Origin: an uncultured Anaerolineales bacterium
Lineage (GTDB): Bacteria > Chloroflexota > Anaerolineae > Anaerolineales > UBA11858
DNA length: 64,000 nucleotides
NCBI GenBank assembly: GCA_964481465.1
Contig: CAYZTL010000008.1
Location: forward strand, 78,663-142,662
Direction of reading: 5' to 3'
The stretch's first letter is position 1; the number at the start of each line of letters is the position of its first letter. The translations under genes were made by a program, and so were the position numbers. Under the pieces are notes generated by a model. That model was given only the letters and a program-made list of their open reading frames with translations. It was not told the DNA's origin and made no database searches. Shown one piece after another: positions 1 through 64,000 of this stretch.

Positions 1-1
1 C

Positions 2-373
2 TCCGGGTCCGTTCCCTCCATGTATACAGGGTTGAATCAATTCGATGAGACAGTTCCTCGGATGTTGAAGACCGACACGCCGTTCGCCAAACATTTGCGA
101 AAGGGGGTGGAGATATTAAACGAGAAGGCTGTCCCCTCAGAGGTGAAGATCAGGCATGGGGTGCCTGTGGAGGAGATCGTTCGCGAAGCCCAACTTGAGA
201 ATTATGACCTCGTCATCGTTGGGGCCAGTGGTGTGAAAAACGGCATCAAAGGGCGTTTGTTGGGTAACCTGACCACGAAAATCATCGATCAGGTCAAGCT
301 GCCTGTTTTGGTTGTCGGCGACCGGTCCCTTAATTCATCCCATCAGGGTGGGAGTGAGGGGTCTGACATTTGA
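2..373 (+). CDS. Universal stress protein (UspA family), C-terminal part. The frame is open to the window edge, so the gene is 5'-truncated.
   Basis: C-terminal USP signature 'DLVIVGASGVKNGIKGRLLGNLTTKIIDQVKLPVLVV'. There is no stop between position 2 and the ATG at 20. Confidence 0.7.
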   Translation, partial: SGSVPSMYTGLNQFDETVPRMLKTDTPFAKHLRKGVEILNEKAVPSEVKIRHGVPVEEIVREAQLENYDLVIVGASGVKNGIKGRLLGNLTTKIIDQVKLPVLVVGDRSLNSSHQGGSEGSDI

Positions 374-463
374 AATCCCTCGCGCTTATGTTATGATATG
401 CAGTCGGTCGAGGATATGAAGAAATCATTGTTATCAGTGTGGATAAAGATGTGAATGAAATAA

Positions 464-2227
<1,764 letters not shown>

Positions 2228-2299
2228 AGACCGGGGGATTGCGGGCGGATCTTCATGTGATTCTCTCTCTTTTGATCCGAACTTGTCTTGGAGAATGCT

Positions 2300-3121
2300 A
2301 TGAAGAAGGTTGGCGATTTATTTGACCTAAGCGATCGGACAGCTTTAGTGACAGGTGGAGCTGGATTCCTTGGGCAGCACTTCTGTGCAGCGCTGTCCGA
2401 GGCTGGAGCCAACGTGGTTGTGGCGGATATTGACCACAAAACTGCGCTTGATTTTGCAAAGGACCTCGAATCCAGGCTGGGACCCGCTGCTGGTGTAGGG
2501 GTGGATATCGCTGATCCGGAATCTGTCCGGGAAATGGTGGATTTTACCTTAGACCAATTTGGGCGATTAGATATCCTGGTCAATTCAGCGGCTTTGGATC
2601 CAAAATTTGACAGCCAGAGCGCCTCTAAGCACGTCTCTTCTTTTGAGGATTTTCCCCTCCAGGCCTGGCAGAACGCCATGGATGTCAATCTTACGGGTAT
2701 GTTTTTAGCCTGCCAGGCAGCAGCGAAGGTCATGAAAGAGCGCGGCAAAGGGTCTTTGATCAATATTTGCTCCACTTACGGCATTACGGGACCGGATCAG
2801 CGGCTTTATGAATCTCTTGGAGAACCCCGGAAATACAAGCCGGTCTATTACACAGTCAGTAAAGCCGGGGTCCTGGGCTTGACGCGCTACATCGCCACAT
2901 ATTACGCAGGTACGCAGATCCGTTGTAACGCGCTCACGCCTGGCGGAGTGGAGCACGGTCATGCTCCTGCCTTTAAAGAAGCCTACGCGAGCAGGACGGT
3001 TCTGGGGCGGATGGCTTACCCGCACGAAATGAAGGGAGCCATCGTCTTTCTGGCATCGGAGGCTTCCAGTTACATGACCGGGGCAAACCTGGTTGTGGAT
3101 GGAGGTTGGACAGCATGGTAG
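2300..3121 (+). CDS. Short-chain dehydrogenase/reductase (SDR)
   Basis: 'VTGGAGFLG' Rossmann motif and 'YTVSKAG' catalytic YxxxK. The track start at 2288 is TTG. The ATG at 2300 has GGAG about 8 nt upstream. Confidence 0.8.
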   Translation: MKKVGDLFDLSDRTALVTGGAGFLGQHFCAALSEAGANVVVADIDHKTALDFAKDLESRLGPAAGVGVDIADPESVREMVDFTLDQFGRLDILVNSAALDPKFDSQSASKHVSSFEDFPLQAWQNAMDVNLTGMFLACQAAAKVMKERGKGSLINICSTYGITGPDQRLYESLGEPRKYKPVYYTVSKAGVLGLTRYIATYYAGTQIRCNALTPGGVEHGHAPAFKEAYASRTVLGRMAYPHEMKGAIVFLASEASSYMTGANLVVDGGWTAW

Positions 3122-4320
3122 AAGTTTTATCCCTCATCCCGGCCAGGGGTGGGTCCAAAAGCATTCCCCGCAAAAATATCAAATCCTTGGGGGGACACCC
3201 CTTGATTGCGTATAGTATATATGCGGCGTTGCAGGCGACAACTGTGGACAGGACAGTGGTCTCCACGGATGATCGGGAAATCGCGGAGATTGCCCGTTCG
3301 TATGGTGCGGAAGTCCCCTTTTTGAGACCCGCGAAGTATGCCCAAGATGACACCCTGGACCTTCCCGTCTTCCAGCATGCCCTCGGTTGGTTGGCAAAGG
3401 AGGAAAGCTACCAGCCTGACGTGGTCATTCAGCTCCGGCCCACGAGTCCATTCCGCCCCCCGGGGTTGGTGGATGAAGCGGTGCAGGTCTTCCTGGACCA
3501 TCCGGAGGCATCATCGGTTCGAGGGATTGTGCCCTCCAAACAAAATCCCTATAAAATGTGGCGGATAGGACAGCAGGGCAGGATCGTTCCGCTGCTGGAG
3601 ACGGATTTTGAAGAGCCTTATAATATGCCCCGGCAGGATCTACCGGATACCTACTGGCAAACCGGACATATCGATGTCATCGCCGCAGAGACGATCCTGG
3701 ACGGGTCCATGAGCGGTCCTCGGATATTTCCCTGTCACATCGATCCTCGGTTCACTGTGGATTTGGACACTCCCTTAGATTGGAAACTGGCTGAATGGCG
3801 TTTGCAGACTCTGCGCGAGGAGATCGTCTGTCCTCCTCTGGAAAAGCGTTTCTCCTTCCAGGGAATCAAACTGGTCGTGCTGGATTTTGACGGGGTGATG
3901 ACTGATAATCGGGTTTATGTCGATCAGCGTGGCGAAGAATCCGTAGCAGCCCATCGCGGGGACGGGATGGGCATCTCCCTTCTCAAAAAAGCGGGCGTTG
4001 AAGTGATCATCCTTTCCACTGAGAAGAACCCGGTCGTAACAGCCCGGGCTAAAAAGCTGCAAATCCCAGTCCAGCAGGGGATTGAAGAAAAAGGGGTGGC
4101 ATTGAAAGCCCTTTTAGCGGAGAAAGAGATCCCAGCCCACCAGGTGGTTTATTTGGGGAACGATATCAATGATCTGCCTTGCTTTTCCCTGGTTGGCACG
4201 GCAGCTGCAGTGGCAGATGCCCATCCGGCGGTACGTCAAAAAGCAGATTTGATATTAGAAACAGCGGGGGGAGCGGGAGCCGTGCGAGAGTTAGCGGACA
4301 TGATCCTGGCGGGTAAATAA
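3115..4320 (+). CDS. Fusion of a NeuA-type cytidylyltransferase (CMP-nonulosonate synthetase-like) with a KdsC-like HAD phosphatase
   Basis: N-terminal 'IPARGGSKSIPRKNI...GHPLIAYSI' is the acylneuraminate cytidylyltransferase signature. C-terminal 'LVVLDFDGVMTDNRV' is HAD motif I (DxD), with 'GNDINDL' as motif IV. The ATG at 3115 overlaps the upstream stop (ATGGTAG). Confidence 0.8.
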   Translation: MVEVLSLIPARGGSKSIPRKNIKSLGGHPLIAYSIYAALQATTVDRTVVSTDDREIAEIARSYGAEVPFLRPAKYAQDDTLDLPVFQHALGWLAKEESYQPDVVIQLRPTSPFRPPGLVDEAVQVFLDHPEASSVRGIVPSKQNPYKMWRIGQQGRIVPLLETDFEEPYNMPRQDLPDTYWQTGHIDVIAAETILDGSMSGPRIFPCHIDPRFTVDLDTPLDWKLAEWRLQTLREEIVCPPLEKRFSFQGIKLVVLDFDGVMTDNRVYVDQRGEESVAAHRGDGMGISLLKKAGVEVIILSTEKNPVVTARAKKLQIPVQQGIEEKGVALKALLAEKEIPAHQVVYLGNDINDLPCFSLVGTAAAVADAHPAVRQKADLILETAGGAGAVRELADMILAGK

Positions 4321-4353
4321 ATATACGTATCAAAGCATGGGGAGGGTTCATTC

Positions 4354-5259
4354 ATGAAACGGGAAATCAAGTTGGGGGATCGTTGGGTAGGGGAGGGGCA
4401 TCCGACATATATCATCGCGGAGATTGGCATCAATCACAACGGGGATGTGGAGATTGCCAAACAGCTGATTGACGCTGCAGCGGAAGCAGGTTGCGATGCG
4501 GTTAAATTTCAGAAGCGGACGCCCGAACTTTGCGTACCGGAAGAGCAACGGGATAAAATGCGCCATACTCCCTGGGGGTATATCAGTTACATGGAGTACC
4601 GCGACCGGGTGGAATTTGGGTTGGACGAGTATACAGAAATCACGGACTATTGTCTAGCAAAGGACATTGACTGGTTTGCCTCCTCATGGGATCAACCTTC
4701 CGTGGATTTTTTGGAGCAGTTTGACCCCATCGCCCACAAAGTACCCTCTGCGCTGCTCACGGATTCCGCTTTGTTAAGGAAATTGAAAGAACAGGGGCGT
4801 CCAATTATTCTCTCCACCGGGATGTCGGAGATGGAACAGATCAAAGCCGCAGTCGATATATTGGGTACAGATGATCTCGTCATCGCCCACTGCACGAGCA
4901 CATATCCCTGTCCGCCAAAACAGCTCAACCTGCGGATGATCCAAACCTTACGGGATATGTATCCATGTCCGATCGGGTATTCTGGTCACGAAGTGGGGTT
5001 GCCCACAACCGTAGCTGCGGTGACTTTAGGGGCTTCTGTGGTGGAGCGCCACATCACGTTGGATCGCGCGATGTGGGGGTCCGACCAGGCTGCTTCCGTG
5101 GAACCTGGAGGGGTTCGTCGCTTGGTGAAGTACATACGGGTCGTTGAAGAGGCGTTGGGAGATGGGGTGAAAACGGTGTATGAGAGCGAGATGCCCAGCT
5201 TGGAGAAATTACGGCGAAGAAATACGTTACCTGTTCGGGGACGGTACAAGAAGGATTGA
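4354..5259 (+). CDS. NeuB-family nonulosonic acid (9-phosphate?) synthase lacking the C-terminal SAF domain
   Basis: 'YIIAEIGINHNGDVEIAKQLIDAAAEAGCDAVKFQ' and 'YSGHEVG' are typical of NeuB/PseI/LegI-type PEP condensing enzymes. It is only 301 aa and ends where the SAF/antifreeze-like domain normally begins. Confidence 0.8.
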   Translation: MKREIKLGDRWVGEGHPTYIIAEIGINHNGDVEIAKQLIDAAAEAGCDAVKFQKRTPELCVPEEQRDKMRHTPWGYISYMEYRDRVEFGLDEYTEITDYCLAKDIDWFASSWDQPSVDFLEQFDPIAHKVPSALLTDSALLRKLKEQGRPIILSTGMSEMEQIKAAVDILGTDDLVIAHCTSTYPCPPKQLNLRMIQTLRDMYPCPIGYSGHEVGLPTTVAAVTLGASVVERHITLDRAMWGSDQAASVEPGGVRRLVKYIRVVEEALGDGVKTVYESEMPSLEKLRRRNTLPVRGRYKKD

Positions 5260-5378
5260 TCGAGATGGTGACAGCTGCGGATGAGGTGCTAGATAAAGAC
5301 CACATCATGGTTTAGTATAGGGTATCGATGCTCATCCAATTCTTTGCGGGTTGATGGTCAGTTGAGCAAAAGGAGACG

Positions 5379-6983
5379 ATGTTCTCAGGGTTATTCAAGA
5401 AACTCGAACGGGGATTGGTGAACCTCCGCCTTTCTTGGCGCATTTTTCGCTTAACTCGGAAGGTTAAAGCCCATTCACAAACCAACGAAGAGGAAAATCC
5501 GGTCGTTTTTTTCAATGCTTCCACTCGGTTGTGGGGTTTGAATTTAAATGCCGCCTTTGCCATGCTTTCCAGTTGGGCTGTCCAATTAAGCGGTAGGCAG
5601 GTGTATCATTTTGGTTGTTCCTCGGGAATGGGCCAATGTGTATTGGGGGCTGGTGTGGGTGACCCGAGAGATCCTCCACCCTGTCAGGATTGTATTGGTT
5701 ACACACGGCGGTTTACAGGAGCGGCTCCAACCGTCTGGTTCGAATACCGGGAGGATCCCGAGCTTCGGGACCATTTGGAAGGAAAAACCATCTCTGAATT
5801 GAAGGAAGTGAAATATCAGGGTCGACCGCTGGGCCGGCTGGTGCTGCCCAGTTTGCGTTGGATCCTCCGCCGGCACCATCTGGAAGACAATCAGGTGACC
5901 CATTATCTCTTCCGTGAGTTCATCCTTTCAGCGCACAATGTAGCTGAAAAATTCCATGATTTCCTAGAGGAAGTCCATCCAGAGGTTGTGGTTGTGTTCA
6001 ACGGCTTGCAATATCCGGAAGCTGCTGTTCGCTATGTCGCGGAGCAAAAGGGAATTCGGGTCATTACCCATGAAGTGAACTTACAACCTTATTCTGCCTT
6101 CTTTACAGAGGGGCAGGCTACGATATATCCCCTGGACATACCGGAAGATTTTCAGCTGTCGAAAAAACAGAATCAGAGATTGGATCGCTATCTGCAAAAG
6201 CGGTTCCAGGGCGATTTCACCATGGCTGGGATCAAGTTCTGGTCATCTATGACTCGCCTTCCTGATGCGTTCCTGCAATTTGCTGGAAAATTTGAAAATC
6301 TGGTTCCGGTTTTTACCAATGTGGTCTTTGACACCAGCCAGGTGCATGCCAATACGATCTTTCCGCATATGTTCGCCTGGCTGGATGTGGTCCTTGAGAT
6401 TGCTGAAGGTTACCCGGACATTTTATTTGTCATTCGGGCGCATCCGGATGAAATGCGGAAGGGGAAAGAAAGCCAGGAAAGCGTCGCTGCCTGGGCGGAA
6501 GACCACCAGATTAACGCCATACCGAATGTCCACTTTGTCCCATCCCAGGAACCGATCAGCTCCTATGAGCTCATCCACCGCTCAAAATTCACCATGGTTT
6601 ATAACTCATCTATCGGTTTGGAAGCCACCCTGTTGGGGGTTCCGGTGTTGTGTGCGGGAAAGGCCCGTTATACCCAATACCCGACGGTTTTTTACCCTTC
6701 CAATCAAGCGGAGTATGAGGAGTTATTCCTGTCCTTCTTGGACGAAGAGGATATTGAAGTCCCCCAGGAATTCGTGGAGAATGCCCGCAGGTTTTTGTAC
6801 TATCAGCTGTACAAAGCCTCCTTGCCATTCGCTGATTTTCTGATGGACCACCCCACTCCCGGATATGTCCAATTGGGCAATTTTTCGTGGAAATCACTCT
6901 GCCCTGGGAATTCAGCTGTGATGGACGTTGTGGTCAGTGGCATATTGGATGGGAAGGCGTTCGTTATGGAGGACGATCTCTGA
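5379..6983 (+). CDS. Putative GT-B glycosyltransferase of the capsule-synthesis (KpsS/KpsC-like) or sialyltransferase-like type
   Basis: 'FVIRAHPDE' (HP motif) and 'YNSSIGLEATLLGVPVL' resemble motifs I recall from CMP-ulosonic-acid dependent transferases. The N-terminus has a Cys-rich stretch 'CSSGMGQC...PPPCQDC'. The assignment rests on memory only. Confidence 0.45.
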   Translation: MFSGLFKKLERGLVNLRLSWRIFRLTRKVKAHSQTNEEENPVVFFNASTRLWGLNLNAAFAMLSSWAVQLSGRQVYHFGCSSGMGQCVLGAGVGDPRDPPPCQDCIGYTRRFTGAAPTVWFEYREDPELRDHLEGKTISELKEVKYQGRPLGRLVLPSLRWILRRHHLEDNQVTHYLFREFILSAHNVAEKFHDFLEEVHPEVVVVFNGLQYPEAAVRYVAEQKGIRVITHEVNLQPYSAFFTEGQATIYPLDIPEDFQLSKKQNQRLDRYLQKRFQGDFTMAGIKFWSSMTRLPDAFLQFAGKFENLVPVFTNVVFDTSQVHANTIFPHMFAWLDVVLEIAEGYPDILFVIRAHPDEMRKGKESQESVAAWAEDHQINAIPNVHFVPSQEPISSYELIHRSKFTMVYNSSIGLEATLLGVPVLCAGKARYTQYPTVFYPSNQAEYEELFLSFLDEEDIEVPQEFVENARRFLYYQLYKASLPFADFLMDHPTPGYVQLGNFSWKSLCPGNSAVMDVVVSGILDGKAFVMEDDL

Positions 6984-7849
6984 TGAGGGTTTACTATTCA
7001 ATCAAGCGCTTCCTTAAATTGATACGCCTTGAAATACGACGCCAACGGGCGATTAACCGCTGGGGGAAGGAAGCTTTTCTCAATGCGCCTCCTGTTTTGG
7101 GCACGGCCCTTCCCAAAGGAGGTTCCCACCTTCTGATCCAGGTTCTGCGTGGATTGGTGGAGATCGGTCCCTTTGTGGATCCGGGATTTCCACCTGTGAA
7201 TAGATTTGAAGGCAATACCCCTATTTCTGAAAGGGAGACGGTAAATGAGATCAAGCGCATGCGATCCGGTGAAATTCGTTATGGGTATGCGCCCTGTCGG
7301 GAACCCTATCTCTCTGTGATGACTGCGCCAGGGCGGGCAACGGTGTTTCTTTTTCGCGATCCCCGGGATCTGGTGGTCTCCCACGTCTTTTATGCTATAG
7401 ACATTCACGAAGGGCATGGCATGCATGATTATTACAATAATCAGCTGCAATCGATGGAAGAACGCTTAAATGTCGCTATTGAAGGGTGCGATATCCCCGG
7501 TTTGGAATTGCCCAGTGTGTGGGAGAGGTATGAAGATCGGTTGGGGTGGTTTGAGGAAGAAGATGTGCTTTGTATTCGTTTTGAGGATCTCATATTAAAT
7601 CGGGAGGAGCCCATAGGTGATATTCTGGACTATCTAAACGGGTTTGGCGTTAAGTTCGCTGTCTCCCGTGAGGAAGCGATTCAAACCCTGGGAAATGCGA
7701 TTAAACCCCAGAAGTCTGGTACATTTCGGAAAGGGGAACCTGGAAATTGGAAGGAGCACTTCACTCCCGAGAATAAAGCGCGCTTTAAAGCGGTCGCAGG
7801 GAATTTACTGACCAGGTTAGGTTACGAAGAAGACGACCAGAATTGGTAG
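6983..7849 (+). CDS. Sulfotransferase family protein (no. 1)
   Basis: 5'-PSB-like loop 'LPKGGSHLL' and 3'-PB motif 'FRDPRDLVVS'. The ATG at 6983 overlaps the upstream TGA (TGATG). The track ORF begins earlier, at 6887, inside the previous gene. Confidence 0.75.
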   Translation: MRVYYSIKRFLKLIRLEIRRQRAINRWGKEAFLNAPPVLGTALPKGGSHLLIQVLRGLVEIGPFVDPGFPPVNRFEGNTPISERETVNEIKRMRSGEIRYGYAPCREPYLSVMTAPGRATVFLFRDPRDLVVSHVFYAIDIHEGHGMHDYYNNQLQSMEERLNVAIEGCDIPGLELPSVWERYEDRLGWFEEEDVLCIRFEDLILNREEPIGDILDYLNGFGVKFAVSREEAIQTLGNAIKPQKSGTFRKGEPGNWKEHFTPENKARFKAVAGNLLTRLGYEEDDQNW

Positions 7850-8836
7850 ATGATGGATATGAATGACAAGCATAAGAGTTCCAGACCGAAATGTTCCATT
7901 GTCATCCGCGCCTTCAACGAAGAGGAACACATCGGGCGTTTGCTGGAAGGGATCACGAAGCAGACCATGGAAGACTGGGAGATCATCTTGGTCGACTCGG
8001 GTTCAACGGATGCCACAAGGGCGATTGCCTCGCGTTATCCCGTTCGCATCGTTTCCATCGATCCGGACAAATTCACATTTGGTCGTTCTTTGAATACAGG
8101 CATTGAATATGCCCGGGGGGAGATCGTGGTCATGATCAGCGCGCATTGTTATCCGGTTTACCCCGATTGGCTGGAGCAGTTGATCGCGCCCTTAGATGAT
8201 CCAGATATCGCGGTTAGTTACGGTAAACAGCGGGGGAGAAAAACCAACCACTATTCAGAGCACCAATTTTTCCGTCATTATTTTCCAGAGAGCAGCCAAT
8301 CCAAACAAGGACAACCGTATACCCATAATGCCAATGCTGCCATCAAACGCTCCCTGTGGGAAATCCATCCGTATAATGAAAATTTGACGGGATTAGAAGA
8401 CATCGCTTGGAGCAGTTGGGCTAAGGAAGAGGGATATGAAATATCTTATGTGGCGGAAGCAGAAGTTGTCCATATCCATGACGAGAAGCCATCTCAAATA
8501 TACAATCGCTATCGTCGAGAAGCGATCGCCTTGAAACAGATCTTGCCTGACAGTCGATTTACCCTGTGGGATTTCTTAAGCATGTGGTTCCACAAATCAT
8601 TCTCCGATATGGCCCAAGCGTATCGCGATCGCGTGTTGAGAAAGGAGTGGCTTGACATCCTGTGGTTCCGTTTCTTGCAATATTGGGGAACGTGGCGGGG
8701 ATATCGATATTCGGGGAAGATAGATATGCAACTCCATAAAAAATTCTATTATCCCCCCCACATCCTTTCCGGGAAAATACCCGACTCGCGTTCCGTTAAA
8801 CCTATTGAATACAAGGCGGGAGTGGAAAAGGAATGA
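7850..8836 (+). CDS. Glycosyltransferase family 2
   Basis: 'CSIVIRAFNEEEHIGRLLEGITKQT...EIILVDSGSTD' GT-A fold N-terminus with a DxD-like 'LEDI'. The start abuts the upstream stop (TAGATG). Confidence 0.8.
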   Translation: MMDMNDKHKSSRPKCSIVIRAFNEEEHIGRLLEGITKQTMEDWEIILVDSGSTDATRAIASRYPVRIVSIDPDKFTFGRSLNTGIEYARGEIVVMISAHCYPVYPDWLEQLIAPLDDPDIAVSYGKQRGRKTNHYSEHQFFRHYFPESSQSKQGQPYTHNANAAIKRSLWEIHPYNENLTGLEDIAWSSWAKEEGYEISYVAEAEVVHIHDEKPSQIYNRYRREAIALKQILPDSRFTLWDFLSMWFHKSFSDMAQAYRDRVLRKEWLDILWFRFLQYWGTWRGYRYSGKIDMQLHKKFYYPPHILSGKIPDSRSVKPIEYKAGVEKE

Positions 8837-9516
8837 CCATCTCTATGTTTAAAATCACCGCGTTAGTTCCCATGCGCCATCATTCCCAACGTGTTCCTGG
8901 AAAGAACTATCGTCCCCTGGGGGGGAAACCCCTATTCCACCATATCATCTCAACCCTGCAGGCGGTGCCTGAGATTGGGGAGATTATCGTGGATACGGAT
9001 AGTCCCGTCATAAAAGAAGGGTTATTAACCCATTTCCCCTCGGTAACGGTCTTCGATCGTCCTGATCAATTATGCGGCGATGCGACTTCCATGAACGAGA
9101 TCATCGCCTACGATGTATCCCAGCGCGAATCCGAGTTCTTCCTGCAAACCCACAGCACAAATCCTTTCTTGAAAGCGGAAACGATCTCTCGTGCTGTTGA
9201 AACGTTTAGAGACACATATCCTAAGTGTGATTCCCTATTCTCTGTGACGCGTATATACACCCGTTTGTGGGATGGTGACGCAAGGGCGATTAACCATGAC
9301 CCTTCTGAGCTGATTCAGACGCAAAATTTGCCGCCTATTTATGAAGAAAACTCCTGTTTGTATATTTTCTCGAAAAAGGACTTTCTGAAACAGCGGCATA
9401 GGATAGGAGAAAATCCCCTCATGTTTGAAATAGATCGACAAGAAGCCTGGGATATTGATACCGAGTTGGATTTTGAGATTGTTTCCTGTTTGATGGAACG
9501 AGAACGAAGAGAGTGA
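8833..9516 (+). CDS. Second NeuA-family cytidylyltransferase
   Basis: 'ALVPMRHHSQRVPGKNYRPLGGKPLFHHII...VDTDS'. ATGA overlap with the upstream gene. Confidence 0.7.
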   Translation: MTISMFKITALVPMRHHSQRVPGKNYRPLGGKPLFHHIISTLQAVPEIGEIIVDTDSPVIKEGLLTHFPSVTVFDRPDQLCGDATSMNEIIAYDVSQRESEFFLQTHSTNPFLKAETISRAVETFRDTYPKCDSLFSVTRIYTRLWDGDARAINHDPSELIQTQNLPPIYEENSCLYIFSKKDFLKQRHRIGENPLMFEIDRQEAWDIDTELDFEIVSCLMERERRE

Positions 9517-9519
9517 CCA

Positions 9520-10482
9520 ATGAAAACCGTCCTACTGACAGCCCCCTATATGCAGCCCGAAGCGGATCGTTTCCTGCCCATCCTTGAGGAACATGGTTTG
9601 GAGGTGATTCTCCCGGATGTCGAAGAACGGCTGGAAGAGGAGGAATTGCTCCGGTTCGCGGGACAGTTCGACGGCACGATTTGCGGCGATGACCAGTACA
9701 CGGCCAGGGTCTTGGAAGCTTGTTCGCCCCCTTTGAAAGTGATCTCCAAATGGGGAACAGGCATTGATTCCATCGACCAGGAAGTGTGCGCTCGCTTAGG
9801 CATCATGATTGGAAACACACCGAATGCGTTTACTTTGCCGGTGGCGGATACTGTTTTGGGGTATATCCTCGCCTTTGCCCGAAATCAACCCTGGCTGGAT
9901 CGAGCTGTCAAAGCGGGGCAGTGGCGGAAGATTCAGGGGAGATCGCTCAGCGAATGTGTCCTTGGCGTCATTGGTGTGGGGAACATTGGAAAAGCTGTGC
10001 TCCGGCGGGCAGATACATTTGGGATGAAATTGTTGGGGAATGATATCCGGGAAATAGAGCCGGATTTCCTTGCTGAACACAATCTAAAGATGGCCCCACT
10101 GGATGAGTTATTATCATCGGCGGATTTTGTCAGCCTGAATTGTGATTTGAATCCGACCAGCTACCATTTGATTGACGAGAGGGCATTTTCGAAGATGAAA
10201 CCCGGGGCGTATCTCATCAACACCGCACGGGGTCCCATTATCGATGAGGGGGCATTGATCAACGCTTTGGAGGCGGGCCGGATAGCCGGGGCCGCTCTGG
10301 ATGTTTTTGAGCAGGAACCGCTTCCCGAACAGAGCCCACTCCGTTCATTTGATCAGGTCCTTCTTTCCCCTCACAATGCAAACTCGAGCCCTACAGCTTG
10401 GGAAAGGGTCCATTGGAATACCATTCGCAATCTCTTTGAAGGGTTAGGGATACCTGCCCATGATCTGAATGAGAAGGGATAA
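9520..10482 (+). CDS. D-isomer-specific 2-hydroxyacid dehydrogenase family (phosphoglycerate dehydrogenase-like)
   Basis: 'GVIGVGNIGKAV' NAD-binding motif, 'INTARGPIIDEGAL', and 'LLSPHNA' with the catalytic His. Confidence 0.8.
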   Translation: MKTVLLTAPYMQPEADRFLPILEEHGLEVILPDVEERLEEEELLRFAGQFDGTICGDDQYTARVLEACSPPLKVISKWGTGIDSIDQEVCARLGIMIGNTPNAFTLPVADTVLGYILAFARNQPWLDRAVKAGQWRKIQGRSLSECVLGVIGVGNIGKAVLRRADTFGMKLLGNDIREIEPDFLAEHNLKMAPLDELLSSADFVSLNCDLNPTSYHLIDERAFSKMKPGAYLINTARGPIIDEGALINALEAGRIAGAALDVFEQEPLPEQSPLRSFDQVLLSPHNANSSPTAWERVHWNTIRNLFEGLGIPAHDLNEKG

Positions 10483-10486
10483 TCTT

Positions 10487-11245
10487 ATGTCTCAAAAGAC
10501 GCTTTTAATCACGGGAGCAGCGGGGGGCATTGGCCGGGCCACGGTAGATTACTTTTCTTCCCAAGGTTGGAAAGTCATTGGGGTGGATCGATCGCCATAT
10601 AAGGACACGTTTCCAGATTCGGGGTTGCTCATACGAGCGGATGTGTCCATTCCCGATGAATGGGAGAGGATCATCGCGGAAGTGGCATCCTACACGGATC
10701 ATTTGGATGTTGTCGTCAATAATGCAGCCATTCAGATCACGAAACCGTTTTTAGAAACCACTATTGAAGAGTGGGATCGCGTGATGAATGCCAATCTTCG
10801 CGCGGTGTTTTTGTCCACAAAGAACACCCATCCTTTGCTGAAAGCCAAGGGTGGAGGAGCGATTGTCAATGTATCCTCCGTGCACGCGGTAGCTACATCA
10901 AAGGAAATCGCTTCCTATGCAGCAAGCAAGGGAGGGTTGTTGGCTCTCACGCGAGCTATGGCCATCGAGTTCGCGGATGATAACATTCGCGTCAATGCCA
11001 TCCTTCCCGGGGCAGTGGACACCGCGATGCTGCGGGCAGGAATGAATCGCGGTCATGCAGGTCAAGGGTCCATCAAGCAGCGGTTGGAAAACCTGGCTTC
11101 GAAAACGGTAAGCGGCAAGATCGGGAAACCAAGTGAAATTGCCAAAGCCATATATTTCTTGGCGGATGATACCCAATCCTCCTATATGACAGGACAATCG
11201 CTCATTGTTGACGGAGGGGCAACGGCAAAGTTAAGCACGGAATGA
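10487..11245 (+). CDS. Short-chain dehydrogenase/reductase (SDR)
   Basis: 'ITGAAGGIGRA', 'NNAA', 'SYAASKGG'. The ATG at 10487 follows GAGAAGGGA. The track start at 10469 lies inside the previous gene. Confidence 0.8.
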   Translation: MSQKTLLITGAAGGIGRATVDYFSSQGWKVIGVDRSPYKDTFPDSGLLIRADVSIPDEWERIIAEVASYTDHLDVVVNNAAIQITKPFLETTIEEWDRVMNANLRAVFLSTKNTHPLLKAKGGGAIVNVSSVHAVATSKEIASYAASKGGLLALTRAMAIEFADDNIRVNAILPGAVDTAMLRAGMNRGHAGQGSIKQRLENLASKTVSGKIGKPSEIAKAIYFLADDTQSSYMTGQSLIVDGGATAKLSTE

Positions 11246-11249
11246 CGTT

Positions 11250-12074
11250 ATGAACTCATTGAGCAGAAAATTCGCTGAATGGCTCCCATCCCGGGCGCGA
11301 AGGAATGCGCGCCGGTTGTGGTATTTTCTGAAACGCGCTTCCCAGTGGCCTTTTGCGCGATTCCATCCCTGGCGGCGGGAGAGCATTCGACGATTAGAAA
11401 GGTTGAAAGACCTTCACCGCGGGGAGCGCTGTTTTGTGATTGGGAACGGACCCAGCCTGAATGAAACCGATATTTCGCGGTTGGAAGATGAATATACGTT
11501 TGGCATGAACCGGGTTTATTTGGCCTTTGATGAATGGGGTTTTCAGACTTCTTGCCTTGTTTCGGTGAATGACCTGGTCATTGAACAATGTCATCAGGAC
11601 TTCCAGGAATTGGAAATGCCCAAGTTTTTTTCGTGGCGGGCCCACAATCTGCTCTATCCAGACGGGACTCCGGATGGCAACACTCATTTCCTGTTTACTA
11701 CGTATACCGGGCCCACATTTGCTCAGGATGCACGATCAAGGATGTGGGAAGGCGCGACGGTTACGTATGTGTGTTTGCAGTTAGCCTTCCATATGGGATT
11801 TGAGAAAGTGATATTAATCGGGGTCGACCATAGTTTTTCCACCCGGGGAGAACCGAATACCACGGTTGTTTCCGAGGGGGAGGATCCCGATCATTTCCGT
11901 GGAGAGTATTTTGGAGAGGGGTTCCGCTGGCAGCTTCCCGACCTGGAAACCTCAGAGACCGCTTACCGGATGGCGAGAGATACCTATCGGGAAGCAGGCC
12001 GGGAGATCGTCGATGCCACCATCGGCGGAAAACTGAAGGTATTTCCCAAAGTCAATTATTTCGACTTGTTTTAA
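11250..12074 (+). CDS. DUF115 (Maf/MptE-like) or GT42-like putative nonulosonic-acid transferase
   Basis: 'CFVIGNGPSLNETDISRL' and 'VILIGVDHSF' parallel the GNGPSL and (L/I)xG(I/V)D motifs of CstII-type sialyltransferases and motility-associated-factor (DUF115) proteins. Confidence 0.6.
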   Translation: MNSLSRKFAEWLPSRARRNARRLWYFLKRASQWPFARFHPWRRESIRRLERLKDLHRGERCFVIGNGPSLNETDISRLEDEYTFGMNRVYLAFDEWGFQTSCLVSVNDLVIEQCHQDFQELEMPKFFSWRAHNLLYPDGTPDGNTHFLFTTYTGPTFAQDARSRMWEGATVTYVCLQLAFHMGFEKVILIGVDHSFSTRGEPNTTVVSEGEDPDHFRGEYFGEGFRWQLPDLETSETAYRMARDTYREAGREIVDATIGGKLKVFPKVNYFDLF

Positions 12075-12101
12075 TGAGGAACAACGGATGGTCTTACCTC
12101 T

Positions 12102-13616
12102 ATGTTTGAAGATGAGACTTATTCCATTTTCGGGCTGTCTTCTTTGTGGCTGATGGCGGTGATCGTCATCATTCTGGCTTGTGGGTTGGGAGTGCGCCTG
12201 TATGATCTCAAAGATCCTCCGTTGGACTTTGCTTCTACGAGACAGTTGCGGTCCGCTCTCATCGCTCGTGGTAAGTATTACCGCATAGCCAGGAATGTGC
12301 CAGAATGGAAGCGTGAAATTGCCCTCCAACAGGGCGAGCATACCCTGTTAGAACCGACGATCCTTGAGACGATTGTCGCGGGCACCTATTGGGTGGCGGG
12401 CGGAGAATATGTGTGGATTGCCAGAATCTACTCCTCTGTGTTTTGGGTTCTAGGAGGGGTGGCTGTTTTTGGATTAACCAGGGAGATGATCGGTCTTGAT
12501 GGCGCAGTGATAGGATTGACTTATTATCTTTTTGCCCCTTTTGGGATTAAAGCCAGCCGAAGCTTTCAACCGGATCCATTGATGACCGCATGTGTCGCTT
12601 ATGCTTGGTGGACGTTTCACCGCTGGCATCGTAGCCATACCTGGAAATGGGCTTTGTTCGCAGGTATATCTTCAGGGTTGGCTTTACTCGTCAAATCCAC
12701 ATCGGTCTTTTTTTTGATAGGGGGGATGGGCGCCCTCCTCCTCAGGCGAGGTGTAAAAAAGACATTGAAAGATGCCCAAGTTTGGGCAATCGGCCTTCTC
12801 TCAGGACTCCCTGTCCTGCTTTACAACGTCTATGGTATTTTCATCGTCGGCACACTGGGGGAACAATTCCAGGGCAGGATCTTTCCCCAATTGCTTGATG
12901 ACTTCCAATTCTATCGCCGCTTGAAAAACGCGATGTCGAGTGTGGCTGGGCATGAACTGATCCTCTTGGTAGCTTTGATGGGTTTGATCCTGGTATGGAA
13001 GAAAGAGGAAATTGGTTATCTTTTAGGCATTTGGGTTGGATATCTTGTATTCATTTTGACTTTTTCTTATCATTCCATCACCCATTATTACTATCATCTG
13101 CCCCTGATACCCTTGGTTGCCATTTCCATAGCCAGCGTTTCTAATTCCGTCTTCGAGAGGATCAAAAGCGGTCATCTTAAATACGCGATCCGGGTTGGAT
13201 TGGTTTTCATCCTCCTCCTCGGCGTTGGAGGGGGGTATTACATGTTATTCAATGAGGATTACAGGCATGAGCCGGGTTGGTATTGGAAAGTAGCAGATAA
13301 AGTGGACCGTGATGTTGATATTGTGGTATTGAGTCAGAATTATGGGAATCGCATTGCCTATTATGGTTGGATTGAACCCAAGGTCTGGGTGGGATCAGAG
13401 AATCAAGAATATTCGGAATTACGCGGTGGTGAAAAGGAACCATTTGAGCAGCATTTCAATCAATTGGTCGGAGATGCGGATTATTTTCTCGTCACTAGAA
13501 TGAATGAACTTCGCAGGCAAGAGAAATTGCGGGACAAACTCTACAATACATATAAAATCCATGCAGAAGGGGGCGGTTATGTTATCTTTGATCTTCATCA
13601 GAAGCTAAAACAATGA
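12102..13616 (+). CDS. GT-C fold membrane glycosyltransferase (ArnT/PMT, GT39/83-like)
   Basis: 504 aa with many predicted TM helices through about residue 390. It then has a soluble C-terminal domain of about 110 aa. The first loop is 'LKDPPLDFASTRQLRS'. Confidence 0.5.
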   Translation: MFEDETYSIFGLSSLWLMAVIVIILACGLGVRLYDLKDPPLDFASTRQLRSALIARGKYYRIARNVPEWKREIALQQGEHTLLEPTILETIVAGTYWVAGGEYVWIARIYSSVFWVLGGVAVFGLTREMIGLDGAVIGLTYYLFAPFGIKASRSFQPDPLMTACVAYAWWTFHRWHRSHTWKWALFAGISSGLALLVKSTSVFFLIGGMGALLLRRGVKKTLKDAQVWAIGLLSGLPVLLYNVYGIFIVGTLGEQFQGRIFPQLLDDFQFYRRLKNAMSSVAGHELILLVALMGLILVWKKEEIGYLLGIWVGYLVFILTFSYHSITHYYYHLPLIPLVAISIASVSNSVFERIKSGHLKYAIRVGLVFILLLGVGGGYYMLFNEDYRHEPGWYWKVADKVDRDVDIVVLSQNYGNRIAYYGWIEPKVWVGSENQEYSELRGGEKEPFEQHFNQLVGDADYFLVTRMNELRRQEKLRDKLYNTYKIHAEGGGYVIFDLHQKLKQ

Positions 13617-14599
13617 ATGAACTCCCCCAGGTTTCCATCATCACCCCCTCATATAATCAGGCGGATTTTCTAGAAGCAACCATTCGGTCGGTTTTAAGTC
13701 AAGGATATCCCCATCTGGATTACGGCGTAGTGGATGGCGGTTCAACGGATGGCAGTTTGGAGGTCATTAAGCGGTATGAAGATCAAATAGATTGGTGGAT
13801 TTCCGAGCCCGATCATGGGCAAGCAGATGCAATCAATAAGGGGATGGAAAGGACCAGGGGAGAGATCATTGCCTGGTTAAATTCAGACGATATCTATTTG
13901 CCGGGTGCTGTTCAGAAAGCAGTGGATGTGTTCAAAAAATTCGATCCGGGCTTGGTGTTTGGTGATGCTTTTACCATAGATACCCAAGGAACCCCGTTGA
14001 AAGCTCTCCGATTTGGGGATTGGGGCTTATCCGATCTGATGCGTTTCAGAGTCATCTGTCAACCCGCAGTCTTTATGAAAAGGCAGGCCTGGGAATCAGT
14101 AGGGGGATTAGATACGACCTACCACTGCATGCTTGACCATCACCTGTGGATCAGGGTTGCTGCGAAGTATAATATCCAGCACATTGCAGATATCTTGGCT
14201 GCTTCTCGATATCATAAGGAAGCCAAAAATGTCACTATTGCTCCAGAATTTGCAAGGGAGATTTTCCGGGTGAAAGAGTGGATGAACGCAGATCCCGATT
14301 TAGCTGAAAAGTATGAAGAGGATAAAAAACGGATCCTGGGGGGCGCGTACCGCTTAAGCGCCCGATATCTCCTGGATGGTAATCTGCCCAAAAAAGCGCT
14401 TTTCAAATATTTGCATGCAGTCAAGATGTGGCCTTCGTACGGGCTGGAGCATTGGCACCGGATCTTGTTTGCCGGTCTCAGCCTTATTACCGGTTTGAAG
14501 GCGGAAGATCTGTATCGAACGCGTAGGCCTTTGGAATTGATTAACGCTGAGAAATGGCGGGATTGGCCGGGATTGTCCCTGCCAAAGGACGATATATAA
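13613..14599 (+). CDS. Glycosyltransferase family 2 (paralog A)
   Basis: 'VSIITPSYNQADFLEATIRSVLSQGYPHLDYGVVDGGSTDGS...WLNSDD'. ATGA overlap with the upstream gene. Confidence 0.85.
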   Translation: MNELPQVSIITPSYNQADFLEATIRSVLSQGYPHLDYGVVDGGSTDGSLEVIKRYEDQIDWWISEPDHGQADAINKGMERTRGEIIAWLNSDDIYLPGAVQKAVDVFKKFDPGLVFGDAFTIDTQGTPLKALRFGDWGLSDLMRFRVICQPAVFMKRQAWESVGGLDTTYHCMLDHHLWIRVAAKYNIQHIADILAASRYHKEAKNVTIAPEFAREIFRVKEWMNADPDLAEKYEEDKKRILGGAYRLSARYLLDGNLPKKALFKYLHAVKMWPSYGLEHWHRILFAGLSLITGLKAEDLYRTRRPLELINAEKWRDWPGLSLPKDDI

Positions 14600-14616
14600 G
14601 AGAGATAAAGGGTTCC

Positions 14617-15543
14617 ATGGAGCCGATTTTAGTTACCGGAGCGCATAGGACTGGGACGACATGGGTGGGAAAAGTGATCGCCACTACTCCCTCCCTCACG
14701 TACATCAGCGAACCATTAAATGTAAACCATTCTTTAGGGGTTTTGGGAATCCCAGTCCAGCATTGGTACACTTATATTTGCGAAGCGAATGAGGATGCGT
14801 TCTTAACCGCATATCAAGATGCATTGAATTTTCGTTATCGGACCTTGCTTGCTGTAAAAAACCTGCAGTCCTGGGAAGATTTGCTGAAAATGGGCAGGGA
14901 TCAGCTGATATTTCTCCGGGCAAAACTCTTGAACCACCGCCCTTTGTTGAAGGATCCTTTCGCTGTTTTTTCCGTTCCCTGGTTTTCTCGTAAACTAAAC
15001 TGTCGGATTGTCGTCGTTGTCCGTCATCCCCTTGGCTTCGTGAGCAGTTTAAAGCGTTTGGATTGGTCGTTCGATTTTCATAATCTCCTTGCCCAACCGC
15101 AATTAATCCAAGACCATCTCGGGGAATATAGAGAAGAGATAGCGGACATAATGGAACACCCCGGGGATATCGTTGGTCAAGGGATAGTGTTGTGGAAGGT
15201 GGTCTACTCCGTGGTCGCTAAATACAGAAGGCAATTGGAAGAGGTTGAGGTTGTCAGACACGAGGACCTCTCCCTCCAACCCCTTCAGGAGTTCTTAAGG
15301 ATATTCCATCATCTGGGGCTTGACTTTAACGAAGACATAAGACGAAAAATTGCTGATACCAGTCAAGACGACAATCCCCAAGAGTTACCTCCGGGGAGTG
15401 AACATTCAGTCCAGCTGGACAGCCGCGCGAATTTAGGGAATTGGCGGAGGCGATTAACGACATCAGAGGTGAATCGAATTGTCACAGCCACGCAAGATCA
15501 CCTGTATGGTTATTACGATCAGGATGAGTGGAGGGCTTGGTGA
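14617..15543 (+). CDS. Sulfotransferase family protein (no. 2)
   Basis: 'VTGAHRTGTTWVGK' PAPS 5'-phosphate-binding loop and 'VVVVRHPLGFVSS' 3'-PB-like motif. The ATG at 14617 lies just after the upstream stop. The track start at 14554 is inside the previous gene. Confidence 0.7.
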   Translation: MEPILVTGAHRTGTTWVGKVIATTPSLTYISEPLNVNHSLGVLGIPVQHWYTYICEANEDAFLTAYQDALNFRYRTLLAVKNLQSWEDLLKMGRDQLIFLRAKLLNHRPLLKDPFAVFSVPWFSRKLNCRIVVVVRHPLGFVSSLKRLDWSFDFHNLLAQPQLIQDHLGEYREEIADIMEHPGDIVGQGIVLWKVVYSVVAKYRRQLEEVEVVRHEDLSLQPLQEFLRIFHHLGLDFNEDIRRKIADTSQDDNPQELPPGSEHSVQLDSRANLGNWRRRLTTSEVNRIVTATQDHLYGYYDQDEWRAW

Positions 15544-16316
15544 AATCTCCCATCGTATCCATCGTGACCCCCTCTTATAACCAGGTGCAGTTCTTGGAAG
15601 AAACGATTCTATCGGTCATCAATCAGAGTTATCCGCACATTGAGTACATCATAGTAGATGGCGGGTCAACGGATGGGTCAGTGGAATTGATTAAAAAATA
15701 CGAGGATAGGATTGACAATTGGGTATCGGAGCAGGACCAGGGACAAACAGACGCGATCAACAAAGGATTCGAGCGAGCATCTGGAGATATATTCGCCTGG
15801 ATCAACTCGGACGACACCTACCAGGATGGGGCAATTCAAGAAGCGGTTGAATTTCTAGCGGGGAATCCAGACGTAGGCATGGTGTACGGGGATTTAAACA
15901 TCATCAATGAAGGGGGTGAGGTGATCGGTACATTTAACGCCAAACAAACCACTTACCAACGCCTGCGTCGCGGGGGCGTGTATATTCCCCAGCCAGCTGC
16001 GTTCTGGCGTGCCTGTTTCTGGGATATCGTCGGCCCCTTAGATCCCAGCTTTTATTTTGCGATGGACTATGATTTATGGGTTCGTTTGGCGAAAATCACG
16101 ACCTTGAAGTATTATGAGGGTCATACCTGGGCTAATTTTCGGGTCCATGGCGAGTCGAAGACGATAACTGCGGATGCAAGGTGTTGGGATGAGATGCTCC
16201 GCATCCATCGGAGAGACGGGGGAAGTTGGTTTTCCATCCTGGTATTGAAATACTGGATCAGGAAGGCCGTTACCCCTCTCTGGAACTGGTGGCGCCGACA
16301 GAGACTGCTCAAGTAG
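15540..16316 (+). CDS. Glycosyltransferase family 2 (paralog B, shorter)
   Basis: 'VSIVTPSYNQVQFLEETILSVINQSYPHIEYIIVDGGSTDGS...WINSDD' is closely similar to the 13613 gene. Candidate starts are GTG 15528, TTG 15537 and GTG 15540. I preferred 15540 because of its GTGA overlap with the upstream stop. Confidence 0.8.
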   Translation: MKSPIVSIVTPSYNQVQFLEETILSVINQSYPHIEYIIVDGGSTDGSVELIKKYEDRIDNWVSEQDQGQTDAINKGFERASGDIFAWINSDDTYQDGAIQEAVEFLAGNPDVGMVYGDLNIINEGGEVIGTFNAKQTTYQRLRRGGVYIPQPAAFWRACFWDIVGPLDPSFYFAMDYDLWVRLAKITTLKYYEGHTWANFRVHGESKTITADARCWDEMLRIHRRDGGSWFSILVLKYWIRKAVTPLWNWWRRQRLLK

Positions 16317-16343
16317 GCCTAATTATCAAGAAGGGGACGAGGT

Positions 16344-17402
16344 ATGGCAGAGTGGACTGTGCGCGATAAAACGATGAGGTTAATCAATCGCTGGTACCTG
16401 ATTTTCCTTGCTTTTTTGATCTCTGCTGGTTTGGCCTGGGGGGTGATGCATTTATGGCCTCCGCAGCATAAAGCCTCGACAACGGTGTACATTGGAATCG
16501 ACATCAACCGTGTTTTTGATGTCTCATCCATGGCAGCTTATGCAAAAACGGAACCGTTTAATATCGATGATTATAAGAACTGGCAGTTATCTCAGGTGGA
16601 GTCGATTGCCCGCTCAGAACAGGTGGCAAATGAAACCCTTGCCAATCTGCGCGATTTAAATCCCTATTGGGAAAACATCACTCCCCAGGAATTTCAACGA
16701 TTGGAAGACCTCGATTGGTGGGATATGGGAACCTGGCGCCTAACGATCTCGGAGTCAGATCCTGACCGGGCAGAGCAAGCTGTTCAGGAATGGAGTTCCG
16801 TTTTCGTCGATCAGGTTTCAAACCTGGTTTCCAAAGCGAAAAGCGCTTTTGAACTAGATGGGAAACTGCGGGCGTTAAATCACCAACAAGTTCAATTGGA
16901 AACCGAGATATCAGAATTCACGATCATAGAAGAAAAATTACGGGACTTTCGTTCCGATATCCAAGGCATGGAGGAAGACCAACCTTTGGAACCCTTGTTG
17001 AGATGGCAGTTGTGGGGATTGGCTGCTGGCTTTGCGGATTTCACACCCATGTGGACGGAGGTACTGGAAGGATTCCCGGATGCTGAGCAGACGAATTCCG
17101 CGTATATTGGGTGGATTGACGACCTGCTACCCGTTTTATCCACGGAAAAAGAGATCAAACAAGATTCCCTCTATATATTGGAGGAGGAGGAGGACAGCTT
17201 AACCGATCAATTTGTTGAGGAAATCCAAAAATCAAGTGGCTTATCCCCTAATTTGACCATTGAAAAGTCTTCCTCTAAGATTCATAAAAGCAGCGGTTAC
17301 CCAGGCGCGTTCGTCGCTTTATTGGGTGGAGCGATGGGGGTGGCAGCTTACCTCATCGCCTTTCTACTCATTACGGAGTTTCCAGGTAACCGAAAACGAT
17401 GA
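16344..17402 (+). CDS. Wzz-like polysaccharide co-polymerase (chain-length determinant), putative
   Basis: N-terminal TM 'WYLIFLAFLISAGLAWGV', a long charged or coiled middle region, and C-terminal TM 'AFVALLGGAMGVAAYLIAFLL'. The call is based on topology. Confidence 0.5.
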   Translation: MAEWTVRDKTMRLINRWYLIFLAFLISAGLAWGVMHLWPPQHKASTTVYIGIDINRVFDVSSMAAYAKTEPFNIDDYKNWQLSQVESIARSEQVANETLANLRDLNPYWENITPQEFQRLEDLDWWDMGTWRLTISESDPDRAEQAVQEWSSVFVDQVSNLVSKAKSAFELDGKLRALNHQQVQLETEISEFTIIEEKLRDFRSDIQGMEEDQPLEPLLRWQLWGLAAGFADFTPMWTEVLEGFPDAEQTNSAYIGWIDDLLPVLSTEKEIKQDSLYILEEEEDSLTDQFVEEIQKSSGLSPNLTIEKSSSKIHKSSGYPGAFVALLGGAMGVAAYLIAFLLITEFPGNRKR

Positions 17403-18901
17403 AAACTTTAATCCGAAACTTTCGTAATCTATTGATCATTGCCTTTTTCGTCACTCTACCCATGACAAGTTTCCCATTTTTCCCGCCTAGTTTTGGGGGG
17501 AATAGCGCTGTAGTCAGGCCTTTGCTTGTCTACCCGCTGCTGGGATTGCTGGTTTTGGTAACCTTGCCCCGATTGCTTTCCAAGCCCCTCTCAAAACCCG
17601 TTCTCATCATCCTTATCTTCCTTTTGGGAGCGGTTATCTCCTCTCTGCTCCCTTTTTTTCGCGGTCTTCAATCCCCGTGGCGTGAGGTTTCCGTTTTTTC
17701 ACGGGAACTAAGGACATTCCTGACTCTCGGTTTGGCAGTAAGCATCTATCTCACGGTCACCCTCATCCCTCAAAATGCGGATGATTTGCGGTTTTCCCTA
17801 CGCTGGATTTACGCTGGTTTGATCTTGGCCCTGGTTTGGGGATCATTACAGTCGATATATATGCTGGATATCGTCCCGAACTGGTTTGATTTGATGAGTG
17901 AAATTCAAGGCTTTATATCTACCCGCAGGTTGCATGCAACCAGAATATCCGGGATGACATACGAGCCTACCGCGATCGCTGATCAAATCGTCGTCTTATG
18001 GCTTCCTCTCGTTTTGGGGGCTTCGTTGACAGACTATACGGTGTTCCCGCGGCGTTGGAAATGGCTTACTGTGGAAAAAGCCCTTCTCCCATGGACAATG
18101 GGCATTTTGGCGTTTACCCTCTCCCGAACGGGGCTGGTTCTGGGGGTGGGATTAATCGCCTTTGCGTTCATATTGAAAGCGATTGACTACCTCTCTCGCA
18201 ATCGGGTGGGGGATGACATTTTATCCTCCAAAGACAAGAATGGCTCAGCAGGGTTTCTGAACAGGTTGCGGGGTAACTATGTAGTGTTGATTGTCTTGGG
18301 GATCCTCATTTTCTTGGTCTTGTTCTTTTTTTTGGGAGCGAGAAGCGATTATATTTCCAGGATTTGGGAATATTGGACGGGGTCGGGGAAGAAAGATTTA
18401 CGGATGTATTTCACTTATATTGGATTTGGGTCCAGGATGGCTTATTGGGAGACGGCGTATAATATCTACGTTGACTATCCCATTTTTGGGGTCGGATTGG
18501 GGAATTTCACCATTTACTTGGCAGAGAAGCTGCCTTACCAACATCTGGCCAAAACGCCTGAAGTGCTCCGCCACCTCGTTCCCCAACAGGGCAGGTCCCG
18601 GGTCCAGACGGTGAAACATTTCCTGCTCAGGATCCTCGCTGAAACGGGATTGGTGGGGTTGGGAATCTTTATCACTTTCATCGTTGTTTTATTGGCAGGT
18701 GGAGTATATTTATGGCTCTCTCGAGAGGAAGAGGAACACTTTTGGGGTACCGCATCTTTATTGGGTGTGGTAGCTTTTATGGTTGATACGTTCTCATTTG
18801 ATTCCTTTGCAATTCCTAATCCATGGGTTATGTTTGGGATTGCTACTGCTGCCTTCCGGATTTTCACTGTTGCGAAGATAGATGAGGAGGATCTATCTTG
18901 A
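17399..18901 (+). CDS. O-antigen ligase / Wzy-like polymerase family membrane protein
   Basis: Polytopic membrane protein with 'LSRTGLVLGVGLIAFAF' and 'YWETAYNIYVDYPIFGVGLGNF', typical of the O-antigen-ligase (Wzy_C) domain. ATGA overlap upstream. Confidence 0.65.
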   Translation: MKTLIRNFRNLLIIAFFVTLPMTSFPFFPPSFGGNSAVVRPLLVYPLLGLLVLVTLPRLLSKPLSKPVLIILIFLLGAVISSLLPFFRGLQSPWREVSVFSRELRTFLTLGLAVSIYLTVTLIPQNADDLRFSLRWIYAGLILALVWGSLQSIYMLDIVPNWFDLMSEIQGFISTRRLHATRISGMTYEPTAIADQIVVLWLPLVLGASLTDYTVFPRRWKWLTVEKALLPWTMGILAFTLSRTGLVLGVGLIAFAFILKAIDYLSRNRVGDDILSSKDKNGSAGFLNRLRGNYVVLIVLGILIFLVLFFFLGARSDYISRIWEYWTGSGKKDLRMYFTYIGFGSRMAYWETAYNIYVDYPIFGVGLGNFTIYLAEKLPYQHLAKTPEVLRHLVPQQGRSRVQTVKHFLLRILAETGLVGLGIFITFIVVLLAGGVYLWLSREEEEHFWGTASLLGVVAFMVDTFSFDSFAIPNPWVMFGIATAAFRIFTVAKIDEEDLS

Positions 18902-20925
18902 AAAAATCCCGTGTGTTGACTGGTTTTTTGATTTTAGGGGCACTCGTCCTTAGTGTTTATCTGTGCGCTGCCATAGGTTTGATCGGCGTGAACATTCACC
19001 TACTGGCAAGGGGAAGAGACGAAGGGGTGAAGAAAGAATTACACGTCCAATCCCTTCCTGTATCGACAGCGGAAATACCCTCCCATGAAGGTAAGGAAGT
19101 CGTTGATCCCAGTACCTTAAATATCCTGGAGAGCGAAGTCATTCCCATCAATGACCCCATTTCTCTTGCCATCCGATTGGGACACAAAGACAGGGTACCT
19201 GTAAAAAAACCCGTGAAGGATATGCACCGCAGGGTGGGTGAACGAGAAGCGTTTTGGGTCACCAATGTGGACACAGCCCAGAATTTTCAGGTGAACACCC
19301 GGTTGGCTGCCATCACGGATCATGCGTATTATTGGATTGAAGAGGGTGTAGAGTATTCCGAAGAAGAATTGAACAGGTTAGCGGAGGAGTTTGAAGAGGA
19401 GATATACCCCACAAATCATGCCTTTTTTGGCACAGAATGGACGCCGGGCGTCGACGAAGATCCTCATATCTATATTATTTACGCAGAGGGATTGGGGGAA
19501 AGTGTTGCCGGTTATTTTTCTTCTGTAGATGAGTATCACCCTATAGCCCATAAATATTCCAATGCTCACGAAACCTTTATGCTCAATGCTGATAATATCT
19601 CTTTGGTCGATCAATATACTTATGGTGTTTTCGCGCATGAATTCCAGCACATGATCCATTGGTACCGGGATCGAAATGAGACAGCGTGGTTGAATGAAGG
19701 GTTTTCTGAGTTAGCTACCTTACTCAATGGGTATCGTTTCCTGGGAGGATTTGACACCCTATACGCCCAAGACCCTGATCTGCAACTAAACGATTGGCCT
19801 AATGAGCCCAGTCAGACAGTCCCTCATTATGGCGCCTCCTATTTATTTGTGACATATTTTTTAGATCGTTTTGGAAAGGAAGCCACGCAGGCCTTGGTGG
19901 CCGATGATCTAAACGGTCTCGCGAGCGTAGACAACGTGCTTCTAAAACTAGAGATTCTGGACCCATCCGGAGGTCATTACCTGGATGGTGATGATTTCTT
20001 TCTGGATTGGGTGATTACCAATTTCATCAAGGATGAACATACCCAGGACAGCAAATTCCAATACCATAATTATCCCGAAGCGCCCCTTTTTAAAGCGACA
20101 GAAACTGTGGATGGATGTCCGACCAATCCTATTTCCGGTGATGTCCATCAATATGGAGTGGATTACGTCCAAATCCAGTGTGAAGGCGATTACGTTTTAA
20201 CATTTGAGGGACAGGAAACGGTTCCCCTTCTGCCTGCAGATCCCCGTTCGGGGAAGTATGCATACTGGTCAAATAAAGGGGATCAATCTGACATGACCTT
20301 GACGAAGGAATTCGATTTTCAGCAGCTGACTGGACCTTTGACGCTGCAGTATTGGACCTGGTACGATCTAGAAGAGGACTATGATTATCTGTATGTGGAG
20401 GCTTCCGTGGACGGGGAAAACTGGACCATCCTCAAAACCCCTTCAGGTACAGATGAGGATCCCTCTGGAAACAGCTATGGATGGGCGTATAATGGGTTGT
20501 CTAATGGAGATGGCAGTTGGATCCTGGAGGAAATCGATATTTCGGAATATGCGGGCAAGAGAGTCCACCTTAGATTTGAATACATCACGGATGCCGCTGT
20601 GAATGGGGAAGGTTTCTTAGTGGATGATTTAGCCATACCCGAAATGGGTTATTCGGTAGACTTTGAGGATGGCCAGGGAGGGTGGAAAGGTGATGGTTTC
20701 GTCCGCGTCCAAAATGTACTTCCGCAAACCTATCGGCTGGCGCTTATTCAACTTGGGAGATCCCCCGGCATCCAATATTTAACACTCTCTGATGATAATC
20801 AGATAAATTTACCTCTCCGTTTTGGGGAAGGAGTTGAAAAGCAGATCCTGGTTGTCACGGGAACGACCAGGTTCACCAGGCAAAAAGCGACTTACGAATT
20901 TCAGATCCTTAACAATGGAGAATAG
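18898..20925 (+). CDS. Membrane-anchored extracytoplasmic zinc metallopeptidase (MA-clan gluzincin) with a C-terminal beta-sandwich domain
   Basis: N-terminal TM 'VLTGFLILGALVLSVYLCAAIGLIGV'. 'FAHEFQHMIHW...AWLNEGFSE' is HExxH plus a downstream NEGF Glu, as in M1 / Peptidase_MA_2. C-terminal 'YDYLYVEASVDGENWTIL'. TTG start with a TTGA overlap. Confidence 0.6.
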   Translation: MKKSRVLTGFLILGALVLSVYLCAAIGLIGVNIHLLARGRDEGVKKELHVQSLPVSTAEIPSHEGKEVVDPSTLNILESEVIPINDPISLAIRLGHKDRVPVKKPVKDMHRRVGEREAFWVTNVDTAQNFQVNTRLAAITDHAYYWIEEGVEYSEEELNRLAEEFEEEIYPTNHAFFGTEWTPGVDEDPHIYIIYAEGLGESVAGYFSSVDEYHPIAHKYSNAHETFMLNADNISLVDQYTYGVFAHEFQHMIHWYRDRNETAWLNEGFSELATLLNGYRFLGGFDTLYAQDPDLQLNDWPNEPSQTVPHYGASYLFVTYFLDRFGKEATQALVADDLNGLASVDNVLLKLEILDPSGGHYLDGDDFFLDWVITNFIKDEHTQDSKFQYHNYPEAPLFKATETVDGCPTNPISGDVHQYGVDYVQIQCEGDYVLTFEGQETVPLLPADPRSGKYAYWSNKGDQSDMTLTKEFDFQQLTGPLTLQYWTWYDLEEDYDYLYVEASVDGENWTILKTPSGTDEDPSGNSYGWAYNGLSNGDGSWILEEIDISEYAGKRVHLRFEYITDAAVNGEGFLVDDLAIPEMGYSVDFEDGQGGWKGDGFVRVQNVLPQTYRLALIQLGRSPGIQYLTLSDDNQINLPLRFGEGVEKQILVVTGTTRFTRQKATYEFQILNNGE

Positions 20926-21035
20926 GAAATCCTTTCCTAATCGAAAGATATGGGTTGTGATTGGAAGGGGACCGTTCACCTTATTAACGGCGCGTTTTTC
21001 TGAGCTAACATGAAGGTTTAAAGGGTTTTTGAAGA

Positions 21036-21266
21036 CTACTTTTCCACTTTTTTCGTTGCGGGTTTCTTCAGTTCGTCAAGCTGCTTCTCGAGCTCAATGC
21101 GTCTCTTTGTGGCTGCTTCTTTGATCTCAATTTGGATGTTCTTCGCTTTTGATTCCAATTCCTTTCGCAATTCCTCACCGGAAGAAGGTGCCAGTAACAA
21201 GGCTGCGATACTACCGACAATCCCTCCCAAAATTGCACCAAGAACGAAGTTGAAAGCTTTCTTCAT
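21036..21266 (-). CDS. YtxH-like small membrane-anchored protein
   Basis: 'MKKAFNFVLGAILGGIVGSIAALLLAPSSGEELRKEL...'. The ATG at 21266 is preceded by AGGAG. The track ORF extends further upstream with no support. Confidence 0.65.
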   Translation of the reverse strand: MKKAFNFVLGAILGGIVGSIAALLLAPSSGEELRKELESKAKNIQIEIKEAATKRRIELEKQLDELKKPATKKVEK

Positions 21267-21362
21267 AACGAACTCCTTTATGGGTTTGATGTTTGTCTTA
21301 TTATAATTTAGCTTGATGGAAAACGAAATGGGTGCTGAAATTTTGTTGGCATACACCTATCG

Positions 21363-22367
21363 ATGATTGATCCCAAACTTCCTCTCATTGATCTCCATCG
21401 CCATCTAGATGGAAATGTCCGTCTGGAGACGATCCTGGAACTCGGTAAAAAGCACGAACTCCCCCTTCCTGCCTGGAGTGTTGAAGGGTTGAGGCCGTAT
21501 GTCCAGGTGATGAAATCCACAACGGGTGTGATGGATTTCATCCAAAAATTCGAATGGATGGTTGGGGTTCTGGTGGATTATGACGCCTGCCGGCGCATTG
21601 CATTGGAGAATGTGGAAGACGCATACATAGAGGGCTTGGATTATGTCGAACTGCGATTCAGTCCTCTGTTTATGGCCCAGCCCCATGACCTGGACCCTGA
21701 GAAGGTGGTCGAAGGGGTGGTAGCAGGGATTGAGCTGGGGCGAAAGAAATTTGATATCAAAGTGAATCTGATTGGGATTATCAGCCGTACGTTTGGCGTA
21801 GAACGGGCCTGGGTGGAGTTAGAATCTCTGCTGAGTCATCAGGAAAGCATTGTCGCTTTGGATTTGGCAGGTGATGAAAAGAATTACCCTGGGGATTTGT
21901 TCGTCGAGCATATTCAGAAAGGCCGCTCCGCAGGGTGGAATATAACCATCCATGCAGGTGAAGAGGCGGGGTCGGAAAGTGTGTGGCAGGCGTTGGAGGA
22001 ATTACATACGGATCGCATCGGTCACGGGATCAGCGCCGTCAAGGATCCGGATTTGATGGAGAGGCTGAAGGAGGAGCGAATTGGTTTGGAAATCAACTTA
22101 ACCAGCAACCTCCAAACCAATGTGGTCCCTTCCCTTCACGAACACCCTCTCCGTGTATTTCTTGAACGCGGCATACTGGCCACCATAAACACCGATGACC
22201 CGGGGATCAGCGGCATAGATCTCCGTCATGAATATACCCGGGCTGCACCTGCGGCAGATCTGTCACCGAAACAAATCAGGCAGGTCCAGAGGAACGCTTT
22301 AGCGGCAGCTTTTTTAACGGAGGATGAGAAGGATGCGTTAATGAGGAAAAAGGGCAGGGATCGATGA
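21363..22367 (+). CDS. add: Adenosine deaminase
   Basis: 'LIDLHRHLDGNVR', 'ITIHAGE', 'DRIGHG', 'INTDDP'. These cover the metal and catalytic motifs. Confidence 0.9.
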   Translation: MIDPKLPLIDLHRHLDGNVRLETILELGKKHELPLPAWSVEGLRPYVQVMKSTTGVMDFIQKFEWMVGVLVDYDACRRIALENVEDAYIEGLDYVELRFSPLFMAQPHDLDPEKVVEGVVAGIELGRKKFDIKVNLIGIISRTFGVERAWVELESLLSHQESIVALDLAGDEKNYPGDLFVEHIQKGRSAGWNITIHAGEEAGSESVWQALEELHTDRIGHGISAVKDPDLMERLKEERIGLEINLTSNLQTNVVPSLHEHPLRVFLERGILATINTDDPGISGIDLRHEYTRAAPAADLSPKQIRQVQRNALAAAFLTEDEKDALMRKKGRDR

Positions 22368-23104
22368 AGAAAGCCATGGTATTGTCTGTCGGTATGCCCC
22401 GGGCGGGATCAGGGTGGTTCTATAATCTCACCCATGATTTGGTTGTCGCTGCGGGGGGAGCTGATGCAAGGGAAACTCGCAGGAGGTATCACCTGCAGAA
22501 AATATTGACGGAAGTGAATTGCAATATGGGGACATTGACCTTTTATCGCCTGATCCCGGTGATGCTTCCCCTGGTTTTTGAGGACAGTTATACGATCAAG
22601 CTGCATGCAAAAAGGAAGCCTTTGGCTGGACTCTTTATGAAAATGGGGCTCATCAAACCCACTTATATTTACCGGGACCCCAGAGATGCTTTGCTCTCCG
22701 CTTATGAATACGGACAGAGGATGAGGGATCAAGGTAAAACGAACGCGTTCACACCCTTGACATCCATTGAACAGGCCATTGAATTCATGGAGTTATATGT
22801 TCAGGTCGGGAGAGGTTGGCTGTCTTTGGATTCAGCATTTCATATCCAGTATGAAGAATTATTGCAGGATTATGAAGAGAAAGTGGAGGAATTAATCCGT
22901 TATCTGGGCCTCGAGGATAAAAGATCGGCCTTTGATGAAGTCATTGATCGATATCGACCTGAGCAGGGCAGTCCTGACCAGCAAGGGACCCATTTCGTAA
23001 AGGGTAAGATCGGGCGTCATCGAGAAATATTTTCAGAGCGTGAAAAAGCAATCTGCGAACGAAAATTTGGAGCATTTTTAAGGGATGGGGATTATGAAAT
23101 ATAA
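22364..23104 (+). CDS. Sulfotransferase family protein (no. 3)
   Basis: 'GMPRAGSGWFYN' (5'-PSB-like loop) and 'YIYRDPRDALLS' (3'-PB). ATGA overlap with the add stop. Confidence 0.7.
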   Translation: MKKAMVLSVGMPRAGSGWFYNLTHDLVVAAGGADARETRRRYHLQKILTEVNCNMGTLTFYRLIPVMLPLVFEDSYTIKLHAKRKPLAGLFMKMGLIKPTYIYRDPRDALLSAYEYGQRMRDQGKTNAFTPLTSIEQAIEFMELYVQVGRGWLSLDSAFHIQYEELLQDYEEKVEELIRYLGLEDKRSAFDEVIDRYRPEQGSPDQQGTHFVKGKIGRHREIFSEREKAICERKFGAFLRDGDYEI

Positions 23105-23261
23105 CCCGGTATCAGATTTGTAAATCCATCCACTTGTTATTTTCTCTCATTTAAGTGATAATTAGACTGCTGCTCAGATATGCCAGTGAACTGAGACAGC
23201 GGAACGAAACAAAATCTCATAGTATGTGAATTGTAGGCCCCTACCCCACAAGGAGGGTACC

Positions 23262-24131
23262 ATGTCTTCTTCTTCCCTATCTGAGAGAAAAGTTACTACA
23301 AGCACGTTCCGTGTCAAAAAGGAGCACGGAGAGCTTTTGACCATGCTTACTGCCTATGATTATCCGACAGCATTGGCTGTGGATCAGGCAGGTATCGATT
23401 CGATCCTGGTTGGTGATTCGCTGGGTATGGTTGTGCTTGGTTATGAAAACACCCTACCCGTGACCATGGAAGAGATGCTCCATCATTGCCGGGCGGTGTC
23501 CAGAGGGGCATCTCGGGCTTTGCTCATCGGGGATATGCCTTTCATGTCCTACCAGGTGAGTGTGGAAGATGCTGTCTGGAATGCGGGGCGGTTCTTGCAG
23601 GAAGCGGGGATGGACGCTGTCAAGTTAGAAGGGGGAGAGGAACGCCTGGATGCGATACGGAAGATCCTCGACGCGGGCATTCCCGTCTTGGGTCATCTTG
23701 GACTCACACCGCAGAGCGTCCACAAACTGGGCGGCTTCAAGGCGCAAGGAAAAACCGCGGCGGCAGCCCGGAAGCTTCTCGAGGACGCCCTCTTGCTGGA
23801 AGAGGTGGGCTGTTTTGGGATCGTCCTGGAATCCGTATCTGCCCGCCTGGCCCGTTTTGTCTCCGAGCAACTCGTGATCCCCACGATTGGCATAGGGGCT
23901 GGCGGGGGATGTGACGGCCAGGTCCTGGTCACCCACGATTTACTGGGCCTGTTCGACAAGTTTGTACCCAAATTTGTGAAACAATATGCCTCCTTACATG
24001 AAGTCATGTCCCAGGCTCTGACGTCTTATAAAGAGGAGGTGGAGCAAGGGCTGTTCCCCAAAGAGGAGCACACGTTCTCGATCTCTGATGAAGAATGGGA
24101 CTTGTTTCTTGAACAAGTAGGCGAGGATTGA
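23262..24131 (+). CDS. panB: 3-methyl-2-oxobutanoate hydroxymethyltransferase
   Basis: 'LTAYDYPTA', 'VGDSLGMV', 'KLEGG'. The ATG at 23262 follows AAGGAGGG. The track start at 23226 is GTG. Confidence 0.9.
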   Translation: MSSSSLSERKVTTSTFRVKKEHGELLTMLTAYDYPTALAVDQAGIDSILVGDSLGMVVLGYENTLPVTMEEMLHHCRAVSRGASRALLIGDMPFMSYQVSVEDAVWNAGRFLQEAGMDAVKLEGGEERLDAIRKILDAGIPVLGHLGLTPQSVHKLGGFKAQGKTAAAARKLLEDALLLEEVGCFGIVLESVSARLARFVSEQLVIPTIGIGAGGGCDGQVLVTHDLLGLFDKFVPKFVKQYASLHEVMSQALTSYKEEVEQGLFPKEEHTFSISDEEWDLFLEQVGED

Positions 24132-24133
24132 TC

Positions 24134-25048
24134 ATGGATAAGATCCTGATTGTCGGAACGGGTGCCTTAGCGAACTTGTTTGGAGCGCGATTGTCGGAGG
24201 CGGGTCTTAAAGTAATCTTGTTGGGAACCTGGAAGGAGGGGCTGGCGGCGCTGCGGGAGCACGGCATACGATTGGACACCCCTCAAGGCGAAAGGAATTA
24301 TCCGGTCCAGGTGGCTTCCGATCCGGAAGAATTAGAAGGGGTTCGTTATGCGCTGGTGCTGGTCAAGTCCTGGCAAACCGCTCGGGCAGCCAGTCAGCTT
24401 GCAGATATGTTGGATCCGGACGGAATCGCCCTTTCCCTTCAGAATGGGCTGGGAAATCGGGAGGTATTAGGGGAGGAGCTGGGCCAAATGCGGGCTGCGC
24501 AAGGGGTGACGACGACGGGAGCTACCCTGCTCGGTCCCGGTCATGTCCGGCCGGGCGGGGAAGGGATCATCTCTGTGGGAGATCACCCGCGTTTACCCCC
24601 CTTGATTGGCGCTTTGAAAAAGGCCGGTTTTAAGGTGGAAACCGTGGATGATGTGGCTGCTTTGATCTGGCGAAAGCTGCTGATTAATGTGGCCATCAAC
24701 CCCCTCACTGCCATCTTGGGGGTTCCCAACGGAGGACTCTTAGCGAGTGACTCCGCGCGAAGATTGATGGCGCTTGCGGTGCGGGAAGTGGAAGAGGTCG
24801 CTGAAGCTTACGGCATCGAGCTTGGATTTGACGATCCTCTGGGTCTGGCGGAGGAGGTGGCTCGAAAAACAGCCCAGAACCGCTCCTCCATGCTTCAGGA
24901 TATTTCCCGGGGAGCGCCGACGGAAATCGATGCCATTTGTGGAGCTGTCCATAGGGCAGGTCAAGATATGGGGGTGTCCACCCCGGTTAATCGCACCTTG
25001 ACTTTATTGGTCAAGGCTTTAGTTGACTTTGACGAGGAAGGTAAATGA
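24134..25048 (+). CDS. panE: 2-dehydropantoate 2-reductase
   Basis: 'KILIVGTGALANLFGARL' and a C-terminal ApbA/PanE-like 'SSMLQDISRGAPTEIDAI'. The ATG at 24134 is preferred; the track start at 24128 is TTG. Confidence 0.8.
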   Translation: MDKILIVGTGALANLFGARLSEAGLKVILLGTWKEGLAALREHGIRLDTPQGERNYPVQVASDPEELEGVRYALVLVKSWQTARAASQLADMLDPDGIALSLQNGLGNREVLGEELGQMRAAQGVTTTGATLLGPGHVRPGGEGIISVGDHPRLPPLIGALKKAGFKVETVDDVAALIWRKLLINVAINPLTAILGVPNGGLLASDSARRLMALAVREVEEVAEAYGIELGFDDPLGLAEEVARKTAQNRSSMLQDISRGAPTEIDAICGAVHRAGQDMGVSTPVNRTLTLLVKALVDFDEEGK

Positions 25049-25878
25049 AATCCGTTGAGACGTTTTCTGAACTGAGAGAAGCTAGAAGCAAGCTGCTGGA
25101 ACCGGTGGGCTTTGTGCCCACCATGGGATACCTGCATGAAGGGCATTTGTCCCTGGTCAGAAAAGCGCGCCAAGAATGTGCCAGCGTGGTGGTCAGTATC
25201 TATGTCAACCCCACGCAATTCGCGCCGGAAGAAGACCTGGAAAATTACCCCCGAGACATTGAGCGGGACGGGTCTTTACTGAAGGCGGAGAATGTGGATC
25301 TGGTTTGGAATCCGGATAACGAGGAGATGTATCCGGAAGATTATCAAAGTTGGGTAATTGTCGAAGAGGTCACGAAACCGTTGGAGGGCGCCGAACGCCC
25401 CACTCACTTTAAAGGGGTGACGACCATTGTTGCCAAGCTTTTTAATGCCGTTCGGCCCCAAAAGGCGTATTTTGGCCAGAAGGACGCCCAACAAGCGGTG
25501 GTCATTCAACAGATGGTTCGGGATCTCAATTATCCCTTAGAAATCGTGGTTTGCCCCATCATCCGTGAGCCTGATGGGTTGGCCATGTCCAGCAGAAATA
25601 AATATTTGGACGAAGAAGAGCGGGAAGCGGCGCTGTGTTTGTCCCAGGGGCTGTTTCAGGCGCAAGAAGCGTTTCAAGACGGTTTGAGGGATGCGGATGC
25701 TTTGCGGGAAATCGTTGCCAATCGCGTCAAAGAGGAACCGCTGGCTGAGCTCCAGTACGTCTCCTGTGCAGATCCAGAAACGCTGGAAGAATTGTCCGGC
25801 GAGATAGAAAAAGGGCTGTTATCGATGGCGGTTTTGGTTGGTGAGACGCGCTTGATCGATAATGTGATCTTAGAGTGA
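25045..25878 (+). CDS. panC: Pantoate--beta-alanine ligase
   Basis: 'PTMGYLHEGHLSLV' and 'FGQKDAQQ'. ATGA overlap with panE. Confidence 0.92.
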   Translation: MKSVETFSELREARSKLLEPVGFVPTMGYLHEGHLSLVRKARQECASVVVSIYVNPTQFAPEEDLENYPRDIERDGSLLKAENVDLVWNPDNEEMYPEDYQSWVIVEEVTKPLEGAERPTHFKGVTTIVAKLFNAVRPQKAYFGQKDAQQAVVIQQMVRDLNYPLEIVVCPIIREPDGLAMSSRNKYLDEEEREAALCLSQGLFQAQEAFQDGLRDADALREIVANRVKEEPLAELQYVSCADPETLEELSGEIEKGLLSMAVLVGETRLIDNVILE

Positions 25879-25900
25879 ATTATGGGGATCGGGTAGGGAT

Positions 25901-26665
25901 ATGCTGTTAACCATCGATGTCGGAAATACGAATATATCCATGGGGATCTATGAAGGGAAAGATCTTGGACCTCGTTGGCGGGTATCCACGGATCATGACC
26001 GGATGCCCGACGAATATGGGTTGCAGATCTTAGGTCTTTTAGAACATGATCATCTCAGCCCTGAGGACTTAACCGGGGTATGCATGGCATCCGTAGTTCC
26101 CCCCTTAACGAGCAGGATCATTCAAGCGAGCCAAGAGTACCTAAACCAGGAACCATTGGTCGTTGACGCGGGGGTGAAAACCGGCGTCCGCATCTTATAT
26201 GAGACCCCCCGGTCGGTGGGGGCGGACCGGATCGTGGACGCAGCGGCAGTCCAGGCACTGTATGGGGGTCCGGCCTGTGTCGTTGACTTTGGGACGGGAA
26301 CGACTTTTGATGCGATTTCAAAAGAGGGCGACTATTTGGGAGGCGCGATTGCCCCGGGAATCAGCATCGCTGCGGATGCGCTGTTCCAAAGGGCGGCGAA
26401 ATTACCCCGGGTGGATTTGACCCACCCTCCCTCAGTGATCGGGAAAAATACACCGCACGCCATGCAGTCCGGTTTGATTTATGGATATGTAGGCTTGGTG
26501 GAGGGTATGGTAGCCCGGTTCCGAAAAGAGCTGGGTCCGGAGATGAAAGTGATCGCCACCGGCGGTTTAACGGAAATCATCGCCAAAGAAACGGACGTCA
26601 TCGATATCGTTGCCCCCTGGCTGACATTGGACGGCTTACGGGTCATTTGGGATATGAATCAATAG
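25901..26665 (+). CDS. coaX: Type III pantothenate kinase
   Basis: 'LLTIDVGNTN', 'VVDFGTGTTFD', 'ATGG'. Confidence 0.9.
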   Translation: MLLTIDVGNTNISMGIYEGKDLGPRWRVSTDHDRMPDEYGLQILGLLEHDHLSPEDLTGVCMASVVPPLTSRIIQASQEYLNQEPLVVDAGVKTGVRILYETPRSVGADRIVDAAAVQALYGGPACVVDFGTGTTFDAISKEGDYLGGAIAPGISIAADALFQRAAKLPRVDLTHPPSVIGKNTPHAMQSGLIYGYVGLVEGMVARFRKELGPEMKVIATGGLTEIIAKETDVIDIVAPWLTLDGLRVIWDMNQ

Positions 26666-26706
26666 ATGGAGATGGCAGATCGATTGATGGAGAAGGAGTG
26701 CAATCC

Positions 26707-27927
26707 ATGAACGTGTTTCAGGGAAAGAGGGTTGTCCTGGGAGTAACGGGATCCATTGCGGCGTATAAGATCGTCACCTTGGCTTCACGGTTGACCCAAA
26801 AGGGGGCTCTGGTGGATGTGGTCCTTACGGATGCGGGTGCAAAGTTGGTGCCGGCGATCACTTTTGAGTCCGTCACGGGGAGAAAAGCTTATCGGGAGGA
26901 AGATCTGTGGGGCGGGGGAGAGCATGTTCTGCATATTGAATTGGGGGAGAGAAACGATGTTTTCCTGATCGCCCCTGCGACAGCGAATACGATTGCCAAA
27001 CTCGCCCATGGGATCGCAGACAATTTACTGACCGTATGCGCCTTGGCATCCCGGACACCCCTCTTGGTCGCCCCCGCTATGGACGGGGGCATGTTCGCCA
27101 ATCCAGCAACCCAGCAGAACCTATCCACTGTGGAGGAGAGGGGGATGAAGATCCTCGGTCCGGCGGAGGGCCACCTCGCATCCGGTTTAAGAGGGAAAGG
27201 GCGCATGCTGGAACCTTTGGAGCTCTTAGGCCATGTGCGTCTGGCGTTATCTGCAGGGGGGCCTCTGTCCGAGAAGAGGGTCCTGGTCACCGCCGGTGGC
27301 ACACAAGAGCCGATCGATCCTGTGCGCGTGATCACCAACCGCTCATCAGGGAAACAAGGATATGCGCTGGTTCAGGCGGCCTTGGATTTGGGAGCTGAGG
27401 TGGATTTGATCACTGCTCCCTCCGCTCTGGATGAACCCGTCGGGGCAAATGTTCGCCAGGTGTCCAGGGCGGAAGAGATGAAAAAAGCTGTCCTTGAACA
27501 ACTCCCTGAGGTGGATATCCTGGTCATGGCTGCAGCCGTCGCGGATTATAAACTGGTGGAGAGGGCTAAAGGGAAAATAAAAAAGGAAGATCAAGATCAA
27601 CTCCAGATCAGTTTACAACATACGCCGGATATCCTCCATGCAGTCGCGGATTTCAGAGCCCAGCATGGCAAACCTGAAGTCAGCGTCGGGTTCGCGGCGG
27701 AAACGGACCACTTGATAGAAAACGCCAGGGAGAAATTATCCATAAAAAAGCTGGATTTGATGGTGGCGAACGATGTCACCGCGCAGGATGCGGGGTTTGA
27801 TGTAGATACCAACCGGGTGACGTTGTTGTGGAAAGACGGTCGCGTGGAGGAATTACCCCTACTGGAGAAGACGGAAGTGGCCTCCCGGGTCATGGATGTC
27901 GTCGTCCACCTGTTGGAGAAATCCTAA
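26707..27927 (+). CDS. coaBC: Bifunctional phosphopantothenoylcysteine decarboxylase / phosphopantothenate-cysteine ligase
   Basis: 'VVLGVTGSIAAYK', 'APAMDGGM', 'GGTQEPIDPVRVITNRSSGKQG'. The ATG at 26707 follows GAAGGAG. The track start at 26647 is TTG, inside coaX. Confidence 0.9.
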   Translation: MNVFQGKRVVLGVTGSIAAYKIVTLASRLTQKGALVDVVLTDAGAKLVPAITFESVTGRKAYREEDLWGGGEHVLHIELGERNDVFLIAPATANTIAKLAHGIADNLLTVCALASRTPLLVAPAMDGGMFANPATQQNLSTVEERGMKILGPAEGHLASGLRGKGRMLEPLELLGHVRLALSAGGPLSEKRVLVTAGGTQEPIDPVRVITNRSSGKQGYALVQAALDLGAEVDLITAPSALDEPVGANVRQVSRAEEMKKAVLEQLPEVDILVMAAAVADYKLVERAKGKIKKEDQDQLQISLQHTPDILHAVADFRAQHGKPEVSVGFAAETDHLIENAREKLSIKKLDLMVANDVTAQDAGFDVDTNRVTLLWKDGRVEELPLLEKTEVASRVMDVVVHLLEKS

Positions 27928-27932
27928 ATCTA

Positions 27933-29969
27933 TCATTTCCTAAAACAGAAGACATGGACCTCTTTGGGCCCATGAACCCCAATATCCAGGGTCATTTCGA
28001 TGTCCGCGGTGCGGGACGGACCGCTGATGAGGTTAATCGCGGGAGACTGGATGATGGATGGGTTGGTCAGCACGGAAGACAAATTCGTGCAGATGTCATC
28101 TGCGTCCAGCACCGCCATATGAATGGGAGGAAGCAGGGAAGTTGCGGCAGGATGATCCACTCCTGTGGTAAGGACCAGGGTCCCGGTATTTGCGATCCCT
28201 GCCTGAGCCCCGGTCAACCCGATTTTTAGATCTGGACCGACATGATGGAGGATCTCAACGCCCTGCGATTTTAGGTGGGATAAGACCTGCTGGGGCAGAC
28301 TGGGCGCCTTCCAGGCGGTAACCCTGGAAATATCCCGTTCCCTGAGGAAGTGATGAATCTTCTGGGGGAGATCGTGGGCACTGCAGGGGATGAAGCTTCC
28401 ACCCAAAACCTCTAGTTCCCGCTGGAATTGATCCACAAGGGAATGTGGTCTTGGGACTGTTTTCTGGGGCTTAGTGCCCTGCTCCGCCTTTTTCGCGCTT
28501 CTCAAAGGTCCCTTTTCTACCTTCACCTCTTTCTGGAGGAGAGCATATTGTTCTCGAAAAGGTTTCCCAGCGGGACGGAAGAGGTCTTTAGAATACCCCC
28601 AGCCGGAGAAGGCGGGCATTGGGATCCAATCTGAAGAGGGAGAGATGATCTTCCCCAATCCGCTGAGGACCTTTTGGGCGAAATGAAATCGAAGTTTGTC
28701 TTTAGATAACCAGGTGAAGATGCGCAGGGTCAATTTAGTCAGCAGATTCAGCCCGGATGGTTGGTATTCGCCATTGGCTGTGGTCGGCAAATTCACACCT
28801 CCCGCCCTGACCCGTAAGAGCAATTTCGGAAGGTCGATTTTCACCGGGCAGGCTTCATAGCATACCTCGCAGAGTGTACTGGCTTGAGCTAAATGCCCGA
28901 AATTTTCTTGTCCGAAGATCCCCGGAGAGACGATGGAGCCGATCGGCCCGGGGTAAGGGGTGTGTTTTCCTCCCTTTCCAACGTACGCGTGTCCCCCGAT
29001 CTCTTGGAAAACCGGGCAGGCGTTGATGCAGGCCCCGCAGCGAATACACAGCAAGGCCTCTCGGAGCGGGGAGTCGCGCAGAGCAGACCGCCCGTTGTCC
29101 AGGATGATCAGGTGTCGCTCTTGCGGCCCCTCAGGGCCCGTGGAGGGTCTTGGGCCGTTGAGGATTTGCGTGTATACGGTTATTTTTTGTCCCGTAGCTG
29201 CCCGGGGGAGGAGTTCCAACATTAACGCCAGATCCTCCATGTCGGAGACCAGACGTTCACGTCCCATCAGCGCGATGTGCACAGGAGGGAGGGTAGTCAC
29301 CATCCTCCCGTTTCCTTCATTGGTCAGGATACAAATAGAGCCGCTGTCAGCGATGCTAAAATTGACGCCTGAAATGCCGATATCTGCCTTTAGGAAGATG
29401 TCCCGGAGGCGCTCCCGAGCGGCGTTGGTCAAAGTTGAGACATCCTCCGTGTAAGGGATCCCCAGTTTCTTTTGGAATGTCTTCCCGATCTCCGACCGAT
29501 TCAGGTGGACGGCAGGGGTGATGATGTGGGAAGGGTGTTCATCCCGCAGTTGGACGATGTATTCGCCGAGATCCGTTTCCACGACCTCGACACCCTTCGC
29601 TTCCAGGGCTTGATTGAGTTCGATCTCCTCGCTGACCATGGATTTCGATTTCACCACCAAAGAGGCTTTCTTCTCCTGGCAGATTTCAAGGATCAGTTCT
29701 CTGGCGTCCGCCGCGTCTTGTGCAGTGTGAACCGTAAAACCGTTAGATTGGATTGTATCGATAAAGGTTTCCAGGTACGAAGGGAGGTTATCGATGACAT
29801 CTGTCCGGACATGGTGCGCTTGCTGGCGAAGGGTCTCAAAGGGCTTGGATAGGGATCGGTAGGCTTCTTTGCGTGCTTGGGCCCGATTCTCGGCGTTTTT
29901 ATCCAAGGCGCGCTGCAGATCCTCATTTTGGAGGGCGCGCTGGATTTGCTGGTAAAATGTCAAACTCAT
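27933..29969 (-). CDS. lutB: Lactate utilization protein LutB (4Fe-4S) fused to a LutC-like LUD domain
   Basis: 'CIRCGACINACP' and 'CEVCYEACP' ferredoxin-type clusters. C-terminal 'GLTGAQAGIANTGTLVL' is a LUD/LutC motif. 678 aa from the ATG at 29969. Confidence 0.8.
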   Translation of the reverse strand: MSLTFYQQIQRALQNEDLQRALDKNAENRAQARKEAYRSLSKPFETLRQQAHHVRTDVIDNLPSYLETFIDTIQSNGFTVHTAQDAADARELILEICQEKKASLVVKSKSMVSEEIELNQALEAKGVEVVETDLGEYIVQLRDEHPSHIITPAVHLNRSEIGKTFQKKLGIPYTEDVSTLTNAARERLRDIFLKADIGISGVNFSIADSGSICILTNEGNGRMVTTLPPVHIALMGRERLVSDMEDLALMLELLPRAATGQKITVYTQILNGPRPSTGPEGPQERHLIILDNGRSALRDSPLREALLCIRCGACINACPVFQEIGGHAYVGKGGKHTPYPGPIGSIVSPGIFGQENFGHLAQASTLCEVCYEACPVKIDLPKLLLRVRAGGVNLPTTANGEYQPSGLNLLTKLTLRIFTWLSKDKLRFHFAQKVLSGLGKIISPSSDWIPMPAFSGWGYSKDLFRPAGKPFREQYALLQKEVKVEKGPLRSAKKAEQGTKPQKTVPRPHSLVDQFQRELEVLGGSFIPCSAHDLPQKIHHFLRERDISRVTAWKAPSLPQQVLSHLKSQGVEILHHVGPDLKIGLTGAQAGIANTGTLVLTTGVDHPAATSLLPPIHMAVLDADDICTNLSSVLTNPSIIQSPAINLISGPSRTADIEMTLDIGVHGPKEVHVFCFRK

Positions 29970-30048
29970 CAAGACCTCTTGCTTTGTTACGCGAAGATTT
30001 CCAACCGAAATGAAGTGCAGTGATCCCAGTCATAATTTCTGAAGATAA

Positions 30049-30804
30049 CTATATCCCGCTGCTCAATACTTCTGCGATGTGGACGACTTGAGGGGATTGA
30101 TTTTTTCGGTGCAATCCACCGGCGATGTGGAGGAGGCAGCCCGTATCTGCGGTGACCACCATAGGTGCCCCTGTCCGTTCAATGTGATCGATCTTGCGTT
30201 GGAGCATCTCTTTCGAGATCAGAGGGTGTTTCACGGAGAAAACACCGCCGAACCCGCAACATTCTTCCGCATAAGGTAGGTCAAGTATTTCCAGACTACC
30301 CTGATCTTCCGTGTTGGAATCCTTCACCTTGGATAATAGAAGGCGGGGCTGTTCGTCGACCCCTAAACTGCGATGGAGGTGACAGGAGGGATGATAGGTG
30401 ACAGGACCCGGGTAGCTGGCACCCAATTCTGTTACTCCCAATCCGTCAACCAAATACTCCGTAAACTCGTACGTCCTCCGAGCTAGATTTTGAGCGCGCG
30501 GAAGCCACTCGGGATCGTTCCTGAAAAGTTCCAAATAACTTTTGCGGAGCATCGCTGTGCAGGATCCGGAGGGAAGGATAAGAGGGGAGGGGTCTTTTTC
30601 AAAAGTCTGAATGGTATGGATGGCCATTTCACGGGCCTGAGAACGCATGCCGGCGTTGAAGGCGGGCTGTCCACAGCAGGTTTGGTCCTCCGGAAATATG
30701 GCCGCTACACCCACGTGAGCCAACACCTTGAGGACAGACTCACCAATTTGGGGTCGAAAAGTGTCTGGTAAACAGGTGATGAAAAGCTGGACTGTTTTTT
30801 TCAT
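30049..30804 (-). CDS. lutA: Lactate utilization protein LutA ((Fe-S)-binding CCG-domain oxidoreductase)
   Basis: 'VQLFITCLPDTFRPQIG...DQTCCGQPAFNAG' and a second CCG motif 'ECCGFGG'. Confidence 0.85.
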   Translation of the reverse strand: MKKTVQLFITCLPDTFRPQIGESVLKVLAHVGVAAIFPEDQTCCGQPAFNAGMRSQAREMAIHTIQTFEKDPSPLILPSGSCTAMLRKSYLELFRNDPEWLPRAQNLARRTYEFTEYLVDGLGVTELGASYPGPVTYHPSCHLHRSLGVDEQPRLLLSKVKDSNTEDQGSLEILDLPYAEECCGFGGVFSVKHPLISKEMLQRKIDHIERTGAPMVVTADTGCLLHIAGGLHRKNQSPQVVHIAEVLSSGI

Positions 30805-30858
30805 TGTTTTAATTTTAGAAGCAATTGTTAGTGTATTTTATCCTATCTTTCCCCTCTG

Positions 30859-30887
30859 TTTACGCTTTGCAGGGGGAGTGGTACAAT
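30859..30887 (+). promoter_or_regulatory. Candidate sigma-70 promoter for the phosphorylase gene
   Basis: TTTACG (30859-30864), a 17-nt spacer, then TGgTACAAT (extended -10; TACAAT at 30882-30887). It lies about 65 nt upstream of the ATG at 30953. Confidence 0.35.
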
Positions 30888-30952
30888 CTACCCGGTTTTT
30901 CTTACATAGGTCGTGACCGTTCGCCCGGTGTAATCCAGAGGATAACCCCATT

Positions 30953-33103
30953 ATGGAAGAGTACCATACTGAGATCCCAAACCATTTCGTTCTACCCAAG
31001 CGTGTTGATCGCTTAGGGGAATTGGCTTACAACCTGTGGTGGACGTGGAACCCCGATGTTCAGCGCCTATACAAGCGCATAGATGTTGATTTGTGGGAAA
31101 AATTCGATCATAATCCCATTCTCTTCTTACGGAATGTGGAGCGACCTAAGTTGAATGCGATGACTACGGACAGCTATTATTTGGATTTTTACGATCGAGC
31201 TTTACTGGCTTTTGATCAATATATGGCCAGGGAAGATACCTGGTATGAAAAAAACCATGGGAAAATTTTGGACGAGGAAATCGCTTATTTTTCCACTGAA
31301 TTCGGCCTGCATGAAACATTACCCTTTTACGCAGGGGGGCTGGGGGTTTTGTCCGGGGATCATGTCAAAGAAGCTAGCGATCTGGGATTACCGTTGGTTG
31401 CCTTGGGCTTCTTTTATACCAAAGGTTACTTCACGCAAAAGATAAGTGAAGATGGATGGCAGGAAGCCCAATATGTACGGTTAAAGTTTGATGAATTACC
31501 TGTTCTTTCCATAAATGACGAGGAGGGGTCTCCGCTCACGATCAGCGTGAATCTTCCTGGACGCGAGGTGCTGGCGCGGATTTGGAAGATCCAAGTCGGA
31601 CGCGTTCCCCTCTATCTGTTGGATAGTGATGTGGAGGGAAACAGCCCTGAAGATCGTGAATTGACATCCCGGTTGTACAGCAGTGATCTGGACCTCCGCA
31701 TCTCACAGGAAATACTATTAGGCATCGGGGGGGTTCGGGCGCTGCGCAAATTGGGTCACGATCCAAATGTCTGGCATATGAATGAAGGGCACTCTGCTTT
31801 TTTGGCTTTGGAGCGGATCCGAGAGTTGGTGGACGAGGGCCATGCCTTTGACGACGCGAAAGAAATGGTCAAGGGGAAAACCGTGTTTACAACCCATACC
31901 CCTGTCCCTGCGGGCAGTGATCAGTTCCCTTTGTGGTTGATGGACAAATATTTTTCGTATTATTGGAAAGAGTTGGGACTGGAACGGGAAGAGTTCATCA
32001 ACCTGGCCAGGCACGAGGCCTCCTGGGGGGATACCTTCAGCATGCCAGTTTTAGCCATGCGTATGTCTGGGTTAAGGAACGGTGTGTCTGAATTGCATGG
32101 GCAGGTAGCGAGAAAGATGTGGCAATACCTTTGGCCTGACCGGAACGTTGAGGATGTTCCGATTTCCTACATCACAAACGGGATTCATACAGGTACCTGG
32201 TTAGCCCGCCGATTGCGGCATCTCTATGGGCGCTATCTGGGTCGGGATTGGTTGGACCGGATCGACGATCCGGAAGTTTGGGAAGCCGTGGAAGCGATCC
32301 CGGATGAGGAATTATGGGCAGTGCGGCGGCACTTGAAGCGCAAGCTGGTCTTCTATATGCGGGAACGGGCAAGAGATCAGTGGCTTCATGATGAAGTCCA
32401 TCCCGTGCAGGTCGTCGCTTCAGGAGCTCTCTTGGACCCCTATGCATTGACATTGGGTTTTGCCAGGCGGTTTGCGACCTATAAACGGGCAGATTTAATT
32501 TTGAGTGATATGGATCGTTTGCTTAAACTCGTCAACCAACCTAACAGGCCGGTCCAGATCATATTTGCGGGCAAGGCGCATCCGGCAGACAAACCTGGCA
32601 AACTCCTCATCCAAAAGGTGTATCGGAAAGTAAAACAGGCGGAGAATGGGGGCAGGTTGGTATTCTTAGAGGATTACGACATGAACCTGGCCCGCTATTT
32701 GGTTCAAGGTGTGGATGTGTGGGTCAACACGCCCCGTCGCCCCAACGAAGCCTCGGGAACCTCCGGAGAAAAGGCCGCCTTGAATGGTGTGCTAAACTTT
32801 TCCATCCTCGATGGTTGGTGGAGGGAGGGGTATAACGGTCAGAATGGATGGGCTATCGGGGATGAGACGGATTATGAAGATCCTGACTTGCAGGACCAAA
32901 AAGACGCAGAGAGTTTATATGATGTCCTCGAAAATGAAATCATCCCCCTGTATTACCAGCGTTCAGCGGGAAATATACCTACAGAGTGGATTTCCCATAT
33001 GAAAGAATCCATTCGAACGTTGGCACCTACCTTCAGCATGCGGCGGATGGTGAAAGAGTATGCCAGTGATATGTATTTTGACCTCATGGAGGGAAACGGC
33101 TAG
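30953..33103 (+). CDS. glgP: Alpha-glucan phosphorylase (GT35, DUF3417-containing maltodextrin/glycogen phosphorylase type)
   Basis: 'YFSTEFGLHETLPFYAGGLGVLSGDHVKEASDLGLPLVALG' and 'EASGTSGEKAALNG' (PLP lysine). Confidence 0.88.
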   Translation: MEEYHTEIPNHFVLPKRVDRLGELAYNLWWTWNPDVQRLYKRIDVDLWEKFDHNPILFLRNVERPKLNAMTTDSYYLDFYDRALLAFDQYMAREDTWYEKNHGKILDEEIAYFSTEFGLHETLPFYAGGLGVLSGDHVKEASDLGLPLVALGFFYTKGYFTQKISEDGWQEAQYVRLKFDELPVLSINDEEGSPLTISVNLPGREVLARIWKIQVGRVPLYLLDSDVEGNSPEDRELTSRLYSSDLDLRISQEILLGIGGVRALRKLGHDPNVWHMNEGHSAFLALERIRELVDEGHAFDDAKEMVKGKTVFTTHTPVPAGSDQFPLWLMDKYFSYYWKELGLEREEFINLARHEASWGDTFSMPVLAMRMSGLRNGVSELHGQVARKMWQYLWPDRNVEDVPISYITNGIHTGTWLARRLRHLYGRYLGRDWLDRIDDPEVWEAVEAIPDEELWAVRRHLKRKLVFYMRERARDQWLHDEVHPVQVVASGALLDPYALTLGFARRFATYKRADLILSDMDRLLKLVNQPNRPVQIIFAGKAHPADKPGKLLIQKVYRKVKQAENGGRLVFLEDYDMNLARYLVQGVDVWVNTPRRPNEASGTSGEKAALNGVLNFSILDGWWREGYNGQNGWAIGDETDYEDPDLQDQKDAESLYDVLENEIIPLYYQRSAGNIPTEWISHMKESIRTLAPTFSMRRMVKEYASDMYFDLMEGNG

Positions 33104-33187
33104 GGCAGGGAAGAATGGAAGACAAGAGTAGGGTGGTTGGTGACTTGGTTACTAACTACCTTATAGTTTTTAATGGAGGTGGGTTTT

Positions 33188-33727
33188 ATGAATTCATTCT
33201 TTACGTTTCAAGTGACACAGGAGTCGTTATTGATTGCCTTAATAATCTTCGCATTCCGGGTGTTTGAAATGAGCCTGGATACCCTTCGGGTCCTGTTCAC
33301 ATTCCGGGGGAAGAAAGTTCAGGTATGGTTGATCGGTTTTATCCGTTCCGCGATCTTTGTGATGACCATCGCCTTTGTGCTCGCCAATGTAGAGAACCTG
33401 TTCAATGTGGTGGCGTACGCAGGGGGATTTGCAACCGGAAATATTTTGGGTATGTGGTTGGAAGAGCGGTTGGCTCTGGGTTTTGTGGAATTGCGGATTG
33501 TCAGCCCTCGCCGCGGGCAGGCGATCATGGAGTACTTACGGGAGCAGGATTTCGCGGTCACGGAGTACCTGGCACGGGGGAAGGACGGCATGGTCAGTGT
33601 GCTGGGGTGTACGGTGCGAAGGAAGTATGCCCCGAAAGTGGAAAAAAGCGTGCGCGAGATCGATGAGGAAGCTTTTGTGACCGCGGAGGATGTGCGCTCC
33701 GTCCAGCGGGGTTTCTGGCGGGCATAA
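33188..33727 (+). CDS. UPF0316 / DUF2179 family membrane protein
   Basis: Three N-terminal TM segments plus a C-terminal 'RIVSPRRGQAIMEYLREQDFAVTEY...' DUF2179-like domain. The ATG at 33188 follows GGAGGTG, which itself lies inside the track's earlier start at 33173. Confidence 0.6.
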   Translation: MNSFFTFQVTQESLLIALIIFAFRVFEMSLDTLRVLFTFRGKKVQVWLIGFIRSAIFVMTIAFVLANVENLFNVVAYAGGFATGNILGMWLEERLALGFVELRIVSPRRGQAIMEYLREQDFAVTEYLARGKDGMVSVLGCTVRRKYAPKVEKSVREIDEEAFVTAEDVRSVQRGFWRA

Positions 33728-34043
33728 GATTCGGGATCAGTCTAATTTGTTCTGCCTTCTAGATCCTTCAATTTATCCCTCGCCCAGCTGGGTTTTATTT
33801 TTGGACACGGAAGACATATTTCTGGTATACCTCTCTGGAAAAAGGAAGGGGAAAAAAGTAGGGCAGTATTGAAGACTTAGAAGGGGGTTATTTTCTTGAG
33901 TATTTCTTTCTACACACGGGAGATGGTCTTCAGGAATCCTGGAGGCATCCCACCAGTGATGGCTATCTCCTTCTCCCATTTGCTTCTGAGAGTTGCTTGG
34001 ATCCCTAAATCCCTTAAAATTAAGATTAATAAGTTGATATTTG

Positions 34044-34073
34044 TTGACAAACTAAAGCCGGATATGTTACGAT
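34044..34073 (+). promoter_or_regulatory. Candidate sigma-70 promoter of the eda operon
   Basis: TTGACA (34044-34049), an 18-nt spacer, then TACGAT (34068-34073). Confidence 0.5.
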
Positions 34074-34083
34074 ATTTACTGTA

Positions 34084-34098
34084 TGAAAGCTGTTTTCA
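34084..34098. promoter_or_regulatory. KdgR/IclR-type operator candidate
   Basis: Palindrome TGAAA-gctgt-TTTCA immediately downstream of the -10. An additional TATGAAAA half-site lies at about 34102. It resembles the core of enterobacterial KdgR boxes (..TGAAA..N..TTTCA..). Confidence 0.4.
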
Positions 34099-34128
34099 CT
34101 CTATGAAAACGCACTAAAGGGGAAAAAC

Positions 34129-34779
34129 ATGAACAGCGTGATTTCTAATCCATTGCAGAGCATTAAAAAGAGTGGGGTCATTGGGATCATGCGTGCGGAT
34201 AGTTCAGAGCAGTTACTACAGGCTGCTGATGCGCTTAAGGCAGGGGGTGTGATCGCTATTGAGGTCACAATGACGACTCCGGGAGCCTTGGAGGTCATCA
34301 AGAAAGCCACAGCCAAGTATGGGGAGGAAATTCTTTTTGGCGTTGGATCTGTCTTAGATCCGGAAACAGCCCGGATGGCAATTTTATCTGGCGCACAATT
34401 TGTCGTATGTCCCACATTGAATTTAGAGACCATAGAGATATGTAGACGCTATTCTGTACCTGTTGTACCCGGCGCATATACACCTTCAGAAATCCTGACT
34501 GCCTGGGAAGCAGGCGCAGATATGGTTAAGATATTCCCCGCCAGTATTGGGGGGCCTTCTTTAATCAAAGCCGTTAAAGCCCCGCTTCCACAAATTGAAG
34601 TAGTGCCGGTTGGAGGTGTGAACTTAGATACTGCAGCTGATTATATACGTGCTGGAGCCAGCGCTTTGGGTGTAGGGAGTTCTTTGATTAATCAGAAAGC
34701 GTTGGAAGCTCAAGACTTCAACAAAATCACTGAGAATGCCCGCCTATTTCAAGAAGAGGTAAAAAAAGGCCGAAGTTAA
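34129..34779 (+). CDS. eda: 2-dehydro-3-deoxyphosphogluconate / 4-hydroxy-2-oxoglutarate aldolase
   Basis: 'GVIGIMRADS', 'GGVIAIEVTMTTPGALEVI', 'VKIFPA', 'VPVGGV'. Confidence 0.85.
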   Translation: MNSVISNPLQSIKKSGVIGIMRADSSEQLLQAADALKAGGVIAIEVTMTTPGALEVIKKATAKYGEEILFGVGSVLDPETARMAILSGAQFVVCPTLNLETIEICRRYSVPVVPGAYTPSEILTAWEAGADMVKIFPASIGGPSLIKAVKAPLPQIEVVPVGGVNLDTAADYIRAGASALGVGSSLINQKALEAQDFNKITENARLFQEEVKKGRS

Positions 34780-34965
34780 TAAGTTGTTGATTACTCGTTG
34801 AAACGCTTAATTACTTGACCCAAACCCGCTAAGATCATCCAATACAAAAAGCAAGGAGGTTGACTGTACTGTTAATCGCATCAACCTAAATCCACAAATA
34901 GTCTATTTACAATTTGAAGTGCTAATGGGTTCTCCCTCGTGATATGTATTTAGTAAAGAAGGGTT

Positions 34966-35766
34966 ATGGCAGACTCAAAAACACCTACTTCTAGTCGTTA
35001 CAATGTTCGGGTGATTAATAGGGCGGTAAGTATATTAAGGTTGCTTTCAGATGGAAAGCCAAGAACTTTAATGGCAATTAGTCATGAATTGGACCTCAGC
35101 AGCAGCACAGCATACCGTTTACTTTCGTCTCTTTCATCTCACAGGCTGATCCAACTGGAAGAATCCACTGGGCATTATCGTTTGGGGATTGCTTGTTTAG
35201 AGTTGTCATATGCGTATCACTCTAAAAATGAGGTTCGAAAAGTGGCGATGCCGGAACTGGAAAAATTGCGGGATTCCACCAAAGAAACCGTTCATTTAGC
35301 GATTTTAGATGAAAACGAGATCATCTATTTGGAGAAATTGGAAGGGTTATTTGCCATTGGAATCATGTCTTCCCGAGTTGGCAAACGTTCACCTGCATAT
35401 TGTACGGGGATAGGAAAAGCTCTCCTCGCCTATGAGGACCCCGAACATATTCGAAAGCATTTCAACGAAAACAATCTAAAACCTTATACAGACAATACGA
35501 TTGTGAACTTAGAACAATTAATTAAACATCTCCAGAAAGTTCGTCAAAGGGGATATGCGCTTGATGTTGGCGAGCACGAGGGTGAGGTTCGATGCATCGC
35601 TGCACCGGTATTTGATCAGAATGGAGATGCGGTAGCAGCGATTAGCGTATCAGGACCTAAAAAAAGAATGGACCCGGTGGAGTTGAATGATAAGTTGATT
35701 GAAAAAACAATCGAAACGGCTAATACAATATCCGCAAAACTCGGGTATAACGCTAATCAAAGGTGA
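34966..35766 (+). CDS. IclR-family transcriptional regulator (KdgR-like)
   Basis: N-terminal wHTH 'RAVSILRLLSDGKPRTLMAISHELDLSSSTAYRLLSSL'. C-terminal effector domain 'GEVRCIAAPVFDQNGDAVAAISVSGP'. Confidence 0.85.
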   Translation: MADSKTPTSSRYNVRVINRAVSILRLLSDGKPRTLMAISHELDLSSSTAYRLLSSLSSHRLIQLEESTGHYRLGIACLELSYAYHSKNEVRKVAMPELEKLRDSTKETVHLAILDENEIIYLEKLEGLFAIGIMSSRVGKRSPAYCTGIGKALLAYEDPEHIRKHFNENNLKPYTDNTIVNLEQLIKHLQKVRQRGYALDVGEHEGEVRCIAAPVFDQNGDAVAAISVSGPKKRMDPVELNDKLIEKTIETANTISAKLGYNANQR

Positions 35767-35782
35767 ATATATTAAGGAGAAA

Positions 35783-36466
35783 ATGATGCGGAAAATTATC
35801 AATACGAGAGAGAAAATTCCTTCTCCTGATCTTATGCAGGGTTTTCGGGATTTATTAAAGTATTACAGCCCATCCTGCGTTGTGGCAGATGCTCAGGAAC
35901 GCGCCGGCGTGATGGGCAGTTATATTAAACCCATAGATCCTGCTGCTCGTTTTGCAGGCCAGGCACTCACTGTCCGCTTGGAGCCTGGAAACCAGGTTGA
36001 TTGTCTGGATGCCCTTTCTGTCGCACAAGAGGGGGATGTCGTGGTTGTCGATGCAGCAGGGGAAACGGAAACTTCAATATGGGGGGGGCTTATGTCCGGC
36101 TTGTGCCAAATGAAAGGCGTGGTGGGTGCTGTTGTGGATGGTGCGATCCGAGATGTAGATGAAACCCGTGATTTAGGATTCTACGTTCTTTCTAAAGCTG
36201 TGGTCCCCCGATCCACCCATACGCCTGTCTCGGGGCGGATGGAACCCATTGAAATCAATGTACCTATTCAATGTGCGGGAACTTTGGTAAACCCGGGAGA
36301 CATCATTGTCGCTGACGAAAACGGAGTGGTCGTTGTCCCTCTGGATAATGCAGAAGATGTCTTGGAAAAAGCGAAAGCCCAAGCGCAGCAAGAGGAGGCT
36401 ACCCGGGAGAGGATCCGTGAAGGGAAGACTGTGGAAGAATTGCTTGAAGAGTTTGGGCGTCTATAA
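35783..36466 (+). CDS. RraA-family protein / 4-hydroxy-4-methyl-2-oxoglutarate-type aldolase
   Basis: 'GDVVVVDAAG...WGGLMSGLCQMKGVVGAVVDGAIRDVDE'. The ATG at 35783 follows AAGGAGA. Confidence 0.75.
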   Translation: MMRKIINTREKIPSPDLMQGFRDLLKYYSPSCVVADAQERAGVMGSYIKPIDPAARFAGQALTVRLEPGNQVDCLDALSVAQEGDVVVVDAAGETETSIWGGLMSGLCQMKGVVGAVVDGAIRDVDETRDLGFYVLSKAVVPRSTHTPVSGRMEPIEINVPIQCAGTLVNPGDIIVADENGVVVVPLDNAEDVLEKAKAQAQQEEATRERIREGKTVEELLEEFGRL

Positions 36467-36558
36467 AAGGTTTGATTTTCTGTGCTCCTGACCTGGAAAG
36501 CGACAAACCTTGAGAATAGAAAAGATTAGCTATTGACGAATGAATAGGGAGGTAGGGC

Positions 36559-37737
36559 ATGGCGAAAATAGACACGCAACGTTTGAGTAAACTGCGGGAT
36601 CGAATGAGGGATGAAGGGATTGATGCCCTCATTTGCAGGCTTCCGGAGAATGTGGTGTATCTCTCGAATTATTGGCCCCACCATGGGTTTTCCTTTGTTA
36701 TTTTCACTGCGGAGGGACGCACTGAACTGTTTTTACCGGAAGTTGAAGAGGAATACGCGGATCGTGATTGGGCGAATGTGACCACTTTTGGATGGGGGTT
36801 ATTAAAAGATGATGACCTCTATGCAAGTTACCGGCGCATTCTTTCAGAAGCGAAGAAAAGTCTGGGGTTCCAAAATGCTGTTATTGGTGTTGAGAAATCT
36901 TTAGAAATCACGGGTCCCACCTATCGAATGGCTGAGCCCGTAGTTCCCGCTGAACCGTGGCATAACTTGCTTGGAGAGATTTTCAGCCAAGAGAAGCTTG
37001 TGGATGTCATCGGGTTAATTGCAGAAGTTCGAGCAGTCAAAACCCCTTATGAACTGGAGAAATTACGCACCGCGAATAAAATCGCCGAAATAGGGATGCA
37101 GGCCTTCCTCGATCAGCTCGAACCGGGAATGACGGAAGTTGAGGTTGGAGCCCTCGTGGAAGGGACCATCAGAGCGGAGGGACCAGGAACTGACGGCGCG
37201 AAATTGGTCCGTGCCTCAGCTGAGGTAGGAGCAGGCCCTGTTGGGAGCACGAAAGGCACATTGTTGGTGCCTTCATCGACCAGGAGAATCGAAGAAGGTT
37301 ACCTTGTGATGGTTGAGTTGGCCACCGTGGTTGATGGGTATTGGTCTGATCTCACCTATATGTCCGTTGCTGGTGAACCGAGCGATCGCCAGCGGGAAGT
37401 ATATAACACCGTCTTTGAAGCCCAACAGGCGGCAGCGTCATATATGAAAGAGGGGGCGTCCTTTGAGGATCCGGATCGCGCTGCGAGAGAGGTGCTTGAA
37501 AACGCTGATTTAGAAGAGTATTTTGTCCATATTACCGGTCATGCTGTGGGGTACCGCTATCACGAGTTCATCCCATTCTTATTACCGGGAATGGAAGGGA
37601 CGTTGAAGGAAGGAATGGTCAGCAGTGTCGAACCCGGTGTGTATATTCCCGATTTTGGTGGAATCCGAATCGAGGACAATGTAGCTGTAGGAAAGCAGGG
37701 TCCGGATTTCCTATCTACGCCCCGGGAACCATGGTGA
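36559..37737 (+). CDS. M24-family metallohydrolase (Xaa-Pro dipeptidase / creatinase-like)
   Basis: Creatinase_N-like N-terminus. Pita-bread metal ligands are in 'DGYWSDLT', 'HITGHAVG', 'SVEPGVY' and 'IRIEDNV'. Confidence 0.75.
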   Translation: MAKIDTQRLSKLRDRMRDEGIDALICRLPENVVYLSNYWPHHGFSFVIFTAEGRTELFLPEVEEEYADRDWANVTTFGWGLLKDDDLYASYRRILSEAKKSLGFQNAVIGVEKSLEITGPTYRMAEPVVPAEPWHNLLGEIFSQEKLVDVIGLIAEVRAVKTPYELEKLRTANKIAEIGMQAFLDQLEPGMTEVEVGALVEGTIRAEGPGTDGAKLVRASAEVGAGPVGSTKGTLLVPSSTRRIEEGYLVMVELATVVDGYWSDLTYMSVAGEPSDRQREVYNTVFEAQQAAASYMKEGASFEDPDRAAREVLENADLEEYFVHITGHAVGYRYHEFIPFLLPGMEGTLKEGMVSSVEPGVYIPDFGGIRIEDNVAVGKQGPDFLSTPREPW

Positions 37738-37762
37738 TCGATAAGAAGAAAAGAGGAGGTGA

Positions 37763-38536
37763 ATGATGGATTTTGAAAATAAAGTTGCGATTGTCACAGG
37801 AGCGGCCAAGGGAATAGGGTGGGGGATCGCGAAGGTTTTCGCTGAAAAAGGGGCGAAAGTCGTCATCGTAGATTGGGACGCAGAAACAGGGAAAGAGACA
37901 ACCCAGGCGTTCAAAGACAAAGGCCACGAAGCCATTTTTGTTGAATGTGACGTGTCCCAAGAAGGTCAAGTAAAAGCGATGGTTGAAAAAACCCTTGACA
38001 CATATGGTCGCGCAGATATCTTGGTGAACAACGCTGGCGTCGGCATTTACAAATCTGTCCTTGAAGCGGATAGTGAAGATTGGGACCATTGTTTAGCTGT
38101 GAATTTAAAAGGGGTCTTCCTGTGTTCAAAGTATGTCATCCCCCATATGCAGGAACTGGGGAAAGGAGCGATCGTCAATATCTCCTCAGTCCATTCCTTT
38201 GCAACCGTGAATGGGGTTGCTCCTTATGCTGCTTCTAAAGGTGGGATTACTGCGCTGACCAGGAATATGGCCATTGATTATGGTCCAACGATCAGGGTCA
38301 ATTCGATCGCCCCGGGTTGGGTGTTGACTCCTTTGATCCAAAGCATCTTCGATGAAAGTGATGATCCCGAAGCGCAGCAGAAGGAAGTTGAGGAACGTCA
38401 AGTTATGAAACGCATCGGTAGGCCGGAGGATATCGGTCATGCCGCTGCCTTTTTGGCGAGCGATGACGCGGATTTCATCACCGGCACACAACTATACGTC
38501 GATGGGGGGCTCACCGCACAGCTTGAAAGTTGGTAG
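37763..38536 (+). CDS. Short-chain dehydrogenase/reductase (KduD / glucose-1-dehydrogenase-like)
   Basis: 'VTGAAKGIGWGIA', 'NNAG', 'YAASKGG'. Confidence 0.8.
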   Translation: MMDFENKVAIVTGAAKGIGWGIAKVFAEKGAKVVIVDWDAETGKETTQAFKDKGHEAIFVECDVSQEGQVKAMVEKTLDTYGRADILVNNAGVGIYKSVLEADSEDWDHCLAVNLKGVFLCSKYVIPHMQELGKGAIVNISSVHSFATVNGVAPYAASKGGITALTRNMAIDYGPTIRVNSIAPGWVLTPLIQSIFDESDDPEAQQKEVEERQVMKRIGRPEDIGHAAAFLASDDADFITGTQLYVDGGLTAQLESW

Positions 38537-38544
38537 GAGGAAAA

Positions 38545-39702
38545 ATGGGTGCAAACGCACTGGATATAGACATCACGAACGATGATTTGCGTGGCTTGCA
38601 AAAGGGTGAAGCTGTTTTTGTCACCTTTGGGGAGACAATGGTCCGTGATACTCCTGCGGATTCAGAACGTCCAGAGCGCACTCGAAAGGTCATGGTTTCC
38701 CTCGCCGGTTCCGAGTTCACATTGGCTATGGTTCTGGCAAGGTTTGGTGTTCCCGCATCTTACGTTACTCGGGTACCCGATAACCCTTATGGGTGGCTGT
38801 TGCGAGATACAGCTAGATCCCAGGGTATTCGAACGGATCATTTCGTTTGGGCCCCAGCGGTAGAACCGATCGGCCGTTTTATTTATGAAATTGGCCGCAC
38901 ACCGCGAAAGAACAAGGGCTGGTACCAGCGGATGTATTCCGCGGCCAGTAAATTGGGGTCCGGAATGGTGGATTGGAACGAGGCCTTGAAGGATTGTCGT
39001 CTTTTCCACACCTCAGGCATCACCTTCGGTTTGGCCCTCCACAGTGGATATGAAGATAATCCCCCCCTAGATGCCTTTTACGAAGCGGTCGATGCAAAAC
39101 CGGATGACTGCCTGGTGGGATTGGATTTCAACTATCGGAGCACACTTTGGAACCCCCAGCAGTGTAGGGAGGTGATGACCCCCCTGATAACGGATCATGT
39201 GGATGTCTTGATAACCACCATTGAGGATATGGCTGAGATATACGGCATGGGTTGTGGGCAATACAGTGCGGAAGAGATTGAAAAGGGGGAGATGGGGGAG
39301 ATATTGGATGACGACATTAAAGACTTCTCCTCTCAAGTTGGGGAGAAGTTTGACACGAAGATCGTTGCCATCACCATCCGCTACCCGGATTCCTTTGAAA
39401 GACACCGCTGGGAATCCGCGGTGATGGACCGGGATGGACATTTCGTTCGATCCGCTGCAGTACGTCCCATCACTTTATGGGATCGTTTGGGAGGGGGAGA
39501 TACCTGGAATGGGGGTTTCTACTATGGTCTGCTCACGGAAGGGTTCAACCCTGATGGTATGCGGAAAGGATTGGTGGTCGGTGATGCTGCGACCCGCATC
39601 AAACAAACCCTAATGTTCGATTTGCCCATCATCACTAAAGAGGAAGTCCAAAAACTGATCCAAGCTGACATTCTTGGGGGAGGTAAGAGAACTGCACGCT
39701 AA
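38545..39702 (+). CDS. PfkB-family sugar kinase (2-dehydro-3-deoxygluconokinase-like)
   Basis: 'VTFGETMVR' N-terminal KdgK-like motif and 'GGGDTWNGGFYYGLL' PfkB signature 2. The ATG at 38545 follows TAGGAGG. Confidence 0.7.
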   Translation: MGANALDIDITNDDLRGLQKGEAVFVTFGETMVRDTPADSERPERTRKVMVSLAGSEFTLAMVLARFGVPASYVTRVPDNPYGWLLRDTARSQGIRTDHFVWAPAVEPIGRFIYEIGRTPRKNKGWYQRMYSAASKLGSGMVDWNEALKDCRLFHTSGITFGLALHSGYEDNPPLDAFYEAVDAKPDDCLVGLDFNYRSTLWNPQQCREVMTPLITDHVDVLITTIEDMAEIYGMGCGQYSAEEIEKGEMGEILDDDIKDFSSQVGEKFDTKIVAITIRYPDSFERHRWESAVMDRDGHFVRSAAVRPITLWDRLGGGDTWNGGFYYGLLTEGFNPDGMRKGLVVGDAATRIKQTLMFDLPIITKEEVQKLIQADILGGGKRTAR

Positions 39703-39781
39703 GGAGGTGTAAGACATCTATGAAGTGAAGAGCAAGTTGAATACTCGGTCGTTTAACTTGGGTTTTGAAGGAGGATTTACC

Positions 39782-40843
39782 ATGAAACGCAAACTATATC
39801 TAATTCTTACCCTTGTGATCCTGAGCTCAATGGTTCTCGTAGCAACTGGCTGCGGTCAACCGCAAGAAACAACCGCTCCGGAAGCTGAGGAAGCTGAAGA
39901 AACTGAGGAAAAGGAAACCAGTGTCTTGGCCGAGGATCACAGTGATGATGAGTACATTTATGTCTCATCGATGGGTAACCTGGAGTTTTTCAATGCCCAT
40001 AAATATGGGTGGAAAGTTGCAGGGGAGCAGCTTGGTGTAAAGACAAGCTATGTCGGCCCTGCAGAGTATGACATGAACGCCATGGTCGCTGCTTTCGATC
40101 AGGCCATCGCCAGGAAGCCAAAGGGTATTGTGGTTTTTGCTGTCGAACCGGTGCTTGAACCTTCCATTAACAAGGCAGTAGAGGCTGGGATCCCTGTGGT
40201 CACCATTTTGGGGGATTTACCAAACACCAAGCGCCTGGCGTTTGTAGGGTCATACCAGTACGACCTCGGTTATGTCGGAGGTGAAAACCTCGCTGAAGCG
40301 ATCGGAGGGGAAGGGAAAGTAGCCGTGTTGAGCATTCCTGGTGTGCAGATGTTTGATGACCGCGAGGAAGGCTACAGGGCTGCTTTTGCTGAATATCCCG
40401 ATATCGAAGTCGTCCAGGTTGGGGACACGAAGGCGGATACGGTTACTTCCATCAACACAGCCAAGGACATCTTACAGCGCTTCCCCGATCTAGCAGCTTT
40501 TGCTTGCACGGATTCCACAGGAGGTATCGGCGCTGCTACAGCGGTGGAGGAGCTGGGCATGGTAGGGGAAGTGGATATTGTGTCCATGGACCGGAACTCC
40601 GACGTCCTGCAGAAAATCAAGGAAGGGGTCGTCACCGGCACTGTCGCTCAGAATGATGCCGCTATGGCTTATTGGGCGTTGCTTGTTTTGTATCACTACA
40701 ACTATAACCAAGCACCCCTAACTTCAGACAATGCGGCTGCTGGAGTGAATCCGGGTCCGAGCAAGGTGTTCACGGCGGTTAACTATGTGGACAAATCGAA
40801 TCTGGAGTACTTCCTGGAAGCCAATGAAATGTATGAGCCGTAG
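39782..40843 (+). CDS. ABC transporter sugar-binding lipoprotein (CUT2 / periplasmic-binding-protein type I), copy 1
   Basis: Lipobox 'LVATGCGQ' and an acidic linker, then a PBP1 fold-like sequence. The ATG at 39782 follows GAAGGAGG. Confidence 0.8.
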   Translation: MKRKLYLILTLVILSSMVLVATGCGQPQETTAPEAEEAEETEEKETSVLAEDHSDDEYIYVSSMGNLEFFNAHKYGWKVAGEQLGVKTSYVGPAEYDMNAMVAAFDQAIARKPKGIVVFAVEPVLEPSINKAVEAGIPVVTILGDLPNTKRLAFVGSYQYDLGYVGGENLAEAIGGEGKVAVLSIPGVQMFDDREEGYRAAFAEYPDIEVVQVGDTKADTVTSINTAKDILQRFPDLAAFACTDSTGGIGAATAVEELGMVGEVDIVSMDRNSDVLQKIKEGVVTGTVAQNDAAMAYWALLVLYHYNYNQAPLTSDNAAAGVNPGPSKVFTAVNYVDKSNLEYFLEANEMYEP

Positions 40844-40967
40844 AATTAAGGTTTGATCCCAGGGGGGCTTGCTTTTCCAATACTTATTCTGGAATGGGTA
40901 TTTGGTTGGGGTACCTTCCAGGTGAGATTCAGGCATAGCCCCCCTAACCGCAAAACGGTAGATATCC

Positions 40968-42512
40968 ATGGATACGATCTTAGAAGTAAGGAATATTTCC
41001 AAAAAGTTTCCTGGGGTTCAGGCGGTGGATCGGGTAAGCTTCGATCTTCGTCACGGGGAGATCTTGGCCATTGTAGGGGAGAATGGGGCGGGAAAAAGCA
41101 CGTTGATGAAGGTCTTAGGCGGTGTGTTGAAACCCGATCAGGGTGAGGTATATCTGGAGGGCAAAAAGAGCATATATAGCACTCCTGTGGATGCCATACA
41201 GGCGGGGATCAGTATGGTTTTCCAAGAACTTTCTTTGGTGGAAAGTCTTTCCATCGGTGAAAACATATTTGCGAACAGGCAGCCAGTGGGTCCGTTGAAC
41301 AGGATTAAATGGAATAAGCTTTGGGGCCAGACTGATGCTTTGCTTAGGCGTTTTGACCTTGTCATCGATCCCAAAACCCTCGTCAAACGGCTTGGGATGG
41401 GAAAGCAGCAGCAAATTGAAATATTGAAAGCCATCTCGACGGATCCGAAGATATTAATCCTCGATGAACCAACTTCAGCATTGACTGATTCAGAACGAAA
41501 GGACCTTTTTGAAATCTTGCGTCGGCTTCAAAAAGATGGCATGTCCTTCATCTATATCACCCATAAACTAGAGGAGGTATTTCAGCTTGCGGACCGGGTC
41601 ATGGTCATGCGAGATGGATATCGTGTTGATACCCAGCCTGTTTCTGAGGTCACTGAGGATGATCTCGTAGCGATGATGGTCGGTCGAGATATCGAAGATA
41701 TGTATGGATCGGTATCGGAAGAATTGTCAAAAGAGAAAGAGTTCTTCCGTATTAAGGGTTTCACAAGGAAAAACGTCTTCAAGGATGTATCCTTCACCCT
41801 CAAACGAGGGGAGATCTTGGGTGTTTCTGGGCTTGTTGGGGCAGGGCGTACTGAGCTGGCGCGCTCAATTGTCGGCCTTGAACCAAAAGGCGCGGGGAGA
41901 GTTTATTTAGATGAAAAACGGGTGGAGATAAACAGCACCAGAGATGCTATTGATCATGGGATTGCTTATCTAACCGAGGATCGAAAAGAGCAAGGTCTCT
42001 TTTTGGATATGTCTATCCGAGAAAATCTCATTGCGCCCGAGTTAAATTCTTTCTCAAACCAGTTTGGTTTATTGAATCATCGAAAAATCACTGAGACTGC
42101 CAGAGAGCGCATTGACAGGTTTGATATCATGACCCCTTCTATCAACCAAAAAGTCCTCAACCTCTCTGGAGGGAACCAGCAAAAATGCATGGTCGCGATT
42201 TGGATGGGCATCCAACCCAAGGTGATCATATTTGACGAACCCACTCGTGGGGTAGATGTCGGTGCAAGATCTGAGATCTACCACAAATTACGGGAATTTA
42301 GTCGGGAAAGGAAAGGAATTATCATCATCTCATCCGATTTGCAGGAATTAATCGGTATGTGTGATCGAATTATCGTGATGCATCAAGGCGAAATAACTGG
42401 AGAGGTTAATCGAAAGGACTTCTCAGAAGAATTGATTATGGCGTACGCTGCGGGGATAAAAAATCAGAGCCAGTCTCGAAAGCCGGAGGCTATCGCCGGG
42501 GAGAATAAATGA
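40968..42512 (+). CDS. Sugar ABC transporter ATP-binding protein (tandem NBDs, RbsA/MglA-like), copy 1
   Basis: Walker A 'GENGAGKST'. Signature sequences 'MGKQQQIE' and 'LSGGNQQK'. Walker B motifs 'LILDEPT' and 'IIFDEPT'. Confidence 0.9.
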   Translation: MDTILEVRNISKKFPGVQAVDRVSFDLRHGEILAIVGENGAGKSTLMKVLGGVLKPDQGEVYLEGKKSIYSTPVDAIQAGISMVFQELSLVESLSIGENIFANRQPVGPLNRIKWNKLWGQTDALLRRFDLVIDPKTLVKRLGMGKQQQIEILKAISTDPKILILDEPTSALTDSERKDLFEILRRLQKDGMSFIYITHKLEEVFQLADRVMVMRDGYRVDTQPVSEVTEDDLVAMMVGRDIEDMYGSVSEELSKEKEFFRIKGFTRKNVFKDVSFTLKRGEILGVSGLVGAGRTELARSIVGLEPKGAGRVYLDEKRVEINSTRDAIDHGIAYLTEDRKEQGLFLDMSIRENLIAPELNSFSNQFGLLNHRKITETARERIDRFDIMTPSINQKVLNLSGGNQQKCMVAIWMGIQPKVIIFDEPTRGVDVGARSEIYHKLREFSRERKGIIIISSDLQELIGMCDRIIVMHQGEITGEVNRKDFSEELIMAYAAGIKNQSQSRKPEAIAGENK

Positions 42513-43504
42513 TGTCCGCGAAGAAAGATCCGCGCAATCAGGGAAATAAACCCACCCTCATCAGTCGGTTAACAGCCTTCCGAGAATCTGTGTTGTTGAT
42601 CATCATCCTTGTCTTCGGATTGATTATGGCCTTCGCTTCCCCCGTTTTCCTCACCAGGATGAATATCGAAGCGATCGTGCTGGCACTATCTGTTGAAGCG
42701 GTCATATCTGTGGGGATGGTAATCCTGCTCATCTCCGGGGGGCTGGACCTCTCTGTAGGGTCCACGCTGGCTTTTACAGGGGTCGTGACGGGTTTGGCTC
42801 TGACCCGCGGGTTTGGGATTTTTCCTTCGATCCTTCTGGGATTATTTGCTGCATTGTTGGTTGGATTGGTAAATGGGTTGTTAATTGCCAAATTAAACAT
42901 TAACCCCTTCATCACCACATTGGGGACCATGACGGCGATCCGCGGGTTACTGCTTATCCTCGCCAAAGGCCGGGCTGTATTAAATCTTCCCAAGTCCTTT
43001 AATTTGATTGGCCAGGGTCGCCTGTTTGGTGTGCAATACCCAATCTATGTACTCTTGTTTTTGGTCATTGTGGGGGATTTGCTGTTGCGAAATTCTCGTT
43101 TCTTCCGTCAGAGCTACTACATAGGTGGAAACCAACAAGCTGCACGCCTTTCGGGTATCAATGTCGATTTTGTTCAGGTTTTCAACTATTGCCTGGTGGC
43201 TGTTTTGTCAGGAGTGGCCGGATTGATGTTGACAGCGCGTTTTGGATCGTCTTCGGTGACCGTAGGAGGGGGGATCGAATTAAGGGTGATCACCGCTTGT
43301 ATTATAGGAGGAGCCAGCCTCAATGGGGGCGAAGGCTCAGTGTTAGGAGCGGTTTTAGGGGCCCTGTTCATGGGCATGTTGGCAAATGCTTTAAATCTGC
43401 TTGGGGTGGACGTTTATTACCAGAACTTCATCACAGGTTTGATATTGATCCTTGCTGTGGTCTTTGATGTTTTGAATGAACGGAGGAAAGAGAAGAATAA
43501 GTGA
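42509..43504 (+). CDS. Sugar ABC transporter permease (RbsC-like), copy 1
   Basis: Polytopic protein with 'GGLDLSVGS' and 'TLGTMTAIRG' motifs. ATGA overlap with the ATPase gene. Confidence 0.88.
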   Translation: MMSAKKDPRNQGNKPTLISRLTAFRESVLLIIILVFGLIMAFASPVFLTRMNIEAIVLALSVEAVISVGMVILLISGGLDLSVGSTLAFTGVVTGLALTRGFGIFPSILLGLFAALLVGLVNGLLIAKLNINPFITTLGTMTAIRGLLLILAKGRAVLNLPKSFNLIGQGRLFGVQYPIYVLLFLVIVGDLLLRNSRFFRQSYYIGGNQQAARLSGINVDFVQVFNYCLVAVLSGVAGLMLTARFGSSSVTVGGGIELRVITACIIGGASLNGGEGSVLGAVLGALFMGMLANALNLLGVDVYYQNFITGLILILAVVFDVLNERRKEKNK

Positions 43505-43709
43505 AATGAGAGCCAACGTAAAATCAGCTTGGGTATGGAACCCATTTTGGGATTCAAAGGGTATTCATCGCATTGATGTGAGCATTTTTGTACTGGGCAT
43601 AAACCTATTGTGAAAAAGGGAAAGGAGGTGGAAGGAGACAATAAACGTATATGATGGAGAAATAACCTTTTCGTGTCAATCACATGAGTATTAATTGGAG
43701 GAAAGGAAA

Positions 43710-44828
43710 ATGAAAAAGTCTACATTCTTACCGTTATTGATGGTGATGCTGATCATTTTCATGACAGCATGTGGCCAAGCGACGCCGACAGAAGAGCCGG
43801 CAGCTCCTGAAGAAACCGGCGAGGAAGTGTCCTTTGCGGATTACAGTGCACCTGATCCGGCCTATGATCCTCAACCCTTGGCGGAAGGCGCTCAAGCCAG
43901 CTGCCAAGCAGTTGCCTTTGACGGTAGCGAGAAAGCCAAAATTGCCTACATGCCGCCCGCTACAGAGTTTAACTACTACATGGCTATCGGCGAGGGTATC
44001 AAGAGTAAAGCAGGGGAGTTGGGTGTAGAAACATTCATGCTGGCCCCCCAAAGCGGTTCCGATATCGAAGGGCAGATGGGAATGATCCAGGATGTCCTGA
44101 CCCAGGATGTGGATGGGATCATCTTGTCCACCCATGATGAAAATGCTGCTGCTCCCTTGGTGAAACAAGCGGTCGAGAAAGGGATCGCGGTGATCATCGT
44201 CAACTCAGATATTCCGGACTTCCCGACCCCTGTTCATGGTGTTGTGGGTTACAGCCAAAGGAAAGGTACGTTCAAAGAGGGCATGTATGCCATTGGCATG
44301 TTCCAGGGCGAAGCGAAGGTGGGTGTCCTAGAAGGACTGCCCGGCTATCACTCAACCGAGAGAATCGGTGGCTACCTGGATGCATTTGAGAATTTCCCGG
44401 GCATGGAAGTTGTGGCCAGTTTGCCCACGGAATGGAATGTTGAGACGGGCAACACAGCGATGATGGACTTGCTCCAGGCTAACCCTGAGATCGAAGTTGT
44501 CGTCACCGCCAACGATTACATTGCCATCGGCGCTGCCCGTGCTGCAGAGGCCTTAGATCGTGAGGATGTCGTGATCTTTGGCAATGACGGGGATACAACA
44601 GGACTCGAGGATATTTACGAGGGTCGCTGGCAAGCTACGGTAAACACCACGCCCTACGTCATGGGAGAAGTTGTCCTTCAGGTGACGATGGACTGCTTGA
44701 ATAAGGAATATCCGGGTGGATGGACGGAGACTCCTACGGTCATCGTGGACCAGACCAACGTCCAGGCTTACCTCTGTCATCCTGAAAAACTCTATCCAGA
44801 ACCGTCCAAAGAGTATCCTTGCCCATAA
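43710..44828 (+). CDS. ABC transporter sugar-binding lipoprotein, copy 2
   Basis: Lipobox 'FMTACGQ' and a PBP1-like body. The ATG at 43710 follows GGAGGAAAGG. Confidence 0.8.
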   Translation: MKKSTFLPLLMVMLIIFMTACGQATPTEEPAAPEETGEEVSFADYSAPDPAYDPQPLAEGAQASCQAVAFDGSEKAKIAYMPPATEFNYYMAIGEGIKSKAGELGVETFMLAPQSGSDIEGQMGMIQDVLTQDVDGIILSTHDENAAAPLVKQAVEKGIAVIIVNSDIPDFPTPVHGVVGYSQRKGTFKEGMYAIGMFQGEAKVGVLEGLPGYHSTERIGGYLDAFENFPGMEVVASLPTEWNVETGNTAMMDLLQANPEIEVVVTANDYIAIGAARAAEALDREDVVIFGNDGDTTGLEDIYEGRWQATVNTTPYVMGEVVLQVTMDCLNKEYPGGWTETPTVIVDQTNVQAYLCHPEKLYPEPSKEYPCP

Positions 44829-44860
44829 ACATCCTTGAGGTTGTTTATCAATGATGAGTT

Positions 44861-44912
44861 CCTGGCTATAACCGGAAGGGTTATAGCCAGGTCCATCTAC
44901 TTTTATTGTTTT
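44861..44912 (+). terminator. Intercistronic hairpin / partial intrinsic terminator after the binding-protein gene
   Basis: Perfect 13-bp stem CCTGGCTATAACC (44861-44873) pairing with GGTTATAGCCAGG (44879-44891), with a 5-nt loop. A T-rich tract 'cttttattgtttt' follows a few nt downstream. Confidence 0.55.
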
Positions 44913-44928
44913 ACGGGGTAATCGTCTT

Positions 44929-46458
44929 ATGAATAATGATTATCAGCTACTCTGGGAATTGAAGGATATTTCGAAGTCTTTTCCAGGCGTCCAGGCTTTG
45001 GATAAGGTATCGCTCTCCATCCGGTCTGGCGAGATTCATGCCTTGGTAGGCGAGAACGGGAGTGGGAAAACGACCTTGGCGAAATGCCTAGCCGGGGCTC
45101 ATATGCCGGATTCAGGAAAAATGATCAGGGAGGGAAGGCCGGTTACCCTCAATCACCCAGGAGAAGCTAGAGAGCATGGCGTGGCCATTATTTATCAGGA
45201 ATTTTCCTTAGTTCCCACATTGACGGTTGCTGAGAATATTTTCTTGGGTCGACCGCCCTTAAGGGAAAAGACAAGGACCATTGATTGGGAGGAGATGCGG
45301 AATCGGACATCAAGCATCTTACGTGATCTGCACATTGATATTGACCCGGAAGCGGTACTTCGAGATTTATCCGTTGCCGAGCAGCAGCTGGTAGAGATCG
45401 CTAAGGCAATATCTTTAGAGAGTTCACTGCTGATCATGGATGAGCCAACTGCCGCACTTGGTTTAAGGGAAACAAGGCGTTTGATGGAACTGATCCGCCA
45501 ATTGGCCAGTAAAGGTCAGGCCGTACTTTATATTTCTCACCGCTTGGACGAAGTTTACGAAATTGCTGATCACATCAGCATTTTGAAGGATGGAAAATTG
45601 ATGGATTCCCAACCGATCCAAGCCCTAGATATGGACGAAGTGGTGCGCTTAATGATCGGGATCAGTGTGGATCAACATTACCCAAAAGAGGTCCATATGG
45701 AGCCCGATATTTGCCTAAAGGTTGTAAACCTGCATACGGAGAACGGAGTAAATGGAGTCAGTTTTGACGTCAGGGTTGGGGAAGTTTTTGGCCTTGGTGG
45801 GATGGTTGGAGCGGGCAGAACAGAGATCGCTCGCGCATTATTTGGCTTGGATCCTCGCAAGGAGGGTGAAGTGATCTTATATGATGAAGATGTGCATTTC
45901 TCCTCACCTTCGGAAGCCATCCATGCGGGTGTTGGGCTCGTGCCGGAGAATCGCAAAGCGGATGGGTTGTTCTTTAATTTTGATGGGCCGCCAAACATAA
46001 CGATTTCTCGATTATCGGAGATACAAAATGGTCCCTTCTTGAATTTGTCAAAGGAAAACGAGTACGGGCGGGAATATGTTGGGGAATTAAATATCACTCC
46101 CTCTGCGTTGGAGCGCTCCGTCAAATTCCTTTCTGGAGGGAATCAGCAAAAAGTTGTCATCGCCAAATGGCTTTTTTCGAGAGCGAAATTGCTTATATTA
46201 GATGAACCCACCCAGGGGGTGGATATTGGTGCGAAACTTGAGGTTTATAGAGTGATTAATGAACTCACTTCAAGTGGCGTGAGCATTATCTTGATTAGTT
46301 CGGATTACCCCGAACTTCTGGCGATGAGTGATAGAATCGCTATTGTAAGGGATGGGAAAATTCTCCAAATCTCTCCTGCATCAGAGTTGACAGAATATCG
46401 TCTTCTCTCCATTGCCTCGGGGGCAGAGGTAAACAATAAAAAAGAAGTGGTCATATAA
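44929..46458 (+). CDS. Sugar ABC transporter ATP-binding protein (tandem NBDs), copy 2
   Basis: 'GENGSGKTT', 'LSVAEQQLVE', 'LIMDEPT', 'LSGGNQQK', 'LILDEPT'. Confidence 0.9.
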   Translation: MNNDYQLLWELKDISKSFPGVQALDKVSLSIRSGEIHALVGENGSGKTTLAKCLAGAHMPDSGKMIREGRPVTLNHPGEAREHGVAIIYQEFSLVPTLTVAENIFLGRPPLREKTRTIDWEEMRNRTSSILRDLHIDIDPEAVLRDLSVAEQQLVEIAKAISLESSLLIMDEPTAALGLRETRRLMELIRQLASKGQAVLYISHRLDEVYEIADHISILKDGKLMDSQPIQALDMDEVVRLMIGISVDQHYPKEVHMEPDICLKVVNLHTENGVNGVSFDVRVGEVFGLGGMVGAGRTEIARALFGLDPRKEGEVILYDEDVHFSSPSEAIHAGVGLVPENRKADGLFFNFDGPPNITISRLSEIQNGPFLNLSKENEYGREYVGELNITPSALERSVKFLSGGNQQKVVIAKWLFSRAKLLILDEPTQGVDIGAKLEVYRVINELTSSGVSIILISSDYPELLAMSDRIAIVRDGKILQISPASELTEYRLLSIASGAEVNNKKEVVI

Positions 46459-46562
46459 CTTTTCACCAGATGTTCAGGAGGATGGTCATTCTTGATATAT
46501 TCACGTCATAAAATTCCCATGATTCCCCTTTTCATTCCTGTGTAGCCTATAAGGAGACCTTG

Positions 46563-47549
46563 ATGAACTTGATGAAACGTTTCCTTCGTTCAGCGATTAT
46601 CGGTCCTCTATTAGCGCTTTTTCTCGCTTCATTAGTGATCAGTCTGACGACTGAACGATTCCTCAACCCGCAAAATTTGATAAACGTCTCTTTACAGGTG
46701 AGTACAGTAGCCATTGCCGCAATCGGGGCGACACTGGTGATATTAACAGGAGGAATTGATCTGTCCCCGGGTTCTGCGGTTGCGTTGACCACCTGTGTCA
46801 TGGCCATTTTAATTAAAAATATGGGGCTTTCAGATCCTGTAGGCATTGTTTTGATCCTGGTTTTAGGGATTGTGATGGGGCTTTTTAATGGATTGCTTAG
46901 CACATTCGGAAGGATACCCTCTTTTGTGGTTACCTTAGCTACATTGAGCATCTTCCGGGGTCTGGCTTTTCTGATTACGAAAGGCTCGCCTATATTCTCC
47001 GTTTCCCCCAATCTTGAAGTCCTTTTTTATGGGAAGTTGTTTGGGATTCCGCTTCCCTTCCTATATATGCTTTTCTTCTATTCAGTCACCATGGTATTCC
47101 TTAAACTGACGCCTATTGGAAGGGCGATTTATGCGGTGGGAGGAAATGAATCAGCGGCCAGGCTTTCTGGCATTCATGTGAACAGGACGCGGCTGATCGC
47201 ATTTATCCTGGCGGGGGTCACAGCCTCAATCTCGGGCATCCTCCTCACAGCAAGGCTGAATTCCGGTTCTCCAAACTATGGGGTAGGATTAGAATTGGCA
47301 GCGATTGCTGCTGCGGTCATTGGCGGAGCGAGTTTAACTGGAGGTCACGGAAATATTATCTCAACCCTGTTCGGCGCGGTGACTGTAGCTGTAGTTCAGA
47401 ATGGCTTGAATCTAAATGCAGTTCCGGCAGCATGGCAGAATATAACCTTAGGAATCATCATCATTTTGGCAGTTGGGTTGGATATGTGGAGAAGTGACTT
47501 AGGAAGGCTCTTTTCACACCTCATCTCTTTTGAAAGGGATGATAAGTGA
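46563..47549 (+). CDS. Sugar ABC transporter permease, copy 2
   Basis: 'GGIDLSPGS' and 'TLATLSIFRG'. The ATG at 46563 is preferred; the track start at 46560 is TTG. Confidence 0.88.
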   Translation: MNLMKRFLRSAIIGPLLALFLASLVISLTTERFLNPQNLINVSLQVSTVAIAAIGATLVILTGGIDLSPGSAVALTTCVMAILIKNMGLSDPVGIVLILVLGIVMGLFNGLLSTFGRIPSFVVTLATLSIFRGLAFLITKGSPIFSVSPNLEVLFYGKLFGIPLPFLYMLFFYSVTMVFLKLTPIGRAIYAVGGNESAARLSGIHVNRTRLIAFILAGVTASISGILLTARLNSGSPNYGVGLELAAIAAAVIGGASLTGGHGNIISTLFGAVTVAVVQNGLNLNAVPAAWQNITLGIIIILAVGLDMWRSDLGRLFSHLISFERDDK

Positions 47550-47599
47550 ACCAACTCAACCTCGAGCAGATCAATAAATCAAGGGAGGTGTAAATCATT

Positions 47600-48670
47600 A
47601 TGTATACCTATGGAAGGAAGCAAGGTTGTCGAATGTCGTTAGATTATACATATCGCGACATGAGGGTGGCGTTTCTTGAAAATGAATTAATCCAGGTCGG
47701 GATCCTCTTGGATAAGGGAGCAGATGTTTTCACCTTTCAATATAAACCCATGGACCTGGATTTTTTATGGCAATCCCCGATTGAATTAAGGAAACCATTC
47801 GTCTCCACGAGTGCATTACCTGAGGGGGCGTTTCATGATTATTATTATGGGGGATGGCAAGAGGTTTTGCCATCCGCTGGATGGGCTTCAGAACCCTATA
47901 AAGGTACATATCAGGGGCTTCATGGAGAGGTGTCCCTATTACCTTTCGAAACCCAAGTTATGGAAGATAATGAAGAGAGTGTGCGATTAAAAGTCAGGAC
48001 TCGCACTTATCGTTCACCGCTCAACCTGGAGCGCGAGTTGAGAATTGAGAAAGGCAAGCCAGCTCTCTTTATCAAGGAGAGGTTGAAAAACGAATCTCCG
48101 GAGCAATTTGCCATCATGTGGGGACATCACCCAGCTTTTGGACCCCCTTTTCTGGACGATTCCTGTGTGGTAACCACGCCTGCCAAGCAAGTTGAGGTCT
48201 TAGATTTTCACCCCAATGGCCTTTGGGAACCGGGGGGAGATTATGAATTCCCGATGGTGAAGAACAAGAGGACAGGAGAATTGGAAGACATCACTCAAGT
48301 TCGTTCTAAAGACACCTCCTCGGTAGATGTGGTCTTCTTTAAAAACCTGGATGCTGGTTGGTATGGGCTTACCAATCAAGAACGGGAAGTTGGATTTGGT
48401 ATGGCTTGGGATAAAGAATTGTTTAAGTACTTGTGGATGTGGCAGGTTTATGGAGGCCACGATGATTATCCGTGGTATGGAAGGACGTACAACTGTGCCC
48501 TTGAGCCGTTTACCAGTTATCCCCCAGCGGGCATTAAGAACGCCATCGAGAATGGTACTGCATATGTCATGCAAGGTTCGGAGGTTATTGAGACTGAATT
48601 TGTTGCCTTGGCATATGAAGGAAAAGGGGTTAAAGAGATAACCAGGGATGGGTCCGTCTCCACTTCTTAA
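47600..48670 (+). CDS. Aldose-1-epimerase-fold protein (DUF4432-like)
   Basis: General resemblance to galactose-mutarotase-like DUF4432 proteins ('GGWQEVLPSAG', 'GLHGEVS'). This is memory-based. An alternative ATG lies at 47633. Confidence 0.45.
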   Translation: MYTYGRKQGCRMSLDYTYRDMRVAFLENELIQVGILLDKGADVFTFQYKPMDLDFLWQSPIELRKPFVSTSALPEGAFHDYYYGGWQEVLPSAGWASEPYKGTYQGLHGEVSLLPFETQVMEDNEESVRLKVRTRTYRSPLNLERELRIEKGKPALFIKERLKNESPEQFAIMWGHHPAFGPPFLDDSCVVTTPAKQVEVLDFHPNGLWEPGGDYEFPMVKNKRTGELEDITQVRSKDTSSVDVVFFKNLDAGWYGLTNQEREVGFGMAWDKELFKYLWMWQVYGGHDDYPWYGRTYNCALEPFTSYPPAGIKNAIENGTAYVMQGSEVIETEFVALAYEGKGVKEITRDGSVSTS

Positions 48671-49245
48671 CCTTTCATATCTATATGCAGCGGATCAGGG
48701 AGGAGCTCCTCAGGACTGAGGGGCTCCTTTTCTAGGGTGAATGACCAGGCGCAGTAGTATTCATCGGGGTGTGGGTCCGGAGGACAGGAGACCACTTCTG
48801 TGCGGATCCGGTTGTCAACTGTGTGTGCAAAATAGGCGTATTCCGCGATTCCCACAGGCTTGCAGGGGAAGTCTGGCAGGTTCTTCCTTTTCCGGGCCGA
48901 CTGTACGCGGCAGTCGTTCATTTCAAATCGAAGGGTATTTTCATCCACAAAATGGGTAGATTGGGTGTTGATCCGGGCATACATGCGGTACTGCAAAGCT
49001 TTTTCCAGTCCAGCTAAACCCTGATTGGGTTCGATATCATGCAAACGCATGATCCGTTTAGCTTCGATCTGGGTGAAAACGATCCAGGCTTCCCGGTCTA
49101 ATTTTACGGCGGTTTCCATGTCAAAGGCGTTTTCCACAGCTTGGAACCACAATCCATCATGGGCCAGCCAATTTTTCGCCTGATCTCCCAGCATGTCGAT
49201 CAAGGTCTCTTTGTCCAGTTTGCGTAACAACTCGCGATCTGCCAT
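48667..49245 (-). CDS. Conserved hypothetical cytoplasmic protein (possibly DUF6125-like)
   Basis: Clean ORF whose ATG is preceded by GGGAGG. 'WLAHDGLWFQAVE' resembles a DUF family I only half recall. It converges on the previous gene with a 4-nt overlap. Confidence 0.4.
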   Translation of the reverse strand: MADRELLRKLDKETLIDMLGDQAKNWLAHDGLWFQAVENAFDMETAVKLDREAWIVFTQIEAKRIMRLHDIEPNQGLAGLEKALQYRMYARINTQSTHFVDENTLRFEMNDCRVQSARKRKNLPDFPCKPVGIAEYAYFAHTVDNRIRTEVVSCPPDPHPDEYYCAWSFTLEKEPLSPEELLPDPLHIDMKG

Positions 49246-49319
49246 GGAAGCCTCCCTATTCTATTTTCGCCTAAATCCATTACACGGTGATCACAACGGG
49301 CGATGATCTTCGGGGAAAC

Positions 49320-50447
49320 TCAGGTAATGAACGCACCATCTTGGTAGATCAATTCGCCATCCACCTCAATTTCGGAATCCTCCCGCATATCGCAAATCAT
49401 GTCCCAATGGATCATGCTTTTGTTTCCGCTCCCCGTTTGGGGGTAACCTGCGCCCAGCGCCATATGGACGGTTCCCCCGATCTTTTCGTCAAAGAGGATG
49501 TTGCCCGTAAACCGTTGTATTTCGGAGTTCATACCGAGGGCGAATTCACCCAGATAACGTGATCCGGCATCCGAATCCAGCATCTGAATCAAAAATTCCT
49601 CTTTTTCTTCAGCGGACGCTTGAATGACCTTCCCGTCCTCAAAGGTGAGTTCAATCCCTTTGACGACGACTCCGTTATAGATAGCCGGATAGGAAAATCT
49701 CACCCAACCGTTGGCAGACTCTTCCACAGGTCCAGTGAAGATTTCCCCGTCGGGCATATTATGGATCCCGTACGAATTGATGAACGTCCTCCCTTTTACG
49801 GAAAGGGTGAGATCGATGTTTGGTCCACTAAGTTGGATTTGATCCTGATTTTGGAAGAGGTCTTTGGCCCGGGCTTGTTTCTCTTGAACCTGGTTCCAAT
49901 AAACAATGGGATTTTCCTGGTCCGCATGGCAGGCGCGATACACAAAATCCTCATATTCCTCGAGGCTCATCCCGGCTTCTTTTGCGTAGGCTTCGGTTGG
50001 ATACAGCGTGGTTACCCATTTGAATTCTTCTTTTGCCCCCCGATCCATTTGGGTTGAGATGATGGGCGCTTTCGCTTTTTGTCTTTGAGATTGCTTTTGG
50101 GGTGGAAAGTCAGACAGAGCCTGGGTGTTCGTCAAGGAATGAACCCGGATTCTGGCTTCAAATTCCTCATAGGCGAGTTTCTGGAATGCGTTCACAAAAG
50201 CAAGCTGCTGGTCATTCCCATAAGTGAATAATTCCTTATCCTGTTCAGGGATTTCCATGAGCAGGTGAGGATGCCCGCCCTGTTCCAGAATCTTTCTCAA
50301 TAGAGCGCGAACCAAAGGTTCGGCTGCGGTGGTAGCCTCAATGATCACCCGATCTCCGGGGATGATTTTTGTCGAGTGTTCGACGAGGATTTGAGCTAGT
50401 TTCCTGTGCTGGGGATGTATCAAGGTTTCTCCTTTTTTCCGGTTCAT
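49320..50447 (-). CDS. M29-family aminopeptidase (AmpS/PepS/aminopeptidase T-like)
   Basis: 'HNMPDGEIFTGP' and 'GEFALGMN...NILFDEKIGGTVHMALG'. Confidence 0.8.
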   Translation of the reverse strand: MNRKKGETLIHPQHRKLAQILVEHSTKIIPGDRVIIEATTAAEPLVRALLRKILEQGGHPHLLMEIPEQDKELFTYGNDQQLAFVNAFQKLAYEEFEARIRVHSLTNTQALSDFPPQKQSQRQKAKAPIISTQMDRGAKEEFKWVTTLYPTEAYAKEAGMSLEEYEDFVYRACHADQENPIVYWNQVQEKQARAKDLFQNQDQIQLSGPNIDLTLSVKGRTFINSYGIHNMPDGEIFTGPVEESANGWVRFSYPAIYNGVVVKGIELTFEDGKVIQASAEEKEEFLIQMLDSDAGSRYLGEFALGMNSEIQRFTGNILFDEKIGGTVHMALGAGYPQTGSGNKSMIHWDMICDMREDSEIEVDGELIYQDGAFIT

Positions 50448-50598
50448 TTCGATTGATTTTCCGTCCCAATTGTAGCATGATATCCCCTCTTTTCCTATCG
50501 GTGAAAGGTTAGGGATTGGCTTGGCATACCTTTTGCATCCCTTCTGGTTGGTTCCCTATCCGTCTTTTGTGGCCCCTTACCCATCAAGGAGGCCCTTC

Positions 50599-50682
50599 AT
50601 GAAATTTGGGCGCTTTTTAACCGGATTATTTACTTGGTTTCGCGTCTATTTCGTAACTGAAAACGTTTCCCACTTGGCATAG
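50599..50682 (+). CDS. Possible small protein (27 aa, MKFGRFLTGLFTWFRVYFVTENVSHLA)
   Basis: ATG at 50599 with AAGGAGG 6 nt upstream, and a hydrophobic/aromatic peptide. It is below the track's length cutoff and has no homology evidence. Confidence 0.25.
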   Translation: MKFGRFLTGLFTWFRVYFVTENVSHLA

Positions 50683-50714
50683 GAACTGGGCGCGATTATA
50701 ATCGAGATGAACCT

Positions 50715-51620
50715 ATGAAAAAAGAACCTCAGGACTTATCCATATCTGAATTAAGACGGCTTCTGGTTGAGAAGAAGCGTTCTGTTCGACATGAACGCTT
50801 GGAACGATACCGGGAGACAGGACGAATTGTCAAGCTGGTCTCCGAAGAGGAGGAAACTTCCTGGGATGATATCCATACTACCTCCCCGGATGATGAGGGA
50901 GAGGGAAGGAAAGTCGAACCATCCAAAGCAAATGGGAAGCGGGTGGTGGATGGCTTTTTGTTGGCCATTGAAGTGCTGGCTGTGATTGGGCTGATTTTTG
51001 TCCTCTTTAACGGGCTGGAAATCATCCAGGAATTAAATCGAGAAGTAGCTTTGGCCTTGGAGCAACCGACTTTAACGCCGACGCCGTTAATCAAAGCTGT
51101 CGTCCTCCCTTCCGGTCACACCCCACCAAACTCCCTAGGAGGAAGCCGTCCCAATACCGAGGAGATTCCCGAACATCTGCAACCTGTGGTGCAATCTTTT
51201 GCGGAAGTCCCCATTCCCACCCAGGGTCCGGAACAAGCGATCAGGCTCCAGATCCCGGCTCTGGGTAAAGATGTCCCGGTTGTGGAAGGGGACGGATGGG
51301 ACCAGTTGAAGAAAGGGGTCGGACACCATATTGGATCTGCAAATCCGGGGGAAGAGGGGAATGTCGTCCTCTCCGCTCATAATGACATCCACGGGGAAAT
51401 ATTCAGGGATTTGGATAAACTGAAAAAAGGGGATAAAGTGATCCTATTCACAGAGAAGAATGATTATGTGTATGTGGTCACCGGAACGCACATCGTGAAT
51501 CCTACCCAAGTTGAGTTTTTGGAACAAACATCAGAACCCACCGCTACCTTGATTTCTTGTTACCCGTATATGGTGGATAACAAACGGATTGTGGTTCAAG
51601 CGAAGCTGCAGAATGACTGA
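50715..51620 (+). CDS. Sortase family transpeptidase (membrane-anchored)
   Basis: TM 'FLLAIEVLAVIGLIFVLF', catalytic His in 'VVLSAHND', the 'TLISCYP' (TLxTC) cysteine motif, and a C-terminal Arg. Confidence 0.8.
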   Translation: MKKEPQDLSISELRRLLVEKKRSVRHERLERYRETGRIVKLVSEEEETSWDDIHTTSPDDEGEGRKVEPSKANGKRVVDGFLLAIEVLAVIGLIFVLFNGLEIIQELNREVALALEQPTLTPTPLIKAVVLPSGHTPPNSLGGSRPNTEEIPEHLQPVVQSFAEVPIPTQGPEQAIRLQIPALGKDVPVVEGDGWDQLKKGVGHHIGSANPGEEGNVVLSAHNDIHGEIFRDLDKLKKGDKVILFTEKNDYVYVVTGTHIVNPTQVEFLEQTSEPTATLISCYPYMVDNKRIVVQAKLQND

Positions 51621-51690
51621 GAATAGGGAGCGGTATTCCAAGAAAGTTGAATCCAGATCGTAACGGGTTACGTTAAAGAAAATTTTCATT

Positions 51691-52905
51691 ATGACCACAA
51701 CAGAACCTCGTAAATCCCCTCAGTGGGGACCAACCACCAAATTAGTCGTGGGATTGACCTTGGTAGCGATTTCCGCTGCGGTTCTGCTTTACTTTCGTTC
51801 GATCATCTCCTCCCTCGTGTTGGCTTTTATCTTAACGTATTTATTCCATCCCATTGTTGCTTTTTTAAATCGGTCTCTGGGTATGTCTTGGAGGCTGGCA
51901 ACTACGCTTCTGTTTTTGGTCTTGATCCTCTTATTGGGTGGGGTTTTCACTATCATGGGGTTCGCGGTTGCCCAGCAATTACAAAGTTTAGTTCGCTTAT
52001 TGCAGGAGGTGATTGGCAACCTGCCACAAATTGCGTCTGATCTGGAAGAGACCATTCAAGGATACGGCATGTTGGGGGAATTCATTAATCTGAACGATAT
52101 TGCCAACCGACTCATCGACACATTGCAACCTCTCTTAGGGCAAGCAGGGGCAGTAGTGCGCTCAATAGCTACGGGGGCTGCAGTGAGTATAGGGAAGATA
52201 TTTTTCGTAGTGGCCTTATCCTATTTCTTATTGGCAGACGCAAGCAGGGTGCCCAACCTATTACAATTTCCTGAAATTCCAGAATATGACTACGACTTCC
52301 GCCGCTTAGGCAGGGAGTTAAGGCGGATATGGAACGCATTCCTCCGCGGTCAAGTCATCATCTTCGTCTTGGTCTTTATCGTGTACAGCATCCTTTTGTC
52401 TGCTCTTGGCGTGCGGTATGCGATTGCTTTGGCAGTGATGACCGGGTTGGCAAGGTTTGTCCCCTATATCGGCCCTTTTGTTACCGCCATCGTCATGGCC
52501 CTGGTCACCTTTTTGCAACCCAGCAATTATTTTGGATTGGTCCATTGGCAGTACGCCGTGATGGTCTTGGGTATCGCTTTTGTGGTCGATTTCTTCTTCG
52601 ACAATTACATTGCCCCCAGTTTTTTTGGGCGGACGTTAGGCATCCACCCTGCTGCAGTGCTGGTTTTTGCGATTGTCGCCGCAAATTTGTTCGGCATTTT
52701 GGGCTTGTTCCTGGCTGCTCCGGTTGCAGCGACGTTGAAATTATTGGGCAGGTATGTGTTGCGGAAGATGTTCGATCTCGATCCTTGGCCTCAACCGGAA
52801 GAAGAAGAAGCGCATATAGAATACCCGTGGTACCGGTGGGGGAGGAAAGCCTGGGAAGGGATGAGGTCCTTGTGGGGGCGGATCCGCGATCGGCGTAAAA
52901 AATAA
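51691..52905 (+). CDS. AI-2E family (PerM/YdiK-like) transporter
   Basis: Polytopic, about 8 TM segments. It has 'ARFVPYIGPF' and 'IHPAAVLVFAIVAANLFGILGLFLAAPV', typical of the family. Confidence 0.75.
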   Translation: MTTTEPRKSPQWGPTTKLVVGLTLVAISAAVLLYFRSIISSLVLAFILTYLFHPIVAFLNRSLGMSWRLATTLLFLVLILLLGGVFTIMGFAVAQQLQSLVRLLQEVIGNLPQIASDLEETIQGYGMLGEFINLNDIANRLIDTLQPLLGQAGAVVRSIATGAAVSIGKIFFVVALSYFLLADASRVPNLLQFPEIPEYDYDFRRLGRELRRIWNAFLRGQVIIFVLVFIVYSILLSALGVRYAIALAVMTGLARFVPYIGPFVTAIVMALVTFLQPSNYFGLVHWQYAVMVLGIAFVVDFFFDNYIAPSFFGRTLGIHPAAVLVFAIVAANLFGILGLFLAAPVAATLKLLGRYVLRKMFDLDPWPQPEEEEAHIEYPWYRWGRKAWEGMRSLWGRIRDRRKK

Positions 52906-53063
52906 AAAGGGGCTGTCTGAAAAGTCCCATTTTTGCAGACAACCCCCACTCAAAAAATAAATCTTGCTCGATAGAAGTGTTTTTTCCCCCACCTGGAACA
53001 TATAATTTTGATTGATTCTTATCGATTGCCCCCCATTATCATGACTTTTGGGACAGCCCCTTT
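52906..53063. repeat. Pair of 21-nt inverted repeats (19/21 identical) flanking a 116-nt spacer
   Basis: The left arm, 52906-52926, reads AAAGGGGCTGTCtgAAAAGTC. The reverse complement of 53043-53063 reads AAAGGGGCTGTCccAAAAGTC. Confidence 0.6.
52909..52946 (-). terminator. Intrinsic terminator (minus strand, downstream of dnaA). The hairpin starts 4 nt after the AI-2E stop.
   Basis: GGGGCTGTCTG (52909-52919) pairs with CAGACAACCCC (52936-52946) with one C/A mismatch and a 16-nt loop. On the minus strand it is followed directly by TTTTTATTTTTT. Confidence 0.6.
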
Positions 53064-53085
53064 CCGTTGTTATCCTTCCTTTTCA

Positions 53086-54447
53086 TTACACGGGCATCCG
53101 CACCGGCCCGTATAAAGTTTCTTTGATATTCAGCACCTGTCTCCTGAGCTTTTTATCCGTTTCCAGTAAATCACAGATCTTCTCATGGCCGTACATGACG
53201 GTGGTGTGATCTCTGTTTCCCAGCATCTCTCCAATTTGCGGTAAAGATATCTCGGCTTCTTCTCGGAGGATGTACATGGCTACCTGCCGGGGGAGGGCGA
53301 TGTGATGGGATCGGCTTCTGCCGATTAATTCCTCTTTTGTGACCTCAAATTCTTCAGCGGTCGTCTCTATGATTAAATCCGGGTCGACCTCTCTGGTTTG
53401 AGGCATCAAGTCTGCCAGGGCGGAATCTACCAATTCGTTATCCAGAGCCATCCCTCGCAGGTCAGCGTAGGCCATGATCCGCGTCATAGCCCCTTCCAGT
53501 TCCCGGATATTGGTCTGGAAGCGATGGGCGATCTCTTCGATGACATGATCAGGGAGATCATATCCTGCTCTCTCCGCTTTTGACTGCAAGATAGCGATTC
53601 TGGTCTCGAAGTCCGGCGGTTGGATATCTGCGGTCAACCCCCACTCGAAGCGTGATCTCAACCGTTCTTCTAAGGTGACCATGGCTTTGGGTGGCCGGTC
53701 TGAGGTGATCACGATTTGTTTATTCTGCCCGTGAAGGGTATTGAAGGTGTGGAAAAATTCCTCCTGCGTGGATTCCTTGCCAGCGATAAACTGAATGTCA
53801 TCAATCAACAGCACATCAATCCGTCGATATTTCTCACGGAAGGCTTGGGTCGTATGGCTGCGAATGGCGTTGATCAAGTCGTTGGTAAATTCTTCAGAAG
53901 AGACGTAAAGCACTTCAAGCCCATTATCCTCGGCCATATTCCCGATCGCATGCAGCAGGTGGGTTTTTCCTAATCCAACGCCCCCATAGAGGAAAAGAGG
54001 GTTATAGGTTTGGGCCGGTTTTTCGGAGACTGCCAACGAGGCGGCATGAGCCAAACGGTTGCTGGGTCCCACCACAAAATTATCAAATGTGTAACGGCTG
54101 TTGATAGAGTAATTGTCGGATGTCCGCTTGTTGGGTGCAGACGATGCTTGCTCCCGTTCTTCAATGCCCGTCTCCGAGCTGTTCCGATCTTCTTTATCGT
54201 TGCTTTGTGTGACCACAAATTGAACATCAACTTTTTTATCAAGGGTCCCGGTTAATATTTTTACGACGGTCTTTTTCAAACGACTGTCCAACCAATCCCT
54301 GGCGTATGCATTTTGAACACCGATTCGAAATGTGCCATCTGTTACATCAAGTAGTTCTGCATCACGCACCCATGTATCGAAAGCTGCCTTGTGCATTTCC
54401 AACTGAAGTTGGCCGACGGCAGACTGCCAAGCTTGCCTAGCCTCCAT
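53086..54447 (-). CDS. dnaA: Chromosomal replication initiator protein DnaA
   Basis: 'NPLFLYGGVGLGKTHLLHAIG' (Walker A), 'LLIDDIQF', 'RSRFEWGL', and the C-terminal DNA-binding region 'IGEMLGNRDHTTVMYGHEKI'. Confidence 0.95.
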   Translation of the reverse strand: MEARQAWQSAVGQLQLEMHKAAFDTWVRDAELLDVTDGTFRIGVQNAYARDWLDSRLKKTVVKILTGTLDKKVDVQFVVTQSNDKEDRNSSETGIEEREQASSAPNKRTSDNYSINSRYTFDNFVVGPSNRLAHAASLAVSEKPAQTYNPLFLYGGVGLGKTHLLHAIGNMAEDNGLEVLYVSSEEFTNDLINAIRSHTTQAFREKYRRIDVLLIDDIQFIAGKESTQEEFFHTFNTLHGQNKQIVITSDRPPKAMVTLEERLRSRFEWGLTADIQPPDFETRIAILQSKAERAGYDLPDHVIEEIAHRFQTNIRELEGAMTRIMAYADLRGMALDNELVDSALADLMPQTREVDPDLIIETTAEEFEVTKEELIGRSRSHHIALPRQVAMYILREEAEISLPQIGEMLGNRDHTTVMYGHEKICDLLETDKKLRRQVLNIKETLYGPVRMPV

Positions 54448-54977
54448 GGACCCATCTCCTCCACTGCATATATTAGTTTAGAATAATGTTGAATTCTCTG
54501 ATTTCCTCGGACCAGAGACTGTGTCTGAATTTTCTTATCAAATGTCTAGCTATTCGCTCCGTTTTCTTGGGGACACTACAATATAAATTCTAATGGATAA
54601 GGGAAGATTTATTCGGCGCAACCCCTAAAAAATATCAATTCTTTAAGGTTGCCAATCTTAAAGAAAGATGGTGAATCTGGAAATGTGATGTTGATCACTG
54701 CATTCGCCATAAATTGGGAATAACGTTAATCACCCCCCTACATTTTCGGGTAACTCAGCCTTGGGTTGGTAGAATCTTAAAACGAAAAAAAAGGATTACT
54801 TATCATCTGGTGGCTTTATATTACAGCTTTTTGAATCTGGCGAATTTTTTGCTCTCTTTGTTTCCCATTTCCCTTGTAGTTAACCCGATAAACAGGACAG
54901 ATCGGTTTCGTATCCGCGTGATTTCTGGAAAGAAAGAGTGGATGAAAGGGCGTTCTGTCTTATTGAAATAATCGTGA
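54448..54977. other. Candidate oriC / dnaA promoter region
   Basis: About 530 bp of AT-rich non-coding DNA immediately upstream of dnaA. Only degenerate DnaA-box-like 9-mers are present: AATGGATAA at 54592-54600, AGTGGATGA at 54937-54945, TTATCAAAT at 54535 and TTATCATCT at 54800. A-tracts occur at about 54785. Confidence 0.35.
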
Positions 54978-55436
54978 ATGGTTAGCATTGAGGTGAGTTG
55001 GGAGAACTATGTTAAAATTGAGATCATGAGCGATAAAGAATCCACAACGGTGCGGACCATCCTTCCCTTTGCGCTCCTAATGGGGACGTCGGGGTGGGTG
55101 GGGTTGATATACCTGATGACCCAGACGAAGCCAACCCTCAGTCACCGCTGGTTTTTCTTTTGTGCGATCGTCGTTGCGGTCACGGGGACTTCAGCCCCGC
55201 TGGTGGCTTTGCTAAACCGACTCTTCAGCACTCGCACACCGGTGGGTTTTGGGATGGTCGTTCGAGAAGCGTTGTGGATTGGCATTTATTTCGCAGCCTT
55301 GATTTGGTTGAATAAAGGACAAGTCTTGACCCTGAGCCTGGCGGTCGTTCTGGCTGTAGGTTTCATATTGGTGGAAGTCTTGTTGCGCTTGCGATCCAGA
55401 AGTGAGTGGCATCCAGGCAAGTATCCGGATGAGTAA
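54978..55436 (+). CDS. Hypothetical membrane protein (4 predicted TM segments)
   Basis: Hydrophobic segments 'ILPFALLMGTSGWVGLIYLM', 'FFFCAIVVAVTGTSAPLVALL', 'LWIGIYFAALIWL' and 'LSLAVVLAVGFILVEVLL'. The start is uncertain (54978 or 55026). Confidence 0.5.
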   Translation: MVSIEVSWENYVKIEIMSDKESTTVRTILPFALLMGTSGWVGLIYLMTQTKPTLSHRWFFFCAIVVAVTGTSAPLVALLNRLFSTRTPVGFGMVVREALWIGIYFAALIWLNKGQVLTLSLAVVLAVGFILVEVLLRLRSRSEWHPGKYPDE

Positions 55437-55487
55437 ACATGGGTTCAGGTATCCCAGGTTTTTATTTGGCGCTGATAGGGAGTATTC

Positions 55488-56855
55488 ATGATGGGTGATC
55501 TACGGTCCCTTCCGTCCGTCGACGAACTGCTCGGGACTTATAAGGGGGAGGAGCTGGTGGAACACTATGGTCACAAGTTAACGGTGAAAGCGTTGCGCAC
55601 AGCTCTGGAAATCGCCCGGGATGGTTTTAGAAGTAAAGGGGTGGAGATTCCATCCCCGGACGAATTTTTAATTCATGCTCAAGGCCATTTAGAGTCCTGG
55701 ACGAATTCCACCCTTTATCCTGTGATCAACGCCACCGGTGTGATCATCCATACTAATTTGGGTCGAGCGCCGCTGAGCGAGTTCGCCCTGGATGCCATCG
55801 CCAAGGTGGGGGGAGGGTATTCGACCTTGGAGTTTGATATGGATCAGGGTGAGCGCGGATCTCGTCTGGAGCATGCGACGGCCCTGTTCGAAAAACTCCT
55901 GGGAGTGGAAGAAGCGCTGGTTGTCAACAATAATGCTGCTGCAGTTTTATTGGTGCTGCAGACCTTTGCAAAAGACCGCGAAGTGGTGATTGCGCGCTCC
56001 CAATTGATCGAGATTGGTGGGGGGTTCCGTATTCCGGAGGTACTCGAGCAGTCAGGGGCCACCCTGGTTGAGGTGGGGACGACGAACCGGGTCCACATCT
56101 CTGATTACACACAGGCTTTTAATGAAAATACCGCGGCAGTTATGAGGGCGCACCATTCCAATTTTTCGATTGTGGGTTTCACAAAAGAACCAGAATTATC
56201 TGAGATTGTGGACGCAGCCCACGCATCCAGCCTGATGGTGATCGATGACTTGGGGTCGGGAGCGCTGCTTGACACCGCTCCATATGGTTTGAAACACGAA
56301 CCCATGGTCCAGGAATCACTTCAGGCCGGTGTGGACTTGGTGTGCTTCTCCGGGGATAAATTGTTGGGTGGACCCCAGGCCGGGATCATTTTGGGACGCA
56401 AGGACCTGGTCGATCCCTTGAAGAAGGAACCTCTTGCCCGCGCCATCCGGGCAGATAAGACAGCTTTGGCTGGCTTGTCTGCCACGTTGATTCATTATTT
56501 GAAAGGAGAAGCGGAAGAGAAGATCCCTGTCTGGCAGATGATCACAGCCCCTCCTGAGGGATTGCGCGAACGGGCTAAAGCGTGGAGGGATGGTATCGGC
56601 AGGGGGGATATCATTGAGACGCTTTCGAAAGTAGGAGGGGGGAGTTTGCCCGGCGAAACCCTGCCCACCTACGCCCTTGCCTTAGACGTCGCTCACCCTC
56701 AACGTTTTCTGAAAGCACTTCGAGATGCAAGCTACCCGGTGATCGCTCGTGTGGGGGATGGCCAGATCATCTTCGATCCCCGGACTGTGCTTCCCCGCCA
56801 GGATGCAGATTTAATACAAACGCTAACAAGCATGGGAGAAAGTGATGAAAGATGA
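55488..56855 (+). CDS. selA: L-seryl-tRNA(Sec) selenium transferase
   Basis: 'LRSLPSVDELL' N-terminal motif, 'VINATGVIIHTNLGRAPL', and 'FSGDKLLGGPQAGII' (PLP lysine). Confidence 0.88.
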   Translation: MMGDLRSLPSVDELLGTYKGEELVEHYGHKLTVKALRTALEIARDGFRSKGVEIPSPDEFLIHAQGHLESWTNSTLYPVINATGVIIHTNLGRAPLSEFALDAIAKVGGGYSTLEFDMDQGERGSRLEHATALFEKLLGVEEALVVNNNAAAVLLVLQTFAKDREVVIARSQLIEIGGGFRIPEVLEQSGATLVEVGTTNRVHISDYTQAFNENTAAVMRAHHSNFSIVGFTKEPELSEIVDAAHASSLMVIDDLGSGALLDTAPYGLKHEPMVQESLQAGVDLVCFSGDKLLGGPQAGIILGRKDLVDPLKKEPLARAIRADKTALAGLSATLIHYLKGEAEEKIPVWQMITAPPEGLRERAKAWRDGIGRGDIIETLSKVGGGSLPGETLPTYALALDVAHPQRFLKALRDASYPVIARVGDGQIIFDPRTVLPRQDADLIQTLTSMGESDER

Positions 56856-58092
56856 TCTTGACCGACTGATGGATGAAAAGGATATCGATGCGATATGGGT
56901 TTCCGGACCCGCTCAACATAATGCAGCCATGGTGTACCTTACCGGCGTCAGTCATTTAACCCACGCTGAATTGATCAAGAAAAAGGGGGAGGTTCCCATT
57001 CTCTTTCACTCCTCGATGGAGAGGGAAGAGGCTGCCCGTACCGGTTTGGAGACGGTAAACTTCGCGAAATATGAATTCAGAAAATTGCTCGAAGAAGCAG
57101 AGGGGGATTACCTCTTGGCCCGGGCCAGGATGTATCGGGAAATGTTAGAGGAGGTGGATCTTCTCCAAGGGAAGATCGCTTTGTACGGCAAGGTCAATGT
57201 CGGCAGCGCTTGGGGCGTATTTTCTCTTTTGAAGGATATGCTTCCGGAACTCGACCTCGTTGGCGAAGGTCCCAATTCTATCCTTTTGGAAGCCCGGGCC
57301 ACGAAAGACCCGCAGGAAGTGGAGCATATGCGGGATATGGGTCGGATCACAACGGAGGTGGTGAGAAGAGTCGCAGATTATCTCACTTCCTCCCCTGTCA
57401 ATCAAGACGGGGAACTGCTTCAGGAAGATGGGGAACCCCTCCGCGTGAAGGATGTTAAGTCGAAGATTAATCTCTGGCTGGCAGAACTTGGCGCGGAAAA
57501 TCCGGAAGGAGCCATCTTTGCTATCGGTCGGGATGCCGGGATCCCCCACAGTACAGGCACAGCCTCGGACACCCTCCGCTTGGGCCGGACGATCGTCTTT
57601 GATATCTTCCCCTGCCAAAAGGGCGGTGGTTATTTTTATGATTTTACCCGCACCTGGTGCTTGGGTTATGCTCCCGAAGAGGAACAAGCGCTGTATGAGG
57701 ATGTCCTCCAAGTCTATCAGACCATCCTCTCGGAATTGACGATGGATGCTTATGCCCCGGATTTACAGGACAGGACATGCGCGCTGCTGGAGGAGTTAGG
57801 TCATAAAACCATCCGGCAAGACAGCCAGCTTGAAGAAGGTTATGTCCACAGCCTGGGACATGGTTTGGGATTAGACATCCACGAAAGGCCACGATACGGT
57901 AAGGGGGCGACGGAAGCAGATCGTTTAGCGCCCGGAACGGTTACCACCATTGAACCCGGTTTATATTATCCGGATCAAAACATGGGTTGCCGGCTGGAGG
58001 ATACCGTTTGGGTTCGTCCAGATGGAGGGATGGAGATTCTGGTTGAATATCCTTTGGACTTGGTCTTAGAGATGGACCATTGGACTCCTTAA
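56845..58092 (+). CDS. M24-family Xaa-Pro aminopeptidase
   Basis: Metal ligands in 'VFDIFPC...YFYDFTR', 'HSLGHGLGLDIHE', 'TIEPGLY' and 'CRLEDTV'. It overlaps the selA 3' end by 11 nt. Confidence 0.75.
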   Translation: MKDDLDRLMDEKDIDAIWVSGPAQHNAAMVYLTGVSHLTHAELIKKKGEVPILFHSSMEREEAARTGLETVNFAKYEFRKLLEEAEGDYLLARARMYREMLEEVDLLQGKIALYGKVNVGSAWGVFSLLKDMLPELDLVGEGPNSILLEARATKDPQEVEHMRDMGRITTEVVRRVADYLTSSPVNQDGELLQEDGEPLRVKDVKSKINLWLAELGAENPEGAIFAIGRDAGIPHSTGTASDTLRLGRTIVFDIFPCQKGGGYFYDFTRTWCLGYAPEEEQALYEDVLQVYQTILSELTMDAYAPDLQDRTCALLEELGHKTIRQDSQLEEGYVHSLGHGLGLDIHERPRYGKGATEADRLAPGTVTTIEPGLYYPDQNMGCRLEDTVWVRPDGGMEILVEYPLDLVLEMDHWTP

Positions 58093-58143
58093 ACAGGTCT
58101 GTTTTAAGCCAAAGCTGACGCGTAGTAGTCGTCGGGGGTGGGA

Positions 58144-59229
58144 ATGGTCAATAAAGAGGATGAAAAAACCCAACTTGATTTGAAAGGCTCTCAAGGATCC
58201 GGAGTTCCGTTATCCAGGATTTTGGGAATCGAAACGTCATGCGATGAAACCGCAGCCGCTGTGGTGGAGGACGGTCGGAAGATCCTTTCCAACGCGGTAG
58301 CTTCCCAGGTGGATTTGCACGCCCAATTTGGAGGTGTGTTCCCCGAAGTCGCATCGCGCGAACATATTAAGAAAATCTACCCGATTATTGATCAAGCCTT
58401 GAAGGATGCTCATTTAAAATTAACCGATCTGGATGGGATCGCTGTCACCCGCGGTCCAGGGCTTCCAGGAGCCCTGGTTGTTGGTATAAACATGGCGAAG
58501 GGCTTAGCACTCAGCAGCGGATTGCCATTGATGGGAATCAATCATCTGGAAGGACACCTCTATTCTGCTTGGCTCACCGAAGAAGAACCCTTCCCGGATG
58601 CTCCCAACTTTCCCCTCTTAGCCCTGATCGTTTCTGGGGGGCACTCCGAGCTCATCCTCATGAAAGAGCATCTAAAGTACCAACGTTTGGGAGGCACTTT
58701 GGATGATGCTGCGGGGGAAGCCTTTGATAAAATTGCCCGCCTCCTGGACCTGGGTTACCCGGGAGGACCCGCCATTCAAAAGGCAGCCCAGGAGGGTGAT
58801 CCTCAGGCGTTCGATTTTCCACGTGCATGGTTGGGAGATAGTTGGGATTTCTCCTTCAGCGGGTTGAAAACAGCCGTGCTACGCGTGGTGAGAAGCTTGG
58901 AGGAGGAAGGGAGTATCGTACCGGTGGATGATATTGCCGCCAGCTTCCAGGAATCGGTGGTGGATGTCCTGGTGACCAAGACATTGAACGCTACGGAGGA
59001 GTTTGATGTCAAGGAAATTCTGATCGTGGGTGGGGTTTCTGCAAACCAGTCTTTACGCCAATCCATCCTTTCCAAATCTGATTTACCGGTTCACATTCCA
59101 CCCCTGTTCTTATGTACAGATAACGCAGCGATGATCGCCGGAGCGGGGTGTTACCGGTATTGCGCGGGATGGAGGGATACCCTGGAAATGGATGCCGCTC
59201 CTACCTGGCCCCTTTCAGAGTTGTCATGA
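58144..59229 (+). CDS. tsaD: tRNA N6-adenosine threonylcarbamoyltransferase
   Basis: 'ILGIETSCDETAAAVV', 'GINHLEGH', 'VSGGHSE', and 'GGVSAN'-like 'VGGVSANQSL'. The first roughly 27 aa from the ATG at 58144 lie outside the conserved core, so a later start is possible. Confidence 0.9.
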   Translation: MVNKEDEKTQLDLKGSQGSGVPLSRILGIETSCDETAAAVVEDGRKILSNAVASQVDLHAQFGGVFPEVASREHIKKIYPIIDQALKDAHLKLTDLDGIAVTRGPGLPGALVVGINMAKGLALSSGLPLMGINHLEGHLYSAWLTEEEPFPDAPNFPLLALIVSGGHSELILMKEHLKYQRLGGTLDDAAGEAFDKIARLLDLGYPGGPAIQKAAQEGDPQAFDFPRAWLGDSWDFSFSGLKTAVLRVVRSLEEEGSIVPVDDIAASFQESVVDVLVTKTLNATEEFDVKEILIVGGVSANQSLRQSILSKSDLPVHIPPLFLCTDNAAMIAGAGCYRYCAGWRDTLEMDAAPTWPLSELS

Positions 59230-59327
59230 CTGACCTACCCCTTGAGTAGCTGATCTTTCTCTATTCAGGGAAGAACAACCTCGTATAATTCTTCCCCGTT
59301 GGAATTTCCCCGTGATTTTAAAATCCC

Positions 59328-60659
59328 TTATACTGAGCCGACTGCATCGTGATCGGGAAGGATCTTTTCGACATCCCGGATGATAGGGAATGCATACCCC
59401 GCAATGCCTACGATCACCCCCAATGTGCCGGCAATCAGGAACATCACTGCCATGCCTGCCCCCGGGCCGGTCCCCACCACGCCTTTGAAAATCGAGGTTA
59501 ATATCCCACCTTCCGCCATGGCTGGTTCAAAGAAGAAGTCAGCCAGGGGACCTGCTAAAAGCATGGCAACCGGTGCTGTGATGGTCGCGATCAGCCGGCG
59601 GACGGAGAAAACACGCCCCTGCAGATCAGGTGGGATCTTTGCTTGCCAGATGGCTTGGTTAGATCCGTTGAGGATGGGGATGATGAATCCTCCAAAGAAA
59701 GAAGCCGCCGCCCATACGGTGAGGTTTCTGCCCAATCCCATTAATAACGTGTGAAAGAGGCTGACGCTGATCATACCCATTAAAACCCCGTGTATCCTCC
59801 GTTTAGGCCCGCCCCACATACTTAACAGCAATCCTCCGGTCACCCCTCCGATTGCCCCTGCGGATTGGACGGAGCCGAGAACTACGGTGTCATTTTGAGT
59901 CCGGGCCAGGATCATAGCAGCCATCACCGTGAAACCAAACATGGCGGAGAGGTTGAGGAAGAAAAAGACCATCTGCAGCCAAAAGAGGCTGGGGCGTTCC
60001 CAGATGTACTTGAAGCCGTATCCCGCCTCTGTCCAGAGGCTGCCTTTCCCCAACTGGCCCTCCCGGCTTGTTTCGGGTTGAGGGACATAGATCATCAGTA
60101 AGGTGCCGATGGCAAACAGGAAAGTGACGATGTCAATGATGAAGATCAGGGTCAATCCTGAAAAACCGATCACGGCCCCTGCCAGGAGGGGGGCCAGGAC
60201 CCTCGAACTAGCCCGGGCTGTCTCCAACATCCCGTTAGCCCGGGCATATTGCTCTTTAGGCAGCATCATGGAGATCGCTGCGGAATAGGCGGGCCATTGG
60301 AAGGCTTGAAAGACCCCCACAAAGGCGCCCAGAACGTAGAGGTGCCAGATTTGAAGGTGATCAGTCAAATATAAGAGCAGTAAGGCAATCGTACCTATGC
60401 CTGCTGCCAAATCGCTCAACATCATGACCAATTTGCGGTTCAATCGATCGACCAAAGCGCCGGCGAAGGGGCTGATAAGGACGACCGGAGCGAACCCGAA
60501 GAAACCCGTCAAGGCCAGCGTGGTCGCCTGTCCGGTTTCCTGCCAGGCCCAAATCGTAATCCCAAATTGGGTCATGCCGCTGCCGACCAGCGAGATCGCC
60601 TGGCCGATAGAGACCACGGTGAAGGCAAGCATCCCTTTGATACGCCCTTGTTTACTCAT
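59328..60659 (-). CDS. MFS transporter
   Basis: 12-TM style sequence with 'GALVDRLNRKLVMM' (MFS motif A-like). Confidence 0.8.
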   Translation of the reverse strand: MSKQGRIKGMLAFTVVSIGQAISLVGSGMTQFGITIWAWQETGQATTLALTGFFGFAPVVLISPFAGALVDRLNRKLVMMLSDLAAGIGTIALLLLYLTDHLQIWHLYVLGAFVGVFQAFQWPAYSAAISMMLPKEQYARANGMLETARASSRVLAPLLAGAVIGFSGLTLIFIIDIVTFLFAIGTLLMIYVPQPETSREGQLGKGSLWTEAGYGFKYIWERPSLFWLQMVFFFLNLSAMFGFTVMAAMILARTQNDTVVLGSVQSAGAIGGVTGGLLLSMWGGPKRRIHGVLMGMISVSLFHTLLMGLGRNLTVWAAASFFGGFIIPILNGSNQAIWQAKIPPDLQGRVFSVRRLIATITAPVAMLLAGPLADFFFEPAMAEGGILTSIFKGVVGTGPGAGMAVMFLIAGTLGVIVGIAGYAFPIIRDVEKILPDHDAVGSV

Positions 60660-60878
60660 AGGATTATTTCCCTGTTGATCAGTGATGAAACTCCAAGTGG
60701 ACTGCCCATTTACGGTAGCGATTGATGTATTTTACTCTGCAGATCATATTTCCTCAACCAGGTTTGAACCGTCTTGGAAGGGAAAAGGTTTGCTCCTGGA
60801 AAATTTTAAAAAAACCATGTTATCCTTATCAATGGTTGCGATAAATGAAATAAATCATTTTATCCTGGGAGGTAGACG

Positions 60879-61463
60879 ATGAGCGATGAGCGTTGGCTGG
60901 AAAAATTGGTCAAAAAGAATCGAAGTTACCGCCGGTTTGAACAGGATGTGGAGGTTCCGCCTGAGACACTGCGTGAGCTTGTGAATTTGGCACGGTTGTC
61001 CGCTTCCTTGGCCAATTTCCAACCGTTGAAGTACCGCCTGGTTACATCTCAATCTGAAAGGGAAGATGTCTTTCCTTGTTTAGGCTGGGCGGGATATTTG
61101 GAAGATTGGGAGGGGCCGGAGGAGGGGGAAAGGCCGAGTGCATATATCGTCTTCCTGGGGGATACGGAGCTGGCCAGTTCATTTCAATATGACGCGGGGA
61201 TCGCCGCCCAGAGCATGCTGTTGGGGGCTGCCTCCCGGGGTTTGGGAGGATGTATCATCGCTTCTGTGAAGCGAGAGACTTTGCGCGAGTCCCTGCGCAT
61301 CCCCGATCGGTATAAAATCATCTTCGTTTTGGCGCTGGGTAAACCCTCGGAAGATGTGGTCATCGAGCCCCTTCCCTCCGATGGGGATATCAAATACTGG
61401 CGCGATGAGAAGGATGTGCATCATGTCCCCAAACGAGCATTGGATGACATCATCATCCCTTGA
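60879..61463 (+). CDS. Nitroreductase family protein
   Basis: 'RSYRRFEQDVEVPPETLRELVNLARLSASLANFQPLKY'. Confidence 0.8.
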   Translation: MSDERWLEKLVKKNRSYRRFEQDVEVPPETLRELVNLARLSASLANFQPLKYRLVTSQSEREDVFPCLGWAGYLEDWEGPEEGERPSAYIVFLGDTELASSFQYDAGIAAQSMLLGAASRGLGGCIIASVKRETLRESLRIPDRYKIIFVLALGKPSEDVVIEPLPSDGDIKYWRDEKDVHHVPKRALDDIIIP

Positions 61464-61538
61464 CCTCGATAAACACGCCCCGCTGGGGATGGGGAATCGT
61501 CTCTGAGATTTATGAAGGGTGTTTTTTGTGGCGGGATG

Positions 61539-62162
61539 TCAGCCGCTTTCCCAAACTGCGCGCAGGACATCCGGAGAGATTGGGCCGGGTCGGAGGATAC
61601 GCAAGGTATCCTTTGTGCAGTCAACGACTGTGGATGCGCGTTCCCCGGGCGTTTCTCCCCCATCGATGATTAGCTCAATTTGATTGGCGAACTGTTCTAT
61701 GACCTCTTCCGCAGTCTGCGCGCTTGACTTACCGGACAGGTTCGCTGAGGTGGCCGCCAGCGGCCCGGTTTCGCGAAGCAGTTCCCGGGTGAACGTGCTT
61801 CCCGGAATCCGGATCCCTACCGTGGGTTCCGGTGAAAGGGCAGGGGGCAGGGTGGTTTTGCTGGGCAGGATCAAGGTAAGCGGGCCAGGCCAGAATTGAT
61901 CCATCAACAACTCAGCTTGGGGGGGAAGATCAGAGATCAGCTCTTCGAGGTCGGAGGTGTCAGCGATCAAGACAGGGATCGCTTTGTGTTCTGACCTCAT
62001 TTTCACTTCATAAAGCTTCTCTATGGCCTGGTTGTCAAATGCTGAAACGCCGATCCCGTAGACCGTGTCCGTGGGGAAGGCGACGATCCCACCTCTTCGA
62101 ATGGCGTCCTGAACGCAGGAAATGGATTCCGGGTCTTGGGTTTTCATGACCTTCGTTTTCAT
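61539..62162 (-). CDS. tsaC: L-threonylcarbamoyladenylate synthase (YrdC/TsaC type)
   Basis: 'GGIVAFPTDTVYGIGVSA', 'KMRSEHKAIPVLI', 'ATSANLSGK'. Confidence 0.88.
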   Translation of the reverse strand: MKTKVMKTQDPESISCVQDAIRRGGIVAFPTDTVYGIGVSAFDNQAIEKLYEVKMRSEHKAIPVLIADTSDLEELISDLPPQAELLMDQFWPGPLTLILPSKTTLPPALSPEPTVGIRIPGSTFTRELLRETGPLAATSANLSGKSSAQTAEEVIEQFANQIELIIDGGETPGERASTVVDCTKDTLRILRPGPISPDVLRAVWESG

Positions 62163-62164
62163 GG

Positions 62165-63004
62165 TTAACCTGTTTGGATGAGCAACATCCTGTCCTGACC
62201 GGCAAGGTCTTTTCGAAGGGAGACAGCAGCGTGGGGAAAGGCATGTTCTGCCAATTGCTTTGCTTTGGGTCCCTGTGATTCATCGATTTCCAAAACGATC
62301 CCCCCGCCTTTTTTGAGGAAATGAGGTGCGGAAGACAATAATTCAGAGATGTACTTCAACCCGCTTGGACCGCCGTTTAACGCGTGATGCGGTTCATGCT
62401 TATCCACATCAAGCGCTTTCAGTTTTGATGTTGGGATGTAGGGCAGATTGGCTAAGATAAGGTCAAATTTTCCCCGCATGGCCTGTAAAAGCTGCCCTTG
62501 ATAGAAGGCAATTTGCCGACTGACCTGGTGTTTTGTCGCATTTATTTTAGCGATTTTGAGACTATCCATGGAGATATCATTAGCTATGAACTGGGAGTTG
62601 GACATGTGATGGGCGACGGAGATGGCGATGCACCCCGATCCTGTGCCGATGTCAGCGCAAGAACGCCGCGAAGGATGGGCCCGCAACCAATCAATGGCCA
62701 GATCTACCAGTAATTCCGTTTCCGGGCGGGGGATGAGCACATCGGGCGTGATCCTGAAACGCAATTGGTAAAATTCCCAATATCCGAGCACATACGGCAA
62801 GGGGACGCCTTTTTCCAGCTTCTGGAGGGCTTTTTGGAGGGTTTTTCTTTGGGAGGGAGTTAAGGTGAAATTTGGATGGGCCAGGATCCAGGAGCGGGGT
62901 CGATTCAGAATATAGCTGAGTAAAACTTGGCTGTCAAGAAAAGGGGTATCGCTGAAGCCGTCCAGTCGTTGTCGTATACGCTGCAAAGTGGTTTGGGATT
63001 TCAC
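62165..63004 (-). CDS. prmC: Release-factor glutamine N5-methyltransferase
   Basis: 'CADIGTGSGCIAI' (SAM motif I) and 'DLILANLPYIP' (motif IV, here NLPY rather than NPPY). The GTG at 63004 is preferred because it lies 7 nt after the prfA stop. The track start at 63103 would overlap prfA by 92 nt. Confidence 0.8.
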   Translation of the reverse strand: MKSQTTLQRIRQRLDGFSDTPFLDSQVLLSYILNRPRSWILAHPNFTLTPSQRKTLQKALQKLEKGVPLPYVLGYWEFYQLRFRITPDVLIPRPETELLVDLAIDWLRAHPSRRSCADIGTGSGCIAISVAHHMSNSQFIANDISMDSLKIAKINATKHQVSRQIAFYQGQLLQAMRGKFDLILANLPYIPTSKLKALDVDKHEPHHALNGGPSGLKYISELLSSAPHFLKKGGGIVLEIDESQGPKAKQLAEHAFPHAAVSLRKDLAGQDRMLLIQTG

Positions 63005-63011
63005 ATGTATT

Positions 63012-64000
63012 CTACTCCAACCCAGCTTCCGCAAGGCGTTTGGCTTCGTCCTCGGTGGATAATTCCTCGATGAATTCATCGATTTCCCCGTCCAGCACAG
63101 CATCCAGCTGGTGAGAGGAATAATTGATGCGGTGGTCGGTAACGCGATTTTGGGGGAAGTTATACGTACGGATCTTCTCAGAACGTTCCCCTGTGCCCAC
63201 TTGGGACCGCCGGACTTTTTCTTGTCGTTCCCGCCGTTTCCGCTCTTCGATTTCGTATAGGCGCGCTTTGAGGATGCTCATTGCCCGGGCCCGATTCTGG
63301 GCTTGAGACCGTTCGTCCTGGCACTGGACCACGATCCCTGTCGGTTTATGGGTTAGGCGAATGGCGGTGGCGTTTTTTTGAACGCTTTGTCCCCCCGGAC
63401 CTCCCGCTTTAAAGACGTCCATTTCGATCTCGTTAGGTGAGATGTCAATTTCAATGTCATCCACCTCCGCCAGCACCGCCACGGTGGCCGTGGAGGTGTG
63501 GATCCGTCCCTGGGATTCGGTTTCTGGGACCCGTTGAACCCTATGGACGCCGGATTCGTATTTCAGTTTGGAAAAGGCCCTTTTCCCTTTGATCATCGCC
63601 GAGATCTCTTTGATCCCTCCCACCCCTGTTTCGTTGAGCGAGAGGATCTCTACGTCCCAACCCTGGCGTTCTGCATAGCGGCTGTACATCCGGAACAAAT
63701 CTCCGGCAAATAGCCCGGCTTCATCGCCTCCCGCCCCAGCGCGGATTTCCAGGATCACGTTCCGCTTGTCCCGGGGATCTTTGGGTAAGAGCATCTTTTT
63801 AATGCGTTCTTCTAAACGTTGAATCCTATCTTCAAGTTCACTGACTTCCATTTCAGCCAGCTCGCGCATATCCTCATCTTCTGATTCCAAGAGGGTTCGG
63901 GCATCTTTGAGTTGGGCCAAGGCGTCTTTATATTCGTTGATGGCTTCCATAATGGGCTCAAGTTCTGATTTTTCCCTGCCCAATTCCGCCGCCAGCTGAT
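63012..64000 (-). CDS. prfA: Peptide chain release factor 1 (5' end beyond the window)
   Basis: 'AGAGGDEAGLFAGDLFRMY', 'PETESQGRIHTS', 'GPGGQSVQK' (GGQ). The frame stays open to position 64000, and the track 'M' at 63983 is a TTG codon. Confidence 0.93.
   Translation of the reverse strand, partial: QLAAELGREKSELEPIMEAINEYKDALAQLKDARTLLESEDEDMRELAEMEVSELEDRIQRLEERIKKMLLPKDPRDKRNVILEIRAGAGGDEAGLFAGDLFRMYSRYAERQGWDVEILSLNETGVGGIKEISAMIKGKRAFSKLKYESGVHRVQRVPETESQGRIHTSTATVAVLAEVDDIEIDISPNEIEMDVFKAGGPGGQSVQKNATAIRLTHKPTGIVVQCQDERSQAQNRARAMSILKARLYEIEERKRRERQEKVRRSQVGTGERSEKIRTYNFPQNRVTDHRINYSSHQLDAVLDGEIDEFIEELSTEDEAKRLAEAGLE

Follow-up and report, generated by a model that had tools for sequence, protein, structure and literature searches.

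A NeuA–phosphatase fusion and a short NeuB-family synthase in an Anaerolineales bacterium as a probable phosphate-route nonulosonic acid module of the Streptomyces kind

Two adjacent genes of an uncultured Anaerolineales bacterium (3115-4320 and 4354-5259) probably form a module for nonulosonic acid synthesis by a phosphate route, of the same kind as SCO4880/SCO4881 of Streptomyces, to which the SDR gene preceding them (2288-3121) probably belongs as well. All coordinates refer to the window, the whole stretch of 64,000 nucleotides that was analyzed. Judging from homology and gene context, from which all the pathway steps were derived, the likeliest product of the gene pair is a Kdn-type sugar, acidic and with nine carbons, made in activated form by way of a phosphorylated intermediate. 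A Streptomyces operon for a Kdn cell-wall polymer contains this pair as well; the window pair therefore belongs to a recognised kind, and it opens no new kind of biology. The pair is widespread and is carried in the databases as NeuA and NeuB family proteins.

The fusion protein and the short synthase

The fusion gene lies in an open reading frame on the forward strand (3106-4320), and its likely ATG start at 3115 gives a protein of 401 aa, the same length as the database clusters. The initial annotation had described a cytidylyltransferase fused to a KdsC-type C0 HAD phosphatase, and the profile searches confirmed both domains. The N-terminal domain (3115-3810, forward strand) is a NeuA/PseF-type CMP-nonulosonate synthetase, as residues 10-235 matched CTP_transf_3 (PF02348) and PseF (TIGR03584, 157.5 bits). 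Its PDB matches were NeuA/CMAS structures (9FTB, 6IFD, 1EYR, and 1QWJ), and its PARGGSK motif was present in 117 of 120 homologues. The C-terminal domain (3856-4320, forward strand) is a KdsC-type HAD, presumably a nonulosonate-9-phosphate phosphatase. Residues 251-402 matched TIGR01670 with 107.3 bits against a cut-off of 106.95, with an intact DFDGVMTDN motif, but scored below the cut-offs for KdsC (NF007019, 137 bits vs 208) and for BT1713 equivalogs (NF058599, 99.7 bits vs 180). Solved KdsC structures could be aligned over the whole domain, in which motifs I-IV and the GGxGAxRE at the C-terminus are intact; motifs I and IV were conserved in all 120 homologues. The top PDB match was 3MMZ (168 bits), and the fusion of Streptomyces sp. 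E-08 has a HAD domain of almost the same sequence as 3MMZ. No KdsA was found in the genome (93.8% complete) and this domain is its sole KdsC-type HAD, which leaves the domain with no other plausible job here.

The second gene (4354-5259, forward strand) encodes a NeuB-family PEP-condensing synthase of 301 aa, presumed to be of the Kdn-9-P type. The match covered the PF03102 NeuB model over its full length (1-241, 266 bits), and the synthase keeps the residues that are invariant in both SAF-bearing and SAF-less groups (E23, N27, H28, K51, Q53, K129, H212, E231, H233, and D244). The earlier claim that this NeuB homolog ends before the SAF domain was borne out: the profile search gave no PF08666 match in the synthase, and neither the 119-nt gap 3' of it nor the next open reading frame held a SAF remnant. 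A tblastn search with seven SAF domains returned nothing below an E value of about 1 in the window and nothing below 0.01 in the genome. The orthologues are likewise 290-305 aa long, so the short synthase is not the product of a truncation or a frameshift. An FQKRTP loop and a KLR tail with R287 were invariant throughout its clade. The genome has no other true NeuB; a second PF03102 match was rejected as such, because it belongs to a DAHP synthase that is encoded in an operon for aromatic amino acids.

A tree obtained by quick search with few named references placed the window synthase and those of Streptomyces together in a SAF-less clade (support 99). This clade was nested in a larger one (support 96) with BT1714-type synthases, which formed a separate clade of their own (support 100), while PseI and one NeuC-linked NeuB fell outside. 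For BT1714 the Bacteroidales neighbours of BT1713 equivalogs were used as stand-ins, the tree being built without BT1714 itself, the Prymnesium Kdn-9-P synthase, or animal NANS.

Both proteins were conserved in hundreds of Anaerolineales sequences, and neither the fusion nor the missing SAF domain is an accident of this window. In 21 of 24 Anaerolineae loci a gene for a KdsC-type HAD lay no more than 1.5 kb from that of the orthologous short NeuB, and two of the exceptions encode a NeuA-HAD fusion elsewhere in the genome. Within the clade of the synthase we also found stand-alone HAD genes and HAD-NeuB fusions, such as that of Mucilaginibacter (NeuB part 62% identical), and all three domains were joined as NeuA-HAD-NeuB in Nonomuraea maritima. 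The pair of NeuA-HAD and short NeuB was present in about 45 Streptomyces species and in other Actinobacteria, and the window synthase was 59-66% identical to the NeuB of about 60 actinobacterial loci. The fusion of two steps in one polypeptide, which the initial annotation had pointed to, is not peculiar to this host but shared with these Actinobacteria, and vertebrate CMAS has the same layout.

Precursor routes and neighbouring genes

The window was searched for the enzymes of other nonulosonic acid routes, and the earlier claim that it holds no NeuC, 4,6-dehydratase, or aminotransferase was confirmed: no NeuC/WecB, extended-SDR dehydratase, DegT aminotransferase, PseG, or PseH was found in it. 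The genome as a whole gave no NeuC, NanE, PseB, PseG, PseH, or second NeuB. Its sole Epimerase_2 protein is a non-hydrolysing WecB (506 bits), which scored 85 bits with the NeuC model against a cut-off of 236, and no dehydratase of PseB grade was found in the genome, where the best Polysacc_synt_2 match reached 81.8 bits. Features of the canonical Neu5Ac, pseudaminic, and legionaminic pathways were thus not seen, as there was no hydrolysing 2-epimerase, PseG, or PseH and the synthase has no SAF domain. The argument of the initial annotation against these three routes extends in this way to the genome, and the absence of all these enzymes together with KdsA makes a sugar-phosphate route well supported. 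The same contig carries genes for a DegT aminotransferase, an extended SDR, and a formyltransferase at a distance of 12-14 kb upstream of the window. They were rejected as a hidden Pse/Leg branch, since they scored below the PseC and LegB cut-offs, look like ArnA/ArnB, and are accompanied by neither PseG nor PseH nor another synthase.

A mannose phosphate metabolism in this host is plausible. Gmd and an Fcl-like gene were found 8-9 kb upstream, and a PGI/PMI-type SIS protein scored just under its cut-off (212.1 bits vs 213.9). No type I PMI was found in the genome.

The string of genes on the same strand starts with a bifunctional sulfate adenylyltransferase/APS kinase for PAPS supply (488-2227, forward strand; NF004040, 852 bits vs cut-off 669), which we regard as context and not as core, and the best promoter-like site lies 5' of it at 370-397. 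The next gene encodes a classical, PtmA-like SDR oxidoreductase (2288-3121, forward strand; adh_short_C2, 175.6 bits). The stop of the SDR gene overlaps the start of the fusion gene, an arrangement of translational coupling. Its top NCBIfam match was PRK09186 (181.8 bits vs 255), and the PDB search returned generic SDRs only, with no specific functional relative. In loci of Chloroflexota, Bacteroidota, and Proteobacteria an SDR orthologue (45-72% identity) comes before the HAD or NeuA-HAD gene, whereas none stands beside the pair in the actinobacterial loci. The trio of SDR, HAD, and NeuB adjoins a class-III aminotransferase in Hymenobacter and Methylomagnum.

Downstream of the synthase, a 534-aa protein (5379-6983, forward strand) is a candidate glycosyltransferase and possibly a CMP-nonulosonate transferase, with a weak Capsule_synth/BFO_1060-like match (PF05159, 29 bits; NF046086, 42.8 bits). 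Its orthologues (47-64% identity) come after neuB in Anaerolineales loci, and the protein gave no match in the Streptomyces loci. It is followed by a sulfotransferase (6887-7849, forward strand; PF00685, 41 bits), orthologues of which (40-62% identity) were found after neuB in 12 loci, one of them in an Anaerolinea thermophila record; in relatives the sulfotransferase is often directly 3' of neuB. The transferases of the window comprise the Capsule_synth-like protein and GT2s, with sulfotransferases and a Wzy-like protein also downstream. A second module (8833-12074) encodes a second cytidylyltransferase, a 2-hydroxyacid dehydrogenase, a second SDR, and an MptE/Maf-like protein.

The proposed pathway and other readings

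In the proposed pathway the SAF-less NeuB would join PEP and a hexose 6-phosphate, which is most probably mannose 6-phosphate, into a 9-phospho-nonulosonate (Kdn-9-P). Its phosphate would be taken off by the KdsC-type HAD half of the fusion, and the cytidylyltransferase half, at the N-terminus of this protein, would then form the CMP-sugar. The products of the downstream genes, which are transferases, sulfotransferases, and a Wzy-like protein, would carry this CMP-sugar into a sulfated surface glycan. The role of the HAD domain is tied to the synthase by the conserved adjacency (21 of 24 loci) and by the HAD-NeuB and NeuA-HAD-NeuB fusions. The link to Kdn is second-hand, drawn from the genetics and chemistry of Streptomyces and not from an assayed enzyme of the SAF-less clade. 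Also counted against the pathway were the NanE-like gene reported for the S. coelicolor cluster, the HAD scores under the KdsC and BT1713 cut-offs, the reportedly silent C-terminal domain of vertebrate CMP-sialic acid synthetase, an SDR with no place in a plain Kdn route, the missing type I PMI together with a PGI/PMI candidate just short of its cut-off, and the limits of the quick tree.

The coupled and conserved SDR is left unexplained by a plain three-step Kdn route, and the product may be a modified Kdn. Here the phosphate route would be kept, and either the SDR, perhaps with the 8833-12074 module, would oxidise or epimerise the sugar, or the synthase would use another sugar phosphate, to yield an undescribed Kdn isomer or derivative. 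We consider this possible, though on balance unlikely. It draws on the translational coupling of the SDR, on its retention beside HAD and NeuB genes in Chloroflexota, Bacteroidota, and Proteobacteria, on the enzymes of the second module, and on the class-III aminotransferase next to the trio in Hymenobacter and Methylomagnum. However, the actinobacterial loci have no SDR, and yet at the thresholds used no residue was differentially fixed between actinobacterial and SDR-linked short NeuBs, which share 90 positions invariant in both groups, and no altered sugar pocket was seen in the SDR-linked enzymes; the SDR is also a generic classical one with no specific functional relative. A more specific proposal is held just as tentatively: in the non-actinobacterial carriers, Anaerolineales included, the PtmA-like SDR would act on a Kdn-type intermediate to give an isomer or a keto derivative that has not been described, and here it would do so perhaps with the second module and the sulfotransferase. 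If true, these cells would carry a new, possibly sulfated, nonulosonic acid on their surface.

Two further readings bear on the substrate and on the HAD domain. That this domain is merely a structural module for oligomerisation, with the short NeuB taking an unphosphorylated sugar, would have a precedent in the mouse: there, the KdsC-like domain at the C-terminus of CMP-sialic acid synthetase reportedly has no phosphatase activity and serves tetramer formation. The window domain matched PDB 3EWI (8e-21), which we take to be that mouse domain. We judge this reading very improbable, as catalytic motifs I-IV were intact in 120 of 120 homologues and the same clade includes stand-alone HADs and HAD-NeuB fusions, where there is no cytidylyltransferase to oligomerise. 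Equally, the synthase might follow an animal-like Neu5Ac route and convert ManNAc-6-P to Neu5Ac-9-P, to be dephosphorylated by the HAD domain. The layout of the fusion is that of vertebrate CMP-sialic acid synthetase (1QWJ and 3EWI matches), the synthase-phosphatase fusion of Leptospira was interpreted in this way (PMC3438082), and the S. coelicolor cluster is reported to include a NanE-like gene (PMC3479208). This route is nonetheless improbable, since neither NanE, a hydrolysing 2-epimerase, nor any other source of ManNAc-6-P was found in the 93.8%-complete genome, and the Streptomyces polymer has Kdn and not Neu5Ac (PMC11481543).

Comparison with known systems

The initial annotation had read the synthase, phosphatase, and cytidylyltransferase by the logic of the Bacteroides thetaiotaomicron Kdn pathway, in which BT1714 is the Kdn-9-P synthase and BT1713 the Kdn-9-P phosphatase, and which served as the template for Prymnesium parvum (PMC6200933). 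The logic stands, because both systems combine a NeuB-family synthase, a KdsC-type C0 HAD phosphatase, and a CMP-synthetase, and the synthases share the clade with support 96. The identification of the enzymes does not: by sequence, the window pair is of the same broad kind as BT1713/BT1714 but is not orthologous to them (99.7 bits for the HAD domain), and the SDR has no place in the scheme. BT1713 equivalogs (NF058599, at least 180 bits) were found in 32 of 401 Bacteroidales genomes. They stand alone and adjoin SAF-bearing synthases of 346 aa, to which the window synthase is 35-38% identical, whereas the window HAD is fused and its synthase has no SAF domain. Since the 346-aa synthases carry SAF, loss of this domain is no mark of Kdn-9-P synthases. 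Using a missing SAF domain by itself as such a marker is a tempting shortcut that needs correction.

The vertebrate NANS-NANP-CMAS system resembles the window pair in its phosphorylated intermediate and in CMAS, which joins a cytidylyltransferase to a KdsC-like domain (1QWJ and 3EWI were matched separately). NANS keeps its antifreeze-like (SAF) domain and the phosphatase NANP is a separate enzyme, and the C-terminal domain of vertebrate CMAS is reported to have no catalytic activity. In the clade of the window synthase, the FQK(R/S) strand and the long loop that follows presumably resemble NANS. The top solved-structure match of the synthase was 6NCS of Leptospira (1.4e-41), which is also SAF-less (290 aa) but has neither the FQKRTP loop nor the KLR tail. 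A phosphate route was proposed for Leptospira from its synthase-phosphatase fusion (PMC3438082), in which the phosphatase is described as another kind of domain than the window HAD.

In granular sludge, extracellular polymers were found to be rich in Kdn-type sugars and sulfate, with other nonulosonic acids and sulfated glycoconjugates also measured, and the authors were unable to separate Kdn from Neu5Ac synthases by annotation (PMC10483923). A practical rule is to look for a SAF-less NeuB of the FQKRTP...KLR type with a KdsC-type HAD beside it, which is the arrangement of the Streptomyces operon that takes its name from a Kdn-containing wall polymer.

The closest system to the window pair is this operon, SCO4879-SCO4881 of Streptomyces coelicolor, within the SCO4873-4882 cluster. 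The literature names this the teichulosonic-acid cluster (PMC13011467) and reports Kdn in the teichulosonic-acid wall polymer of Streptomyces (PMC11481543). In both systems the gene for a NeuA fused to a KdsC-type HAD stands immediately before that for a SAF-less NeuB, which has about 297 aa in Streptomyces; the synthases are 63-65% identical. For Streptomyces sp. E-08 the identity was 63% for NeuB and 53% for the HAD domain; its fusion is encoded in one uninterrupted frame, along which the third-position G+C stays above 0.9, and its locus has the SCO4878-4881 layout (PMC3479208). The same paper places the NanE-like SCO4873 in the S. coelicolor cluster, which leaves room for an N-acetylated substrate there, whereas the Anaerolineales genome has no NanE. 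The Streptomyces pair has no PtmA-like SDR beside it and the window pair has one. The transferases of the Streptomyces loci are DUF6716, GT2, and polysialyltransferase-like proteins, whereas the window has the Capsule_synth-like protein, GT2s, and sulfotransferases, with no DUF6716 or polysialyltransferase-like protein among its transferases.

Fused NeuA-HAD protein and SAF-less NeuB

The start of the window carries a same-strand (+) gene string comprising a PAPS synthase (488-2227), a classical, PtmA-like SDR (2288-3121) that overlaps the start of the NeuA-HAD fusion gene (3115 or 3106 to 4320; 401 or 404 aa), a 301-aa NeuB-family protein (4354-5259), a 534-aa candidate transferase and a sulfotransferase (6887-7849). 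Profile searches placed a CTP_transf_3/PseF-like domain at residues 10-235 of the fusion protein and a KdsC-type HAD domain at residues 251-402. The HAD domain scored 107.3 bits against TIGR01670 (cut-off 106.95), 137 bits against the KdsC model NF007019 (cut-off 208) and 99.7 bits against NF058599 (cut-off 180), the equivalog model of BT1713, the Bacteroides thetaiotaomicron Kdn-9-P phosphatase. Solved KdsC structures aligned end to end with the HAD part, which kept all of the DxDGV, Ser/Thr, Lys, G(N/D)DxND and C-terminal GGxGAxRE motifs. These matches, alignments and motifs bore out the initial annotation of NeuA and a KdsC-type phosphatase in one polypeptide.

The NeuB homolog had been described as ending before the SAF domain, and this also held. 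It spans the complete PF03102 model, showed no SAF match in the Pfam profile search, and has the length of its relatives; tblastn with seven SAF domains as queries found none downstream of neuB or elsewhere in the genome. Because domains and motifs were intact, no SAF remnant was present and relatives were equal in length, we rejected an assembly or frameshift artefact for both proteins and take the observation as real. SAF-less NeuBs have been noted previously (PMC8208679).

For each of the two proteins, close relatives (65-97% identity) number in the hundreds, the named ones being from Anaerolineales or Chloroflexi metagenome bins. The nearest 150 NeuB cluster representatives (50% identity clusters) were mostly 270-305 aa. 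Several representatives of the short NeuB were natural fusions: NeuA-HAD-NeuB (683 aa, Nonomuraea maritima), HAD-NeuB (478 aa, Mucilaginibacter species, NeuB part 62% identical to that of the window), NeuB-MptE/Maf-like (941 aa), NeuA-NeuB and NeuB-NeuA. The N-terminus of a 371-aa form begins with a DLDGT motif. Among 301 sampled Anaerolineae genomes, NeuB-family proteins were matched in 53, and some two dozen had an orthologue of the window NeuB (57-73% identity). A KdsC-type HAD, either fused to NeuA or standing alone after the SDR, lay within 1.5 kb of the orthologous short NeuB in 21 of 24 Anaerolineae loci, and two exceptions belonging to the window genome's order had the NeuA-HAD fusion on another contig. 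The architecture of NeuA-HAD with short NeuB is widespread. Each of the nine genomes sampled from that order carried, besides the SAF-less NeuB, a second NeuB-family gene (32-35% identical, open frame 336-418 aa) that is absent from the window genome.

Precursor routes and synthase phylogeny

The genome of the window (3.19 Mb, 31 contigs, 93.8% complete) held one true NeuB by profile search; a second PF03102 match was rejected as the DAHP synthase of an aromatic amino acid operon. The sole Epimerase_2 protein is a non-hydrolysing WecB (506 bits) that scored 85 bits on the NeuC model (cut-off 236), and neither NeuC nor NanE was found in the genome. The genome search likewise returned no PseB-grade dehydratase (best Polysacc_synt_2 match 81.8 bits), PseG, PseH, KdsA or second KdsC-type HAD. 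Three proteins encoded upstream, at 12-14 kb from the window (DegT aminotransferase, extended SDR, formyltransferase), scored under the PseC and LegB cut-offs and looked ArnA/ArnB-like. The region just upstream (G000:C8:60000-79000) is a second glycan cluster, with a Wzt-type ABC transporter ATPase, formyltransferase, extended SDR, DegT aminotransferase (ArnA/ArnB-like), GT4, MarR-type regulator, Gmd, Fcl-like and RmlD-like proteins. The presence of Gmd implies production of GDP-mannose and with it of mannose phosphates. A single candidate phosphomannose isomerase turned up in the genome, a PGI/PMI-type SIS protein (G000:C7:137806-138726; 212.1 bits, TIGR02128 cut-off 213.9), and no type I PMI was found there.

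A 47-row synthase tree was built from barrel columns only by IQ-TREE quick search with SH-aLRT support; a PGAP-named PseI encoded in a pseCGHI cluster served as the root. It included few named references, with assayed LegI and animal NANS left out. A NeuC-linked NeuB and an Azospirillum NeuB-like protein fell outside a clade (support 96) of SAF-bearing proteins, some of them HAD-linked in Anaerolineae, the group of BT1714-type proteins (100; BT1714 being the B. thetaiotaomicron Kdn-9-P synthase), and one SAF-less clade (99) containing the window, Streptomyces, Hymenobacter, Mucilaginibacter, Methylomagnum and other proteins. The absence of SAF maps here as one change. The initial annotation had named grouping with PseI or LegI as refuting its proposal; no such grouping was obtained among these 47 rows, assayed LegI being left out. 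Taken together, context, fusions, gene absences and phylogeny make the phosphate route well supported.

To examine the substrate pocket, we compared 56 actinobacterial short NeuBs with 24 SDR-linked ones. No position was differently fixed between the groups, and 90 were invariant in both, including K54 and R55 (FQKR; 4513-4521), R70, T72-G75 (TPWG), W107, W112, W241 and R287 of the C-terminal KLR tail (L286 and R287, 5209-5214). Neither the FQKRTP strand and loop nor the KLR tail varied among these 80 short NeuBs, which come from two phyla groups. From conservation we infer only that the invariant basic residues are candidates for sugar-phosphate binding, and R287 may take the place of the SAF arginine described in canonical NeuB (PMC8208679).

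Neighbouring genes and the product

To about 23 kb, the window encodes more glycosyltransferases, further sulfotransferases, a Wzy-like protein and a second cytidylyltransferase module. The second cytidylyltransferase forms a block (8833-12074) with a D-2-hydroxyacid dehydrogenase, another SDR and an MptE/Maf-like protein, and this block is kept together in other Anaerolineales loci (L124, L129, L134). Sulfotransferase orthologues (40-62% identical) lie directly 3' of short neuB in many Anaerolineales loci (L026-L028, L030, L033, L034, L037, L075, L102, L105, L132, L134), a hint that either the nonulosonate or its acceptor carries sulfate. L105, a 2.6-kb contig titled uncultured Porphyromonadaceae bacterium (NeuB 78% and sulfotransferase 62% identical), is far nearer to the window proteins than any other Bacteroidota locus and is probably a mis-binned Anaerolineales contig.

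In Chloroflexota, Bacteroidota and Proteobacteria, the PtmA-like SDR, whose solved relatives are generic, is conserved alongside HAD and NeuB. A plain Kdn route does not require an enzyme of this type, so a modified product rather than plain Kdn is a live possibility. The SDR/HAD/short NeuB trio adjoins a class-III aminotransferase in Hymenobacter setariae (L133, 4704-11299), where a fatty acid hydroxylase is also nearby, and on a Methylomagnum ishizawai plasmid (L159, 4895-13566), beside a split transketolase, LplT, GNAT and a lysophospholipid acyltransferase. These two lineages may make an amino derivative or lipid-linked product.

Comparison with Bacteroides and Streptomyces

BT1713 equivalog matches exceeded the cut-off in 32 of 401 Bacteroidales genomes. 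The adjacent synthase was 34-41% identical to the window NeuB in all 14 fetched loci (35-38% for near-full-length matches), measured 345-346 aa in the four loci where the whole open frame was read, and had a SAF domain in both proteins scanned against Pfam. BT1714-type Kdn-9-P synthases therefore keep SAF, whereas the window synthase is without it. Since the BT1713-adjacent synthases carry SAF, its loss does not signal a phosphorylated substrate, and the earlier association between the two was not upheld.

The proposed Kdn route remained the best available assignment, and its anchor is the Streptomyces link and not the Bacteroides pathway. A scan of one genome per species showed short NeuB (59-66% identical to that of the window) in about 45 Streptomyces species, and it also occurred in Microbacterium, Curtobacterium, Brevibacterium, Nonomuraea, Streptosporangium and others. 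In actinobacterial loci, NeuA and HAD matches lay directly upstream on the same strand, but the PtmA-like SDR found beside the window pair was absent. NeuA and HAD form one open frame in Streptomyces sp. E-08, with third-position G+C above 0.9 throughout, and the HAD part of this fusion has a sequence almost identical to that of 3MMZ (168 bits), the best solved-structure match of the window HAD domain. A DUF6716 putative glycosyltransferase gene precedes the E-08 fusion, and GT2 and polysialyltransferase-like genes are divergent. This layout agrees with that published for SCO4878 and for the SCO4879-SCO4881 operon, with a NeuE-like gene, NeuA and NeuB (PMC3479208). PMC13011467, citing Ostash 2014, refers to the SCO cluster as the teichulosonic-acid gene cluster; the polymer of that name is made up of galactose and Kdn (PMC11481543).
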